A stretch of DNA of 64,000 bases. It comes from Octopus vulgaris (Eukaryota). Shown piece by piece: positions 1 through 64,000 of this stretch. The notes under the pieces were generated by a model. That model made no database searches. It saw nothing but the letters and a program-made list of their open reading frames with translations, and was not told the DNA's origin. The translations under genes were made by a program, and so were the position numbers. How positions within the stretch are numbered: position 1 is the first letter of the stretch; the number at the start of each line of letters is the position of its first letter. The DNA lies in NCBI GenBank assembly GCA_951406725.2, contig OX597814.1:173476001-173540000 (forward strand). The letters run 5' to 3'.

Positions 1-89
1 GGAATTTCAGTATTTTCGTACGTATTCTCAGCATGATCTTATTCTAGTAGCATCAACTCATTAGATAAACATTCTCTATGGAACACTAG

Positions 90-1490
90 CAACTTAACCA
101 CTTGACTTCTTCAAGCCTTATATCCTTTAAGTGTTTTACAATATCTTAACGAATTTGATGTAGGCTTTCTACTGATGCAAAACATGACTCAGTGATATTA
201 CCCCCAGAATCCATTATGTTGAACTTCGAGAAGTTTCTAACTGTAAAGTAATCCTCCCCCAACATTTGCTTTCGTAAGTCATTTGTAACTTCTTATATTC
301 TTTTAATATGCCTTTAACTTAGCTGTCACACCTTGATACACTGGCTGGAGCATAGAAGTATTTTTGAGGATATATTCTACTTTCACTTTATCAGAAAGCT
401 CGCATAAGTTCACCGGGAAATTTAGTGCATTGTCTAAAAGTAGCAAAACATTGTTGGATCTGTACCTTTCCGCAGCAGGACAAAAAGTGTTTATAAGCAA
501 CTCTTCGGCAAAGCTTTTCGCCATAGATGCCTCCATATTTGAACGCTTGTCAAGTTAAATTTTGCTTAACCCTTGGAATCTCAAAGAGATACACGAATAG
601 GAGCTTTAATTTTATGTCACTAGCGGTCTTTCTTCTCAAAAGAAACGTCAGATGGTTTTTGAAAACTTTAAATAAGCGGTTCTTAACTAGAGTCATCGTG
701 ACCTCTGGAGGTCCATTTCCAGTTTTTTTTTGTTTTTTTTTTTTGCGTGGGGTGGAGTCCATGCAAGCAAAATAGTAACTTAGGTCCACAATAGTATTTT
801 AAGAGTAACTAAAAAAAATTTACTATAGATGTATTTCTTGCAAGAAACGGCTAGGTTTTTTTCTCTAATATTTTACATAGTTTAACATACTTCCAGCCAC
901 TGAAACATGTCCTCTGAGGAAGTGCTATGGCAAACCTACACAATTTAACGTATGAAAAACAAAATAGAAATTTTGAAAGATGTATCTATAAAGCTGTTTT
1001 TTAAATATCGTATGGCTATGGGGGTCCACCAGAATAAAATAGTAATCTCAGGGGTCCATAGGTAAAAATTGAGAACCGCTGCTTTAAATCTTGATGTTAA
1101 TTTTTCTCGATAAATAAAAGCTGTAGCAGGCATGACCTTTCAGAAAGGCGTAGTATCATCAATATTGTATACTTGCTCAGGCGTGTAGCTCCCTCCAGCA
1201 ATCATTTAGTATTATTATTAGCACTAGCAGTTTCACCAGTCATTTTTATGTTGTGCAAATTCATATGCTTCTTAAACTTTCCAAACCAGCATTTACTAAC
1301 CATAAAAGGTTTTTCTTCCCTTTTCTGAAAATTGTCATGCAAACTTTTTGACATTTAAAAAAAATTTTTTTAATTACGATCGTGCTTATCGGCACAATGC
1401 CAGGATTGATCAACGCAGGTGCTGTGTCTTCATAGTACTGTACTTTTTAGGACTCGCATCTCCTGATCAGCAATCACTTTTTGGCAACTT
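90..1490 (-). mobile_element. Decayed Tigger/pogo-type DNA transposase (CENP-B/DDE_1 family), split by a hAT MITE
   Basis: Minus-strand remnants read YTPEQVYNIDDT (about 1155-1190), MPATAFIYRE, and VLLLLDNA...KNTSMLQPVYQGVTAKLKAY (ORF 303-536). These match pogo/Tigger DDE motifs. Multiple stops and frameshifts. Confidence 0.8.
674..1081. mobile_element. Non-autonomous hAT (Charlie-like) MITE, 408 bp
   Basis: Termini AAGCGGTTCTTAA (674) and TTGAGAACCGCTG (ends 1081). Perfect 8-bp TSD CTTTAAAT at 666-673 and 1082-1089. Confidence 0.85.
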
Positions 1491-1500
1491 CTGCAGCTTC

Positions 1501-2100
1501 TTATTTCTTTACTGCCCACAAGGGGCTAAACACAGAGGGGACAAACAAGGACAGACAGACGGAGTAAGTCAATTATATCGACCCCAGTGCATAACTGGTA
1601 CTTATTTTATCGACCCCGAAAGGATGAAAGGCAAAGTCGACCTCGGCGGAATTTGAACTCAGAATGTAGCGGCAGACGAAATACCTATTTCTTTACTGCC
1701 CACAAGGGGCTAAACACAGAGAGGACAAACAAGGACAGACAAACGGATTAAGTCGATTACATCTACCCCAGTGCGTAACTGGTACTTAATTTATCGACCC
1801 CGAAAGGATGAAAGGCAAAGTCGACCTCGGCGGAATTTGAACTCAGAATGTAGCGGCAGACGAAATACCTATTTCTTTACTGCCCACAAGGGGCTAAACA
1901 CAGAGAGGACAAACAAGGACAGACAAACGGATTAAGTCGATTACATCTACCCCAGTGCGTAACTGGTACTTAATTTATCGACCCCGAAAGGATGAAAGGC
2001 AAAGTCGACCTCGGCGGAATTTGAACTCAGAACGTAACGGCAGACGAAATACCGCTAAGCATTTCGCCAGGCGTGGTAACGTTTCTGCCAGCTCGCCGCC
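1501..2100 (-). mobile_element. tRNA-derived SINE, tandem trimer (184-bp period)
   Basis: Head GGCGGCGAGCTGGCAGAAACGTT, B-box GAGTTCAAATTCC, conserved central GCCTTTCATCCTTTCGGGGTCGATAAA (Meta-domain-like). Units repeat at 1502, 1686 and 1870. Confidence 0.9.
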
Positions 2101-2408
2101 TACAACCAACTTGATGGGCAGCTCGCCCTACAACCAACTTGATGGCCTTCAGTTTACTGGTCCCTCTGATGATAAGCATGCTGTAAGCTTTGCAGGGAGA
2201 CTGGCCACAGGATTCTCTTCTCTACATTCCACCTCGATGGAATCACACCTTGTTTGCCACCCATTGTTCTGGCACAACTCCATCAGCTTAGCATATTTCC
2301 TTCTATATATAAATTCATATACAATCATATATGTGTCGTTGCAAGAAAGAGGTGTTAGTATAAGCGCCAATTTCAAGCAAAAAAACAAGAGAAACATGTT
2401 CACTATTT

Positions 2409-2426
2409 GTGTGTGTATATGCGTTT

Positions 2427-2516
<90 letters not shown>

Positions 2517-2868
2517 AATATCTGTAAAACATTTTTCATTTAGATTCTTCTTCTAGCTTTAAGTTCTTCGTTTGGCTTACAAATTGTGCTTTTTGTGGGG
2601 TGGAGGTTTCTTTTTTTTTTTGTACATTTTCTTTTTCCATTTCAAATAATGTAAAAAGCAATAACGGGATGGTGGGGGGTGACTCTTGGAAGGAGTAGAG
2701 AAAAGACTGGATGGTGCGACGATGATGGTGAAGAAGAAAAAGAAGAAGAAGAAGAAGAAGAAGAAGAAGAAGAAAAAGAAGAAAAAGAAGATGATGATGA
2801 TGACGATGACGATGACGATGATGATGATGATGATGATGACGATGACGATGACGATGACGATGATGATG

Positions 2869-2907
<39 letters not shown>

Positions 2908-3503
2908 ATGATGATGATGACGATGATGATGGTGATGATGATGATGGAAAGTGAGGAAGTGTGCGGAGAAGTATAGACGAAGGCGATCGGATGAAGTGAT
3001 GCAATCAGCTATTTGGTGTGAACGAATGAACGAGCGAGCGAGTGAAAAAGTTCATTGACATTGGTTGGTCAAGCTGGCTGGTCGATATGTATGACGTCAC
3101 GGAAACGGCATCTCGTCCGCTGCATCGGTTGCTAGGCAACGTCACGTCACGTCACGTCAGACGTTCAGCGACCGCTTCAAGATTGATTGGGTTACCGTGT
3201 CACTTTTCGGAAGGTTGGCGGGGGAGAGGTAGAGGGGCGTCGAAAGTTTGGGGGTGAGGTGAGGGCGACGGTGCTGGTGCTGGTTTTGGTGGTGATGATG
3301 GTGGTGGTAGTTGTTTTGGCGGCGGCGGTGGTAGTGGTAGTGGTAGTGGTAGTGGTGGTAGTAGTGGGGGAAGTGATGATTTTGGAGGTGAATACATTTA
3401 ATGGTGATGGCCTTAATCATGATGATTGTAACGATGGTTGGTGGAGTTGGTGGTGATGCTTGTAGTGGTGATGTTGTTGTTGATGGTGGTGGTGGTGGTG
3501 GTG

Positions 3504-3574
<71 letters not shown>

Positions 3575-4457
3575 TATGGTAGTGGTGGTAGTGGTAGTAG
3601 TGATGGTGGGGGTAGGAGTGGTGGTGGTGGTGGTGATGGTGATGGTTGTGGTGATAGCGATGGCGGAGCTGATTGTGATGGAAGTGATGATGGTGTTCAT
3701 AATAGTGTTAGTGATGGTTTGGGTGATGAGTACGATGGTGGTGGTGATGGTGGTGGAGGGGGTGGGCTGGTAGCAGTGGTGGTTTTCATGGTGATGGCTG
3801 TGACAGTTTCGGTTGTGATGGTATCGCTAATGATGGTGGTGGTGATGGTGGCGGTGGTGGTGATGCTGGTGGCGATGATGGTATTAGCGGTGGTGGTGAT
3901 GGTGTCGGAGGTGATTGTGGTGGGAATCATAATGGTATTGGAGATAGAAGTCGTGGTGGGGGTGAGTGGGGTGTAGTGGTAGAAGTAGCTTTGTGGTAAT
4001 ATGAGAGTAGGTGGTAACGGAGCTAGCAGGGTTATTGTTGTCCGTGGTATGGTGGTGATGGTCGTGGCTGTGGTGATAGTGGTGGTGGTGGCGGTAATGG
4101 TGGCGGAGGCGGTGATGGTGGTGGTAGCGGGGGTGATAGTTGTAGCGATGTTGTCAGTCGCTATGGTTCTGATAGAAAATAGCGGTGGTAGATAAATATG
4201 GCGGTATGGCGGCGATGGTGGCGGCGGTGGCGACGTCGGTATTGGTGGTGGTGGTGGTGATGGTGGTGGTGGTGGTGGTGGCGGTGCTGCTGCTGCTGTT
4301 GATGATGATGATGATGATGATGATGGTAGTGCTGGTGATGGTGGTGGTAATTAATGGTGGTGGTATTAGTGGTGGTGTTGGTGGTGATGGTGGCGGCGGC
4401 GTGATGCATAAATAGCAGTAAGGCAGTGAACTGATTGGCTCTGTGTGTGTGTGTGTA

Positions 4458-4536
<79 letters not shown>

Positions 4537-6090
4537 CGTAGTGCGGACAGCCAGCCATGAAGGTGTGGGGTTGACAAAGAATGGAACAGAAAGAGGACAG
4601 AGAAACAGAGAATGTGCGACAGACAGACAGACAGTAAGAGAGAAAGGGAGAGAGAGAGAGAGAGAGAGGGGGGGGAGAAAGTGAAAGAGAAGGAAAGTGA
4701 GAGAGAGAGGGAATCGTCTGGTGTTTTGGCATGGATGGATGAGGAGAAAGGTAAGAGTGCCATGTTGGATGTGGCTGCAAGAGGGGAGTTGGTGTGACAC
4801 AGACATAGCAACAGCAGCAATTACAACATCAATTGTTGTTGTTGTTGTTGTTGTTGTTATCGTCGTTGTCACTGGCGTCGTTGTTATTGTTGGTGTTGTT
4901 GTTGCTGTTGTTGGCGTTGTTGTTGTGGTTATCATTGTTATTATTGCTGCTGCTGTTGTAGTTGTTGTTGCTACTACTGCAAGCAGAATTAAAAAATGTC
5001 GGCAAATCATAACATCTGTTGTTGTTGTTGTTGTTGTAGTACATAGTAATGGTGGTGGTGGTGGTGGTGGTGGTGGTGGTGATGGTGATGCTGCTGCTGG
5101 TAGTGATTGTAGTGGTGGTGGTGGTGGTGGTGGTGGTGGTGATGGTGATGCTGCTGCTGGTGGTGATTGTAGTAGTGGTGGTGGTACTGGTGATAGTGCT
5201 GGTGGTAGAGATGGTGGTTGGGGCAGTGGTGGTGGTGCTGCTGGTGCTGGTGGTACGAGTGTTGGTGGTGGTGGTGGTAGAGATGGTGGTTGAGGCAGTG
5301 GTGGTGGTGCTGCTGGTGGTGCTGCTGGTGGTACTGTTGGTGGTGGTGGTGGTACTGGTGTTGGTGGTGGTGGTGCTGGTGCTGGTGCTGGTGCTGGTGG
5401 TGGTGCTGGTGGTGGTGCTGGTGGTGGTGGTGCTGGTCCTGGTGCTGGTGCTGGTTGTACTGTTGGTGGTGTTGTTGGTGTTGGTGGTGGTGGTGGTGGT
5501 GGTGGTGGTACTGGTGGTACTGGTGATGCTGGTGGTGGTGTTGGTGGGGCAGTTATCGCTGCTGCTGTTCTTTATATGTCTGTATCACTCCTTCACTAAT
5601 ATTGTGTTAATATTGTTGATGTTGTTATTGTTGTCACTATGGCCGTTATTATTGTTGTTGTTGTTGTTGTTGATATATTTTGCTTATTTATTTTTTCTTC
5701 TGTTTTTTTCTTTTGTTTCTGTTTTTCCTGCTTTATTTTTTTTTTATTTTTTCAAATTATTAGCAGTATCAGCAGCGGCAGAATTAGAAATTACTGTAAT
5801 CACATGAACAACAACAACAACAACAGCAATAATAGCATCTGCAACAACAACAACAACAAGAACGTCTTCGTGATCTTCATCAATCACACACATCTTCTAG
5901 GCAGGAGAAGCTAGAACACTAAGCCATGACAGTGAAACAACGATGAATGTGAGTTACAGCAAAGACTGCAATTACAACAAGCAAACGGCCACAAGATAAA
6001 ACAAAAACAATAACAAAAGAACAACAAAAACAACGACGACGACGACGACGACGATGACGATGATGATGACGACAACGACAACGACAACTG
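2409..6090. repeat. Compound microsatellite field: (GT)n, (GAA)n, (GAT)n, (GGT)n, (GTA)n, (GTT)n, (CAA)n
   Basis: Directly visible simple repeats. They explain the poly-V/G/D/T/H ORFs in the track. Confidence 0.95.
3060..3215. promoter_or_regulatory. Candidate enhancer/promoter island with CRE, RFX X-box, CCAAT and Ets-like sites
   Basis: TGACGTCA at 3092-3099, CGGAA at 3100, GTTGCTAGGCAAC at 3128-3140, (CGTCA)x4 at 3140-3159, ATTGG at 3186-3190, GTTACCGTGTCAC at 3191-3203. Unique CpG-rich sequence between simple repeats. Confidence 0.5.
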
Positions 6091-6267
6091 CAGGGCCGAA
6101 CCAAGGAAAGCTCCACATAGACGCTCGATGAGCAAGAAATAACAACTTGTGTTCTTTGGAATCACGTCTTATTGTCTTAGGATCTTGTACGCTGGATAAT
6201 GCTGCCAGGGTTTCTCTGCACCGTAGATAAAATGGATTTGTCACGGCTAGAGTGGCTTTGAGCACGG

Positions 6268-6665
6268 TCTTTTTTTTCCTACTCTAGGCACAAGGCCCGA
6301 AATTTTGGAGGAGGGTGCAAGTCGATTAGATCTACCCCAGTACGCAACTGGTACTTAATTTATCGACCCCGAAAGGATGAAAGGCAAAGTCGACCTCGGC
6401 GGAATTTGAACTGAGAACGTAGCGACAGACGAAATACCTATTTCTTTATTACCCACAAGGGGCTAAACACAGAGAGGACAAACAACGACAGACAAACGGA
6501 TTAAGTCGATTATATCGACCCCAGTGCGTAACTGGTACTTAATTTATCGACCCCAAAAGGATGAAAGGCAAAGTCAACCTCGGCAGAATTTGAACTCAGA
6601 ACGTAGCGACAGACGAAATACTGCTAAGCATTTCGCCCGGCGTGCAAACGATTCTGTCATCTCGC
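6268..6665 (-). mobile_element. tRNA-derived SINE dimer (first unit with tail A, last unit with tail B)
   Basis: Same head, B-box and central domain as 1501-2100. Junction AAAGAAATA|GGTATTTCG. Terminal tail GGGCCTTGTGCCTAGAGTAG. Confidence 0.88.
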
Positions 6666-6914
6666 TAGATCACTACTGATCTGGAGTTAAACAACGACGC
6701 GGGATGCCTGTACATGGTATTCCGAGTCTGCTAGATATAGCAGCCAAATATCCTTTGTTTCACGCCTTGGATTTGTCACGGCTAGAGTTGTTTTGGGCAT
6801 GTTTGCTTGATCACTACTGATCTGGAGTTAAACAACGACGCGGGATGCCTGTACATGGTTTCTGAGTCTGCTAGATATAGCAGCCAAATATTCTTTGGTT
6901 CATGCCTCCTACCA

Positions 6915-7133
6915 TATTGGTTTCAGGTTTTGGCACAAGGCCAGAAATTTCGGGGAAGAGGGTAAGTCGATTATATTGACCTTAGTAGACGACCGGTGCT
7001 TATTTTATCGACTCCAAAAGGATGAAAGGCAAAGTCGACCTTGGTGGTATTTGAACTCAGAACGTAAAAACGGACGAAATACCGCTAAGCATTTCGCCCG
7101 GCGTGCTAATAATTCAGTCAGCTCGCCGCCTTA
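6915..7133 (-). mobile_element. Diverged monomer of the same SINE (tail B)
   Basis: Recognisable head, B-box and central domain with substitutions. Confidence 0.8.
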
Positions 7134-8313
7134 AATATTTCCTTCCATATTAAATAAGGAAAAGTTATATCTGACATAAGGCGTAGTGGCCATGGATGGA
7201 GTGTACTTGATCATAGATATGTTGCTTCAGGTTTGACCTTGGGGGTTAAACACCACTAACAACAATGACGAATTTGTCAAATGCATTAAAACCATGGGCA
7301 ACAGAAATCACTATAGCAGCAATAAGAAACGAAACAACGACGACGACGACGATGACAGCAATGCCAACAACAATAACAAAAACAGACTTCGATGACAACA
7401 ACAATGAAAACTAAAGCAATGACAACGTCGGAGACAATAATAATTGAAGCAATAACAACAGAAATAATGATTTCTTATATTGGCAAGACGCCACCTATTT
7501 TCACTGCAGGAAAGACTTAACGTATAGTTTCGGTCGACCCAAGCAAGCAACACCTTCTCTCCCTCTCTTAATCCTCATCTTCTCCTTCTTCCCATCAACC
7601 GATTCAGTGTGTAAGTTCTAATTGTGCCTACGTGATCACTCGAAATGGCAGTTAAAAATATCTTAAATCTCTCATTGTCTTAAAACCGCGAAGAAACCTT
7701 GTATCAGGAGTACCAAATTCGTTTGGTTTTTCTGACAGATTTGAATCATAAACTAGACCTCACCGTTTGAATAAGGATAATTATTCCTAAAAACCTAAAA
7801 TCTCTATTCATAATGAAGGCTAAAATAAGTTGATAAATTGGTAAATATACATTATAGCATCTTCATCAACAATACAAAAAAAAGAAAAAAATTTGAGTGC
7901 AGAGACGGAAGAGAAATGTCTATATGACATAGGTACAGCCCTCTTAAGTAAGACTCCTTGGAGTGAGAACAGAGGTAGAAATAGTCCAAATGAATGATAG
8001 AAGGCTTTCACTATTTCACCTGCAAGACCTTTCCACATTGTTCATATCATTAGAATCCATTTGCACGAAACGTGGACTAATTTTGAAAAACAAAAGACTT
8101 TCACTTTAGCTCGATGTGTAGACAAAGTGAAAAAGAAATAGGTCGCATCTTTAAAATTTAGAGTCATAATCTTTTTTTTAACTAGTTGAAATAAAAAAAA
8201 AAGATTATTTAAGATACACTTCTACAACTTTAGTCGGGTTTCGACTCAAAATGTATATTGGTGTGTATGTATGTATGTATGTATGTATGTATGTATGTAT
8301 GTATGTATGTATG

Positions 8314-8511
8314 TTACCATGATAGATCGTTAGCCACTACACACATTTTTTTCTCTCCTTGTTTCTCTGTTTTTTTCTGTGTCCCTTTCTGTAGAAGAGC
8401 GTAGGCTCGAAACGTAGAAGACTTTTTTGTATTCCTGAGCGTTATACTAATACATCTGTTTGTTTTGTACACCACCTGTCTTCGTCTTTTGTTTTTTTCA
8501 TAAACTCTCCC
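8314..8511 (+). mobile_element. Short 3'-terminal fragment of the Penelope-like family found at 14657-20560, inside (GTAT)n
   Basis: Aligns by eye to the reverse complement of 14660-14865 (GAAGAGCGTAGGCTCGAAACGT...TTCCTGAGCG..ATACTAATACA...TTCGTCTTTTGTTT). Confidence 0.85.
8384..8421 (+). ncRNA. Minimal type I hammerhead-like motif (variant core CUGUAGA)
   Basis: CCUUU-CUGUAGA-A-GAGC(GUAG)GCUC-GAAA-CGUA-GAAG. Stem II GAGC/GCUC, palindromic ACGU stem III, GUA triplet. Confidence 0.6.
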
Positions 8512-9504
8512 TATGTATGTATGTATGTATGTATGTATGTATGTATGTATGTATGTATGTATGTATGTATGTATGTATGTATGGGTATGTATGTATGTGT
8601 GTATATATGTATCTGTGTATATGTATGTGTGTGTGTATGTATGTGTGTATATCTATGTATGGATGCATGCATGCATGTATATTACTGAATATTTTAAAAT
8701 TAAAAATTAATAATATTTATATAAAGTAGGCCGTAAGTTTGACACTCCTGGCTTAGATGATGTAGCACTGCGGCACATTGTCATTTATCTTTTCCTTGGA
8801 ACTTGTTTTACTCATTTGGCTGTGGCCATGCTTGACGCCGCCTTGAAGGGTTTTTGTCGAACGAATCGACTCCATTACTTAATTCTTTTAAATTTGGTAC
8901 TTACTTCTGCCAAACCATTCAGTTACGGGAACATAAACAAACCACACTGGTTGTCAAATGGTCGATGGTACAAACACAAACAATCGAAATGGTCATGGCT
9001 GGAACACCTTCCATCATTTGTCTGCTTGCCCAGGGCTAGCCTGGCGATTAAACAATAAATTTAACAAAAGATTGTACGCAGGTTGCATAAATTGCAAGAA
9101 ATGACAGCCAAATCTCCTTCAAGTTACAGCCACCCGTTTTCAAAAACAGAAAGCAGTGGAATTCAAGGTATAGAAAAACACTGTTCGATCATGGCTAGAT
9201 TACCTTCGATCATGGGGCCGCTTAACCAAGCTGACCAGAAGTTAAGCTACAGAAATACTTGCTTTTTACACTTGAGAATTTGTTAAGGCATTGAATTTTA
9301 GGTAAAGTTTTCGGGATGTCTTCAGTAAAATTACGTTAACGTGGTTTTGCATCGTTTAATATAATAACTAAATTCATGAATCTATACATGGTACTTATTT
9401 CAAACACAAAAGAATGGTCCAGTGAGAGTTAAGTGTCTTTGTCGTCCTACTGCCTCATTTCAGAAAACTTGAATTCAGTATAACGAAGTAACAAAATCCT
9501 CATA

Positions 9505-10019
9505 TCTATATATATATAAAACTGTAGTTGTGTGAGTGTCTGTCCCCTTCGATTTAGATTCCTAACTACTCCCACATTTTGCGGTGCAGTTTAACCAAAT
9601 TCGGATATCTTATAGTCGTGATTCATATCGAGCCCGTCTGAGTATTAGCGCGCGTCTACGATGAGTCTACGATTTTAAAAATAATTTAACATAACTTTTT
9701 ATTCCATTTTAATGCATAATTTTTCGTGTGTCGATGGCGGCGGAGTTGGCGTCCATGGTCACACCTGCACCTGTTTGCTTCTCCCCCTTCTTCCCTCCCT
9801 CGTGAAGCTGTGGGGAAGGGAGTGTAAGGAAATCAACGTCGTAAAGCGTTGTCAAGGCGACCAGCGTTCTTTTAGAACAACGACTTCATGGCTTGAAGAC
9901 ACCAAAACAGAAATGGTTAAGAAAGCCCGAATTGGCATCTATAAGGGAAGTAACTCTCTAAAAATGCTTATATAGTTATTTCCCTTACAAACCCGAGCAA
10001 CGCCGGGCGATACTGCTAG
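9505..10019 (+). mobile_element. Non-autonomous Helitron
   Basis: 5' TC after A (TCTATATATATATAAAA...). 3' hairpin CCCGAGCAACGCCGGG followed by CTAG (10016-10019) and T. A|T insertion site with no TSD. Confidence 0.85.
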
Positions 10020-11589
10020 TCTACTTAAAAGCTAAGGAGTTTAAGTCAGTGAGGTTTAGTGCCTTGGTCATTTCATTGTCCGATTCAAGAGACTTGCATT
10101 CAGCAAGGCAAATTAATAAAATGCTCATATCTCCTAAGGATATTTAGTCGTATTTAAAACAAGGGAGTCTGATCCGACGACAGAAGTATGTCCCCATCAT
10201 GAATTGAGAGCAGTGCTAGAGATTAAATAGAAAATATTGCTCCTTCTCTGATAAGCCTACACTTGTTTGCATTACTTCCCAAATAGTCTGTCAGCACAAT
10301 GATATGTTGTGACTGTGTGGTGTGAAATCTATCAGTGTGAACAATAACGAATATAGTTTTCTTAATAAAATTAATTGAAAAATTAATGAAATTCGCGTGA
10401 TTGTAAGGCGAAGGTAGCAGCGGCGGCAGCGGCGGCAGCGGCGGCAGCGGCGGCAGCGGCGGCAGCGACGGCACCGGCGGCAGCGACGGCACCGGCGGCA
10501 ACGGTAGTAGCGGCGGTAGCGACAGCAGCTGAGGTAGCGGCGGCAGCGGCAGCTGCAGATGCGGCGGCTGCAGTTGCGGCGGCTGCAGTTGCGGCGGCTG
10601 TGGTTGTGGCAGCGGCGACTGCGGTTGAAGCTGCGGCAGCGGTGACGGTGGCGGTAGCGGTGACGGCTATTACTGGACGGTGGTGATGGTGGCTGGGTGA
10701 TGGTGATGGTGGATAGGCGCTTGTGCTGTTACCGTTGTTGTAGGTGGTCATGGTGGTGACAGTTACTGCTACGGCTGCTACAGCTGCTGTTAGTACTTCT
10801 ACTGCTGCTGTTGTTGGTGGTGGTATTAGTTATACCCCTTGTCAAGTCTGATCAAGAAGACCTTCAGCCAACGCCTTTTAGACAATTTATCTGGGTCTGC
10901 GTTATCCAATGCATCTTACCTTTTTCTTTAACCTTGCAAAATTTGATATAAGTAGAATGTGACCTATTTCTAGCACGTCGAGCACCTACGTGGAGACTAC
11001 TTCGTTGGCTTTTTCAAGATTTCGTTTCCCTCAAGATTTTCTGCAAAACGAACAATTATCAAACTATAACACCTTTGAGAAAACTACTTAATTATATAAC
11101 TTCATATCTCTTTTAAACTTTGACAACATCTACGGGGTTATAAAGAGCAGGCATGGCTGTGTGGTTAAGAAGATCGCTTTGTAACTATATGGTTTCGGGT
11201 TCAGTTCTAAAATCACTACGAGGATCATCTTTGGGTAAGTCTTCTGCTATAACGCCGGACCGATCAATACCTCGCTAGTGAGTTTTGTAGACGGAAACTG
11301 TATGAAAACCCGTCGTATCTGTGTGGTATAATTATAAACAGGACAAATTTTTAGCCATTTCTCCCGAAGCAATGATAAACAACCTTAATCGATTTTTAGG
11401 CGTCTCCAGAGAGAGACAAGTAGTCAAACTGTTTATATACTCAACAAATGCAGCAGTTACTCCATGAAGTGGTTCCTAATTTGCATACCGAAAGTGTTTA
11501 ACACTCTATAAATACCAGTGGTCTATCAACGGTCCACAGAGTATCAAGGTATGATATAATAAACATGTAACATATAGTATAATATATAC

Positions 11590-11736
<147 letters not shown>

Positions 11737-11755
11737 TATATACATATATATATAC

Positions 11756-11838
<83 letters not shown>

Positions 11839-13211
11839 GACACACACACACAGAAAGAGAGTTCAGTGAAAAGGATCCAATAGAGTAAGTACCAGGCTTA
11901 AAAGTAAGTACTCGTGTCGCGTTGTTTCGACTAAATCCTTCAGAGTGGAGCTCCAACATTGCCGCAGTCCAAAAACTGAAACAATTAAGAGAAGATGCTC
12001 TCGATGCGTATTTTGAGAGAGATTTGGCTGTTATTTCTAGCCAGCCGAGCGACCAGCCACAATAGACTACCTCTTTGGTTTCTGCTTCTTCCCATTGTGT
12101 GGTTGGTTCATACCAAAAATAAGATTTCATTTGACAGTTCACTTAAGTACGCGTTGGAGCAGAATTTTCTTCTCTATCGCTTGTACCAAGTTAATCAATA
12201 TAGATTTTCGATAATCTGCACTACATCGAGTTAGGTAGAATGAAATTAGAAAATAATAGAATAAAATACTCAAAACAATAATGCGGATTAAAGATTTTGA
12301 TCGAATACCTGAATTCATACTAGTTAAAGAAATCATTTTATTAAATTAACAAATTACTCGAAGCAAAAGATAACTCAATTTGTACATTAAATCCATACTC
12401 TTCCGATCACTATATGTCAGTGATTAAGAATAAGCAATCAAGATATATTTGTATGAGTGTGTATAGGTGTATGTTTGAATATATATATATACGTATATGT
12501 ATGTATATGTGTATGTCTGTGACTGTCCATCTGTCCGTCTGTATGTATGTATAATTGTACGTCCGTATGTATGTATTTACGTGTGTATGCATGTATATAT
12601 ACATGCACGTATGTGTGTATTATGCATGCATGCCAGTATGTGTGTATATATGTTTGTATGTATGTATATATGTGTGTGTGCATGTATGCATGAATGTATG
12701 TTTATGTGTTTGTATTGTGTATATATGAGAATATATGTGTGTGTATGGTTTTTTTCTGTGTTATGTGTGTATATATATAAACAGAGGAGACAGGAAAATG
12801 GACGTTTATCAACAAGAGCAGTGCTTTTAAGCGCCAGAAGGAGAGAAAAAATATATCTTTTTTAACATGCAATCTCCTCAGTTTAGAGACAGAGAAAGAG
12901 ATACAGTAGAAGAAAGAGAAAGATCGTTAAAGATATGAAACATTCTCAGCCTTTAGTCAAAGACATTTTCCTAATGTAATTATTTAAAGGCAGAAGAAGG
13001 AGGAGGCGGTAAGGTAAGACTGTGTGTGGCAGGGGAAGACAAAATGCCTAGAGCTATTCAGTAATGTCCCCTTACTTTCTGAGTTGAAGCCAACATTAGA
13101 TTTCATCCTTTTGCAATCGATAAAATAAGTTGCACTCAATACTGCTGCGAGAAGTACGGATTTGATTAAGTCGATTACACATTTCCCGCTCAAAATATTT
13201 GAGCTCTCGTA

Positions 13212-13322
13212 TCAAGAGTGATACCGGAATGGACATAGCCAATCTGAAAGAAGCGGCCCAGGATAGAACTGACTGGAGGACACTGATCCAACGAGTAACC
13301 GAGAATCGACTTCGACTGAGCG

Positions 13323-13399
<77 letters not shown>
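13212..13399 (+). mobile_element. 5'-truncated RTE/BovB-like LINE 3' end with (TAGA)n tail
   Basis: Reads SDTGMDIANLKEAAQDRTDWRTLIQRVTENRLRLSG* directly before (GATA)n. DRxxWR...RL is the typical RTE C-terminus. Confidence 0.75.
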
Positions 13400-13400
<1 letters not shown>

Positions 13401-13647
13401 ACTGAGATAAGCTTAAAACAGGGGGTTCACTGACTAACAAATACCAGTTCCTCCTCAACAAAATATATTACCTTTTACCTTTTACTTGTTTCAGTCATAA
13501 GACTGCGGCCACGCTGGGGTTCCGTCTTGATTTTTTTTAATTGAATGAATCTACCCCAGTACTTATTTATTTTAAGACTGGTACTTATACTATCGGTCTC
13601 TTTTGCCAAGCTGCTAAGATACGGAGACATAAACACAACAATACCGT

Positions 13648-14464
13648 CAACTTTCCTAAATCGTACAAAGGCGCATGCGCACTTTCAGTGTGTCGACGAG
13701 ACATTCGAAGCTCACGGTGGACGTTCTTAGTATCGAAGACCTATTAGCTTCCGTGGTTCAGTTGCAACGGCAACTACAACAAAAGCAAGAACAACAAAAA
13801 CAGCAAGAACAGGTACAACAGCAACTACAACAACAACAACAAAATCAACAGTTGTTGGAATTATTGCTGCAGTCAAAAAACACTTCCAGGTTCGTTTTCG
13901 GCAGACGCGGTTGCTAATTCAATTGAAAAATTTACTTATAATTCGAAAGAAGGGATTACGTTTTCTGCATACTGCAGAACTTATGAAGGAATCTTCAAGG
14001 AAGAGTGTAAAAGCTGGACGAACGGAAAGAAGATACGTCTTCTTTTAAAGAAATTATCACCAGCAGAACATGAAAGGTTTTGTAATTACATCTTGCCGAG
14101 AAAACCATCCAAAATTTGTTTCGAGGAAACAAGCTATTATCTAAAATGTTCAGTGAAAGAAGTTCACTATTTAATATTCGCCGGGAGTATTTGAATTTGA
14201 AAAAAGGGAACATTTCGTCACGTATACCGGAATCGTAAATAGAGAATGTGAAAAATTTAAACTCGACGAATTAAGCGCGGATATGTTTAAATGTTCAATC
14301 TTCGTACAAGGATTAACGGCAAGTAAAGATGCAGCGATAAGGGCTCAAATATTGACAAATCTTGAACATGATTCAAAACTTTACAAATAGTGGCTGAAGA
14401 ATGCCAAAGAATTATAAATCTACGACAGGACGCAGAAAAAATTGAAACAGATTATTCAGATATA
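13648..14464 (+). mobile_element. Ty3/Gypsy LTR retrotransposon relic, part 1 (LTR end, PBS-like site, gag)
   Basis: ACTTTCA followed by GTGTGTCGACGAG (TGGCGACGAG-like PBS). Then a Q-rich start and broken frames ADAVANSIEKFTY...EHERFCNYILP...VNRECEKFKL...MFKCSIFVQGL, typical of K02A2.6-like gag. Confidence 0.8.
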
Positions 14465-14619
14465 GGAGTGGCTGTGTGGTAAGTAGCTTGCTAACGAACC
14501 ACATGGTTCCGGGTTCAGTCCCACTGCGTGGCATCTTGGGCAAGTGTCTTCTACTATAGCCCCGGGCCGACCATTGCCTTGTGAGTGGATTTGATGGACG
14601 GAAACTGAAAGAAGCCTGT

Positions 14620-14656
<37 letters not shown>
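14465..14656 (+). mobile_element. CORE-type tRNA SINE, 5' half up to its internal (AT)n (3' half at 20561-20797)
   Basis: GGAGTGGCTGTGTGGTAAGTAGC...GGGTTCAGTCCC...CTTGGGCAAGTG. An uninterrupted copy lies at 54908-55336. Confidence 0.9.
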
Positions 14657-14658
<2 letters not shown>

Positions 14659-14755
14659 CGGGAAGCTTTATGAAAATAAACAAAAGACGAAGGCAGGTGG
14701 AAAACAAACGAACAATTGTATTAGTATGGCGCTCAGGAAATATAAATAAAACAAG

Positions 14756-14793
14756 TCTTTAACGTTTCGAGCCTACGCTCTTCAACAGAAAGA
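14756..14793 (-). ncRNA. Minimal hammerhead-like motif in the 3' pLTR (variant core CUGUUGA)
   Basis: UCUUU-CUGUUGA-A-GAGC(GUAG)GCUC-GAAA-CGUU-AAAGA. Stem I UCUUU/AAAGA, stem II 4 bp, palindromic ACGU stem III. Confidence 0.65.
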
Positions 14794-15025
14794 TACACGG
14801 AGAGGGAAAAACACAGAAAGAAGGAGAGAAAAAAATGCGTGCAGTAGCTAACGAATCAACATGGCGATCTGATTTCGGCCAGAGGTCAAAGATCAAACAT
14901 GAGACGCGAGAGCGAAATAAGGGGAGATAATAGGGTTGATAAATGGGTTGAGGGACCAGCTAAAAGTGCGTGGGAGGGGTCTGGATGTGTGTATGTATAG
15001 GGTTGGTGTATGTATTAGTATGTAT

Positions 15026-15060
<35 letters not shown>

Positions 15061-15282
15061 AGAGAGTATTAGTGCGTAAGATTGGTCTGGACGTGCGTAT
15101 GTATGGGGTTGGTGTATGTATTAGTATGTATTAGTATGTATTAGTACGTATTGGTATGTATAGGTGTGTGTGTGTGTGTGAGAGAGAGTATAAGTGCGTA
15201 TGCGGGGTCTGGACGTGTGTATGTATAGGGTTGGTGTAAGTATTAGTATGTACTAGTATGTATTAGTACGTATTAGTATGTA

Positions 15283-18200
15283 TTAGTTGGTGTGTGTATT
15301 AGTATGGCACATCATATGTGATGTGATGTGATGTGTAAAGTCATGTGGTGTAGTGAGGAGAAGAGGGGGAGGGGAGAAGAGGGGGAGAGAAGGGGAGGGG
15401 AAGAAGAGGGGGAGGAGAAGGGGGAGAGGAGAGGATGGGGGAGAAGGAAGGGGATGAGGGGGATGAAGGAGGAAAGAGGGAGAGGGGGAGAGAGAAGGGG
15501 AGAGAGGGAGTGAGGGAGCAGAGGGAAGGGGAAGAGGGAGGGAGAAAGAGGGAAGAAGGGAAGGGGAGTAGGGGTGAAAGGATGAAGGACTGAAGAAGTA
15601 GGGGTCGGGGGAGAAAGGATAGGTGAGGAGGGGGAAAGGGGGGTTAGATGAGGAGGGGGGAGAGTTGAGACCAAATGGCGTATAAGAGCGAAGAGAGAAG
15701 ATTAATTCCTGTTCACGGCGCAAACGGGAATCCGGATGGCCTCTGTGTAAGGACAAACCGAACACAGATAGGTGTTGCAAGGAGTGACCGGTGGAGCGGA
15801 AATGGCGTGAGACCGGTGTGTCGTTCGCAAGGTGGATGTCACGAAGGTGTTCCGCGAACCGGTCAGCCAAGCGGCGTCCCGTTTGTCCGATGTACAAGGA
15901 ATTGCAGAGAGAGCAAGAGATGCAATAGATAATATTGCTGGAGGTGCAGGTGAAGGAGTGGATGATGGGATAGGGTCGATGGTGGGTGCTAGTGAGGCGG
16001 GTGGTGTTGGAGAGGTAAGGGCAAGTGCGGCAACGTGGGCGGGAGCAGGGGAACGAGCCGGGTTGGGAGGTAGGGTCAGGGAAGGAGCTATGGACCAAAA
16101 GGTCTCGAAGGTTGTGGGCTCGTTTGAAAGAGGGGAGGGGTCGGTTAGGGAAGAGGTGTGAAGTGGACGGGTCGGACTGGAGATGACGGAAAGCTCGAAG
16201 AATGGTGCGTTGGAGACGTAGGGTCGTGGGGTGGTAAGTGAGGGGAAAAGGGAGGCGGGAGACTACAGGGCGGGTTCGGGGAGAGAGAGCAGATACACGG
16301 TCCACGGACCGTGCTCTGGCAAGGGCGGTGTGGATAGTGGTGAGGGGGTATCCACGTAGGGTGAAGTGGTGAGCCATACGTTGAGACTGAGTCTCAAAGT
16401 CATGGTCGTCACTACAGAGCCTACGTAGACGGAGGAATTGGGAATAGGGGATGGAAAGCTTGGTGTGTTCTGGGTGGGAGGAAGAGAAGTTGAGGTATGA
16501 GTGTGAGTCTGTGTGTTTGTAGTGAATGGAGGTGGTAAGAGTGGAGTGAAGAATGCTAACCGAAATGTCGAGGAAGGAGACAGAGGTGTTGGAGATAGTG
16601 GAAGTGAAGTGGAGGGCTGGATGGAAAGATTGGACGAAAGAGAGGAAGGAATCTAGATGTTCGCGGGAGAGTGAGGTGGCACCGATAATGTCGTCAATAT
16701 AACGACCATATAGTTCAGGAGTGGGACCAGTGAAATTAGAGAATATTTGGGCCTCAACATAGCCAACGAACAGGTTCGCATAGTTGGGGCCCATTCGCGT
16801 TCCCATGGCCACTCCCGAGACCTGATGGTAGAACTCGCCCGCGAACGAGAAGCAGTTCAGAGTAAGGACAAGTTCGGCCAGACGAATGAGTGTGGAGGTG
16901 TCAGGTACAGGGTTAGAGCGGAGGTCAAGAAAGTGTCGAAGGGCCTGCAGTCCTTCGTGGTGAGGGATAACAGTATAGAGGCTTTGGATGTCCATAGTAA
17001 AAAGGATTTTGGAGGAGCCGGGAGGAAAGGAGAAAGAGTTGAAAAGCCGGAGAGCATGGTTGGTATCGTGGATGTGGGAGGGAAGAGATGCCACTAGGGG
17101 GGCAAGGACACGGTCGAGGTATTTAGAGATGAGCTCCGTGGGGCAGTTACAGGCGGAGACGATGGGGCGGCCAGGGTTGTTGGGTTTGTGGATTTTGGGG
17201 AGGAAGTAAATGGTGGGGGTACGTGGGGTTCGCACAATTAGGTTGGATGCGGTGCGGGGGAGACGGGAGGACGAGATGAGGTCTTGGACAGTAGAGGATA
17301 CCGTCTGTTGGTAGCTACGTGTGGGGTTAGAGGGCAGAGGGGAATAGAAGGAGGTGTCATTGAGTTGGCGGAAAGCCTCGGCCCTATAGAGGTCCGCGCG
17401 CCACACCACTACAGCTCCACCCTTGTCAGCCGGTTTGATGATAATGTCAGCGCGCCGTTGGAGGGAACGAAGAGCCAAGAGCTCAGCCGGGGAGATGTTG
17501 AGGCGGCGTTGGCGCCTGGAGAAGTTGAACCGCTCCAATGCACGCTGACAAGCGCCCGCGAAAAGATCCACTGCTAGGATCTGGCCAGGGGCAGGCGTCC
17601 ACGGGGATGGTCGGCGGCCCAGGCCAGTGAAGCAGTCGTCCTCTTCGTTGGGTGTGGGTGGCGAGTCGTGGTAATGCGCACCCAACCGGACACGGCGCAC
17701 AAAGCTGTGGACATCAACTCGCGTCTGGAATTCCTTACAGGATGGAGTGAGGGGGATGAAACGCAGACCCCTACCAAGGACGGAGCGTTCAGCCGCAGAG
17801 AGGGGAAGATCGGGGGGAATGGTAACAACAGACGGAAGTGGAGAAGGGGTGGATGGAATAGAAGTAGGAGGGGTGGTAGGTCTCGGGGAGGTCTGAGGGG
17901 GAGGGATTGGAGAGGTGTGTGGGGGGTGGTTGGGCGGGGCAGTAGGGTTAGGTGTAGGTGGATGGAGCCTAACGGGAGGGGAGAAGGGGTTGTAGGGAGG
18001 GGCAGTGGGGTTAGGTGTGGGTGGATGGAGCCTATCGGGAGGGGAGAAGGGTGGTGGAGGAGTTGGGGTAGTGGCGTCGGGTAGGGTGGAATGGAAGAGT
18101 GATTGGAGTTTACGAAGTTTGGTATCAGAAAGAAATTGATGGAAGAGTTGATTCAAATGGATAATGAAGCGTAGCGTGTTTGGAGCATAGAGAGGCGGCA

Positions 18201-18552
18201 GAGAGGAGAAGAAGGTGGAGAAAGCAGGAGGAAGAAGGCGGTTGATGGCATGTAGTTTGGAGAGATTGGAGCGAATGGTGGCCCGCATAAGGCGGTAAGA
18301 TGTGGTGCGGAGTATGGGTAAGATGGAAGAATCCGAGTGGAGAGCAGGGTGGAAGTGGAGGCGGAAACCTTTAGGGATGAGTCGGTGATGTAGGCAGCGG
18401 CTTAGGAAAGAGACATGGCTAGAGAAGCGGGTTTTTTAAAAAGAAGTAGAGAGAGATTAACGGACGGCTGAAGGCAATATACAGGAAGCGAACGTAGATG
18501 ATCCTTCAAACGGTGATGGAGGGTGAGGAGGTAGGACCTAGGATCCGGCATG
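15283..18552 (-). CDS. Penelope-like reverse transcriptase/GIY-YIG endonuclease polyprotein (probable ATG at 18552, one frameshift near 18435)
   Basis: IKPADKG, LPKIHK...PGRPIVS, DIQSLYT, GVAMGT, RYIDD, FLD, CSRPRCRTC zinc linker, IIYCISCSLC..YIGQT.R.L..RFAEH, GLN. The upstream frame adds RFSSHVSFLSRC...LIPKGF. Confidence 0.93.
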
Positions 18553-19269
18553 ATGGGATAGCGGAAAAAAACGTTCGAAAAAACAAAAAAAAACAAAAAA
18601 CAAAAATTATCGTATGAAAAAAATAGAAAAAAAGGATAGCGAAAAAAGGGGAAAAAACAAACGTTCAAAAAAACAAAAAAATAATAATCGTATGAAAAAA
18701 CTAGATAAGTAAGCGATAGGGGCAGAAAAGACGGGGCAAACGGAAAAGGGAAAGAAAGAAGGGAAAGAGAGAGGGGAGGCAAAAAAAGGGGGGTGCAGGC
18801 AGAGGAAACGGAGTATGGACATCCAGAGAGGGAAGAAAGACGGAAAGGAGAACAAAAATTCAGGAAAATGTGGGAAGCATGAAATGAATGTAAAAAAAGT
18901 GGTAATATAAGAAGAAATAAAAATACAACAAACGGGACAGTTTATGCGAACAAGTTCAAGGTTGAAAGTTCAAGGTGAGAAATGTGTAGACGTCGTGGTA
19001 TATTTTTTAAGGATTTCACATCAATGCAAAGTCACTTTGATCCGCGAAAGAGAGGTGCAGCCAATGGTAAGTATCCAAGAGGTAAAGAAAATCCAAGGTA
19101 GAGGTAAGTGTTGATAGTGGTATTGGTAGAATATAGGATGAAAGTGAGACCACGTGAGCGCATAATATATAACGGGAAGCTTTATGAAAATAAACAAAAG
19201 ACGAAGGCAGGTGGAAAACAAACGAACAATTGTATTAGTATGGCGCTCAGGAAATATAAATAAAACAAG

Positions 19270-19307
19270 TCTTTAACGTTTCGAGCCTACGCTCTTCAAC
19301 AGAAAGA
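19270..19307 (-). ncRNA. Second identical hammerhead-like motif in the 5' pLTR
   Basis: Identical to 14756-14793, offset 4514 bp. Confidence 0.65.
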
Positions 19308-20560
19308 TACACGGAGAGGAAAAACACAGAAAGAAGGAGAGAAAAAAAATGCGTGCAGTAGCTAACGAATCAACATGGCGATCTGATTTCGGCCAGAGGT
19401 CAAAGATCAAACATGAGACGCGAGAGCGAAATAAGGGGAGATAATAGGGTTGATAAATGGGTTGAGGGACCAGCTAAAAGTGCGTGGGAGGGGTCTGGAT
19501 GTGTGTATGTATAGGGTTGGTGTATGTATTAGTATGTATAAGGGTGTGTGTGTGTGTGTGTGTGTGTATGAGAGAGTATTAGTGCGTAAGATTGGTCTGG
19601 ACGTGCGTATGTATGGGGTTGGTGTATGTATTAGTATGTATTAGTATGTATTAGTACGTATTGGTATGTATAGGTGTGTGTGTGTGTGTGAGAGAGAGTA
19701 TAAGTGCGTATGCGGGGTCTGGACGTGTGTATGTATAGGGTTGGTGTAAGTATTAGTATGTACTAGTATGTATTAGTACGTATTAGTATGTATTAGTTGG
19801 TGTGTGTATTAGTATGGCACATCATATGTGATGTGATGTGATGTGTAAAGTCATGTGGTGTAGTGAGGAGAAGAGGGGGAGGGGAGAAGAGGGGGAGAGA
19901 AGGGGAGGGGAAGAAGAGGGGGAGGAGAAGGGGGAGAGGAGAGGATGGGGGAGAAGGAAGGGGATGAGGGGGATGAAGGAGGAAAGAGGGAGAGGGGGAG
20001 AGAGAAGGGGAGAGAGGGAGTGAGGGAGCAGAGGGAAGGGGAAGAGGGAGGGAGAAAGAGGGAAGAAGGGAAGGGGAGTAGGGGTGAAAGGATGAAGGAC
20101 TGAAGAAGTAGGGGTCGGGGGAGAAAGGATAGGTGAGGAGGGGGAAAGGGGGGTTAGATGAGGAGGGGGAAGAGTTGAGACCAAATGGCGTATAAGAGCG
20201 AAGAGAGAAGATTAATTCCTCTTCACGGCGCAAACGGGAATCCGGATGGCCTCTGTGTAAGGACAAACCGAACACAGATAGGTGTTGCAAGGAGTGACCG
20301 GTGGAGCGGAAATGGCGTGAGACCGGTGTGTCGTTCGCAAGGTGGATGTCACGAAGGTGTTCCGCGAACCGGTCAGCCAAGCGGCGTCCCGTTTGTCCGA
20401 TGTACAAGGAATTGCAGAGAGAGCAAGAGATGCAATAGATAATATTGCTGGAGGTGCAGGTGAAGGAGTGGATGATGGGATAGGGTCGATGGTGGGTGCT
20501 AGTGAGGCGGGTGGTGTTGGAGAGGTAAGGGCAAGTGCGGCAACGTGGGCGGGAGCAGGG

Positions 20561-20797
20561 ATATATATGTATGCGTGTGTGTGTTTGTGTGTCTGTGTTT
20601 GTCCCCCTAGCATTGCTTGACAACCGATGCTGCTGTGTTTACGTCCCCGTCACTTAGCGGTTCGGCAAAAAGAGACCGATAGAATAAGTACTGGGCTTAC
20701 AAAGAATAAGTCGCGGGGTCGATTTGCTCGACTAAAAGGCGGTGCTCCAGCATGGCCGCAGTCAAATGACTGAAACAAGTAAAAGAGTAAAGAGTAA
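20561..20797 (+). mobile_element. 3' half of the CORE-type SINE begun at 14465
   Basis: (AT)(GT) tract, then TTTGTCCCCC...CTTAGCGGTTCGGCAAAAGAGACCG...CAAGTAAAAGAGTAAAGAGT tail. Confidence 0.9.
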
Positions 20798-21043
20798 TAT
20801 ACATACGTGTCGACCGGTAACAGATACGAAAAAAGAAAAACAAGTCAAGATTCAAACCATGTTATGGAAGTGGAGAAATACATTTCAAGAGAAACTGTCC
20901 TTTTAAGAATCTAAAATGTTTTGGATGTGGGAAAATTGAACATAAGAATTGACATTGTTGGGTGAAACAAAAAGGTCGAACAAAAAAAGTTCGAGGAAAA
21001 AAGTATTGTCAACACAAATACAAAGCGAGGCACAAAAAAAATT
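20798..21043 (+). mobile_element. Gypsy relic, part 2 (gag zinc knuckles)
   Basis: PCYGSGEIHFKRNCPFKNLKCFGCGKIEHKN*HC, two CCHC-type knuckles continuing part 1. Confidence 0.8.
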
Positions 21044-22355
21044 GGATCTTTTCTATTCTGAAGCCAGGACCACAGATCTTTCTACTTAACTAAATAATCT
21101 GAAACTTCGTATGCTGATAGAGTCTAGCAAAACAAGACACAGGTTGGAACTAGTTTATTTGAGAAAAATCTATTTTATGACTTTAATCGTAGATTAAAAC
21201 TGCGAATTTTAACCAATCAGATTGTTTGTTTTCATGTGTAAAACTTGACTGCATTCTATTAGTGTGACGTAGAAAGCGCTTTTGTGACGTACTAACGTTC
21301 GGAAAACTGTAAACAAACACGGCAGACGAAATACGGCTACGCATTTCGCCCGGCGTGCTAACGTTTCTGCCAGCTCTTTGCTTTTTTAATATTAAATTTC
21401 GGCGAAGTTTCGCTTGTCGTAGCACAAGTTTTCCGTCGATTTCCGTAAAAAACTTTTATTTTTTTACATAAGTAATGAGAGCGAAAGAGATTAAGAGGAA
21501 GCGATTTTATGACGAGGGAAGTTTGTCTTTGAAGTTACCGTCTAGGGGAAGCATTGATGTACATGTGTGTGTGTGTGTGTGTTTGATGGGGTGTGGGAGA
21601 CAGTATGTTGTGTAAGTGAAGTGCTTCTGTTAGTGTGTGTGAAGAGACAGAGAGAGTAATGTGTGAAAGAGAGAGATAACTGAAATTTTTTTACTCGGTG
21701 TATGTGTATATGTATGTCTGCATGTATGTGTGTGTGTGTGTATGTATCTATGTATGTATGGCCGATTCATCGTAATTACGATGAATCGGCCATACATACA
21801 TACACACACACACATACATACACACACACACATACTTACACATACATACACACACACATACATGCAGACATACATATACACATACACCGAGTAAAAAATT
21901 TCAGTTATCTCTCTCTTTCAATCATTACTCTCTCTGTCTCTTCACACACACTAACAGAAGCACTTCACTTACACAACATACTGTCTCCCACACCCCATCA
22001 AACACACACACACACACACACACATGTACATCAATGCTTCCCCTAGACGGTAACTTCAAAGACAAACTTTTGTTATTAGAAGGTGGCTGACTATAGCTTG
22101 TTTACATTTAAGATGTCTAATACGTCACGAAATTGGTGGTCGAGACGGAGTAAATAAAATAAAGCCGAATGACGGAATATCATTGGTTAAAATTCTAATT
22201 ATTAAACAACGTTAAACTTAGAAGTTACAATTCCGTTTTCATTCTGGTTTACAATTAAGTTTACGTTTGACACATTCTACCAGTATACGAAGTTTCAAAT
22301 TGTTTGGTTCAGTAGGAAAAATTTGAAAAAACTGGCTTCAGAATAGAAAAGATCC
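21044..22355. mobile_element. Non-autonomous TIR DNA element (Merlin- or Mutator-like) with a large internal palindrome
   Basis: Perfect 24-bp TIR GGATCTTTTCTATTCTGAAGCCAG (21044-21067 and 22332-22355). 8-bp TSD AAAAAATT on both sides. Interrupts the Gypsy gag-protease junction. Confidence 0.88.
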
Positions 22356-23059
22356 AAAAAATTTTGTCGCTGTAAAAATAATGTGAATACGAGACTACAG
22401 TGGACACAGGTAGTGACATCACAATAATTTACGAGTATACATGGAAAAGAAAATAGGAAGGCCTGCATTGAAAAAACTGCAAAAATGGCTAGAGGCATCT
22501 TAGGAAAACAATTACGATTTTTGGGCGAAATGATTAGTGAGGTAACATTTCGTGGGAAAACATTGAAAGCTAAAGTTTTTTTGTATAAAAAAAATACGAC
22601 GAACCTTTTTGGCACAGACTGGATAGAATTGTTTAATTTAGGGAACCTCCCCATAAATATTTTTCGTAATAATGTAAACGGTTATAACACCAGTTGAAAT
22701 AAGACGTCAGAAGATTTAGAAAAAGAAATTGAAAAATATTTTTCCTGATGTTCTTTCGGAAGAATTAGGTAGATGCACCAAGACAAAAGAAAAATTTCAA
22801 GTAAAAGAAAATGCCGTACCGGTGTTTAAGCCAAAGAGAACTGTAGCTCTCGCGGCATTGAACAAAGTCAGCGAGGAATTAGATAGGCTAGGAGAGCTGG
22901 GAGTTATAGAAAAGGTTAATTATTCAGAATGGGCAGCACCAGCTGTCTATATAAAGAAAAACAATAAGAAAATGCGAGTTTTTAACAAGATTGAACGAAT
23001 GTTTAAGGACATACAATTATCCACTACCAAGCCCAGAGGAAATTTTGGCGAAACACAAA
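22356..23059 (+). mobile_element. Gypsy relic, part 3 (aspartic protease and RT N-terminus)
   Basis: DTGSDITII, NLFGTDWIELFNL, FSEELGRC...PVFKPKR...EKVNYSEWAAP, YPLPSPEEILAK. Truncated by a LINE. Confidence 0.85.
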
Positions 23060-24110
23060 ATCATCCATGTAAAAGAGATGATTTATATTTTTAGCAAACA
23101 TTTTATAGCTATATTGTACATCATCGAGCAATTTCGAGAGAGGTATTAAGGCTAGACAAAATAGGAGTGGTGGCAGAGAGTCACCCTGGAAAATGCCACG
23201 TGAAATTCTTACATCTCCAGCATTGAGAGATTCATTGTCAACGTTCAAAGTCAGTCTGGTTCTCCATGATCTTGTACTTACAGATACGAAGTTTCGCTGA
23301 GTAGGTGCTTTTTATACATTTCCAGGCATTTCTTAATCCAGCTATGTGGTAAACTATCAAAAGCTTTTTTAAAGTTTATCCAGACTATCGACAAATTCTT
23401 GTTTTTGTTTGTGACAATCTTCCACGATATTCTTAAAGATGAGTAACTAATCTTTACAACCATAGGACCCACGTTTACATCTTTTTGTTCATTAGGGAAG
23501 ATGCCACTTTCTATTTAAAAAAAAACTATAGGTGAATTCAGTCAAGACAGATGTTAGTATTTTATACATTGTTGTTAAGGAGGTTATGGTTCTATAATTT
23601 TTGGCTCGTTTGCTTCTTCATTTTTTTTTTTTTTTTTGAAGTAGAAATATAACACCATTAACTAGCCAATAGGGAATAGTACCAGGTTGCTGCAAAACAC
23701 TGTTGTAAAGTTTTGCTAGTTCATGATTCTCTATGAAGGCCTTTAAGTAGAAGTTAGGGGTTTTATCGTTTCTTGAAAACTTCCATTTGCTTGATTTCTT
23801 GAGAGTAGATCTTACTTCCTCTACCTTGATGCCTTCCCACTTTTGCTCTTCTAAGGAATTTAAGTCGGTAGATATTCTATCAATCCAAGGGGCCATTTAA
23901 TTGTGTTTTATATTTTGCCGAAAGTTTATTCCAAAATTCCTGCGCTTTTTTTTTTTTCTTTTGATGGAACAGACTTTACTGTAACTGGTATTTTCCCTAT
24001 CTTCCTGTAAAAAAAATTTTGAACTATTTTTCAACATTTTGTTGTCCTTGAAGAACCTGACGCGCTTTTCATGCTGTGCTATGCGGACAGCTTTAGCACA
24101 TACCTTTTGC
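23060..24110 (-). mobile_element. R4/Dong-like non-LTR retrotransposon RT fragment
   Basis: WINFKKAFDSLPHSWIKKCLEMY, GIFQGDSLPPLLFCLALIPLS, INHLFYMDD. Frameshifted. Same family as 59640-61023. Confidence 0.8.
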
Positions 24111-24249
24111 GTAATTATTATTATCATTGAGTGATATGCCATCAAAGTGACACTGAAGTAAAATATACGAAGCCCAGTATACCCATCATGACATTAGGCA
24201 CATGCATCACAACCATATGTGAGTGACATGGTGATCACATATCAAGATA

Positions 24250-24572
24250 TAGTTCCACTGCATGGCACCTTGGGCAAGTGTCTTCTACTATAGCCTCGAG
24301 CCTACTAAAGCCGTGTAAATGTAAAAAGGCGGAAACTGAAAGAATCCCGTCGGATATATATATATTTATATTATATATATATATATATGTATGTATGTAT
24401 ATATTTGCGCGTGCAACCGATGCTAGTATGTTTACGTCCCTGTAAACTAGCAGTTCGGCAAAAGCGACCAATAGAAGTACTGGATTTCTTCGGCTGAAAA
24501 ACCCTTTAAGGCGGTGCTCCAGCATGGCCATAGTCAAATGACTGAAACAAGTAAAAGAAAAAAAGAATAAAA
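24250..24572 (+). mobile_element. CORE-type SINE, 5'-truncated
   Basis: GGCACCTTGGGCAAGTGTCTTCTACTATAGCC...GGCGGTGCTCCAGCATGGCC...CAAGTAAAAG. Confidence 0.85.
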
Positions 24573-24620
24573 GAATGTGTGTGGGTGTATTCATATATGC
24601 GTAAATACATGTACACACAA

Positions 24621-24656
<36 letters not shown>

Positions 24657-25167
24657 TATTGTGTCAGATAATTGACATTGTGTAAAACTCAAGACTGAAT
24701 TCAGGAAAAGAAAAAATATATATACTAAGAATAAAAGAATAAAGGAATCTAGACAGGAATATAGGAATAAAAGATTAAAGCAGAACAGCAAGAGAATAAT
24801 GAAGGTCAGTAATAGAAAACTGACACTTGGTGATTGATGGATTACATATGGTGTCGGTGGTGTGAAGACAAGTTTGCAGCAACTTTCATGCATCACCACA
24901 TTCTGTGCATAGCATGTGAATTTCATGGATCCCAGTACAGCGGCTTTTATGTTTATATTGAATGTGAATATGTGTTGGGGAGTGAGGTGGCGATTACTTG
25001 CGGCGCGCGAGCATGCGTCTTTGGTAATTAAGACCTAAGTCCAGATCTTGATTTACACACAAGCTTTGTAGTATAATGTAGTAGTAGTAGTAGTAGTAGT
25101 AGTTGCTGTTGTTGATAGTGGTGGTTGTGGTGGCAGCAGTCGATGGTGGTATTGGTTGTAGTGGGTC

Positions 25168-25400
25168 AAGGCGGCGAACTGGCAGAGACGTTAGCACGCC
25201 GGGCGAAATGCTTAGCAGTATTTCGTCTGTCGCTACGTTCTGAGTTCAAATTCCGCCGAGGTCCACTTTGCCTTTCATCCTTTTGGGGTCGATTAAATAA
25301 GTACCAGTTATGCACTGGGGTCGATATAATCGACTTAATCCGTTTGTCTGTCCTTGTTTGTCCTCTCTGTGTTTAGCCCCTTGTGGGTGGTAAAGAAATA
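25168..25400 (+). mobile_element. Full monomeric tail-A SINE with 18-bp TSD
   Basis: TSD TATTGGTTGTAGTGGGTC at 25150-25167 and 25403-25420. This defines the monomer boundaries. Confidence 0.92.
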
Positions 25401-25837
25401 GTTATTGGTTGTAGTGGGTCTTTTTACACCCAGATCAGCTCTGATCGAGTTCATTTCTGATCAAAGCTGTTCTTCTTACGACTACTCTCTTTACTCTTTT
25501 ACTCTTTTGTTTCAGTCTTTTGACTGTGACCATGCTGAAGCACCGCCTTTAGTCGAGCAAAACGAGCCCAGGAGTTATTCTTTGTAAGCCTAGTACTTAT
25601 TATATCGGTCTGTTTTGCCGAACCGCTAAGTTACGGGGATGTAAACACACCAGCATCGGTTGTCAAGCGATGTTGGGGGGGGGGGGCAAACACAGACACA
25701 AACATATGTATAAGTTACGGGGACGTAAACAAACCAGCACAGGTTGTCACGTGGCGATGGGGTACAAAAACAGATACAAAGACACACATACATAATTATA
25801 TATACAACGAGCTTCTTTCAGTTTCCGTCAACCAAAT

Positions 25838-26513
25838 ATTTATTGTCAGGTCGCTCTTGAGCGCTACTGGTAACATGTAACCTGTCGCGTGGTCGGGTCG
25901 TCCATCAACACCACCGTTCTTTCCGCTAAGTTTTTTAGCCATTGTTTAGGTGGGATGATTTCCCACTCTAACGCAGTGTTCAATTGCTTCGCCATGGAAA
26001 CAGTTAAAAAAATAAAATTTCAAACAATTGCTTGGTGAGGAGGGTGATTGTTGGACACCCTGCAGGACGAAAAATAAGACCCGTCAAAGAGCGGAAGAAC
26101 AACTGTGTAGTCAACGGCCAATTCAACAAGTACTTTGTCGCGGTGAAATGTCTGTGCGCTCCATTGACCTGGAGAGCTATGCTGGAAAGAGAGAAATCTT
26201 CAGGCAGGTCTTACCAAGCCAGATAGATCGAAGGGTAGGAGACAGACAAAACCTTAACGACAATAAATCGAAGTGTCAGCAGCAGGACATGGATTTAGTT
26301 ATCGGCAGGACCTAACAGATCAGATTCCAAGCTTTGAACTAGCAGAATGTCATGCAGAGGATCTTGAATACAAGACAATGGCTGAGACCCTAATATTCCT
26401 AGTTAGATGGAAACTGCGGGAACACATGGAGTAGCGCCCTGTGACTCCTATAGTATGCGCAACCGAAACCGCTAGGGGCGTCCTATGAGGCGACTTAGAT
26501 GAGATAGATGAGA
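25838..26513 (-). mobile_element. Degenerate LINE-like 3' fragment inserted in a minus-strand CORE SINE (25485-26650)
   Basis: The SINE is broken at TCAACCAAAT (25828-25837) and resumes at TCTACTAAAT (26514-26523), an imperfect TSD. The insert ends AATAAAT on the minus strand. Confidence 0.55.
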
Positions 26514-27034
26514 TCTACTAAATCCATTCACAAGGCTTTGGCTGACCTGAGGCTAAAGTAGAAGACACTTGCCCAAGATGTTATGCAGTCGGACTGAACC
26601 TGGAACCATGTGGTTGGAAGCAAGCTTCGTTCTACACACCCACGCCTGCACCTATTTATTTATATATATTTACATTTGATATTGTTATTGATGATATTCT
26701 TTCGGGGAAAAATACCTAAGTGGCCCAAATGGTAGGGTAGCGGGACTTGCAATAGTTAGCAAGCTATAAGCTTTTTCTCCTTTTATATTTTTTTATCTAT
26801 TTTTCTTCTGTGTATATATACTGATTTTAGGATTGGATGGACACCACCTACTAAATTTTAGTCGGTTGTATAAATTACGCCAGTACTTATTTCAAATTTG
26901 AATCCATTCAACTCAGAATGTGAAGGAACACAACCAAATACACAATCACTGGACTGTGCCCATACTGGAGCACAGCATTCAAAGATATAATCAAATATAA
27001 TGACCTCGTTTCTCTACTGTTTCGTATTGCATCA

Positions 27035-27114
<80 letters not shown>

Positions 27115-27384
27115 CAACAATTGAGGGTAAAATTAATTAATTATTAATCAATTTCACCAAGTGTTCAGTATGCAAAGGGACCATTTAAGGCGAATTCAAA
27201 TTATTACATTATATAAAAGGGCTTAGTAAAATAAATTACTTTGCCGCATACTGAACTCATTAGAAATAGCAGCTAAAAAACTTTTTTAAAACTATTTCTA
27301 ATACTTAAAGAAAATCTCTCTCATATATAGTGTTTGCTTAATTCAACTCACAAGAGTTTGGGGGTAAGGTATATATATATATTG

Positions 27385-28597
27385 TGGGAAGAAACTGACA
27401 AGAGCTTGGGTCTGCGGGCTGCCACCCGAGATGGAGCCCAGTGGATGGAGGACACTATCCGCCGGGGTCTGGGTGGCAACGGACCTAAGCTATTAAATGT
27501 GAAACTATTGCCGGCGGCTGATTGGGTAGAGTCAAAAGCGGTTTTGACCCTATGGATCCAATCAGCCGCTAAGGATCTGATATTTCCAGATTTTTTTAAA
27601 ACGGCCGGTTGCAGGTACCCAGTGATACTTGAGGGACGCCCCCCAAGTGTCACCTGTGCCTGGAACCGGGCCATATTAAGAAGAACTGTCCCCAGGACCA
27701 AAGTAGGATCCTGGAGCATTTAGTAAAAGTAGCACCCCCTCCTCCTTCGGAGGGAGAGATGGAGGCAGTCGAGGAGGTGGAGACCTCCTCGAAAAAAGGG
27801 AAAAAAGGAAGAAGGTGGATAACAGTGGTTTCCAACCGAAGGATCCCAAGGCTGCGGGAGGAAGGGAAGATCCTCCGGATAAAACGGAAGAACCACGCCC
27901 TCCCGTAGTAAAAGAGAGAAAAAAAAGAATGGGACATTGCCGGCGGTTAGTAGTACACTGCTGGCATGTCCTGAAACCTCGTTGGTGGGAATTGGACCAC
28001 CGACGGACGAAACTGTGGCCCCTCTCATTATGATGAAGGATAAATTTGTGATCTTTTTCATAAGGGAGGGACTGTACAGTGCATTGTGAAGAAGCTAGAA
28101 GGCCGGAGAGAGGGGATCCTGTTCTGTACTGAAGACCGGACTGGCCTCTGCAGTTAAATGCGCAGGTCATAATAGAAAATGATATGTTCAGGGTGATGGA
28201 CTCCTTTCTCAAGGACCAATACAGTTTTGCTTTCTGGGGCCCCGACTTAGAACTGCGGGATGGCCTGCGGTAGGCAAGTTGCCTGGTCGGGGAGGAAAGA
28301 TAAGTGGCCTTAGTGCCTCGATTTGAAATTTGAATTTGTTATTTTTTGGTAAGAGGCTCAGCGCCTCGTCTTGTAAGGACGATTGCATCCATTCTTTGAA
28401 CTTTGGTAAGAGGTTCAGTACCTCATTTTGTTTTGTTGCGAAAAAGAGAACAATGTTTTCCGGAAGCAGCAATCGGCGAGCGTTGTCTGCTTTCCCCCAC
28501 CAACCATCCTTTCATTTTTTTATTCCATTATCATTTGTGTCTTTGTCCAGCCCGCAAATACATCTTTGTAAGGCTGTATGGCCAATTTATGAAATAA
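27385..28597 (+). mobile_element. L1/Tx1-like ORF1 (gag-like) element followed directly by a 3' UTR, with no ORF2
   Basis: YPVILEGRPP, then after a frameshift CHLCLEPGHIKKNCP (CCHC knuckle). Stop near 28313, then ~285 bp T-rich UTR ending GAAATAAA. Confidence 0.7.
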
Positions 28598-28960
28598 AGT
28601 AGCATGGTTACCAACCATATTGTTCCGGGTTCAGACCCACTGTATGGCACCTTGGGCAAGTGTCTTCTTCTATAGCCTCGGACCGAACAAAGCCATGCGA
28701 GTGGATTTGGTAGACGGAAACTGAAAGAAGCCCGTCGCATATATGTATATGTATGTGTATCTATGTTTGTCCCCCCAACATCACTTGAGAACCGATGCTT
28801 GTGTGTTTACGTCCCCGTAACTTAGCGGTTCGGCAAAAGTGACCGATAGAATAAGTACTAGACTTCTAAAGAATAAGTTCCGGGGTCGATTTGCTCGATT
28901 AAAGGTGGTACTCCAGCATGGCCACAGTCAAATGACTGAGACAAGTAAAAAAGTAAAAGA
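28598..28960 (+). mobile_element. CORE-type SINE lacking its first ~20 nt
   Basis: Begins at AAGTAGC immediately after the ORF1-only element and is complete to the GTAAAAGAG tail. Confidence 0.88.
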
Positions 28961-28998
<38 letters not shown>

Positions 28999-29790
28999 CG
29001 AGAGAGAGTAAGGAAGGGAGAGAGAGAGAGGAAGATTCTAAGATATATTTTTCGAGAAAAATATTACGAAGACGATAAGTTATTGCCCCTGCTATCATGA
29101 TACAAAAAGAAAACTACAGCATATGAAGAAAACCTGAAAGATCTATGACATTGAGCAAATTCATGGAAATATTAGACAAGATTCGTGTTCAAAAATAATT
29201 CTTCACACTCATTCCAGTGTTACAGATACTCAACAATTTTGTAACTGTTCTTAGACTATATAGTCAAACGCTATTCGCGCATATTTTTAAATTTTCGATC
29301 GTGTACACGTGTAAATTCACGCGCATATAGACGTGTGTGTGTGTGTGTGTGTATGTGTGAATATACATATACAATAATAAACATACATACATATATATAC
29401 ACATATATATAACATACATATATGTACATACATATACATACATATATATGTGTGTGTATGCATGCGTGTATGAACATATATGAATGTGAATATGTATATA
29501 TATATATATACACACATGTACGTATATGTATACGTGTCTTTATGTGTGTATGTGTATATATATATATATGCACACACTCATTATATCACATGCATGTTCA
29601 TATATACACATATATATACATATATACATATATATACATATATACAAATATACATACATACATATTAACATATATCTATATATGCATATACTTATATATA
29701 CATAGATATATACATACACGTATACACATATATATACATATATACATATATTATATATATATATATATATATATACATATATATATACAC

Positions 29791-29897
<107 letters not shown>

Positions 29898-30103
29898 GGA
29901 GGACTTTTACTCACCAGGTAATATGGATATACATATATATATATATATCTCACCTACATGCAAATATAGAGATTGAAAAGCATATTTGCACACACACACA
30001 CACACACATATATATACTTTCATATTAGCATGTCATATATATATATATATATATATATATGCATGCATACATATATGTACATACGTACATATATATAAGT
30101 ATG

Positions 30104-30150
<47 letters not shown>

Positions 30151-30538
30151 CGAACCACAAGCATATATATATACAACCATTCATACACAAGGCATGAAAA
30201 CATGCACATCGCATACACACAGTGTGAAAGCGAGGGCAAGAGTTAGGAATAGTAAGTTAAGAAGGGAAAGACACGTAAAAACATATGCTAGCATTTTGTA
30301 TAAAGGATTGAATGAGAAGATATATAATACACATATATATACACACTGCACATACAGGTACACCGACGCATACGTACACATATGCATATACATACACACA
30401 TATATATACACATACATATACATACACAGATATATAAGTATATATACACAGATATATAAGTATACGAATGCATATATCTATACTTTATATATGTCTGTGT
30501 GTTTGTGTGTGTGTATGTGTGTACATATATATAGATAT

Positions 30539-30572
<34 letters not shown>

Positions 30573-30731
30573 CTAGCATATATATTATGTATATTATATA
30601 TAAGGGAGTTAGATTAAGAGAGGAAGAGGAGGAAGTTAATAATAAAAGCACGAAATGCAAAGATTATGTGAGAAGAATGGAAGACTGATAGAATTCAATA
30701 AGCTAGGTGGTAAAAAGCATATGTGTGTGTT

Positions 30732-30777
<46 letters not shown>

Positions 30778-30787
30778 CGTGTGTTTG

Positions 30788-30848
<61 letters not shown>

Positions 30849-30973
30849 CATATATATATAGAGAGAGAGAGAGTGGCAAGAAAGGTTTTTAGATAGATAT
30901 GCACGTGTACATATGTACGTGTGTGTATATATGTATATGTATATACATATATGTCGACATATATGCACGCGCA

Positions 30974-31009
<36 letters not shown>

Positions 31010-31519
31010 TGTATGTGTAACATAAAACTGCATATATGTATATGTGTCTGTGTACATATACATTTATTCAAACACACGCCCACATGGGGAGGATAGAGTG
31101 GAAAATGAGAAGAAGAAGAAGAAGAAGAAGAAGAAGAAGAAGAAGAAGAAGAAGAAGAAGAAGAAGAAGAAGAAGAAGAAGAAGAAGAAGATACTTCCGC
31201 CACCATCAGTAACAACAACAACAACAACAATAAAGATATGAGAGATAATGAGAAAGACACTGCGAGGCGGGGTGACGTCGGATATCGATCGGTGTCAGAG
31301 AAAGGAAATAAGGCTGAGTAAAAAGGTGGGCAAAAAATAGAGAGAGCGAGAGAGAGGAAAAAGACAAATCTCGGTAGATATATAAGAAACCAGTACAAGT
31401 TTGATGTGATTGATGACAAAGAATATGAGGCATCGTATACACGTTCATACACATACACACATACACTCATACACACACTAACGCATACATTGGCACATAT
31501 GAACACATATACACGACAA

Positions 31520-31610
31520 CGCAAAATGGAGGTAAAGAAATGGCGGCGTTATCTTCGGGTGACGTCACTCATTGAAATGCTTCTCATTCAACGATGATAA
31601 ACCGGCCGTC
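31520..31610. promoter_or_regulatory. Candidate regulatory island (YY1-like sites plus palindromic CRE)
   Basis: CAAAATGGAGG, AAATGGCGGC (31538), GTGACGTCAC (31559-31568). A further GGTGACGTC lies near 31271. Confidence 0.35.
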
Positions 31611-32124
31611 GGTGTGTAATGTGTACGTACGGATGTGTAATGTAATGTAATTTGTGCCCATGTATCTATTGTGCCGATGTGTGTGAAATGTAATGTGTGT
31701 GTAATGTATGTATTTATATATATATATATATATGTAACGCATGTACTCTACAGTGTGTGTAGGTAATGTATATGTAATGTTTATATATATATATATATGT
31801 GTGTGTTTGTATGTGGATGTGTGGGTGCAGTTTTGTGTGTGTGTGTGTATGTGCGCGCGTGTGTTATGTGTGTGTGAAATGTAATGTATATATCGTACAA
31901 TCTAATGTGTATGTATATATATATATATATATAATTATACATATGTGTGTATGTGTGTGAGTAATGTGTGTGTGTGTGTAATATAAAGTATTTGTGCAGA
32001 TGCATGTGTGTGTAATGTAATACATAATGTATTATTCATATGGATATATATATGTGTTTATGTATGTATGTATGTATGTATGTATTCATGTGTCTGTAAA
32101 CATGCACGTATGTATGCATGTGCG

Positions 32125-32177
<53 letters not shown>

Positions 32178-33047
32178 TTGCGTGTGTGTGTGTTTGTGTC
32201 TGTGTCTATGTGTGACCGTGTATGTATGTATGTATGTATGTAAGTATGTACATATGTCTGTATATTCGTCTGTCTTTATACGTGCTGAAGTGCGTATGTG
32301 TGCATGTATGTATAATGTATGTAGTTATGCGTGCAATATGTGTATGGAAGCTTATTTGTATGTAATAATATGTAAGAGATCTATGTCATGTGTGTATGTG
32401 TATGTAATGTAATTATATATGTACTTTGCGAATACGATAATCATGGTGTGTAGAGAGTACACATTATTGTTTCTTGGTCCTAAATCAGGCCTGATTCAGT
32501 AGACATCTCAAAGATTTTCTAACTGTTCCCATCCCGTCACTTTAGTCCATTCCGTCACTTTTACCCATCCCGTCAATTTCTGTTTAAGGAACACAAAGCT
32601 ACACTATCCAATAGGTATTTAGTGCAGAAGGTAGAGTGGAGGATAAGGTTTATTTGGCTACTATTGCTAGCATTTACATCTATCTCTATGTGTGTGTATG
32701 CAATGTGTATAAGGATGTATATATGTAATGTGTGCATATTAATGTCAGTAAATTCGTAAATATGTCTATGTATGTAATGTGTGTAAATATATATATATGT
32801 AATGTGTATGTATTTTTGTGAGTCCCCATATTTGTGTATTTGCTTTTATGTGTAAGCGTATATATTTATGTGCATGTATGTTTGTGTGTAAATATTAAGC
32901 CTTATGTCAGCATTTATCGATACAAAAATAAATAAAGGCTTTCCAAACGTGATCATCTCGTCTTTTATTTAGTGGTACTATGACCAAATTATATCGTAGG
33001 TTCTTACATAACACATATCTGTATATTGTAAATACATAAATATAAAT

Positions 33048-33603
33048 GTGACCCCTCTCATTATGATGAAGGATGAATTTGTGATCTTTCATAAGGGAGG
33101 AGCTGTACAGAGCTTTGTGAAGAAGCTAGAGGGCCAGAGGGAAGCGGTCCTGACATGTACTGAAGACACTGACTGGCCTCCACATTTACCTGCGGAGGTC
33201 ATGAGGGAAAATGATATGTTCAGGGTGATGGACTCCTTTCCCAAGGACCCATACAGTTTTGCTTTCTGGGGCCCCGACTTAGAACTGCAGGATTGCCTGC
33301 GGGAGGCAAGTTGCCTGGTCGGGGAGGAGAAAGATGAGAGGCCTTAGTGCCTCGATTTGAAAAATTGCAAAGACAAGTACAACTTTGACTGGCCTCCACA
33401 TTTACCTGCGGAGGTCATGAGGGAAAACGATATGTTCAGGGTGATGGACTCCTTTCCCAAGGACCCATACAGTTTTGCTTTCTGGGACCCCCGACTTAGA
33501 ACTGCAGGATTGCCTTCGGGAGGCAAGTTGCCTGGTCGGGGAGGAGAAAGATAAGAGACCTTAGTGCCTCGATTTGAAAAATTGCAAAGACAAGTACAAC
33601 TTT
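33048..33603 (+). mobile_element. Partial copy of the ORF1-only element C-terminus with an internal ~216-bp tandem duplication
   Basis: Similar to 28020-28328. GACTGGCCTCCACATTTACC...GACAAGTACAACTTT occurs twice. Confidence 0.8.
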
Positions 33604-33844
33604 GGTAAATAATCTAAGAGAATGGAACGTCATTGAAATCATGATTAGATAAAGAAAGTAACAACAAGGACAATGCTGTGTATGCATAACTCTGTGTTTG
33701 TATGTGCAATAACATTCCAATAACATTCCAGAATTGGAGAAGTAAATTAGCAATCATCGGACAACTAATTTACTTCTTCAGTTCTTGAAATTCATTAGCA
33801 TGAAACTGTCCGGTAGCACGAATTGACTGTTATAAAGTCTACGA

Positions 33845-34225
33845 GCAGGTAGATTCATTAGAACGCTGGACAAAATGCTTAGCGGTATTTCGTCTGCCGT
33901 TACGTTGTGAGTTCAAATTCCGCCGAGGTCGACTTTGCCTTTCATCCTTTCGGGGTCGATAAATTAAGTACCAGTTATGCACTGGGGTCGATGTAATCGA
34001 CTTAATACCTATGTCTGTCCTTGTTTGTCCCCCTCTATGTTTAGCCCCTTGTGGGTAATAAAGAAATAGGTATTTCTTTTGGCATTTTCTTTTTTAGTTC
34101 AAGTGCTACTGCAATCGACTTTGCCCTTCATCCTTCGTGGTCGATAAAATAAGTACCAGTAAAATACTCGGGATGTAACTAACCATCTACGCCTAAAATT
34201 GCTGGCCTTGAGCCAAAATTTGAAG
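33845..34225 (+). mobile_element. Young tail-A SINE body nested in an old diverged SINE of the same superfamily
   Basis: Diverged head, near-consensus body, then diverged remainder. GGTATTTC is duplicated at 33884-33891 and 34069-34076. Confidence 0.8.
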
Positions 34226-34264
34226 CCATTAATTGACTTTGAAGAGACTTCAATATTATATTAA

Positions 34265-34480
34265 TAATTCTTTCTATTATAGGTACAATCCCCGAAGCTT
34301 TGGGAAAGGAGAGTAGTTGATTACATCGACCCCAGAATTTCACTGTACTTAATTTATCGACTCTGAAAGAATGAAGGTAAACTCGATCTCGGCGGAATTT
34401 GAACTCAGAACATAGCGACGGGCGAAATACTGCTAAACATTTCGCCCAGCGTGCTAACGACTCTGCCAGCTCGCCGCCTT
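34265..34480 (-). mobile_element. Tail-B SINE monomer
   Basis: Head, B-box and central domain recognisable. Confidence 0.8.
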
Positions 34481-34501
34481 AATATTATACAAATAATAAC
34501 A

Positions 34502-34568
<67 letters not shown>

Positions 34569-35237
34569 TAATAATAATAATAATAATAATATACACAAAT
34601 TAACACCATACATATGTATGTCTATGGATATATTTTGGATATGTATATATAAACACGTGACCGGCTTCCATATAGTTTCTGTTTGCCAAGTTTCACTCAC
34701 AAGATATTGGACAATATGACATCAGGATACAAGGGGTGTACCCCCCAGGTGCCGCCGCGCAGTGGGATTGAGCCTCCAGAACATGACTGCGAAGTGAACT
34801 TCTTAACCTCATAATCATGCCAAGGTGAAAAAGGACAGAGCTAAGTAAGGAATTTGTTCAAAATGCTTATAACGAACTTCCTTCAGAGTCAACGAGGGAG
34901 CAAAAAAAAGGTTTCTGACAAGGTTCTTATATGTGTGTATAAATTTGAATATGTATGGTCTCTTCTGCTTTCAATTATTTAAATTCTTCCTCTGAGGAAG
35001 GAGTTAGTTTCTAACATAAGATACAAAATTCCCTTGCCGGAATGTAGATAACGAAAACAATGTCACATTTTAAACTAGAGAAATGTCTGGCATATTTTTA
35101 CTGTTCCACTTCCAGGTTGTATTTGTAATGTGCGAATTAGTTGATTTCTTTTTCTGAAAATCCAAGTTTACCGAAGCTGTCAGTTAAGCACTTAGTCACA
35201 AAACCAAGTGCACCAGTTTATTATTGGTATAAATTCA

Positions 35238-35575
35238 GGGCGGTGGGTTGGCAGAAGCGTTAGCACGCCGGGCGAAATGCTTAGTAGTATTTCGTCTGCC
35301 GTTACGTTCTGAGTTCAAATTCGCCGAAGTCAACTTTGCCTTTCATCCTTTCAAGGTCGATAAATTAAGTACCAGTTACGCACTGGTGTCGATGTAATCA
35401 ACTTAATCCCTTTGTCCTTGTTTGTCCTCTCTATGTTTAGCCTCTTGTGGGCTATAAAGAAATAAGAATCGTTAGCACGCCGGGCAAAGTACTTTGCGAC
35501 ATTTCGTCCGTCTTAACGTTCTGGGTTCAAATTCCACCGAGGTCGGCTTTGTCTTTTATCCTTTCGGGATCTTTG
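35238..35575 (+). mobile_element. Tail-A SINE nested in an older SINE head
   Basis: After the tail AAAGAAATA the sequence restarts at AGAATCGTTAGCACGCCGGG with a more diverged copy. Confidence 0.78.
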
Positions 35576-35700
35576 TCTTTTATCCTTTGGTAGAAAGAAT
35601 TATTGGCATAAATTTAAATTTGTAATCTGGATATAGAAACTGGAAGTTTCGAAGTTATCCTCTTTCTCTTTGATTTTCTTTGATTTTCAAAGAGATGTTC

Positions 35701-35998
35701 ACATCAGCTGGACAAGTTGACCTCTATGACAGTACATACTTTTTTCTGTGAGTATCAAACAACAATATCCGGCCTGTTATGCTTAAACTTGACAAATGTT
35801 TTGATGGGAATATTCCACTAATATTCCTTGCGTTGATGTTTGTGTACGTATTCAATAACAGGAGGGTTACCTATATTCCAGAACAATCTTTTTTTCCGGA
35901 TAACATTGTATGTTAAGCATAACAGGCCGGATATTGTTGTTTGATACTCACAGAAAAAAGTATGTACTGTCATAGAGGTCAACTTGTCCAGCTGATGT
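35701..35998. repeat. Perfect 86-bp inverted repeat with a 126-bp spacer
   Basis: 35701-35786 is the exact reverse complement of 35913-35998. Confidence 0.92.
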
Positions 35999-36637
35999 AT
36001 GTATGTATGTATGTGTGAATGTATGTATGTATGTGCGTGTATGTATGTATGCATGCATGTATGTATGTATGCATGCATGTATGTATGTAGTATGTATGTA
36101 TGCATGCATGTATGTATGTAGTATGTATGTATGTATGCATGTATGTATGTATGTATGTGTGCATGTATGTATGTATGTATGTATGTATGTATGTATGTAT
36201 GTATGTGTGCATGCATGTATGTATGTATGTATGTGCATGCACATGTATGTATGTATGTATGTGCACATGTAGGCATGCATATTTGTGTATATGTATACGT
36301 GTATGTACGTCTTAGTCTGAGTGTATGTGTGTATATGTGTATGTCTGTATGTATGTATGTATGTATGTATGTATGCATGCATGTATGTGTGTATATGTAA
36401 GTGTGTGTACGTATGTATGTTGTGGGATGTTTTATATGCAAGTATGTCTGTATGATGAATGTAGAATGTTTGTGTGCATGTAAGTATGTATGATGTATGT
36501 GTGTGTATATATGCTGGTGCGTAGATAGACAGGTAAGTAAATAGATGAGAATGTAAGCAGATATGTAGGTAATCACGTAGATTGGTATCAAAATATGAAT
36601 GCATGAAGCGTTGTATTAAAAATGCTGTGTATGCATA

Positions 36638-36687
<50 letters not shown>

Positions 36688-36787
36688 TTCGTGTGTCTAT
36701 GAAAGTTTGTTTTTTTTAATGCGTAATAAAAAAGAATTATCAAAAGCAGGAAAAAAGAGAAACAACAGCATCGATGACAAAAACAAT

Positions 36788-39700
36788 AGAAGAAGAAGAA
36801 GAAGAAGAAGAAGAAGAAGAAGAAGAAGAAGAAGAAGAGAAAGAAGAAGAAGAAGAAGAAGAAGAAGAAGAAGAAGAAGAAGAAGAAGAAGAAGAAGAAG
36901 AAGAAGAAGAAGAAGAAGAAGAAGAAGAAGAAGAGAAAGAATAAAAATAAGAAGAAAAGGAAGAAGAAGAAGAAGAAGAAGAAGAAGAAGAAGAAGAAGA
37001 AGAAGCGAAAGAAGAAGAAGAGAAAGAAAGAAGAAGAAGAAGAAGAGAAAGAAGAAGAAGAAGAGAAAGAAAGAAGAAGAAGAGAAAGAAAGAAGAAGAA
37101 GAAGAAGAAGAAGAAGAAGAGAAAGAAGAAGAAGAAGAAGAAAAGAAAGAAGAAGAAGAAGAAGAAGAAGAAGAAGAAGAAGAAGAAGAAGAAGAAGAAG
37201 AAGAAGAAGAAGAAGAAGAGAAAGAAGAAGAAGAAGAAGAAGAAGAAGAAGAAGAGAAAGAAGAAAAAGAAGAAGAAAAAGAAGAAGAAGAAGAAGAAGA
37301 AGAAGAAGAAGAAGAAAGAAAGAAGAAGAGAAAGAAAGAAGAAGAGAAAGAAAAAAGAAGAAGAGAAAGAAAGAAGAAGAAGAAAGAAGAAGAAGAAGAA
37401 GAAGAAAGAAGAAGAAGAAGAGAAAGAAAGAAGAAGAAGAGAAAGAAAGAAGAAGAGAAAGAACAAGAAGAAGAAGAAGAGAAAGAACAAGAACAAGAAG
37501 AAGAAGAAGAAGAAGAAGAAGAAAGAAGAAGAAGAAGAAGAAGAAGAAGAAGAAGAAAGAAGAAAAAGAAGAAGAAGAAGAAGAAGAAGAAGAAGAAGAA
37601 GAAGAAGAAAGAAAGAAGAAGAAGAGAAAGAAAGAAGAAGAAGAAGAGAAAGAAAGAAAGAAGAAGAAGAGAAAGAAAGAAAGAAGAAGAAGAGAAAGAA
37701 AGAAGAAGAGAAAGAATAAGAAGAAGAGAGAAAGAAAGAAGAAGAGAAAGAAAGAAGAAGAAGAGAGAAAGAAAGAAGAAGAGAAAGAAAGAAGAAGAGA
37801 AAGAAAGAAGAAGAAGAGAGAAAGAAGAAGAAGAAGAGAAAGAAAGAAGAAGAGAAAGAAAGAAGAAGAAGAAGAGAAAGAAAGAAGAGAAGAAGAAGAA
37901 GAAGAGAAAGAAGAAAAGAAGAGAAAGAAGAGAAAGAACAAGAAGAAGAAGAAGAAGAAGAAGAAGAAGAAGAGAAAGAAGAAGAGAAAGAAGAAGAAGA
38001 AGAAGAAGAAGAAGAAGAAGAACAAGAACAAGAAGAAGAAGAAGAAGAGAAAGAAGAAGAAGAAGAAGAAGAAGAAGAAGAAGAAGAAGAAGAAGAAGAA
38101 GAAAGAAGAAGAAGAAGAAGAAGAAGAAGAAGAAGAAGAAAGAAAGAAAGAAGAAGAGAAAGAAAGAAAGAAGAAGAAGAAGAAGAAAGAAGAAGAAGAG
38201 AAAGAAAGAAGAAGAAGAGAAAGAAAGAAGAAGAAGAGAAAGAAAGAAGAAGAAGAGAAAGAAAGAAGAAGAAGAGAAAGAAAGAAAGAAGAAGAAGAAA
38301 AGAAAGAAGAAGAAGAAGAGAAAGAAAGAAGAAGAGAAAGAAAGAAGAAGAAGAAGAAGAAGAAGAAGAAGAAGAAGAAGAAGAAGAAGAAGAAGAGAAA
38401 GAAGAAGAAGAAGAAGAAGAAGAAGAAAGAAGAAGAAGAAGAAGAAGAAGAAGAAGAAGAAGAGAAAGAAGAAGAAGAAGAAGAAGAAAGAAAAGAAGAA
38501 GAAGAAGAAGAAGAAGAAGAAGAAGAAGAAGAAGAAGAAGAGAAAGAAGAAAAAGAAGAAGAAAAAGAAGAAGAAGAAGAGAAAGAAAGAAGAAGAAGAA
38601 GAAGAGAAAGAAAGAAGAAGAAGAAGAAGAAGAGAAAGAAAGAAGAAGAGAAAGAAAGAAGAAGAAGAAGAGAAAGAAAGAAGAAGAAGAAGATAAAGAA
38701 AGAAGAGAAGAAGAAGAAGAGAAAGAAGAAGAAGGAGAGGAAGAAGAAGAAGAAGAAGAAGAAGAAGAAGAAGAAGAAGAAGAAGAAGAAGAAGAAAAAG
38801 AAGAAAAAGAAGAAGAAGAAAGAAAGAAGAAGAAGAAGAAGAAAGAAGAAGAAGAAGAAGAAGAAGAAGAAGAAAGAAAGAAAGAAGAAGAGAAAGAAGA
38901 AGAAGAGAAAGAAGAAGAAGAAGAGAAAGAAAGAAGAAGAAGAAGAAGAAGAAGAAGAAGAAGAAAAGAAAGAAGAAGAAGAAGAAGAAAAGAAGAAGAA
39001 GAAGAAGAAGAAGAAGAGAAAGAAGAAGAAGAAGAAGAAGAAGAAGAAGAAGAAGAGAAAGAAGAAGAAGAAGAAGAAGAAGAAGAAGAAGAAGAAGAAG
39101 AAGAAGAAGAAGAAGAAGAAGAAGAAGAAGAAGAAGAAGAAGAAGAAGAAGAAGAAGAAGAAGAAGAAGAAGAAGAAAAGAAGAAGAAGAAGAAGAAGAA
39201 GAAGAAGAAGAAGAAGAAGAGAAGAAGAAAGAAGAAGAAGAAGAAGAAGAAAGAAGAAGAAGAAGAAGAAGAAGAAGAAGAAAGAAGAGAAGAAGAAGAA
39301 GAGAAGAAGAAGAAGAAGAGAAAGAAAGAAGAAGAGAAAGAAAGAAGAAGAAGAAGAGAAAGAAAGAAGAAGAAGAAAGAAAGAAGAAGAGAAAGAAGAA
39401 GAAGAGAGAAAGAAAGAAGAAGAAGAAGAAGAAGAAGAAGAAGAAGAAGAAGAAGAAGAAAGAAGAGAAGAAGAAGAAGAAGAAAGAAGAAGAAGAAGAG
39501 AAGAAGAAGAAGAAGAGAAAGAAAGAAGAAGAAGAAGAAGAAGAAGAAGAAAGAAAGAAGAAGAAGAAGAAGAAGAAGAGAAAGAAAGAAGAAGAGAAAG
39601 AAAGAAGAAGAGAAAGAAAGAAGAAGAAGAGAAAGAAAGAAGAGGAAGAAGAAGAAGAAGAAGAGAAAGAAAGAAGAAGAAGAGAAAGAAAGAAGAAGAG

Positions 39701-41915
39701 AAAGAACAAGAAGAAGAAGAAGAAGAAGAAGAAGAGAAAGAAGAAGAAGAAAAGAAAAGAACAAGAAGAAGAAGAAGAAGAAGAAGAAGAAGAAGAAGAA
39801 GAAGAAGAAGAAGAAGAAGAAGAGAAAGAAGAAGAAGAAGAAGAAGAAGAAGAAGAAGAAGAAGAAGAAGAAGAAGAAGAAGAAGAAGAAGAAGAAGAAG
39901 AAGAAAAGAAGAAGAAGAAGAAGAAGAAGAAGAAGAAGAAGAAAGAAGAAGAAGAAGAAGAAGAAGAAGAAGAAGAAGAAGAAGAAGAAGAAGAAGAAGA
40001 AGAAGAAGAAGAAGAAGAAGAAGAAGAAGAAGAGAAAGAACAAGAAGAAGAAGAAGAAGAAAGAAGAAGAAGAAGAAGAAGAAGAAGAAGAAGAAGAAGA
40101 AAGAAAGAAGAAGAAGAAGAAGAAGAAGAAGAAGAAGAAGAAAAAGAAGAAGAAAAAGAAGAAGAAGAAGAGAAAGAAAGAAGAAGAGAAAGAAAGAAGA
40201 AGAAGAAGAGAAAGAAAGAAAGAAGAAGAAGAGAAAGAAAGAAGAAGAGAAAGAATAAGAAGAAGAGAGAAAGAAAGAAGAAGAAGAAGAAAGAAGAAGA
40301 AGAAGAAGAAAGAAGAAGAAGAAGAAGAAAGAAAGAAGAAGAAGAAGAAGAAAGAAGAAGAAGAAGAAGAAGAAGAAGAAGAAGAAGAAGAAGAAGAAGA
40401 AAGAAGAAGAAGAAGAAGAAGAAGAAGAAGAACAAGAAGAAGAAGAACAAGAAGAAGAAGAAGAGAAAGAAAGAAGAAGAAGAAGAGAAGAAGAAGAAGA
40501 GAAAGAAAGAAGAAAGAAGAAGAAGAAGAAGAAAGAAAGAAGAAGAAGAAGAAAGAAAGAAGAAGAAGAAAGAAGAAGAAGAAGAAGAAGAAGAAGAAGA
40601 AGAAGAAAGAAAGAAGAAGAAGAAGAGAAAGAAAGAAAGAAAGAAGAAGAGAAAGAAGAAAAGAAGAAGAAGAAGAAAAGAAGAAGAAGAAGAAGAAAGA
40701 AGAAGAGAAAGAAAGAAGAAGAAGAAAAAAGAAGAAGAAGAGAAAAGAAAGAAGAAGAGAAAGAAAGAAGAAGAGAAAGAAAGAAGAAGAGAAAGAAAGA
40801 AGAAGAGAAGAAGAAGAAGAAGAGAAAGAAAGAAGAAGAAGAAGAAAAGAAAGAAGAAGAAGAGAAGAAAGAAGAAGAAGAGAAAGAAGAAGAAGAAAGA
40901 AAGAAGAAGAAAAAGAAGAAGAAGAAGAGAAAGAAAGAAGAAGAGAAAGAAAAGAAGAAGAGAAAGAAAGAAGAAGAAGAGAAAGAAAGAAGAAGAGAAA
41001 GAACAAGAAGAAGAAGAAGAAGAAGAAGAAAAGAAGAAGAAGAAGAAGAAGAAGAAGAAGAAGAAGAAGAAGAAGAAGAAGAAGAAGAAGAAGAAGAAGA
41101 AGAAAAGAAGAAGAAAGAAGAAGAAAAAGAAGAAGAAGAGAAAGAAGAAGAAGAAGAAGAAGAAGAAGAAGAAAGAAAAAAGAAGAAGAAAAAGAAGAAG
41201 AAAGAAAGAAGAAGAAGAAGAAAAGAAGAAGAAGAAGAAGAAGAAAAGAAGAAGAAGAAGAAGAAGAAGAAGAAGAAGAAGAAGAAGAAGAAGAAGAAGA
41301 AGAAAAGAAAGAAGAAGAAGAAAGAAGAAAGAAAGAAGAAGAAGAGAAAGAAGAAGAAGAAAGAAGAAGAAGAAGAAGAAGAAGAAGAAGAAGAAAGAAG
41401 AAGAAAGAAGAAGAAGAAGAGAAAAGAAGAAGAAGAAGAAGAAGAAGAAGAAGAAGAAGAGAAAGAAAGAAGAGAGAAAGAAAGAGAAGAAGAAGAAGAA
41501 GAAGAAGAAGAAGAAGAAGAAGAAGAAGAAGAAGAAGAAAGAAAGAAGAAGAAGAAGAAGAAGAAGAAGAAGAAGAAGAAGAAAGAAGAAGAAGAAGAAA
41601 GAAAGAAGAAGAAGAAGAAAGAAGAAGAAGAAAGAAGAACAAGAAGAAGAAGAAGAAGAAGAAGAAGAAGAACAAGAACAAGAAGAAGAAGAAGAAGAAG
41701 AAGAAGAAGAAGAAGAAGAAGAAGAAGAAAGAAGAAGAAGAAGAAGAAGAGAAAGAAAGAAGAAGAAGAAGAAGAAAAGAAAGAAGGAGAAGAAAGAAGA
41801 AGAAGAAAGAAAGAAGAAGAAAGAAGAAGAAGAAGAAGAAGAAGAAGAAGAAGAAGAAGAAGAAGAAGAAGAAGAAGAAGAAGAAGAAGAAGAAGAAGAA
41901 GAAGAAGAGAAAGAA
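36788..41915. repeat. ~5.1-kb (GAA)n-based polypurine tract with GAGAAA/GAAA variants
   Basis: The plus strand is almost exclusively A and G. It generates the 1200-1800-aa poly-K/R/E and poly-F/L/S pseudo-ORFs. Confidence 0.97.
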
Positions 41916-42828
41916 GATGATGATGGTGGTGGTGTTGGTGGCGGTGGTGGTGGTGATGGTGGTGGTGGTGGTGGTGGTGGAGGAAGATGGTGAAAGAAGG
42001 AACGAAGAAGGATGAAGTGGAATAAAGAAAATGGCTTAAGACTTTAAACAGAGGAAGCAGGCTTCGGTCGGATCGAAAAGAGAGGCAAAGCAAAAGAAGA
42101 AGCTAGCTATATCTTTAATGGGTCACGCAAGAGGATTCAGCATCGGCGAGGAATCAATTAAGCGTTTCTACTGGTGCTTACCATAGTATCAGTTACATTT
42201 AGCGTGTGTAAAAATAATGTATTTCATCACGGGACTCATCAATCTGTCAAAGAACAAATTGTTTTTCCCTCCTTGCCAGTCATGATAGGCACAAATCCTT
42301 CAATTGCCAAACTACTGTCTCTTTCTTATTCAATTTTATTTCTTTGTCCTTCCTTCGCTTTCGCTTCACATGTACATATCTCGAACAGAGTGAATGCGGT
42401 TTTAATTTCTCTACCGCCTTTTCTTTACCTGCTTGTCTTACTTTATCATATCTTATCTTACCTTATCTTGCCTTAATTTACCAAGTAGGAGCCGTAACTG
42501 ATTGAGTATTTAGAATATCGAGGTATCGAATTGCTTGCCAAGCTGATACGATGTTAGTTTCGTACGCACTGACACCGGTGTTGTGATGTGTTCTGTTTCT
42601 GATAAACACGCTGAACACTGATCGGTACTCAATTTTTACTTAAGCTCTAAGAACCACGAAGATATATAATTCATTTCACCGATACAGTGTAGACAGTAAG
42701 AGATTGTGTAACTTCAAAAGTATTTCTTTGGTTTTGTTGTGCTGATCTTTTCCTGAGTTCAAACTCAGCAAGAGGCAGCACTAAGTATATAAATGATTTT
42801 TTTTTTTTTCATATAAATAAAAATTACA

Positions 42829-43400
42829 ATTCTTTTCTACTCAAGGCCCGAAATTTTGGGGGAGGGAACCAGTCGATTAGATCGACCCCTTTATGTAACT
42901 GTTAATTTATCGACCCCGAAAGGATGAAAGACAAAGTTGACCTCGGCGGAATATGAACACAGAATGTAAAGACAGACGAAATACATATTTCTTTACTACC
43001 CACAAGGGGCTAAACACAGAGCGGACAAACAAAGACAGACAAACGGATTAAGTCGATTATATCGACCCCAGTGCGTAACTGGTACTTAATTTATCGACCC
43101 CGAAAGGATGAAAGGCAAAGTCGACCTCGGGGGAATTTGAACTCAGAACGTAACGGCAGACGAAATACCTATTTCTTTACTACCCACAAGGGGCTAAACA
43201 CAGAGCGGACAAACAAAGACAGACAAACGGATTAAGTCGATTATATCGACCCCAGTGCGTAACTGGTACTTAATTTATCGACCCCGAAAGGATGAAAGGC
43301 AAAGTCGACCTCGGTGGAATTTGAACTCAGAACGTAACGGCAGACGAAATACCGCTAAGAATTTCGCCGGGCGTGCTAACGCTTCTGCCAGCTCACCGCC
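42829..43400 (-). mobile_element. SINE trimer (two tail-A units, terminal tail-B unit)
   Basis: Same units and GAAATA|(G/T)GTATTTCG junctions as the other arrays. Confidence 0.9.
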
Positions 43401-43419
43401 TTTTTTCTTCTTCAAAAAA

Positions 43420-43474
43420 TGAACAACTTTAATCGATTTTCGAACCTTATTGGGTTCTCATCAGAGGCGTCCAC
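43420..43474 (-). ncRNA. Type I hammerhead ribozyme motif with canonical core
   Basis: UGGACGCCU-CUGAUGA-GAACC(CAAUAA)GGUUC-GAAA-AUCGAU-UA-AAGUUGUUCA. 5-bp stem II, palindromic AAUCGAUU stem III, imperfect stem I. Confidence 0.65.
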
Positions 43475-44731
43475 ACCATTCTGACAGTCTCCACAAGATA
43501 TGTAATTCCTTTCACCGATACAGTCTAGACAGTAAAGGATTGTTTAACTGAAAAAGTATTTCTTTGGGTTTGTTTTGCAGATTTTTCCTGAGTTCAAACT
43601 CACCACGAGGCAGCAGCAAATATACAAATGATTTTTCATAAATCAAAAATTACTTATTAACCAGTAATTTTAGACAAGAAACGATATATCTCTCAGCCAC
43701 TTGTCACTGTGAATGCTGGAGAAAGATCCAGTACACTTCGCCTTAAGGTAACATGCTTTCGACAGACAAACAGTAAACACAGAATAATTTTTTAAGAGGA
43801 AAGGAAAATATATTGAATAGGCCCCTGTACTCTATTCTTTTGCAGTTGATCATTGAAATAACACCATCCTGGGGCACTGCTTTGTATCGTAGTCGAATGC
43901 AACGTCAACGTTCTCTGCACTTACTTTAGTGACTTGTGATGGATGAAGGTTAAATTAAACCTCTGTTGTGGTTACGTGGTAGTGTGTTTAATAAATTCCC
44001 TTTGCAACTATGTAGTTTCGGGTTCAGTCCCATCGCGTGGCACATTGAATAAGAGTCTTCTGCTCTAGCTCCGAGCCGAGTAATGCATTGTAAGTGAATT
44101 TGCTATACGGAAACAGTAGGGAAGCCCGTGCATGTGTGTCTGTACGTGTGTTTGCTTTTGTCTTTGCCTTTGTCCCGCACACGCCGTTTGACAACCGCTG
44201 TTGATTTGCTCACGTTATCGTAACTTAGTGGCTTGACAGAAGAGACGAATAAAGTAACGACTAAACCCACCAAGGTAGTGCTTAGCATGGCTGCAGTCCA
44301 ATGACTGCAACAAGTAAAATGAAAATAAGAAAAACCATCGATTTATTTCTATTCGGAATTGAACTAAACTTTGAAGACAACAGCTACAGTCTAATGAATA
44401 AAACTTATTTTACTGATACTTGTTTTATCCATCCCAGCAGAGATGATTAACAAAATCAACGCTAATTGGTTTAAAACACAAAATAAACAGAAAAGAAACG
44501 AAATTACTATAAGCCACATTTCTGTCAACACGAGCCTAACCAGTATTATCCCCCAATTTTTCCACTCGGGATAAAAATACGTCACTTCAGGAGGAAGGAA
44601 TCTCGGGAATTGTGACACTTATGACTTATTCTCAAAATAATTATTAGAGGAAATGAAATATGTTTAACTGGCAATCGAAAATGAATTATCTTTGCCTTAT
44701 ATATATATGTGTGTGGGTATGTATATGAATA

Positions 44732-44794
<63 letters not shown>

Positions 44795-44798
<4 letters not shown>

Positions 44799-45397
44799 CA
44801 TCAAAAAAGTGGCAGCATATTAAAATACCTTTAAAGGTTAAAATTATAAACAACTTATAAACATGGGCAAAAGAAAAATATTCCTATGCCAATATGCTGA
44901 TAACAGACTTTTAAATCGTCAATTTCCACATATTATTATATACCCACTACAGAAATACGTTCTGCTGAAATCGAGGAAAGCTAGCCAAAAGAATTTTCAA
45001 AAAAGTTCGTTATTTCTATATTGAATTAATTTCGGAATTAATCTCATAATAGATTTTTTTTCTTCGTCAGTAGAAAATACGAATAGAAATAAATGAAATA
45101 CTTACATGCGCTCATGGAAAAAAGCCGAAGCAAAAGTCATGCGTACACATATATAAAATCCTTTGGTTAGCCTCAGCACACGTGTGAACTGCTCTCCACC
45201 ACAGCTTATAGTGGTTACCAGTCCCTATAGCGAATAGTAATAAATCTACTACTAATATAGGATTAAGTTTTTTTACAGAAAATGTATGTTATCAGCATAT
45301 TGGCATAGGAATATTTTTCTTTTGTCCTTGTTTATAAGTTGTTTATAATTTTAACCTTTAAAGGTATTTTAATATGCTGCCATTTTTTTAATGAAAT
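44795..45397 (-). mobile_element. (AT)n-flanked 600-bp element with 111-bp inverted ends and an internal hammerhead (probable inverted Penelope pLTR fragment)
   Basis: 44795-44905 is the near-perfect reverse complement of 45287-45397. Microsatellites lie on both sides. Confidence 0.75.
45013..45076 (-). ncRNA. Type I hammerhead ribozyme motif
   Basis: UUUCUA-CUGACGA-A-G..AAUCU(AUUAUG)AGAUU..C-GAAA-UU(AAUUC)AA-UA-UAGAAA. Perfect 6-bp stem I, AUA triplet, partly decayed stem II. Confidence 0.7.
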
Positions 45398-45410
45398 TTT
45401 GTATATATAC

Positions 45411-45479
<69 letters not shown>

Positions 45480-45695
45480 CATGTATGTATGTATGTATAC
45501 ATGTATGTATGTATGTATGTGTGTGTATGAATATAAATATACATATGTACATATATATATGTATAAATGTATATATATGTATATTTATTTGTGTAAGTGT
45601 ATATATTTGTGAATATATATATGTATGTATATATGTATATATGTGTATATGTATGTATATATGTATATATGTGTATATATATGTATATATATGTA

Positions 45696-45728
<33 letters not shown>

Positions 45729-45743
45729 GGTATGTAAAGACCA

Positions 45744-45779
<36 letters not shown>

Positions 45780-45849
45780 TGTATGTATGTATGTATGTAT
45801 GTATGTATGTATGTATGTATGTATGTATGTATGCATGTTTGCTTGTATG

Positions 45850-46940
45850 TATGGCCGAGACACCGGAACAGCATGCTTCTGTGAAATTTTGTTTTCGGCC
45901 GTGGAAAAAAGGCGTCCGAAACAGTTATTATGTTTCAAACAGCTAACAAGGAAGCTGCCATGAGCAAAACATATGGGAAAAGTCATTTGTCACTTGAAGA
46001 CCACTCTCGTTCAGGTTGATCTGAACCTCCCAAACTAATGAAAACATCACGAAAATTCATGAACTGATCTTAGAAGACCGTCGCTGAACAATTGAAAACT
46101 TGTTGATATGACTGGTGTATCCTGGACCTCTTGCCAACGAATTTTGAGCGAGGAATCGCGAATGAAACGAGTTGCGGCAAAATTTATGCCTCGCTTGCTC
46201 ACAGAAGATCAAAGACAATCACAACTTAATGCGTGTCGTGAACTGAAAGAACAGTTGGAAGTTGATCCGAACATTTTTCCAGGGGTCATCACTGCTGACG
46301 AAATCTGGTGTTATGGCTACGAGCCGGAAACGAAGCAGCAATCAAGTCAATGGAAGTGTTCAACGTCACCACGCCCCCAAAAAGCGCTTCGAGTGAAGCC
46401 CAATGTCAAGACGATGTTAATTTTTGTTTCGTTGATGTGAAAGGAATTGTCTACACAGAATTTGTTCCTCCTGGTCAAACTGCTAATCAGACATTTTACT
46501 TGGCAGTTCTGAAGCATTTGCGAGATGCGTTGAGACGAAAACGTCCCGATCTGTGGCAAATTGGAGAGTGGTAGTTTCATCGCGATTATGTGCTTGCGCA
46601 CACCACTTTGAGTTTGAGACAGTTTTTACCGGAAAATGGCATGACCTCGCTTACCCACACACCCTATTCACCGATCTTGCTCCCAGCGACAATTGTTCTC
46701 CCGAACAAAAAATGACTTTCGAGGAAAACGTTTGCAGATGTGGAAGAGGGGAAGAAAAATGACGGAGGCGTTAAAAGGCATCACTTCGCAAGAGTTCCTG
46801 GACTACTTCGAACAGTGGAAAATGCGTCTGGACCGATGCATAGCTTCAAATGGGGAATACATTGAAGGCGATAAAATTGTAAACATATAAAACTGAGTGA
46901 ATAAAATAATATTGCAAAATTGCTGTTTCTTTTGGATATG
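45850..46940 (+). mobile_element. Decayed near-full-length mariner transposase
   Basis: VKFCF, ILEDRR, KFMPRLLT, VITADEIWCYGYEPETKQQSSQW, DVKGIVYTEFVPPGQT, DLAPSD. Several frameshifts. Confidence 0.9.
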
Positions 46941-46944
46941 TGTT

Positions 46945-47013
<69 letters not shown>

Positions 47014-47892
47014 GGGAGGGTTTGAAAGAAAAGGAGATTATGTTGCAAAGTTCAGCTGGTCGAACGACTGCATATAAGCGTTAGTGTGTTTGTCCAGGCA
47101 CAAAAGTCCAGAGTCCTAATATTTTAGAAAAATTGAAGACATGTGTGGCGGGCAAAGAGAAGTTTTGATGTTCATGTCATGCCAAAAGGCAACCAAGAAA
47201 TGTCAGATTTGTAAAACGGTTTCACTGGACTAAAAAGTAATCTTCAACTTTTCAGAACTTCAGCTTTTCATATATATACTTTTCTTAACCTGCAAATCTT
47301 TCACTCAGCTTATAATAAATATGAATAATTCTGGGTCAACATGGGAGCCCCTATATAGTTGCCCGACCTGCAGAAATAGCAACCAAATTTTCCTTAGTTT
47401 TCTTCATCTGTCGCCGATGTACACCAGAGCTCGGAGTCACTGCTAATAGTTTGCCAGACTGTTCCGGGACGTTATAGCCGTCCATATTTTCCAAGGTACA
47501 ATACGTTTGGCAATAAGACGAGATAGTTACGGCTGGAATACCTTTGATTTTACGTCTGTTGCTTGATTAGACTTTATCTGGAGTAAAACGGTTACATTAA
47601 TAACAACAGCATTAGTTTTAGACCACGAATATTTAGAAAAAGATGTTTAAATATTCGACTAAATCGTTTCCTCAGTACATAACAGTTAATCCTGAAATGC
47701 ATGGGCGAGCCACTTGGCCCCTACATTCATTAGCTTCTAATCAACGCAAAGAGACCGAAGATTTCTGAAATGAAAGCTCTGTCCAAACGTCACTAATATA
47801 ATTACGTCATAACCACAATATGGAAAAGTTTAAACTTCTTTGGACTTGAAAATGCTGAAGTCAAATTCATTTTCTTTCTCCCACTTTCTCTC

Positions 47893-47932
<40 letters not shown>

Positions 47933-48449
47933 ACCACTTCTCTCTCTCCTTCTCTCTGTCACATTCACACACATAACATACAGACACATACACATAACAT
48001 GCACACACACAAACACACACATACACGCTCGCAAACACACATAATCACGTAGGCCCGCGTATCTATACACACATACACACACCACTGTGACGCACTCATG
48101 TACACACAGATAGTGGTACACACATGCACAAAGACACACACACAGACAAACGCATACGCACACGCGAGAATGCGTGTCAGAGACAAAATGAGTAAGGTCA
48201 AAAGGACGGAGATGAGAGAATGTGATACACATATACAATCTACACTAACACACACAAATACAGAGTTTCAGACACATTCACACATTTATAACCAAAGTTA
48301 TATGCGGTCATATGTTTTTCAAAAATAGTGATATATGCAGTCTATCGAACATTTAATAAAGAATCTATGTGGCTTTATTACTGAAACTAGCAGCAATATC
48401 TAACAATATTATATCTAGCAAACGAAGTCGGCAAGCTAGAAGAATCGTT

Positions 48450-48600
48450 CGGCCGGAGGTTCACTCGGTTCGTCCGTCGATGAAGAGCGCGGCTATCCGC
48501 ATAAACTGATGCGAATTGCAGGACTCAGAGAACATCGACACTTCGAAGGCACATTGCGGCCCCGGGATCCCATCGTCCCGGGGCTCCGTCCGGTCGATTT
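48450..48600 (+). pseudogene. Dispersed near-full-length 5.8S rRNA copy
   Basis: TCACTCGGTTCGTCCGTCGATGAAGAGCGC...GAATTGCAGGAC...AACATCGACACTTCGAAGGCACATTGCGGCCCCGGG...CCCGGGGC matches conserved 5.8S motifs. No ITS, 18S or 28S context. Confidence 0.92.
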
Positions 48601-48602
48601 TT

Positions 48603-49220
48603 GAAGGCGGCGAGCTGGCAGAAACGTTAGCACGCCGGGCGAAATGCTTAGCGGTATTTCGTCTGCCGTTACGTTCTGAGTTCAAATTCCGCCGAGGTCG
48701 ACTTTGTCTTTCATCCTTTCGGGGTCGATAAATTAAGTACCAGTTACGCACTGAGGTCGATATAATCGACTTAATCCGTCTGTCTGTCCTTGTTTGTCTC
48801 CTCTGTGTTTAACCCCTTGTGGGTAGTAAAGAAATCGGTATTTCGTCTGCAGTTACGTTCTGAGTTCAAATTCCGCCGAGGTCGACTTTGCCTTTCATCC
48901 TCTCGGGGTCGATAAATTAAGTTACGCACTGGGGTCGATGTAATCGACTTAATCCTTTTGTCTGCCCTTCTTTGTCCCCCTCTATGTTTAGCCCCTTGTG
49001 GGCAATAAAGAATAAGAATCGTTAGACCGCCGGGTAAAACGCTTAGCGGCATTTCGTCTGTCTTTACGCTGTGAGTTAAAATTCCGCCGAGGTCGACTTT
49101 GCTTCCATCCTTTCGGGGTCGATAAAATAAGTACCAGTTGCGTACTGGGGTCGATGTAATATAATAGCACCCGCCCCACTTCCCCAAATATTTCAAGCCT
49201 TGTACCTATAGCAGACAGAA
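48603..49220 (+). mobile_element. Tail-A SINE dimer (48603-49013) followed by the remainder of an older tail-B SINE
   Basis: Full head, two units, restart at AAGAATCGTT. The old head remnant is at about 48425-48449. Confidence 0.88.
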
Positions 49221-50863
49221 ATATTATACCTAACAAGAATGCGGCGAGCTGGCAGAGTCGTGAGTGTGCCGGACAAAATGCTTAACGGCACTTCGTCCGG
49301 TTTTACGCTCTGGGATCAAATTCCGCCAAGGTCTACTTTGCCTGTCATCCTTTCGGAGTCTATAAAAAAATGTCTCAGTTAAGCACTGGGGGGTCAATGT
49401 AATAGACTTAACCCTCCGCACACACATACACACGATATTGCAGGTCTTGTGCCAAAATTAGAAGCCAATAAACGCGATAGATAACGAAAATATATTTCAC
49501 CGATATTTTCTAAGCATCTTAGAAAAAATAAACTTTGTAATCATTTATTTTAAATGAAAACAAATGAAAAGACCAGTAGAGATCGAGAGACAGAAACAAA
49601 CAAGCCTATACCGCAATAAATATGAATTTGTTTTGTAAATGATAGCAGTAAATATTGAATATTTTGTAATTAAAACATGAACTTGATTCAATAATAATAA
49701 TAAAATGAAAAGCCTTTTTTAATTAAAATAAATTTTCAATTGTTTTAATTTTTTAAGAATTTTGTAAACAACGGAAATTTTAATAATTGCTTACTTTTAA
49801 TAAATGCAACAATTTTTAGCAAAAGTTACATAATTAACAAGCATCTCTCTCCATTACAGTATAGTTATCTTGAAAATATTCTCAAACGTTTTAAAAGCAA
49901 CAAACTTAATTTTTACTAAAATACTCACCATGTTTATAGCAATAGTCTGTTGATATACGTATAACTATGTCATGTCACCATTATTTTGTATTCATAGTTT
50001 TAATTGCCATTCAGTTACACTAAAGCGACGAAAATATTTTGGCAAATTAAATTTAAATGTTGAAGTAAATCTAACGGTTTTTGTGTGTTTCTTAAATGGC
50101 TTATAAACAACACCTTCCACGTTGCAATTGTTTTCGTTCCAGCACACGATCTCAGATCAGGTCACTTGCTATGCAAGTACATCTCTACAATAAATTCCTT
50201 TCCGTGAATGTGTCGATTGAAATCCCCGGGTTACTTCAACTGAAATTGATGGTTAAAATTTCATACGGTTACAGTAACGCTACTGTACACCTTGTGACTA
50301 TGTAATGGTATCAAGCAGCATCTTAAGAACTGACTTGATACTAGTCTTTAGATGTTTGGTTGTACCCGTGGCGCACACTTTTTTTTGGTTTCTAATCACT
50401 GCGTGTGATTGAAAGAGAGTGAAAATTTCTGAAACAAAACCTCCACTGATATTATGACGTCATAATCACAATATGAAAAACTTAAAACTTCTTTGTACTA
50501 CGTGGAAAATGCTTAAATTCAATCTTCTCCCCTTCTCTCTCTCTTTCTTTCTTTCTCTCTTTTTCCTTTTCTTCCTCTCACTCTCTCTCCCTTTCTCTCA
50601 CACATATTCACACACCACATACACATACTGACATACAGGTACCCCACACGCTCAAGCACACAAACCCACTTACGCATATACATACATACATACACACACG
50701 CATATATACATATGTATGTATGCATGCATGCATACATACATACATGTATGTATGTATGTATGTATGTATGTATGTATACTCTTTACTCTCTTTTACTCTT
50801 TTACTTGTTTCAATCATAGATAGATAGACAGAAAGACAGATAGATAGATAGATAGATAGATAT

Positions 50864-50917
<54 letters not shown>

Positions 50918-50926
50918 GGATAGATG

Positions 50927-51006
<80 letters not shown>

Positions 51007-51728
51007 TAAATTAGAAATGGAAACCAAAACAATAAATTGAATAATTAAATAATTTAATCATTAAATGATAAATTCAATTCAATTTTATTATTCTATACAA
51101 ACAAATGACACATATATATCATAATACACGCAGGTACACACACACACACACAGCGCGTTCCTTTCAGTTCCATCAACCAAATCCTCTCACAAGGCCTTGG
51201 TCGGCACGGGGCTGTAGTAGAAGACATTTTGCCAAAGGTGCCACGCAGCGAGACTGAGCCCGAAATCATGTGTTTGGGAATCAAGCTTCTTATCAAACAG
51301 CCCACACAGCCATGCTTGTTCGTATTTTGATTTTTTTTTTTCAACCAACTCTACCAGTCTTCAAATAAATAAAAACATAAATAAATAAACATCATGTAAT
51401 GAAGGAAAAGAAACAGATCAATCTAAATTCTCGTCGCACAGCTAGTAGTAGGTCTGGCAATTGATTTTGATTGTGTATAATGTTTTATTTAACCTCTGTG
51501 TAAACGTTATCTCCATTGATGAGTTGTAATTATGTTTCCTAACACCTATGGTGTCGTCTCAAATGTTGTTAGCTCCCATTCATTCATGTGTGAGTTGCAA
51601 CATTTCTTAAGATATACACACACATACAAACACACACATACGAACGTACACATGCAAAATGCACACCACTCTGCGAATAACACTTCGTACATATGTGTGT
51701 GTGTATATATATATATATGTATATATAT

Positions 51729-51801
<73 letters not shown>

Positions 51802-51935
51802 TATATATATGCGTTCATGTATGTATATACGATGTATGTGTATATTTACGTACGTATTCACGTATGTATACATACACGCGCGTATATGTATATGTACGTA
51901 TATATTATATGTATGCATCCATGTATGTATGTATG

Positions 51936-51966
<31 letters not shown>

Positions 51967-52447
51967 GCATGCATATATGTGTATATCTAAGTATGTATGC
52001 ATGTATATATGCATATGTATGTACATATGTATCTTTGTGCATATATGTATATTTGATGTTTGTCTATGTATTTATATATGCATTCATGTATTATGCATGT
52101 ATATGTATGCACGTACATATGTATGTATATATGATGTATGTGTGCTATGTATGTACGTATAGATGTACGTACGGATGGCTGTACGGATGTAAGCGCAGTA
52201 TGGCTGAATGGTTCAGACGCTTGCTTCGCAACAACATGATCCCGGTTTCGATCCCACTGCGCAACATTTTGACTAAATGCCATATTCTATAGCCTAAGAT
52301 TGATCGATACCTTGTGAATGAAACTGCGTCGAGACAAACTGCATAAAAGAAGCACATCGGCTGGATTATACCAGTAATTCAATAGGGACTGCCTTGTTAC
52401 ACATTTTGTCACACTGATTCTTCCAAAGAATTTCGGTAAGAAGGAGG

Positions 52448-52530
52448 AATTTCAACCGTGTTTCGTGGTCTGCTACCACAACAGCTCCTTTATAGGATCC
52501 AGTTAGTTCAAGACATCATCAGAAGGAACT
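52448..52530 (-). ncRNA. Degenerate hammerhead-like motif with extended stem II
   Basis: CCUU-CUGAUGA-UGUCU...AGACCAC-GAAA-CACGGUU. Cores are present but stem I is weak. Confidence 0.3.
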
Positions 52531-53073
52531 ACGTCCGATTTCAGCCCCTACTCTTCTACCGTTTTGACGTGGCGGGGCCCCACTTTCGGAGGTGTCTTTA
52601 GCTCTGGTGTTGGGTGCATGTCTTCTTTCTTTTACTTTCTTCTGTTCCCTTCGATGTCTGTGGAATTCTCAGCCACTTATTCGTTGGTTCAGAAACAAGC
52701 AATTCAGATGGTCGAATAACTAAATCCTCGTCGTCAAGAGACGGAGATTGAGCACTCCATATATATTGTTCTTCACCAGTTTCTATCATTGAATTACGAC
52801 CATGCTAGCGAACAGCTTTACAAGATTTTTAGTTGAAAATATAGGCCGACAGTATCATTTCGGTTTGATAGTTATTTTACTGATCTTTATGTATCGAACC
52901 GCTAAGTCACGTGACATCAAAAACCACTCGGATTTTATTTTGTTCGATGCAAGCGCATACTCAAGCGACACATAATACTCAAGTGACACATTATACTCAA
53001 GCAGGAGTATGTATTTGTGTAATTTTATGTATGTGCGCGTGTATGAACACATAAATATGTTCGTATATATATA

Positions 53074-53134
<61 letters not shown>

Positions 53135-53227
53135 TCACACACATATATGGATGTGTGTATGCATGTAACCGCACACAAATATATAGATAAATACACGTCT
53201 GAGTATATGTATGTGAACGCGTGCGTG

Positions 53228-53285
<58 letters not shown>

Positions 53286-53286
53286 A

Positions 53287-53324
<38 letters not shown>

Positions 53325-53456
53325 GTTAGCTGTGAGTCTTTATCCGTATGTAATCAAAATGGAGGAATAACAGGGCTGTTCGGGATTCATTAGAGGTTTT
53401 TAAGCAAATATCTATCTTGTCATTAGAATTGGAAATGTTTATCTTCAGACACATAA

Positions 53457-53502
<46 letters not shown>

Positions 53503-53844
53503 TTATAAATACACACACACACATACACTTATAAATACACACACACACAAATATATATATACACATAAAAACACACACACATATATATACACACGCAATT
53601 CGTCACCGTTCAACGTTCAGTATTCACCATTCCGCGTTGTAATTAATGTTACTGTGTCACCTTCAGCAGCAGTATCTTTCTGAGACAATAGTAATTAGTT
53701 CTTTTAATTGGTTCCAGCTTGATAAACTGAAGGATCTAAAGATAATTATCTTATTCGGCTATAAGACTAAAAATTGCTGCCATGGTAATATTTCCCTACC
53801 ACTTATACTACTACTACTGCTACTACTACTACTACTACTACTAC

Positions 53845-53876
<32 letters not shown>

Positions 53877-53880
53877 CTAG

Positions 53881-53942
<62 letters not shown>

Positions 53943-54320
53943 GTGCTGCTACTAATACTATACTAATACTATACAGCTACTGCCAGTACTACAACAACCA
54001 CTTCTACTTTTACCACAACCACTACTACAGCTACAACTACTACTTCTTCTTCTACTACTACTACTACTACTACTACTACAACTTCTTCTACTACTACTAC
54101 TACTACAACAACTTCTGCTACTACTACTACTACTACTACTACTATTTCTGGTAGTATTGCTACTATTACTACTGCAACTATTACACAAATATTGATAGTT
54201 TCTATACAACCACCTCCATCACCGCCACACCAGTACTACTACTACTATTTTTACCCCCAACTACTATTACTACAACCACTACTGCTTGTATTACTCACCA
54301 CTACTACTACTACACTACTA

Positions 54321-54617
54321 TTGGGTTGTCCGGAAAGTTCGTGCCGATTTTTAAAGGAAAGAAAAAGGTCAATAAATACTTGCCATTATACTTTTAATCA
54401 ACCAAATATGAACCATTTTGCTGCACAATGCGTCTCCATCTTTCCATTAACTTGAAAATACCCTCTTCCCAGAATTGTGGTGGTTTCATGGCAAAGAACT
54501 CATCAAAGTATCTTTTTACATCATCCAAGGAATTGAAATTTTTACCATTAAGACTATTCTGCAGAGACCTGAATAAGTGGGAATCCGAAGGAGCAATATC
54601 TGCTGAATATGGATGGT
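54321..54617 (-). mobile_element. Mariner 3' end (transposase C-terminus plus TIR)
   Basis: HPYSADIAPSDSHLFRSLQNSL...WRRIVQQNGSYLVD*. TA|TTGGGTTGTCCGGAAAGTTCGTGCCGATTT terminus. Confidence 0.88.
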
Positions 54618-54627
54618 GTGTGTGTGT

Positions 54628-54669
<42 letters not shown>

Positions 54670-54792
54670 GTATGTATATACACACATACATATATATATA
54701 TGTGTATAAATGAATGTATGTGTATATGTGTATGCACGCGCGTGTGTATACATACATAAATACATACATACATACATACATACATACATACA

Positions 54793-54823
<31 letters not shown>

Positions 54824-54907
54824 GCTGAGATTCTGTCATTAATGAGAAGCAAGATATATCAGCGAGAGAATGGAATATTCGAGGGGAAACGAGAAAAATG
54901 TTTACAT

Positions 54908-55085
54908 GGGCGCAGGAGTGGCTGTGTGGTAAGTAGCTTGCTAACCAACCACATGGTTTCGGGTTTAGTCCCACCGCGTGGCACCTTGAGCAAGTGTCTT
55001 CTACTATAGCCTCGGGCTGACCAAAGCCTTGTGAGTGGATTTGATAGACGGAAACTGAAAGAAGCCTGTCGTATATATGTATACC

Positions 55086-55131
<46 letters not shown>

Positions 55132-55336
55132 TGTGTTTGTCCCCCCCAACATCGCTTGACAGCCGATGCTGGTGTGTTTACGTCCCCGTAACTTAGCGGT
55201 TCGGCAAAAGAGACCGATAGAATAAGTACTAGGCTTACAAAGAATAAGTCCTTGGCGTCGATTTGCAAGACTAAAGGCGGTGCTCCAGCATGGCCGCAGT
55301 CAAAAGACTGAAGCAAGTAAAAGAGTGAAAGAGTAA
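54908..55336 (+). mobile_element. Complete CORE-type SINE with internal (AT)n(GT)n
   Basis: A/B boxes, ACCTTGAGCAAGTG core, internal microsatellite, (GTAAAAGA)n tail. Confidence 0.92.
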
Positions 55337-55961
55337 TAGTAAAGATTCCTTCACTCTATAGTATATTCTGTCGTTATTATTACGAGTGAGGGTGGGGAAT
55401 TGGCAGAATTGAAATTGAATCAGACAAAATGCCTTACGGTATTTCTTCCAATTGTTTGGGATCTGAGTTCCAATCCAGGTGATGTAAACTTTACCTTTCA
55501 TCCCTGCAGGTCTATAAAATGAAGAAATCGATTTAACCGACGACTAACCGACTCCTCTGAAATTTCAGCTTTTTTTGCCTATGGGAAAAGCAATTATAAC
55601 TCTAACGTTTGTGTATCTTTATTACATTGACTGCCGGGTAAGAAAAGATAAATAAGTAGCAATGCAAGCTCGTTGACTTTGTTTCAGAGATACACTTTAT
55701 CTACGATCTTTTGTCAGGTGCTAAATGAGCAGGTGTGCTGGTTGCAAAAGAATTTTGTTCAGACCATTACCTTCAAGTGTTATAGTCTTCGAAATGATTT
55801 TATAAAGGAGGGTGGTGCATGCCATAAGTAACTTCGCAAACGGCTTCGTAATTGTTTTCTATGGCATCAAAAGCGGTAACTTAATATATGGTGTATGTAT
55901 ATAAATGAATACACACACACACATATATATATATATGTACGTATGTATGTATCCATGGATG

Positions 55962-56054
<93 letters not shown>

Positions 56055-56068
56055 TATATATATATATG

Positions 56069-56124
<56 letters not shown>

Positions 56125-56212
56125 TATAAGATAAAACTTACTTGGAAATGGATGTGTGGCGTTCGATCATATAGTAATAGAAATAATATATATGCATATA
56201 TACATACATGTA

Positions 56213-56222
56213 TGTACATACC

Positions 56223-56256
<34 letters not shown>

Positions 56257-56302
56257 TATATGGGTACAGGACATCAACAAACGTAAACCCTTCACTGTTC
56301 TC

Positions 56303-56345
<43 letters not shown>

Positions 56346-56892
56346 CTATCTCTATCTCTCTATCTATCTCTCTCACTCACTATTCTTCCTTGACCCTCTT
56401 GTTGCACACAGGTGACCAACGGCTCTCTTTCTTTCTTTCTTCCACTTCTTCCTAAAGACAAGACGTGCTTTTGCCTGTCCCTTCTCAAAGCTGATTTTTC
56501 CAGCGTTCACCACTTCACCTTGTCTTGGCTTAACAGCCTTCTCTGTTTGTTTTTAATGCTTTGTTCTTACTGCCCTGTTTTTGTTACGACTTTAACCCTC
56601 CGCAAAAAATCCCAAGTTTTCTTTAATTTACTTTGCAGGAAGGATTGTTTTAACGAAGTCGCGTCTTGTCCGTACCTTCGAAACGCAGAGTAGATAAAAC
56701 TGGGGATAACTGATGAAGGGAACGTTCTTTATGTTGCCTGTCTCGTTTCTCTACTTGTTTCTTTCGTTGTTCGTAAAAAGTTAGTTTTCTATGCTTTTGT
56801 TTTTATGTTCTCGTTTCTCATTTTGTTCACGTTTTTTTATGTCCTGTACCCATATATGCATGTATATATACATATAGATGTAGGCATGTACA
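56213..56892 (+). mobile_element. (AT)n-flanked element with ~70-bp inverted ends and hammerhead-like boxes (probable Penelope pLTR fragment, third family)
   Basis: ATGCATATATGGGTACAGGACAT (about 56250-56273) is inverted at about 56839-56862. CCTTCGAAAC at 56675-56684 and CTGATGAAGG at 56710-56719. Confidence 0.6.
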
Positions 56893-56939
56893 TATATGTA
56901 GGTATATATGTACATATTCATATACATTATTTATATGTA

Positions 56940-57035
<96 letters not shown>

Positions 57036-57088
57036 ACTGGTATTTGAGTACTTTTTTTCCACCTTGTTTCACATTTATGTGTTTACTC

Positions 57089-57135
<47 letters not shown>

Positions 57136-57879
57136 CTCAGGAGTGGCTGTGTGGTAAGCAGCTTGCTTACCTACCACAGCGTTCCGGGTTCAGTTCCACT
57201 GCGTCGCACCTTGGGCAAGTGTCTTCTACTATAGCCTACTAGGACGTGCACAAGCGATATATTAATTTGACACACGGTGACGTACTCCGAATGAATAAAA
57301 AAGTGACGTAATCCAATGGTAGAGAGAAATCTATGAATCAGGTACTCCAAAACAGTATAATTCCTGCCACTGGTCACTCCAAGTTGTTTCTCAAACCTAA
57401 TCAAGCATAATTATCTAAGACCATTAAAAGTTGTTTAATCTTTTCGTGTTTGTTCAAGTCTTATACCTCACCGGAATCTAAATCAGAAATAGTAATTTAC
57501 AGCTGCCTTCGAGGGAAAAAATGGTCTTTTCCTTAATTGAACGTTAAGCACCAGGAATTGCTGATCGCGTTGGAGTTATCTCCCCCTACCATTCAAAGTT
57601 GATTCGATCTGCTGCAAGGTGCTTGTGTATGTATATATTCTTTTATTCTTTTACTTGTTTCAGTCATTTGACTGCGACAATGCAGTGGCACCGCCTTAAA
57701 GGGATTTTTAGTGAAGAAATCGTCCCCTAGTACTTATCCTATCGGTCTTTTTTGCGCCGAACCGAGAACGTAACCACACCAACATCGGTTGTTCAATGAT
57801 GGTAGGGAGACAAACATAGACACAAAGACCCACACATAAATATATACACATATTCATGTGTGAGCTTATAGACACACCT

Positions 57880-58298
57880 TACCTATTTCTTTACTACCCA
57901 CAAGGGGCTAAACACAGAGAGGACAAACAAGGACAGACAAACGGATTAAGTCGATTATATCGACCCCAGTGCGTAACTGGTACTTATTTAATCGACCCCG
58001 AAAGGATGAAAGGCAAAGTCAACCTCGGCGGAATTTAAACTCAGAACGTAGCAGCAGACGAAATACCTATTTCTTTATTACCCACAAGGGGCTAAACACA
58101 GAGGAGACAAACAAGGACAGACATAGGTATTAAGTCGATTACATCGACCCCAGTGCGTAACTGGTACTTAATTTATCGACTGCGAAAGGATGGAAGGCAA
58201 AGTCGACCTCGGCGGAATTTGAACTCACAACGTAACGCAGACGAAATACCGCTAAGAATTTCGCCCGGCGTGCTAACGTTTCTGCCAGCTCGCTGCCT
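57880..58298 (-). mobile_element. Tail-A SINE dimer
   Basis: Two units with the GAAATA|GGTATTTCG junction. Confidence 0.9.
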
Positions 58299-58394
58299 TC
58301 ATATAGACACATCTTACCATCCAACAACACGCCACTCGGGCACACCACATACACATATACACATATACATTTATATTTGTGTGTAAATAGATGC

Positions 58395-58850
58395 TGCCCT
58401 GGGTAAAGAGGGTAGATGCTGGAAGACTATGTGCCATATTACACAAGCAGGAGAAACCAGTCATAGCTGTCAGACAATTTCTGAAACCACATCACCCCTA
58501 ACATCTGGTCAACTAATTCTCCTGACTGCAACTTCCATGATTATTATATGTGGGGAGCAGTTGAGCGAGAAACTAACGAAACTCATTGTAACATCAAAGA
58601 TGAACTGAAGGCAAGGATTATGGCAGCATTCACCAACTTAAACAAAGCGACCGTTCAAAAGAGTTGCGGGAGTTTCCGAAGTCGTCTGGAGGCTGTGGTT
58701 GAAGCCAATTGTGATTATACTGGATAAATTTACTCTTTAGTATTTCAATATATTTTTATGTAATTTTGGTAAATATCTCTGTTAAAATGAGATGTTGGTG
58801 TTATTTTCATTTTTGCGTAATTTAGACGACAGTTTATTCACCGCACCCTG
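58395..58850 (+). mobile_element. Tc1/mariner superfamily (maT/DD37D-like) 3' fragment
   Basis: IWSTNSPDCNFHDYYMWGAVE...FRSRLEAVVEAN. Ends CACCGCACCCTG|TA (CAGGGTG-type TIR). Confidence 0.8.
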
Positions 58851-59243
58851 TATGTGTATATATATATATTCACAGCCTTGATGCAATGGTGAACTCCTTT
58901 ATTATCTGTTGATTACCGACACTTGCATTATAATTAGACGGAATTTGTCGTCAGGTGTCGATTAGTTTAATGGTTAGAGCAGTCAGCCGGAATTGGAGTG
59001 ACGTATGTTTCAGTCCCCTGTGGAGGCTTGCTGACCACTTTTTTCCGCCTTCTAAAGAGTATTTACCCGATTCTTTCAGTTGTCCTTACAATCTTCCTGC
59101 ATTCGCGACCTCCTACATTTTCTGTATAAATATATATATACAACGGAGTGGCATCATTCGAAAACTAAAGCAATGCGAGGCGCATTATGACAAGAAATGT
59201 ATTACAACATCTAGTAGCACACATACATACATATATGTGTGTG

Positions 59244-59304
<61 letters not shown>

Positions 59305-59639
59305 TATGGCATACACCTGATAGCTTGCCAGTAAGGCGCGTTCACTGGTTCAGTGTTCGTTACTTGACGATTACTTTATTTTATAGACCCCAAAAGAGTG
59401 AAATAGAAAATTGATCTTGGTGGTATTAAAACTCTGAAGGTAAAGCAACGAGATTAATACTGCAACCTCCAATAAACTCTAGCACTTTCCTCTCCACCCC
59501 CAATTTACTCACCGAATGGAACTTGAAAAATTGTGCATGAGGACTTAGTCGAAGAGGAAAGTGCTCGTCCTAATCTTTTCAGTTGCGACCATCATCAACA
59601 ACTACTTCTGTCTTAACTAGAGGGAAAATACCTGCCCTT

Positions 59640-61023
59640 TCTGATCAGAAACAAATGAACCAAAAATTATAAACCATAACCTGCTTAAAAACGATGTAAA
59701 AAATGCTAACATCTGTCTTGACTGAATATACCTATAGTTTTTTAATAGAAAGTGGCATGTTCCCTAATGAGCAAAAAGGGTGTAAACGAGGGTCCTATGG
59801 TTGTAAAGGTCAGCTACTCATCAGTAAGATGATCTTGGAAGATTGTCACAAACGACACAAGCCTGGATAGACTATAAAAATGCTTTTGATACTCTACCAT
59901 ATGTCTGGATTAAGAAATGTTTGGAAATGTATAAAATAGCACCTACTCTGCGAAACTTCTTGTCTGTAATTACGAGATCATGGAGAACCATACTGACTTT
60001 GAACAGTGACAATTAATCTCTTAATGCTGTAGATATAAGAATTTCATATGGCATTTTCCAGGGTGACTCTCTATCACTACTGCTTTTATGTCTAGCCTTA
60101 ATACCTCTCTCGAATTTTTACTCAATGATGTACAATACGGTTATAAAATGTTTGATGAAAATATAAATCATCTCATTTACGGATGATTTAAAGCTCTTTG
60201 CAAAAAATGACCAACAACTACAGGGCTTACTAGCGATTGTTAAACAATTCAGTGATGACATCAGGATGCTATTTGGCCTCGATAAATGTGAAAAGCTACC
60301 TTTATCAAAGGAAAAAATGACAGAAACATCCAATGGTAATCTTGATCAGCAGAATGTCATAAAGGAATTAGAACCAGCGGAGGTCTACAAATACCTAGGT
60401 GTATTTGAAGGGGACGGAATCAAACATTCAGTGATGAGGGAAAGGATCAGATGAGAATTTTATCGTAGTGTAAGGACAATACTCAAGACAGAGTTGAATG
60501 CAAGAAACAGGATCGTAGTGATCAATAATTATAGTCATACCACTCGTGACTTACAGTTTCAATATCATTAACTGGTCAATTACTGAAATATGTAATTTTG
60601 ACAGAAAAGTACGAAAATTGTTGACAACGTATAGAACGCACCACCCTAAGGCAGATATAGAACGACTTTATCTGTCAAGAAAAGAGGAAGGCCGTAGACT
60701 TTTATAACTGGAATTAACAATGAAGATTGCCACAATCGGCCTACACACTTACCTGAAAAACTCTGATGACTGGGTGTTTAAACTTGTCTCAAAGCATGAA
60801 AACAAGAAAGCATCATACCCAGTAACAAAACAGACAAAGGAATATCTAAGTGAATTCCAAATACAAAACAATTCCAGAATTAGATGTACTAGAAACAAGC
60901 ACAGAAAAAGCTAAGCGTATAAAAACCCGTACTAAAACTGCTGCCTTAGATCTTCTTAATGATAAATGGCAAGAAAAAAACTCTCAATGACAAATACTCA
61001 AAAAGAACTAATAGTGCCGATGT
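59640..61023 (+). mobile_element. R4/Dong-like LINE RT fragment
   Basis: PNEQKGCKRGSYGCK, WIDYKNAFD, GIFQGDSLS, DDLKLFAKN, FGLDKC, YKYLGV. Many lesions. Confidence 0.85.
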
Positions 61024-61024
61024 T

Positions 61025-61605
61025 AATATTCACCCAGGACTGCAGCTCTGTCAAGGAAACGAGCTGCGGAAAGATGAGCCTCACAAACGGAGCCCACGCA
61101 CGCTCACCGTCCAGAAATCGTTGCAGGGGCATAACCTAAGAGCGTGTCTGCGCATCAAATACCACAGCATACCTAATCTGCCACCCTGAGTATGCTTGGC
61201 AACAGACTGAAACGCATCCCTTTCGCAAGAATTTAAATAAGAAACGCTTCAGCCTGGTCAATCAGTAACCGGGACAAGGCACGACGGTCAGGCGATAAAT
61301 GATAGCGGAGGTGATGTAGGTATTCACCACCTCTACTCGACCTTTCAGGGACAGCTTCGTCTCAGCCCTTTTCTGGGTAAAACTGCCACCTCGCCCCAGT
61401 TCTTATCTACCTGGAAGTCGGGACCAAACCAGACAGCGAGCGGTTTAACTGGTCCGTGGGTCCAGCGTCCGACCCCGCCATCCGATGGCATCGACCTGCC
61501 TCTCCAGGAGCCCAACCGCAACCCACCGATTTGTCGTCGTTGATTATAGCCCCTGTAACCGACTCATATTCCTTTAGCATGGTGCCGACTGTCTCCACTT
61601 CGGAG
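61025..61605 (-). mobile_element. L1/Tx1-like ORF2 fragment (post-RT region)
   Basis: LKEYESVTGAIINDDKSVG and KLSLKGRVEVVNTYITSAIIYRLTVVPCP. Confidence 0.75.
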
Positions 61606-61614
61606 AATAATAAT

Positions 61615-61830
61615 AATCCTTTCTACTAAAGGCACAAGGCCTGAGATCTGGCAAAATAGGAGTAGTCGATTACACTAACTCCCATGTTTCACTGGTATTT
61701 AGTTTATCGACCTCGAAAGGATGAAAGGCAAAGTCGACCAAGGCAGAATTTGAACTCAGAACGTAAAGACGGACCAAATGCTACTAAGTATTTGGCCCGA
61801 CGTACTAATGATTCTGCCAGCTCGCCACCT
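61615..61830 (-). mobile_element. Tail-B SINE monomer
   Basis: Head, B-box and central domain recognisable. Confidence 0.8.
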
Positions 61831-61840
61831 CCAGTATATA

Positions 61841-62007
<167 letters not shown>

Positions 62008-63099
62008 AATGATTATGATGATAATAATAGTAATAATAATAATAATAATAATCAAAGTTTACCCCCGAAATCTCATTAGTTCATTGAAGATAATGTCAAT
62101 GTGAAGATATTTGGTGGAAGGAAGGAAGGAAGGAAGGAAGGCAGAGAGGGAGGGTGGAAAGAAGAAAAGAAGGACTGGGTTGTTTATGAGTGACATTAAG
62201 CATGGAATTCTTGAGCAAAGATGAAGACAATGATGTCAAGTTGTTTCGCAGCTTTCAGCTGCGCATGAGGTAGATAACATTCCTTAGTTAGTGGTGAAAG
62301 GGTGGTGGCGAAAGATGAAGAAGTGAGCTTATGATGAAGATGAAGATGAAGAGGTAGGGGACTGACGAAAATGATGGTGGTGCAGGTAGTGGTGGTGGTG
62401 GTGATGGTGGTAATAGTGGTGGTGGTCGTCGTTGTGGTGATAGGTTTTGGTTATGATGAAGGTGTTGGTGTTGGTGGTGGTGGTGGTGGTGGTGATAGGT
62501 TATGGTTATGATGAAGGTGCTGGTGTTGGTGTTGATGGTTGTGTTGATGGTGTTGGGTTGGAGGGGGGGCTGGCGTAGGAAGATGGTGAAGGTTGTGGTG
62601 GTCGCTAGCGTAGGATAATGTGGTGGTGGTGGTGGTCGTCGTCGTCGTCGTCGTCGTTGTCGTCGTCGTCATGGTGGTGGCAATGGTGGTGGTTCGTATA
62701 CAATTAAGACAGTTGTGGTTGTAGTTATAGTAGTAATGGTTAGAGTACAATGACAATAGTAGTAGTGTTGGTGGTGAGGATGGTAATGTTTTTGTTCTTG
62801 TTGTCGGTGGTGGTGGTGTTTAACCCCCCCCCAAGCCAAGGTCATTCCAACCGTGGCTATCCTATCTGTATCCCTTATGCAGGGAAGCCACGGCCAGATT
62901 GTCTGACGCGTCTTTGTATTTTTTTTTTTAGATTGCATGATGTAATTTGAAGAGGGTTTGGTTACTATTTCTAGCATGTCGAACGACAGCGATGAATTCT
63001 CTTTGTTGGCTTGAAGCAATTTTATTGTTGTTACTGTTATTTGGGTAGGAGCGGTTGTAGTGGTGATGGTGGTGGTGGTGGTGGTGGTGGTGGTGCTGC

Positions 63100-63133
<34 letters not shown>

Positions 63134-63261
63134 GCTGGTATTTTGAAGTAGGTAGGATACGTTAATAGGACGGTTGAGATGCTGCTGGTTATTATTTCAA
63201 TGTTTGGTGATTGCGATGGTAACGATGATCATGATGATGATGATGATGATGATGATGGTGG

Positions 63262-63305
<44 letters not shown>

Positions 63306-63312
63306 GTGATGG

Positions 63313-63356
<44 letters not shown>

Positions 63357-63399
63357 GTGATGGTGATGATGATGATGATGATGATGGTGATGGTGATGG

Positions 63400-63431
<32 letters not shown>

Positions 63432-64000
63432 GTGATGGTGATGATGATGATGATGATGAGGAGGAGGAGGAGGAGGATGTTTGCCAAGGTGGTGAATGGG
63501 AGATGGTTGGTCTAGATATTGGTTGTTGGCAGTGGTAGAAGACGGCAACAAAATAATTAACTATTAAATAAATAAATAAATAAATAAATGACAACATATT
63601 TTCGGCTATGCAACTTACCCACCACTACCTTCGACCTCACCTCGCACTCCCGTCCGGAATCCCACTGCCATCGTTTCAACCCCGCCCCTCAAACCTCTTT
63701 CAAAAATCTCAAACAGAAACATTATAATTATCTCTGTTGTGATGCCTTTTTCGCTGTGTTAATGATCTCTGAATGTGGCAGCAAGCTGTGGCAAAGGTAA
63801 GAATAAACTGAAAAGGGAGGGTAAGGAGAGGAGGTGGGGTAGGGTGGGGGGTGGATGGGGTGGGGGTGGAGCGGCACGGGGGTGGGAGGGGGGTCGAGCA
63901 AGAGTTATCTACCATTAGTGTTTGTTTATTGATATGGGTGTGTGCTTGTGTGTGTGTGTTTGTATGTGTGTGTGTGTGTGTGTGTGTGTTTCAAATAATT

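What the first reader, a model, noticed from the sequence alone, without database searches (positions are those of the whole stretch)
14756..19307. Paired variant hammerheads 4514 nt apart could excise a unit-length element RNA
Seen: identical motifs CUGUUGA-A-GAGC(GUAG)GCUC-GAAACGUU with UCUUU/AAAGA stem I in both pLTRs. Known: PLE pLTRs carry minimal type I hammerheads whose palindromic stem III needs dimerisation, and A6 is normally invariant. Inference: the two copies in one transcript could pair through ACGU and cut out a 4.5-kb monomer (5' UTR + ORF + 3' UTR), possibly circularisable. Alternatively the A6U/GUU variant is a non-cleaving protein-recognition structure.
Basis: partly seen in the sequence, partly recalled or inferred. 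Interest (0 to 1): 0.8.

Follow-up and report, generated by a model that had tools for sequence, protein, structure and literature searches.

The report
U6 hammerhead of a Penelope retrotransposon
Both end repeats of a Penelope-type jumping gene carry the small hammerhead RNA motif these elements are known for, but with U in place of a normally fixed A, a change shared by about nineteen thousand copies in this genome, and the copies show traces of being copied round and round from one template, likely an RNA circle that these hammerheads would cut out and close.

Summary
Observation confirmed: identical 38-nt minimal type I hammerheads at 14756-14793 and 19270-19307 (minus strand), in the pLTRs of an RT + GIY-YIG Penelope-like element. 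U6 is the unusual part. It is no private decay: 19,320 copies carry it against 5,239 with A6, and across subfamilies the other core letters never change while N7 and N17 do. I found no natural U6 core in the papers I could read. Inserted copies do not come from a linear cut-out monomer: none of 82 long copies starts at the cut. They do look copied more than once round one template: both pLTRs share locus-private variants on both sides of the cut, deleted minis repeat their own junction, and a 5' stop zone of first-pass copies is absent on the second pass. A hammerhead-closed circle fits best, but cleavage is untested, A6 changes usually cripple hammerheads, and the unaided dimer is predicted unstable. 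This window's copy is frameshifted. The scan noted PLE hammerheads before on other DNA, not U6. New variant of a known kind; 0.5.

The parts
14756..14793 (-). Minimal type I hammerhead, U6 core, 3' pLTR copy; predicted cut between 14761 and 14760
19270..19307 (-). Identical hammerhead, 5' pLTR copy; predicted cut between 19275 and 19274
14651..16050 (-). 3' pLTR (end of the frame, 3' UTR, hammerhead, 110-nt tail ending in the TA target)
19165..20560 (-). 5' pLTR: 5'-truncated second-pass copy of the unit's last 1.4 kb, 99.4% identical to the 3' pLTR
18552..19164 (-). 5' non-coding region; its first 240-300 nt are kept in most mini elements
18402..18551 (-). First AUG and 49-codon frame; by eye it resembles the N-terminus of homologues, and it is out of frame with the long frame in this copy
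18432..18437 (-). A run one base shorter than in most sibling copies (frameshift or assembly error)
15283..18435 (-). Long frame: RT (DKG at 17427, YIDD at 16701), CX4CxxC linker at 16047, GIY-YIG endonuclease (IIY at 15933, YIG at 15894), low-complexity tail
19358..19394 (-). Zone where short solo copies of the family start (peak at 19382; 14868 in the 3' pLTR): candidate 5' end of an uncut linear RNA
14623..14657 (.). (TA)n target at the 3' end; a TA run also forms the 5' junction at 20561-20569; the flanks match one continuous older repeat at 54914-55338
8385..8420 (+). Hammerhead of a solo short copy of a sister subfamily (U6, A7, A17)

Best explanation
The two motifs are the conserved minimal hammerheads of a Neptune/Nematis-type Penelope-like element whose lineage fixed U at core position 6, and they likely remain slow, probably protein-assisted ribozymes that would cut a share of transcripts at both pLTRs, giving a 4514-nt unit that would be closed into a circle and copied more than once round by the element's reverse transcriptase. 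Shown: the anatomy; the lineage-wide U6 with the hammerhead pattern of fixed and free positions; the fixed 3' end 110 nt past the cut; the copying of both pLTRs from one template; minis with repeated junctions. Inferred: transcription starts about 108 nt upstream of the cut in the 5' pLTR; uncut linear RNA yields most of the short solo copies; reverse transcription starts inside the RNA at the unit junction, as shown for another PLE; a seamless join somewhere in the 218 nt shared by both RNA ends makes the circle, and the hammerhead cut is the only known processing site there; the dimer partner may be the cis copy or any other transcript of the family. Untested: cleavage, ligation, the circle itself.
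For: Constraint: in 100 copies found by stem II only, 94 have U6, N7 takes all four letters and N17 is A 80, U 19, G 1. On their tree 0 of 10 core columns change on branches with 3 or more copies, against 43 of 82 flank columns (Fisher p 0.0014); N7 changes 5 times and N17 twice. G17, which breaks the NUH rule, is 178 of 19,320, the level of stray changes at neighbouring A positions, while C17 is 251. Recent activity with U6: 16 of 96 long loci keep a frame of 940 aa or more; 203 of 205 intact motifs in 116 stretches have U6. One template copied twice: in 86 loci subfamily variants sit in both pLTRs in 66 of 67 cases, and 13 of 95 locus-private variants sit in both, upstream (10 of 65) and downstream (3 of 30) of the cut alike (p 0.75). 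Thirteen of 76 junction loci are internally deleted minis; 6 repeat their own deletion junction, one in five units 492-493 nt apart that differ by at most 1 column. No RNA end on the second pass: 12 of 24 first-pass copies stop in a 45-nt zone, 0 of 75 second-pass copies do (p 3e-9; youngest subfamily only 5 of 13 vs 0 of 75, p 3e-5). Print: a natural A6C hammerhead is slow but active (PMC3088659 passages; PMC7151607 results and discussion); the Anolis PLE hammerhead cuts only with its protein and its RT starts internally (PMC11167929 main text).
Against: No cleavage was measured. Mutations in the CUGA turn gave low activity with no rescue in a full pairwise scan of another hammerhead (PMC9901934 passages). 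The double-hammerhead fold is 6.7 kcal/mol less stable than two collapsed monomers. 5' ends at the cut are not enriched: in the first 100 listed lines 9-12 loci start at the cut and 14 at an equivalent TA microhomology in loop II (count by eye); exact-junction counts are 21 at the cut, 12 six bases downstream, 2 six bases upstream and 138 at the upstream zone, among 3,126 young copies. In the Anolis element catalytic mutants did not change insertion in vitro and no reads ended at the cut. The circle's join could not be located: no usable source-daughter pair was found. U6 staying fixed is one column, and 39 of 82 flank columns stayed fixed too. Stem II does not covary within the U6 lineage. 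Multi-unit arrays exist (2 among the loci fetched) and could feed read-through templates.
Confidence: 0.45

Rival explanations
1. The U6 motif no longer cuts. It is kept as a fold that the element's protein recognises, and the matching pLTRs come from uncut read-through RNA of multi-unit arrays, from homologous strand transfer or from gene conversion.
For: A6 is in all 56 published PLE hammerheads of Fig. S3 and CUGA mutants are poor. No footprint of cut ends. Most short copies start upstream of the motif, so their templates were uncut. Arrays of full units exist. Naiad PLEs spread without canonical hammerheads (PMC8557442 passages).
Against: The positions left free are those free in active hammerheads (N7; N17 except G). 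A strand transfer at a fixed RNA 5' end predicts stops there on the second pass, and there are 0 of 75. Each of 13 private variants shared by two pLTRs would need its own array, and none of them occurs in the 2 arrays seen. The same loci keep many one-sided mutations, which argues against wholesale conversion.
Confidence: 0.3
2. The motif cuts, but only to trim or regulate the RNA (new 5' end, decay of read-through transcripts). The reiterated template is a circle or jump closed at some other point of the shared 218 nt, for example RNA 5' end to 3' end in the minis.
For: Mini junction acceptors cluster in the same zone as short-copy 5' ends (5 of 13 at one position), as if RNA ends were joined there. 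The join of the full-length template is not located.
Against: Full-length copies run seamlessly through that zone, which end-to-end joining at the RNA start would not give. Mini junctions are not GT-AG, so back-splicing has no support.
Confidence: 0.17
3. One reading: both hammerheads cut, and the linear 4514-nt monomer is the transposition template.
For: 21 young copies begin at the cut with a TA junction (8 of the 10 inspected are clean).
Against: 0 of 82 long copies start at the cut, 78 start upstream of the hammerhead, and 77 of 86 end 110 nt past the cut. The 21 are no more than microhomology gives.
Confidence: 0.03

Closest known systems
Minimal hammerheads (min-HHR) in pLTRs of metazoan Penelope-like elements (Cervera and de la Pena 2014, PMC4209133; Lunse et al. 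2017 known to me only from a reference list and a review passage)
   Same: Type I, one per pLTR, no loop 3, palindromic ACGU, extra base between A9 and G10.1, G10.1-C11.1 pair, short stem I, GUU/GUA cut site; proposed dimer cleavage and circular template.
   Different: U at position 6 (all 56 aligned examples have A; the core variant described there is U3-A8); 4-bp stem II; very high copy number; genomic footprints of reiterated copying are measured here.
Natural A6C hammerhead of phage Bcep176 (PMC3088659, PMC7151607)
   Same: Natural change at core position 6.
   Different: C, not U; one phage example against a lineage of about 19,000 copies; that one was assayed (slow in Mg2+, better in Mn2+), this one was not.
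Poseidon element PAc of Anolis (Frangieh et al. 2024, PMC11167929)
   Same: C-terminal GIY-YIG PLE in partial tandem, AT-rich targets, fixed end downstream of the hammerhead.
   Different: In PAc the hammerhead overlaps the start codon; here it lies about 720 nt upstream of the first AUG, and the protein has the CX4CxxC linker that Poseidon lacks.
Non-LTR retrozymes (PMC7229834; bioRxiv 10.64898/2026.07.22.740005)
   Same: Tandem repeats of a few hundred nt with a type I hammerhead per unit, related to PLE pLTRs.
   Different: The minis here are direct deletion products of an identifiable active PLE, 98-99% identical to it, with many independent junctions and a U6 minimal core; classic retrozymes carry canonical, efficient hammerheads with shown circular RNA.

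Membership tests
Penelope-like element, EN+ with C-terminal endonuclease | Single frame with RT followed by GIY-YIG | tested here: met
   this copy is frameshifted near its start, 16 of 96 long loci are open for 940 aa or more
Penelope-like element, EN+ with C-terminal endonuclease | Partial tandem forming pLTRs, 5'-truncated upstream copy | tested here: met
Neptune/Nematis clades | CX2-5CxxC linker between RT and EN | tested here: met
   CSRPRCRTC at residue 797; feature named in PMC8557442
Neptune clade as against Nematis | Placement in an RT tree with named references | not tested
   homologues carry no clade names; no reference set was built
Minimal PLE hammerhead (min-HHR) | Stem I, stem II with G10.1-C11.1, extra base after A9, palindromic 15.1-16.1 stretch | tested here: met
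Minimal PLE hammerhead (min-HHR) | Core C3 U4 G5, G8 A9, G12 A13 A14, A15.1, U16.1, H17 kept under selection | tested here: met
   0 of 10 columns change on internal branches; G17 at 0.9%
Minimal PLE hammerhead (min-HHR) | A at position 6 (CUGANGA consensus) | tested here: not met
   U6 here and in 19,320 of 25,212 pattern matches; so filed as a variant, not a consensus member
Minimal PLE hammerhead (min-HHR) | Compensatory changes in the stems | tested here: inconclusive
   stems I and II are nearly fixed within the U6 lineage; one U6 motif with another 5-bp stem I in one outside record
Hammerhead ribozyme (catalytic) | Site-specific self-cleavage after N17 | not testable with these tools
   only contigs, which show no RNA ends, were on offer
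Non-LTR retrozyme (the mini elements) | Non-coding tandem repeats with a type I hammerhead in each unit | tested here: met
   L344: five motifs 492-493 nt apart; L296, L299, L305: two each
Non-LTR retrozyme (the mini elements) | Expressed as circular RNA | not testable with these tools
   no suitable RNA data

The most novel reading that the evidence does not exclude
This lineage runs an autonomous retrotransposon on a 4.5-kb circular RNA cut and closed at a hammerhead that has lost a supposedly invariant catalytic-core base, the element's own protein making up for it; the same cycle keeps spawning new 450-560-nt retrozymes. [quoted passage not shown]
Probability: 0.35. Interest if true: 0.75.

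Novelty: new variant of a known kind. Interest (0 to 1): 0.5.

Why it matters
What PLE hammerheads do is an open question: the circle model dates from 2014 and the one in vitro system found cleavage dispensable. This family offers natural A6 and U6 sister lineages, intact donors, and minis of under 600 nt whose circles would be easy to detect, so both questions (does a U6 core cut; is the template a circle joined at the cut) can be tested directly. It also shows that the commonest minimal hammerhead-like motif of this genome escapes the standard descriptor and Rfam.

Tried and rejected
(1) A second U6 family with a different stem II: its CUGUUGA lies inside a helix of another repeat; rejected. 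(2) A hard ceiling on pLTR length near 1.4 kb (40 loci): with 76 more loci pLTRs reach 2,146 nt and full arrays occur; rejected. (3) Shared private variants only upstream of the cut (4 of 11 vs 0 of 14), which would have placed a strand transfer at the cut: gone in 86 loci (p 0.75). (4) U6 as a latch that locks the monomer: the collapsed fold is as strong in the A6/C7 version (-10.5 vs -10.2 kcal/mol); rejected. The open-core probabilities came from a structure string of wrong length and were redone. (5) Splicing as the source of mini junctions: no GT-AG. (6) A peak of 5' ends at the cut: not above microhomology controls. (7) Direction of the A6/U6 change: A6 copies with the same loop II fall in an unresolved basal fork, so one A-to-U change is likely (all outgroups have A) but not shown. 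(8) RNA: no RNA holder listed; four runs guessed to be RNA are contigs only and show no ends; one holds a back-joint equal to a mini junction, which DNA minis would also give; nothing is concluded on expression. (9) Print searches for the variant: 'hammerhead + A6U + cleavage', literal core strings, 'core variants/A6C', Penelope + Neptune/octopus/cephalopod + hammerhead found no natural U6 core; a 2026 octopus repeat paper has no 'hammerhead' or 'ribozyme' in its main text. Lunse 2017 and Arkhipova 2017 are not held and may describe such variants; figure images and bioRxiv supplements were not seen. (10) No earlier notes of the scan on this genome or on look-alike sequence. Rows dropped: arrays and minis were left out; columns u4340-4375 (a T/C run) were masked; L371 (mis-aligned to a neighbour) was left out.
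Full report
Observation. On the minus strand 14756-14793 and 19270-19307 read identically UCUUU-CUGUUGA-A-GAGC(GUAG)GCUC-GAA-ACGU-U-AAAGA, 4514 bases apart. They lie in direct repeats at 14651-16050 and 19165-20560 that are 99.4% identical. Between them is a 1050-codon stop-to-stop frame with an RT domain, a CX4CxxC linker and a GIY-YIG domain; 756 relatives were found, the best at 55-59% identity. This is an EN+ Penelope-like element (PLE) of Neptune/Nematis type in partial tandem, inserted in (TA)n inside an older repeat. Below, u1 is 19164 and u4514 is 14651; the predicted cut follows u4404. The host genome has 2.8 Gb; that it is an octopus is my guess from recall and nothing rests on it.

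This copy is probably not autonomous. From the first AUG (18551) the frame closes after 49 codons; the A run at 18432-18437 is one base shorter than in 18 of 25 close siblings, and all 4 runs laid have the longer run. An assembly error is possible. Sixteen of 96 long loci with that AUG are open for 940 aa or more, so the family was recently active.

What is already in print. Cervera and de la Pena 2014 (PMC4209133; I read parts 1-2 of 4 of the text and parts 1-2 of 3 of the supplement) describe minimal hammerheads in both pLTRs of PLEs, show low cleavage of dimers, and propose cleavage, ligation to a circle and more-than-unit reverse transcription. Fifteen of their 56 aligned motifs end GAAACGUU (count by eye), so GUU is ordinary. 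All 56 have A6, though their descriptor fixed the core. Frangieh 2024 (PMC11167929, parts 1-2 of 4) found that the Anolis PLE hammerhead cuts only with the protein, that catalytic mutants do not alter insertion in vitro, and that RT starts inside the RNA downstream of the hammerhead. A natural A6C hammerhead is slow in Mg2+ and better in Mn2+ (PMC3088659 passages; PMC7151607 parts 1-2 of 4). A pairwise scan found CUGA-turn mutants poorly active and not rescuable (PMC9901934 passages). Searches for a natural U6 core found none; Lunse 2017 could not be read.

U6 is a lineage trait. With stem II fixed, the genome has 25,212 motifs (control 0): 19,320 U6 and 5,239 A6; relaxing stem II raises A6 to 7,947. 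A search anchored on stem II and loop only gave 25,523 matches (control 16). In the first 100, position 6 is U 94, A 3, C 3; N7 is U 39, A 22, C 22, G 17; N17 is A 80, U 19, G 1; most other changes are at CpG. On a tree of these 100, none of 10 core columns changes on a branch with 3 or more copies, against 43 of 82 flank columns (p 0.0014); N7 changes 5 times, N17 twice (A to U), U6 never. G17 is 178 and C17 251 of 19,320. This is the pattern of freedom of an active hammerhead, apart from position 6. It shows selection on the motif, not catalysis. A6 families with a 3-nt loop II form a supported sister clade; A6 copies with the same loop as U6 sit in an unresolved basal fork. One U6 motif with a different 5-bp stem I was found in one metagenome record; a single copy may be decay. 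Rfam does not detect the motif.

What the insertions say about the template. I fetched 39 long copies found by the start of the frame and 76 stretches from the first 100 of 147 exact pLTR/5'-region junctions. Leaving out arrays and minis, 86 loci have a body: 77 end at u4514, 110 nt past the cut; 82 have an upstream pLTR, of which 78 start upstream of the hammerhead and none within u4400-4410. A linear cut-out monomer is therefore not what inserts. In 86 loci, subfamily variants are in both pLTRs in 66 of 67 cases, and 13 of 95 locus-private variants are in both, 10 of 65 upstream and 3 of 30 downstream of the cut (p 0.75). So each insertion's pLTRs were copied from one stretch of template on both sides of the cut. 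Thirteen of the 76 stretches are minis that join the first 90-300 nt of the unit to its last 170-290 nt; the deletion never removes the hammerhead, though the search did not ask for it, and 6 repeat their own junction upstream, L344 in five near-identical units ending at u4514. Their junctions are not splice sites.

Short copies behave differently. Of 30 copies anchored downstream of the cut (5,733 in the genome), 12 of the 24 that reach u4330 stop in u4285-4330, whereas 0 of 75 second-pass pLTRs stop there (p 3e-9; youngest subfamily alone 5 of 13, p 3e-5); 138 young copies start at one position of the zone, and older subfamilies show the same pile-up by eye. A barrier in the sequence would act on both passes; a physical RNA 5' end acts only on linear RNA. 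Hence short copies likely come from uncut linear transcripts that start about 108 nt upstream of the cut, and long wrap-around copies from a template without an end there. 5' ends at the cut itself are not enriched over microhomology controls.

Mechanism. A transcript from the 5' pLTR holds u4297-4514 at both ends. A template that is continuous across u4514/u1 and across u4297 and gives identical pLTRs is most simply a one-unit circle joined seamlessly inside those 218 nt; the hammerhead cut is the only known processing site there (inference). Cleavage is likely slow and protein-aided: the double-hammerhead fold is -13.7 kcal/mol against -20.4 for two collapsed monomers, and the partner need not be the copy 4.5 kb away, since thousands of copies share ACGU and a U/A stem I. 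I put this at 0.45. The main rival (0.3) is a non-cutting fold with read-through of arrays, strand transfer or gene conversion; two arrays were seen, but none of the 13 shared private variants occurs in them. A third (0.17) has cutting and circle closure at different sites. The join could not be located, and RNA data gave contigs only.

Verdict. A known kind of element with a known kind of motif and a published hypothesis; the new parts are a lineage-wide U6 core and genomic footprints of reiterated copying, with retrozyme-like minis born from the element (a link argued by phylogeny in bioRxiv 10.64898/2026.07.22.740005, parts 1-3 of 5 read). New variant of a known kind, interest 0.5; 0.75 if U6 cleavage and the circle are shown.

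Noticed in passing
L109, L110, L114-L116, L118, L121, L126-L128, L130, L131, L135 (around base 1400-1550 of each): A separate repeat family whose end holds several nested hammerhead-like cores (two CUGANGA boxes, a long helix, a GAA-CCAC-GAAAC-GUGG hairpin); not classified.
   Followed up: partly
L344 (G000:C8:18595900-18604800); also L296, L299, L305, L309, L360: Retrozyme-like tandem minis of 447-552 nt derived from this element by internal deletion; L296 and L309 share breakpoints on different places of one chromosome.
   Followed up: yes
L282/L337 and L357/L358: Head-to-tail arrays of two or more full 4.5-kb units.
   Followed up: partly
window 14727-14737 (-) and 19241-19251 (-): A YYGAGCG stretch about 25 nt downstream of the cut is kept in both A6 and U6 lineages and could pair with the 3' strand of stem II, an alternative fold.
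   Followed up: no
window 15283-15640 (-): The frame runs about 120 low-complexity residues past the point where homologues end.
   Followed up: no
window 8327-8546 (+): Solo short copy of an older sister subfamily with a U6/A7/A17 motif, starting in the same upstream zone.
   Followed up: yes
L361:401-429 (-): One U6 minimal hammerhead with a different stem I and C17 in a metagenome record with no similarity to this element's flanks; no PLE frame within 400 bases.
   Followed up: partly
window 13660-14420 (+): Broken frames that look like a gag-like gene of an LTR retrotransposon (recalled resemblance, no call).
   Followed up: no
window 21584-22000: Long inverted repeat (108-nt arms, 98%) around a palindromic centre.
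   Followed up: no

Follow-up and report, generated by a model that had tools for sequence, protein, structure and literature searches.

5.8S rRNA–SINE fusions form a recurrent class of independent chimeric retrocopies in the octopus genome

Chimeras uniting a small RNA with a retroposon are already known, mainly with U6 as the donor, and the parts of the literature drawn on here offer several points of comparison. Doucet et al. 2015 (PMC4476161) described U6–SINE chimeras built on the platypus Mon-1 and the Anolis AnolisSINE2 elements and attributed them to template switching; the same paper mentions tripartite chimeras and reports that the stringent L2/RTE LINEs make only chimeric U6 copies, and the word "rRNA" has no occurrence in its main text. 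In human, fusions of LINE-1 with U6, U3, U5, 5S, 28S, tRNA and Y RNA have been recorded (PMC13174262, PMC6789731); the main text of the former does not mention 5.8S, nor do six supplementary files. SINE families headed by rRNA sequences include SINE3, derived from 5S, and SINE28, derived from 28S (PMC10946416), and no 5.8S-derived element figures in the covered parts of the SINE table of that paper. The R2 element jumps in vivo from its own template onto U12 snRNA and mature tRNA, the retained CCA being proof of an RNA template (PMC3414825). Human retropseudogenes of Pol I rRNAs are described as underrepresented (PMC5322556), and in Caenorhabditis elegans the CDE-1 and SUSI-1(DIS3L2) system uridylates 5.8S rRNA for decay, with 1–6 U on the 3′ ends and a germline-localised enzyme (PMC7472701). 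A literature search over titles and the openings of abstracts, outside subscription journals and Repbase/Dfam, found no class of 5.8S–SINE chimeras. Within the literature searched, it is thus the 5.8S donor class that is the new element here, and 5.8S chimeras elsewhere may merely be unsurveyed. The repeat annotation on which the human survey was based may not list 5.8S.

The window considered here, that is, the whole stretch of 64,000 nucleotides of Octopus vulgaris DNA that was analysed, lies on contig C1 and carries such a fusion on its forward strand, where a sequence-only reading had proposed a 5.8S rRNA–SINE chimera within a single 10-bp target-site duplication (TSD). This proposal is confirmed by a match to Rfam RF00002 at 48444–48603 (81.1 bits, E 1.6e-18; the sole gathering-score match in the window), by alignment to a SINE consensus built from 33 copies (family A) and by the rebuilding of an older SINE of the same family that hosts the insertion. 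Positions 1–15 of the head of this older SINE, placed by aligning the empty site against the family consensus, occupy 48425–48439; they are followed by the left TSD AAGAATCGTT (48440–48449), which also represents positions 16–25 of the older SINE, a single extra C (48450), the 5.8S copy (48451–48597), a linker, TTTTTG, that is not templated by ITS2 and is probably the oligo-U tail of a 5.8S RNA (48598–48603), a full-length SINE of family A, 232 nt long from its first base (48604–48835; 226/232 or 97.4% to consensus), a second SINE unit (48836–49013; 168/176 or 95.5%), the right TSD AAGAATCGTT (49014–49023) and the remainder of the older SINE up to about its position 163 (49024–49161). The small-RNA copy thus lies directly 5′ of the retroposon in the same orientation. 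The earlier description named a full SINE head and two units; the second unit is headless and starts at about SINE position 50. The 5.8S part, described as near-complete and sense, is indeed sense, but both of its ends are clipped: compared, as that reading had suggested, with the species' own 5.8S, taken from the rDNA array on contig C20 (about 18-kb spacing; genome of 2.8 Gb), it spans positions 7–153 at 92.5% over 147 nt, with position 1 set at approximately position 1 of the Rfam model.

The absence of ITS1 and ITS2 from this copy and its untemplated 3′ bases point to a processed RNA as its origin. The reading of the copy as a dispersed rDNA fragment, a DNA-level orphon, is not supported, the ITS flanks being absent here and kept in 29 other hits of the genome. 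Besides position 127, where it holds an older C allele, the copy differs from the present rDNA at 10/147 sites, as against 14/408 in the SINE units, an excess that is not significant (p=0.098). Putative A-box-like (about 48616–48626) and B-box-like (48680–48690) elements lie in the inserted SINE, whose RNA folds modestly better than shuffled sequences (z −1.9); ARAGORN reported no tRNA gene in the window. Headless 184-bp tandem units starting at 49–51 are common in family A (31 of 87 tail-ending units) and are seen in the window at 1502–2053, 42902–43353 and 57880–58250 as well as at 48836–49013, so the extra headless unit of this locus is a routine feature of the family. The window further contains a 5.1-kb AGA microsatellite of about 1669 copies (36788–41917), the source of its extreme strand skew.

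The claim that the flanks join into an older SINE is also borne out. With the insert taken out, 48400–48449 continues into 49024 onward as one contiguous SINE matching the consensus at 142/162 from position 1, the empty site being rebuilt against the family consensus. The match between the two copies of AAGAATCGTT extends no further on either side. Taken by itself, the 10-mer carries little weight: most of it belongs to the head motif of the SINE, its first letters resemble the SINE tail, and it recurs behind such a tail at 35464, where a left copy is missing. What qualifies it as a TSD is that the older SINE is restored once the insert and one of the two copies are taken out. At 35239–35571 in the window and at locus L019, the unit behind a SINE tail begins at about head position 17 (4 of 87 cases), a hint that insertion favours the AGAATCGTT motif of older SINE heads as its target.

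The window element is one of at least 39 independent 5.8S–SINE insertions in the genome and hence belongs to a recurrent class. We took all 40 scored matches of a DNA search (of 121 candidates) together with all 76 matches to an internal 18-mer (control 0), yielding 82 loci with 84 5.8S hits. Of these hits, 29 are flanked by ITS or by other rDNA sequence, and the remaining 55, in 53 loci, are free of ITS; counted among the 53 are L042, L081 and L082, which extend a little way into the spacer and might be leftovers of rDNA. A SINE was counted as adjoining if it lay between −12 and 30 nt from the 3′ end of the 5.8S copy, a distance at which the background chance of a SINE head is 0.64–0.85%. By this measure a sense SINE lies directly 3′ of the 5.8S copy in 39 of the 53 ITS-free loci (33 full heads and 6 5′-truncated) and an antisense SINE in none; the flank-blind subset, comprising the loci that hold the internal 18-mer, gives 27 heads and 5 truncated SINEs among 46. 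The event which the sequence-only reading had considered as a single template switch is supported as one insertion of 5.8S and SINE together, though not as a lone one. The full heads fall into five seed families (24 A, 3 C, 3 D, 2 B and 1 F; the letters are our own labels), with chimeric loci as the source of the seeds for B, C, D and F; each of these seeds was compared with further copies, which for family F number a thin 3–4. In 30 of the 33 full-head fusions the head begins at SINE positions 1–3. TSD-like repeats scoring at least 10 flank 16 of the 39 chimeras, versus 2.1% of 1482 cross-locus pairs, and 13 of these 16 start −2 to +4 nt from the SINE end, while 3 of the 16 are low-complexity or off-position and doubtful; 23 chimeras have no TSD at that score, and several TSDs reach 1–3 nt into the 5.8S sequence. 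Fourteen ITS-free loci have no assigned SINE partner: three (L057, L066, L078) continue into repeats missed by our seeds, and comparison of all fourteen with the translated reading frames of a sample of five LINE copies gave no match.

Several other arrangements of 5.8S sequence were encountered in these searches. Locus L077 contains two inverted 5.8S pieces, each followed by a similar flank, and is not a simple chimera. Dispersed rDNA units or fragments with ITS occur outside the C20 array (L009–L017, L020, L123–L133), including an inverted pair at about 41.395 Mb of C1. One contig of run X1, the nature of which is a guess, holds a 5.8S piece from position 8 with a loose end that by eye resembles the flank of L036.

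Comparable fusions involve other stable RNAs, as judged from top-scoring matches, which are biased to full-length copies. The best 30 of 679 U6 candidates (L084–L113) divide into 7 from the gene array (C1, about 139.42 Mb) and 23 dispersed copies, and 21 of the latter are fused: 12 to a SINE head, 8 to a truncated SINE and 1 as a U6–5.8S–SINE chimera, with 2 having no assigned partner; the 679 candidates suggest hundreds of fusions. Three U6 copies are trimmed to 101–103 and followed by A-runs, and full-length U6 copies have short linkers. The tripartite copy, L022 (1270–1750, minus strand; C7, about 9.559 Mb), consists of full-length U6, CAA, 5.8S positions 7–147 and a full SINE, enclosed in one 15-bp TSD (13/15, by eye) within an older family-B SINE head. 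Among 14 5S loci examined of 47 matches, 10 of the 11 single dispersed copies are fused to a SINE (L146, L153, L174–L182), with linkers that resemble gene trailers and give no evidence of tailing; L151 is a head-to-tail 5S–5S pair. The 39 loci matching the 18S 3′ end are mostly rDNA units or fragments, and three (L142, L184, L188) run directly into a SINE, their 18S part ending at, or at most 3 nt from, the mature 3′ end. Truncated SINEs are the partners in 6/39 of the 5.8S, 8/20 of the U6 and 7/10 of the 5S fusions, many of them starting near position 180–181. At L023, L038, L079, L086, L087, L099, L108, L153, L175, L179 and L181 the 3′ partner is a recurrent SINE tail piece of about 50 nt that starts at 179–181 of family C; it may be a mini-element in its own right or the product of cleavage at a fixed site.

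Set beside the Mon-1 and AnolisSINE2 chimeras as given in the main text of their description (PMC4476161), the octopus loci share the placement of a sense small RNA 5′ of the SINE within one TSD; unlike those, they draw on Pol I rRNA (5.8S, and also 18S ends) beside U6 and 5S, their SINE partners are mostly full-length and they keep untemplated T-rich linkers. With the human LINE-1 chimeras, in the published parts used here (PMC13174262, PMC6789731), they share recurrent independent fusions with their own TSDs, rRNA donors and the same question of ligation versus switching, whereas the human partner is usually a 5′-truncated L1.

The state of the copied RNA can be approached through the 3′ ends of the 5.8S parts, which lie at position 150 or beyond in 22 of the 39 chimeras, eight of these at 157. 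When L037 and three rows over-extended to position 160 are set aside, the non-empty linkers of 18 near-terminal copies are mixed in composition (99/173 or 57% T, 25% A; median 9 nt), while those of 12 internal-break copies contain 18 T in 84 bases (21%). At least three T among the first six linker bases occur in 16 of 22 near-terminal versus 3 of 17 internal loci (p=0.001), and the matches of linkers to rDNA, SINE or flank show no excess over shuffles (p 0.19, 0.70 and 0.62, respectively). T-richness alone is not diagnostic, because 12 of 25 ordinary SINE copies in this AT-rich genome likewise have at least three T in the six bases before the head; only the contrast between terminal and internal ends is. 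The T-rich linkers at near-terminal ends fit a uridylated RNA, and the template was probably a 3′-trimmed, U-tailed 5.8S rather than the intact mature 5.8S that had at first been named. Such a tail would have a counterpart in C. elegans, where, in the parts of that study used here, 5.8S bears 1–6 U, as against the 5 T of the window linker; there uridylation is shown on the RNA itself, whereas here it is read from DNA, with longer and mixed linkers (PMC7472701). In 27 of the 39 chimeras the 5.8S part begins between +5 and +9, as it also does in L022, where U6 adjoins upstream. The mature 5.8S may be shorter at its 5′ end, an intermediate of decay may have been copied, or microhomology may have guided the joining.

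The chimeric structure can be accepted and the T-rich linkers still regarded as non-templated additions by the reverse transcriptase or as filler from DNA repair, an alternative that is compatible with a template jump and that we consider unlikely, though worth keeping in sight. Such bases would account for the mixture of T and A in the linkers, and the T criterion is also satisfied by many flanks of ordinary SINE copies (12 of 25). Non-templated addition before a template jump is known for R2. Against it, the linkers that this enzyme makes at internal breaks are A-rich (21% T) or missing, plain SINE copies with a TSD have 0–2 extra bases in 6 of 7 cases, and the U6 copies trimmed to 101–103 have A-runs while the full-length ones have short linkers.

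We consider it probable that the fusions originate through an end-to-end jump during target-primed reverse transcription, from the SINE's 5′ end onto a 5.8S RNA that had been trimmed and probably uridylated, entered at its 3′ end, with a dead-end chimeric retrocopy as the outcome. The order 5.8S–linker–SINE is sense and lies within one TSD, the junctions, targets and SINE families are distinct, the linkers at near-terminal 5.8S ends are T-rich and untemplated, and U6, 5S and 18S are fused alike. Reverse transcription would start at the SINE tail, at the window locus inside the head of the older SINE; on reaching the SINE 5′ end, the LINE enzyme would engage some plentiful and stable RNA at its 3′ end and copy any tail present there; it would then stop, or anneal to the target, near 5.8S position +5 to +9, and repair would complete the TSD. 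Such RNAs would have no LINE-recognised tail and so would be nearly confined to riding behind a SINE as a route into the genome. The R2 jumps, in the parts of their description used here (PMC3414825), are similar in running end-to-end onto a stable RNA and in preserving a post-transcriptional 3′ addition in DNA, but R2 is a site-specific LINE with few such cases, whereas here there is a genome-wide SINE-borne class with heterogeneous U-rich additions. As to the source of the enzyme, no SINE tail was found among the 30 top reverse transcriptase loci (150 scored of 56077 candidates), and sensitive alignment of the SINE tails with five of these loci gave shuffle-level scores. A very young and abundant LINE family (L199–L221; L218, for example) has frames of up to 949 aa and copies 95–99.5% identical; it ends in an ATT repeat and has no tail in common with the SINEs tested.

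The same products would be expected if ligation came first, with an RtcB-type ligase joining 5.8S RNA bearing a 2′,3′-cyclic phosphate to a 5′-OH SINE RNA and the joined molecule then being retrotransposed whole, a route demonstrated for human U6/L1 in the part of that work used here (PMC6789731). It predicts the sense order, the single TSD and the preserved oligo-U, all of which are found, and it stays alive because many partners are truncated at a fixed position, about 180–181, as cleaved 5′-OH fragments would be. DNA alone does not tell an end-to-end jump from RNA ligation, as both keep tails. Nevertheless, the 30 of 33 heads that begin at SINE positions 1–3 would presumably have presented a triphosphate end, which, in the same source, much reduces RtcB ligation (PMC6789731). 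The donors, too, include 5S, 18S and A-tailed ends, and some junctions have no linker or overlap (L022, L037, L050, L055). Pol III transcripts carry a triphosphate at their 5′ ends, and 5S, 18S and A-tailed RNA ends are not expected to bear a cyclic phosphate. The full-length heads, the overlap junctions, the variety of donors and the tripartite copy hence favour the jump, and prior ligation appears to us quite unlikely.

That 5.8S retrocopies came first and SINEs were inserted later at their T-rich 3′ ends is very improbable. SINEs are dense (19 heads in the 64-kb window) and do insert into SINEs, many chimeras have no detectable shared TSD, and the divergences of the 5.8S and SINE parts are only weakly correlated (rho 0.32, p=0.13, n=24). 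Against this, 39 sense arrangements and no antisense one were found, TSDs enclose both parts, removal of both parts restores the host SINE and few stand-alone 5.8S copies have a clear TSD.

Each copy bears the marks of an independent origin. The window junction, whose genome-wide search the sequence-only reading had proposed as a check on its idea of a new 5.8S–SINE family, has one match, both exactly and at 3 mismatches, and all 39 junctions differ; an apparent common junction of three rows at position 160 came from over-extension of the alignment through GGCGG, and their letters differ. No sequence closer to the window 5.8S copy than the rDNA was found among the best 40 of 121 candidates, and a search for the 5.8S 3′ end followed by TTT returned five distinct loci, all already within the locus set. 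The 39 copies hold 304 substitutions, 135 of them CpG transitions, and no diagnostic mutations of a master copy were detected among them: two non-CpG alleles are shared in 3 of 741 pairs, no more than under the null (mean 1.6, 95th percentile 3.05). Position 127 is C in 31 of the 39 and T in the present rDNA array; because the T copies are less diverged (p=0.002) and C occurs in 5 of 27 ITS-bearing fragments, all of them diverged, C is taken as the older rDNA allele. A true 5.8S-headed family amplified from a master copy is thus largely refuted and retains next to no probability, for although there are dozens of dispersed copies, 5′ ends clustering at +5 to +9, eight 3′ ends at 157 and two non-CpG alleles in common between the window copy and each of L022 and L027 (two of the three pairs noted), every linker is different, the partners come from five SINE families and the allele sharing stays within the null. 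The chimeras resemble SINE3 and SINE28, as covered in the published table (PMC10946416), in that a SINE-like element begins, 5′, with sequence derived from rRNA, but those are amplifying families with a shared head, whereas no copy has multiplied here. We know of no internal promoter in 5.8S. With the Pol III promoter presumably placed in the head of the SINE, and thus downstream of the 5.8S part, later transcripts would omit the latter and no 5.8S-headed family could grow.

The frequency with which a nucleolar Pol I product serves as a chimera donor is unexpected. The question of template switching versus RtcB ligation is directly touched by these junctions, which are dated, arose independently, number in the dozens and join full-length Pol III heads, and frequent head capture need not yield a new SINE family, because the captured head brings no promoter. 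As the dispersed 5.8S hits in this genome are dead retrocopies, they are not to be annotated as rRNA genes. The fusions likely form as the enzyme, on coming to the end of the SINE, passes to an abundant RNA, whose added U-rich tail is probably preserved in DNA. More tentatively, and as a joint proposal that we would place a little short of an even chance, SINEs in this lineage may routinely carry stable RNAs that bear a decay tag into the germline genome, leaving a datable fossil record of RNA 3′-end surveillance (oligo-U where 5.8S is trimmed; oligo-A where U6 is, and on internal 5.8S fragments), of older rDNA alleles and possibly of a mature 5.8S 5′ end about 6 nt inside the usual position. 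If the linkers are indeed RNA tails, genomes would preserve intermediates of germline rRNA quality control, which could be mined.
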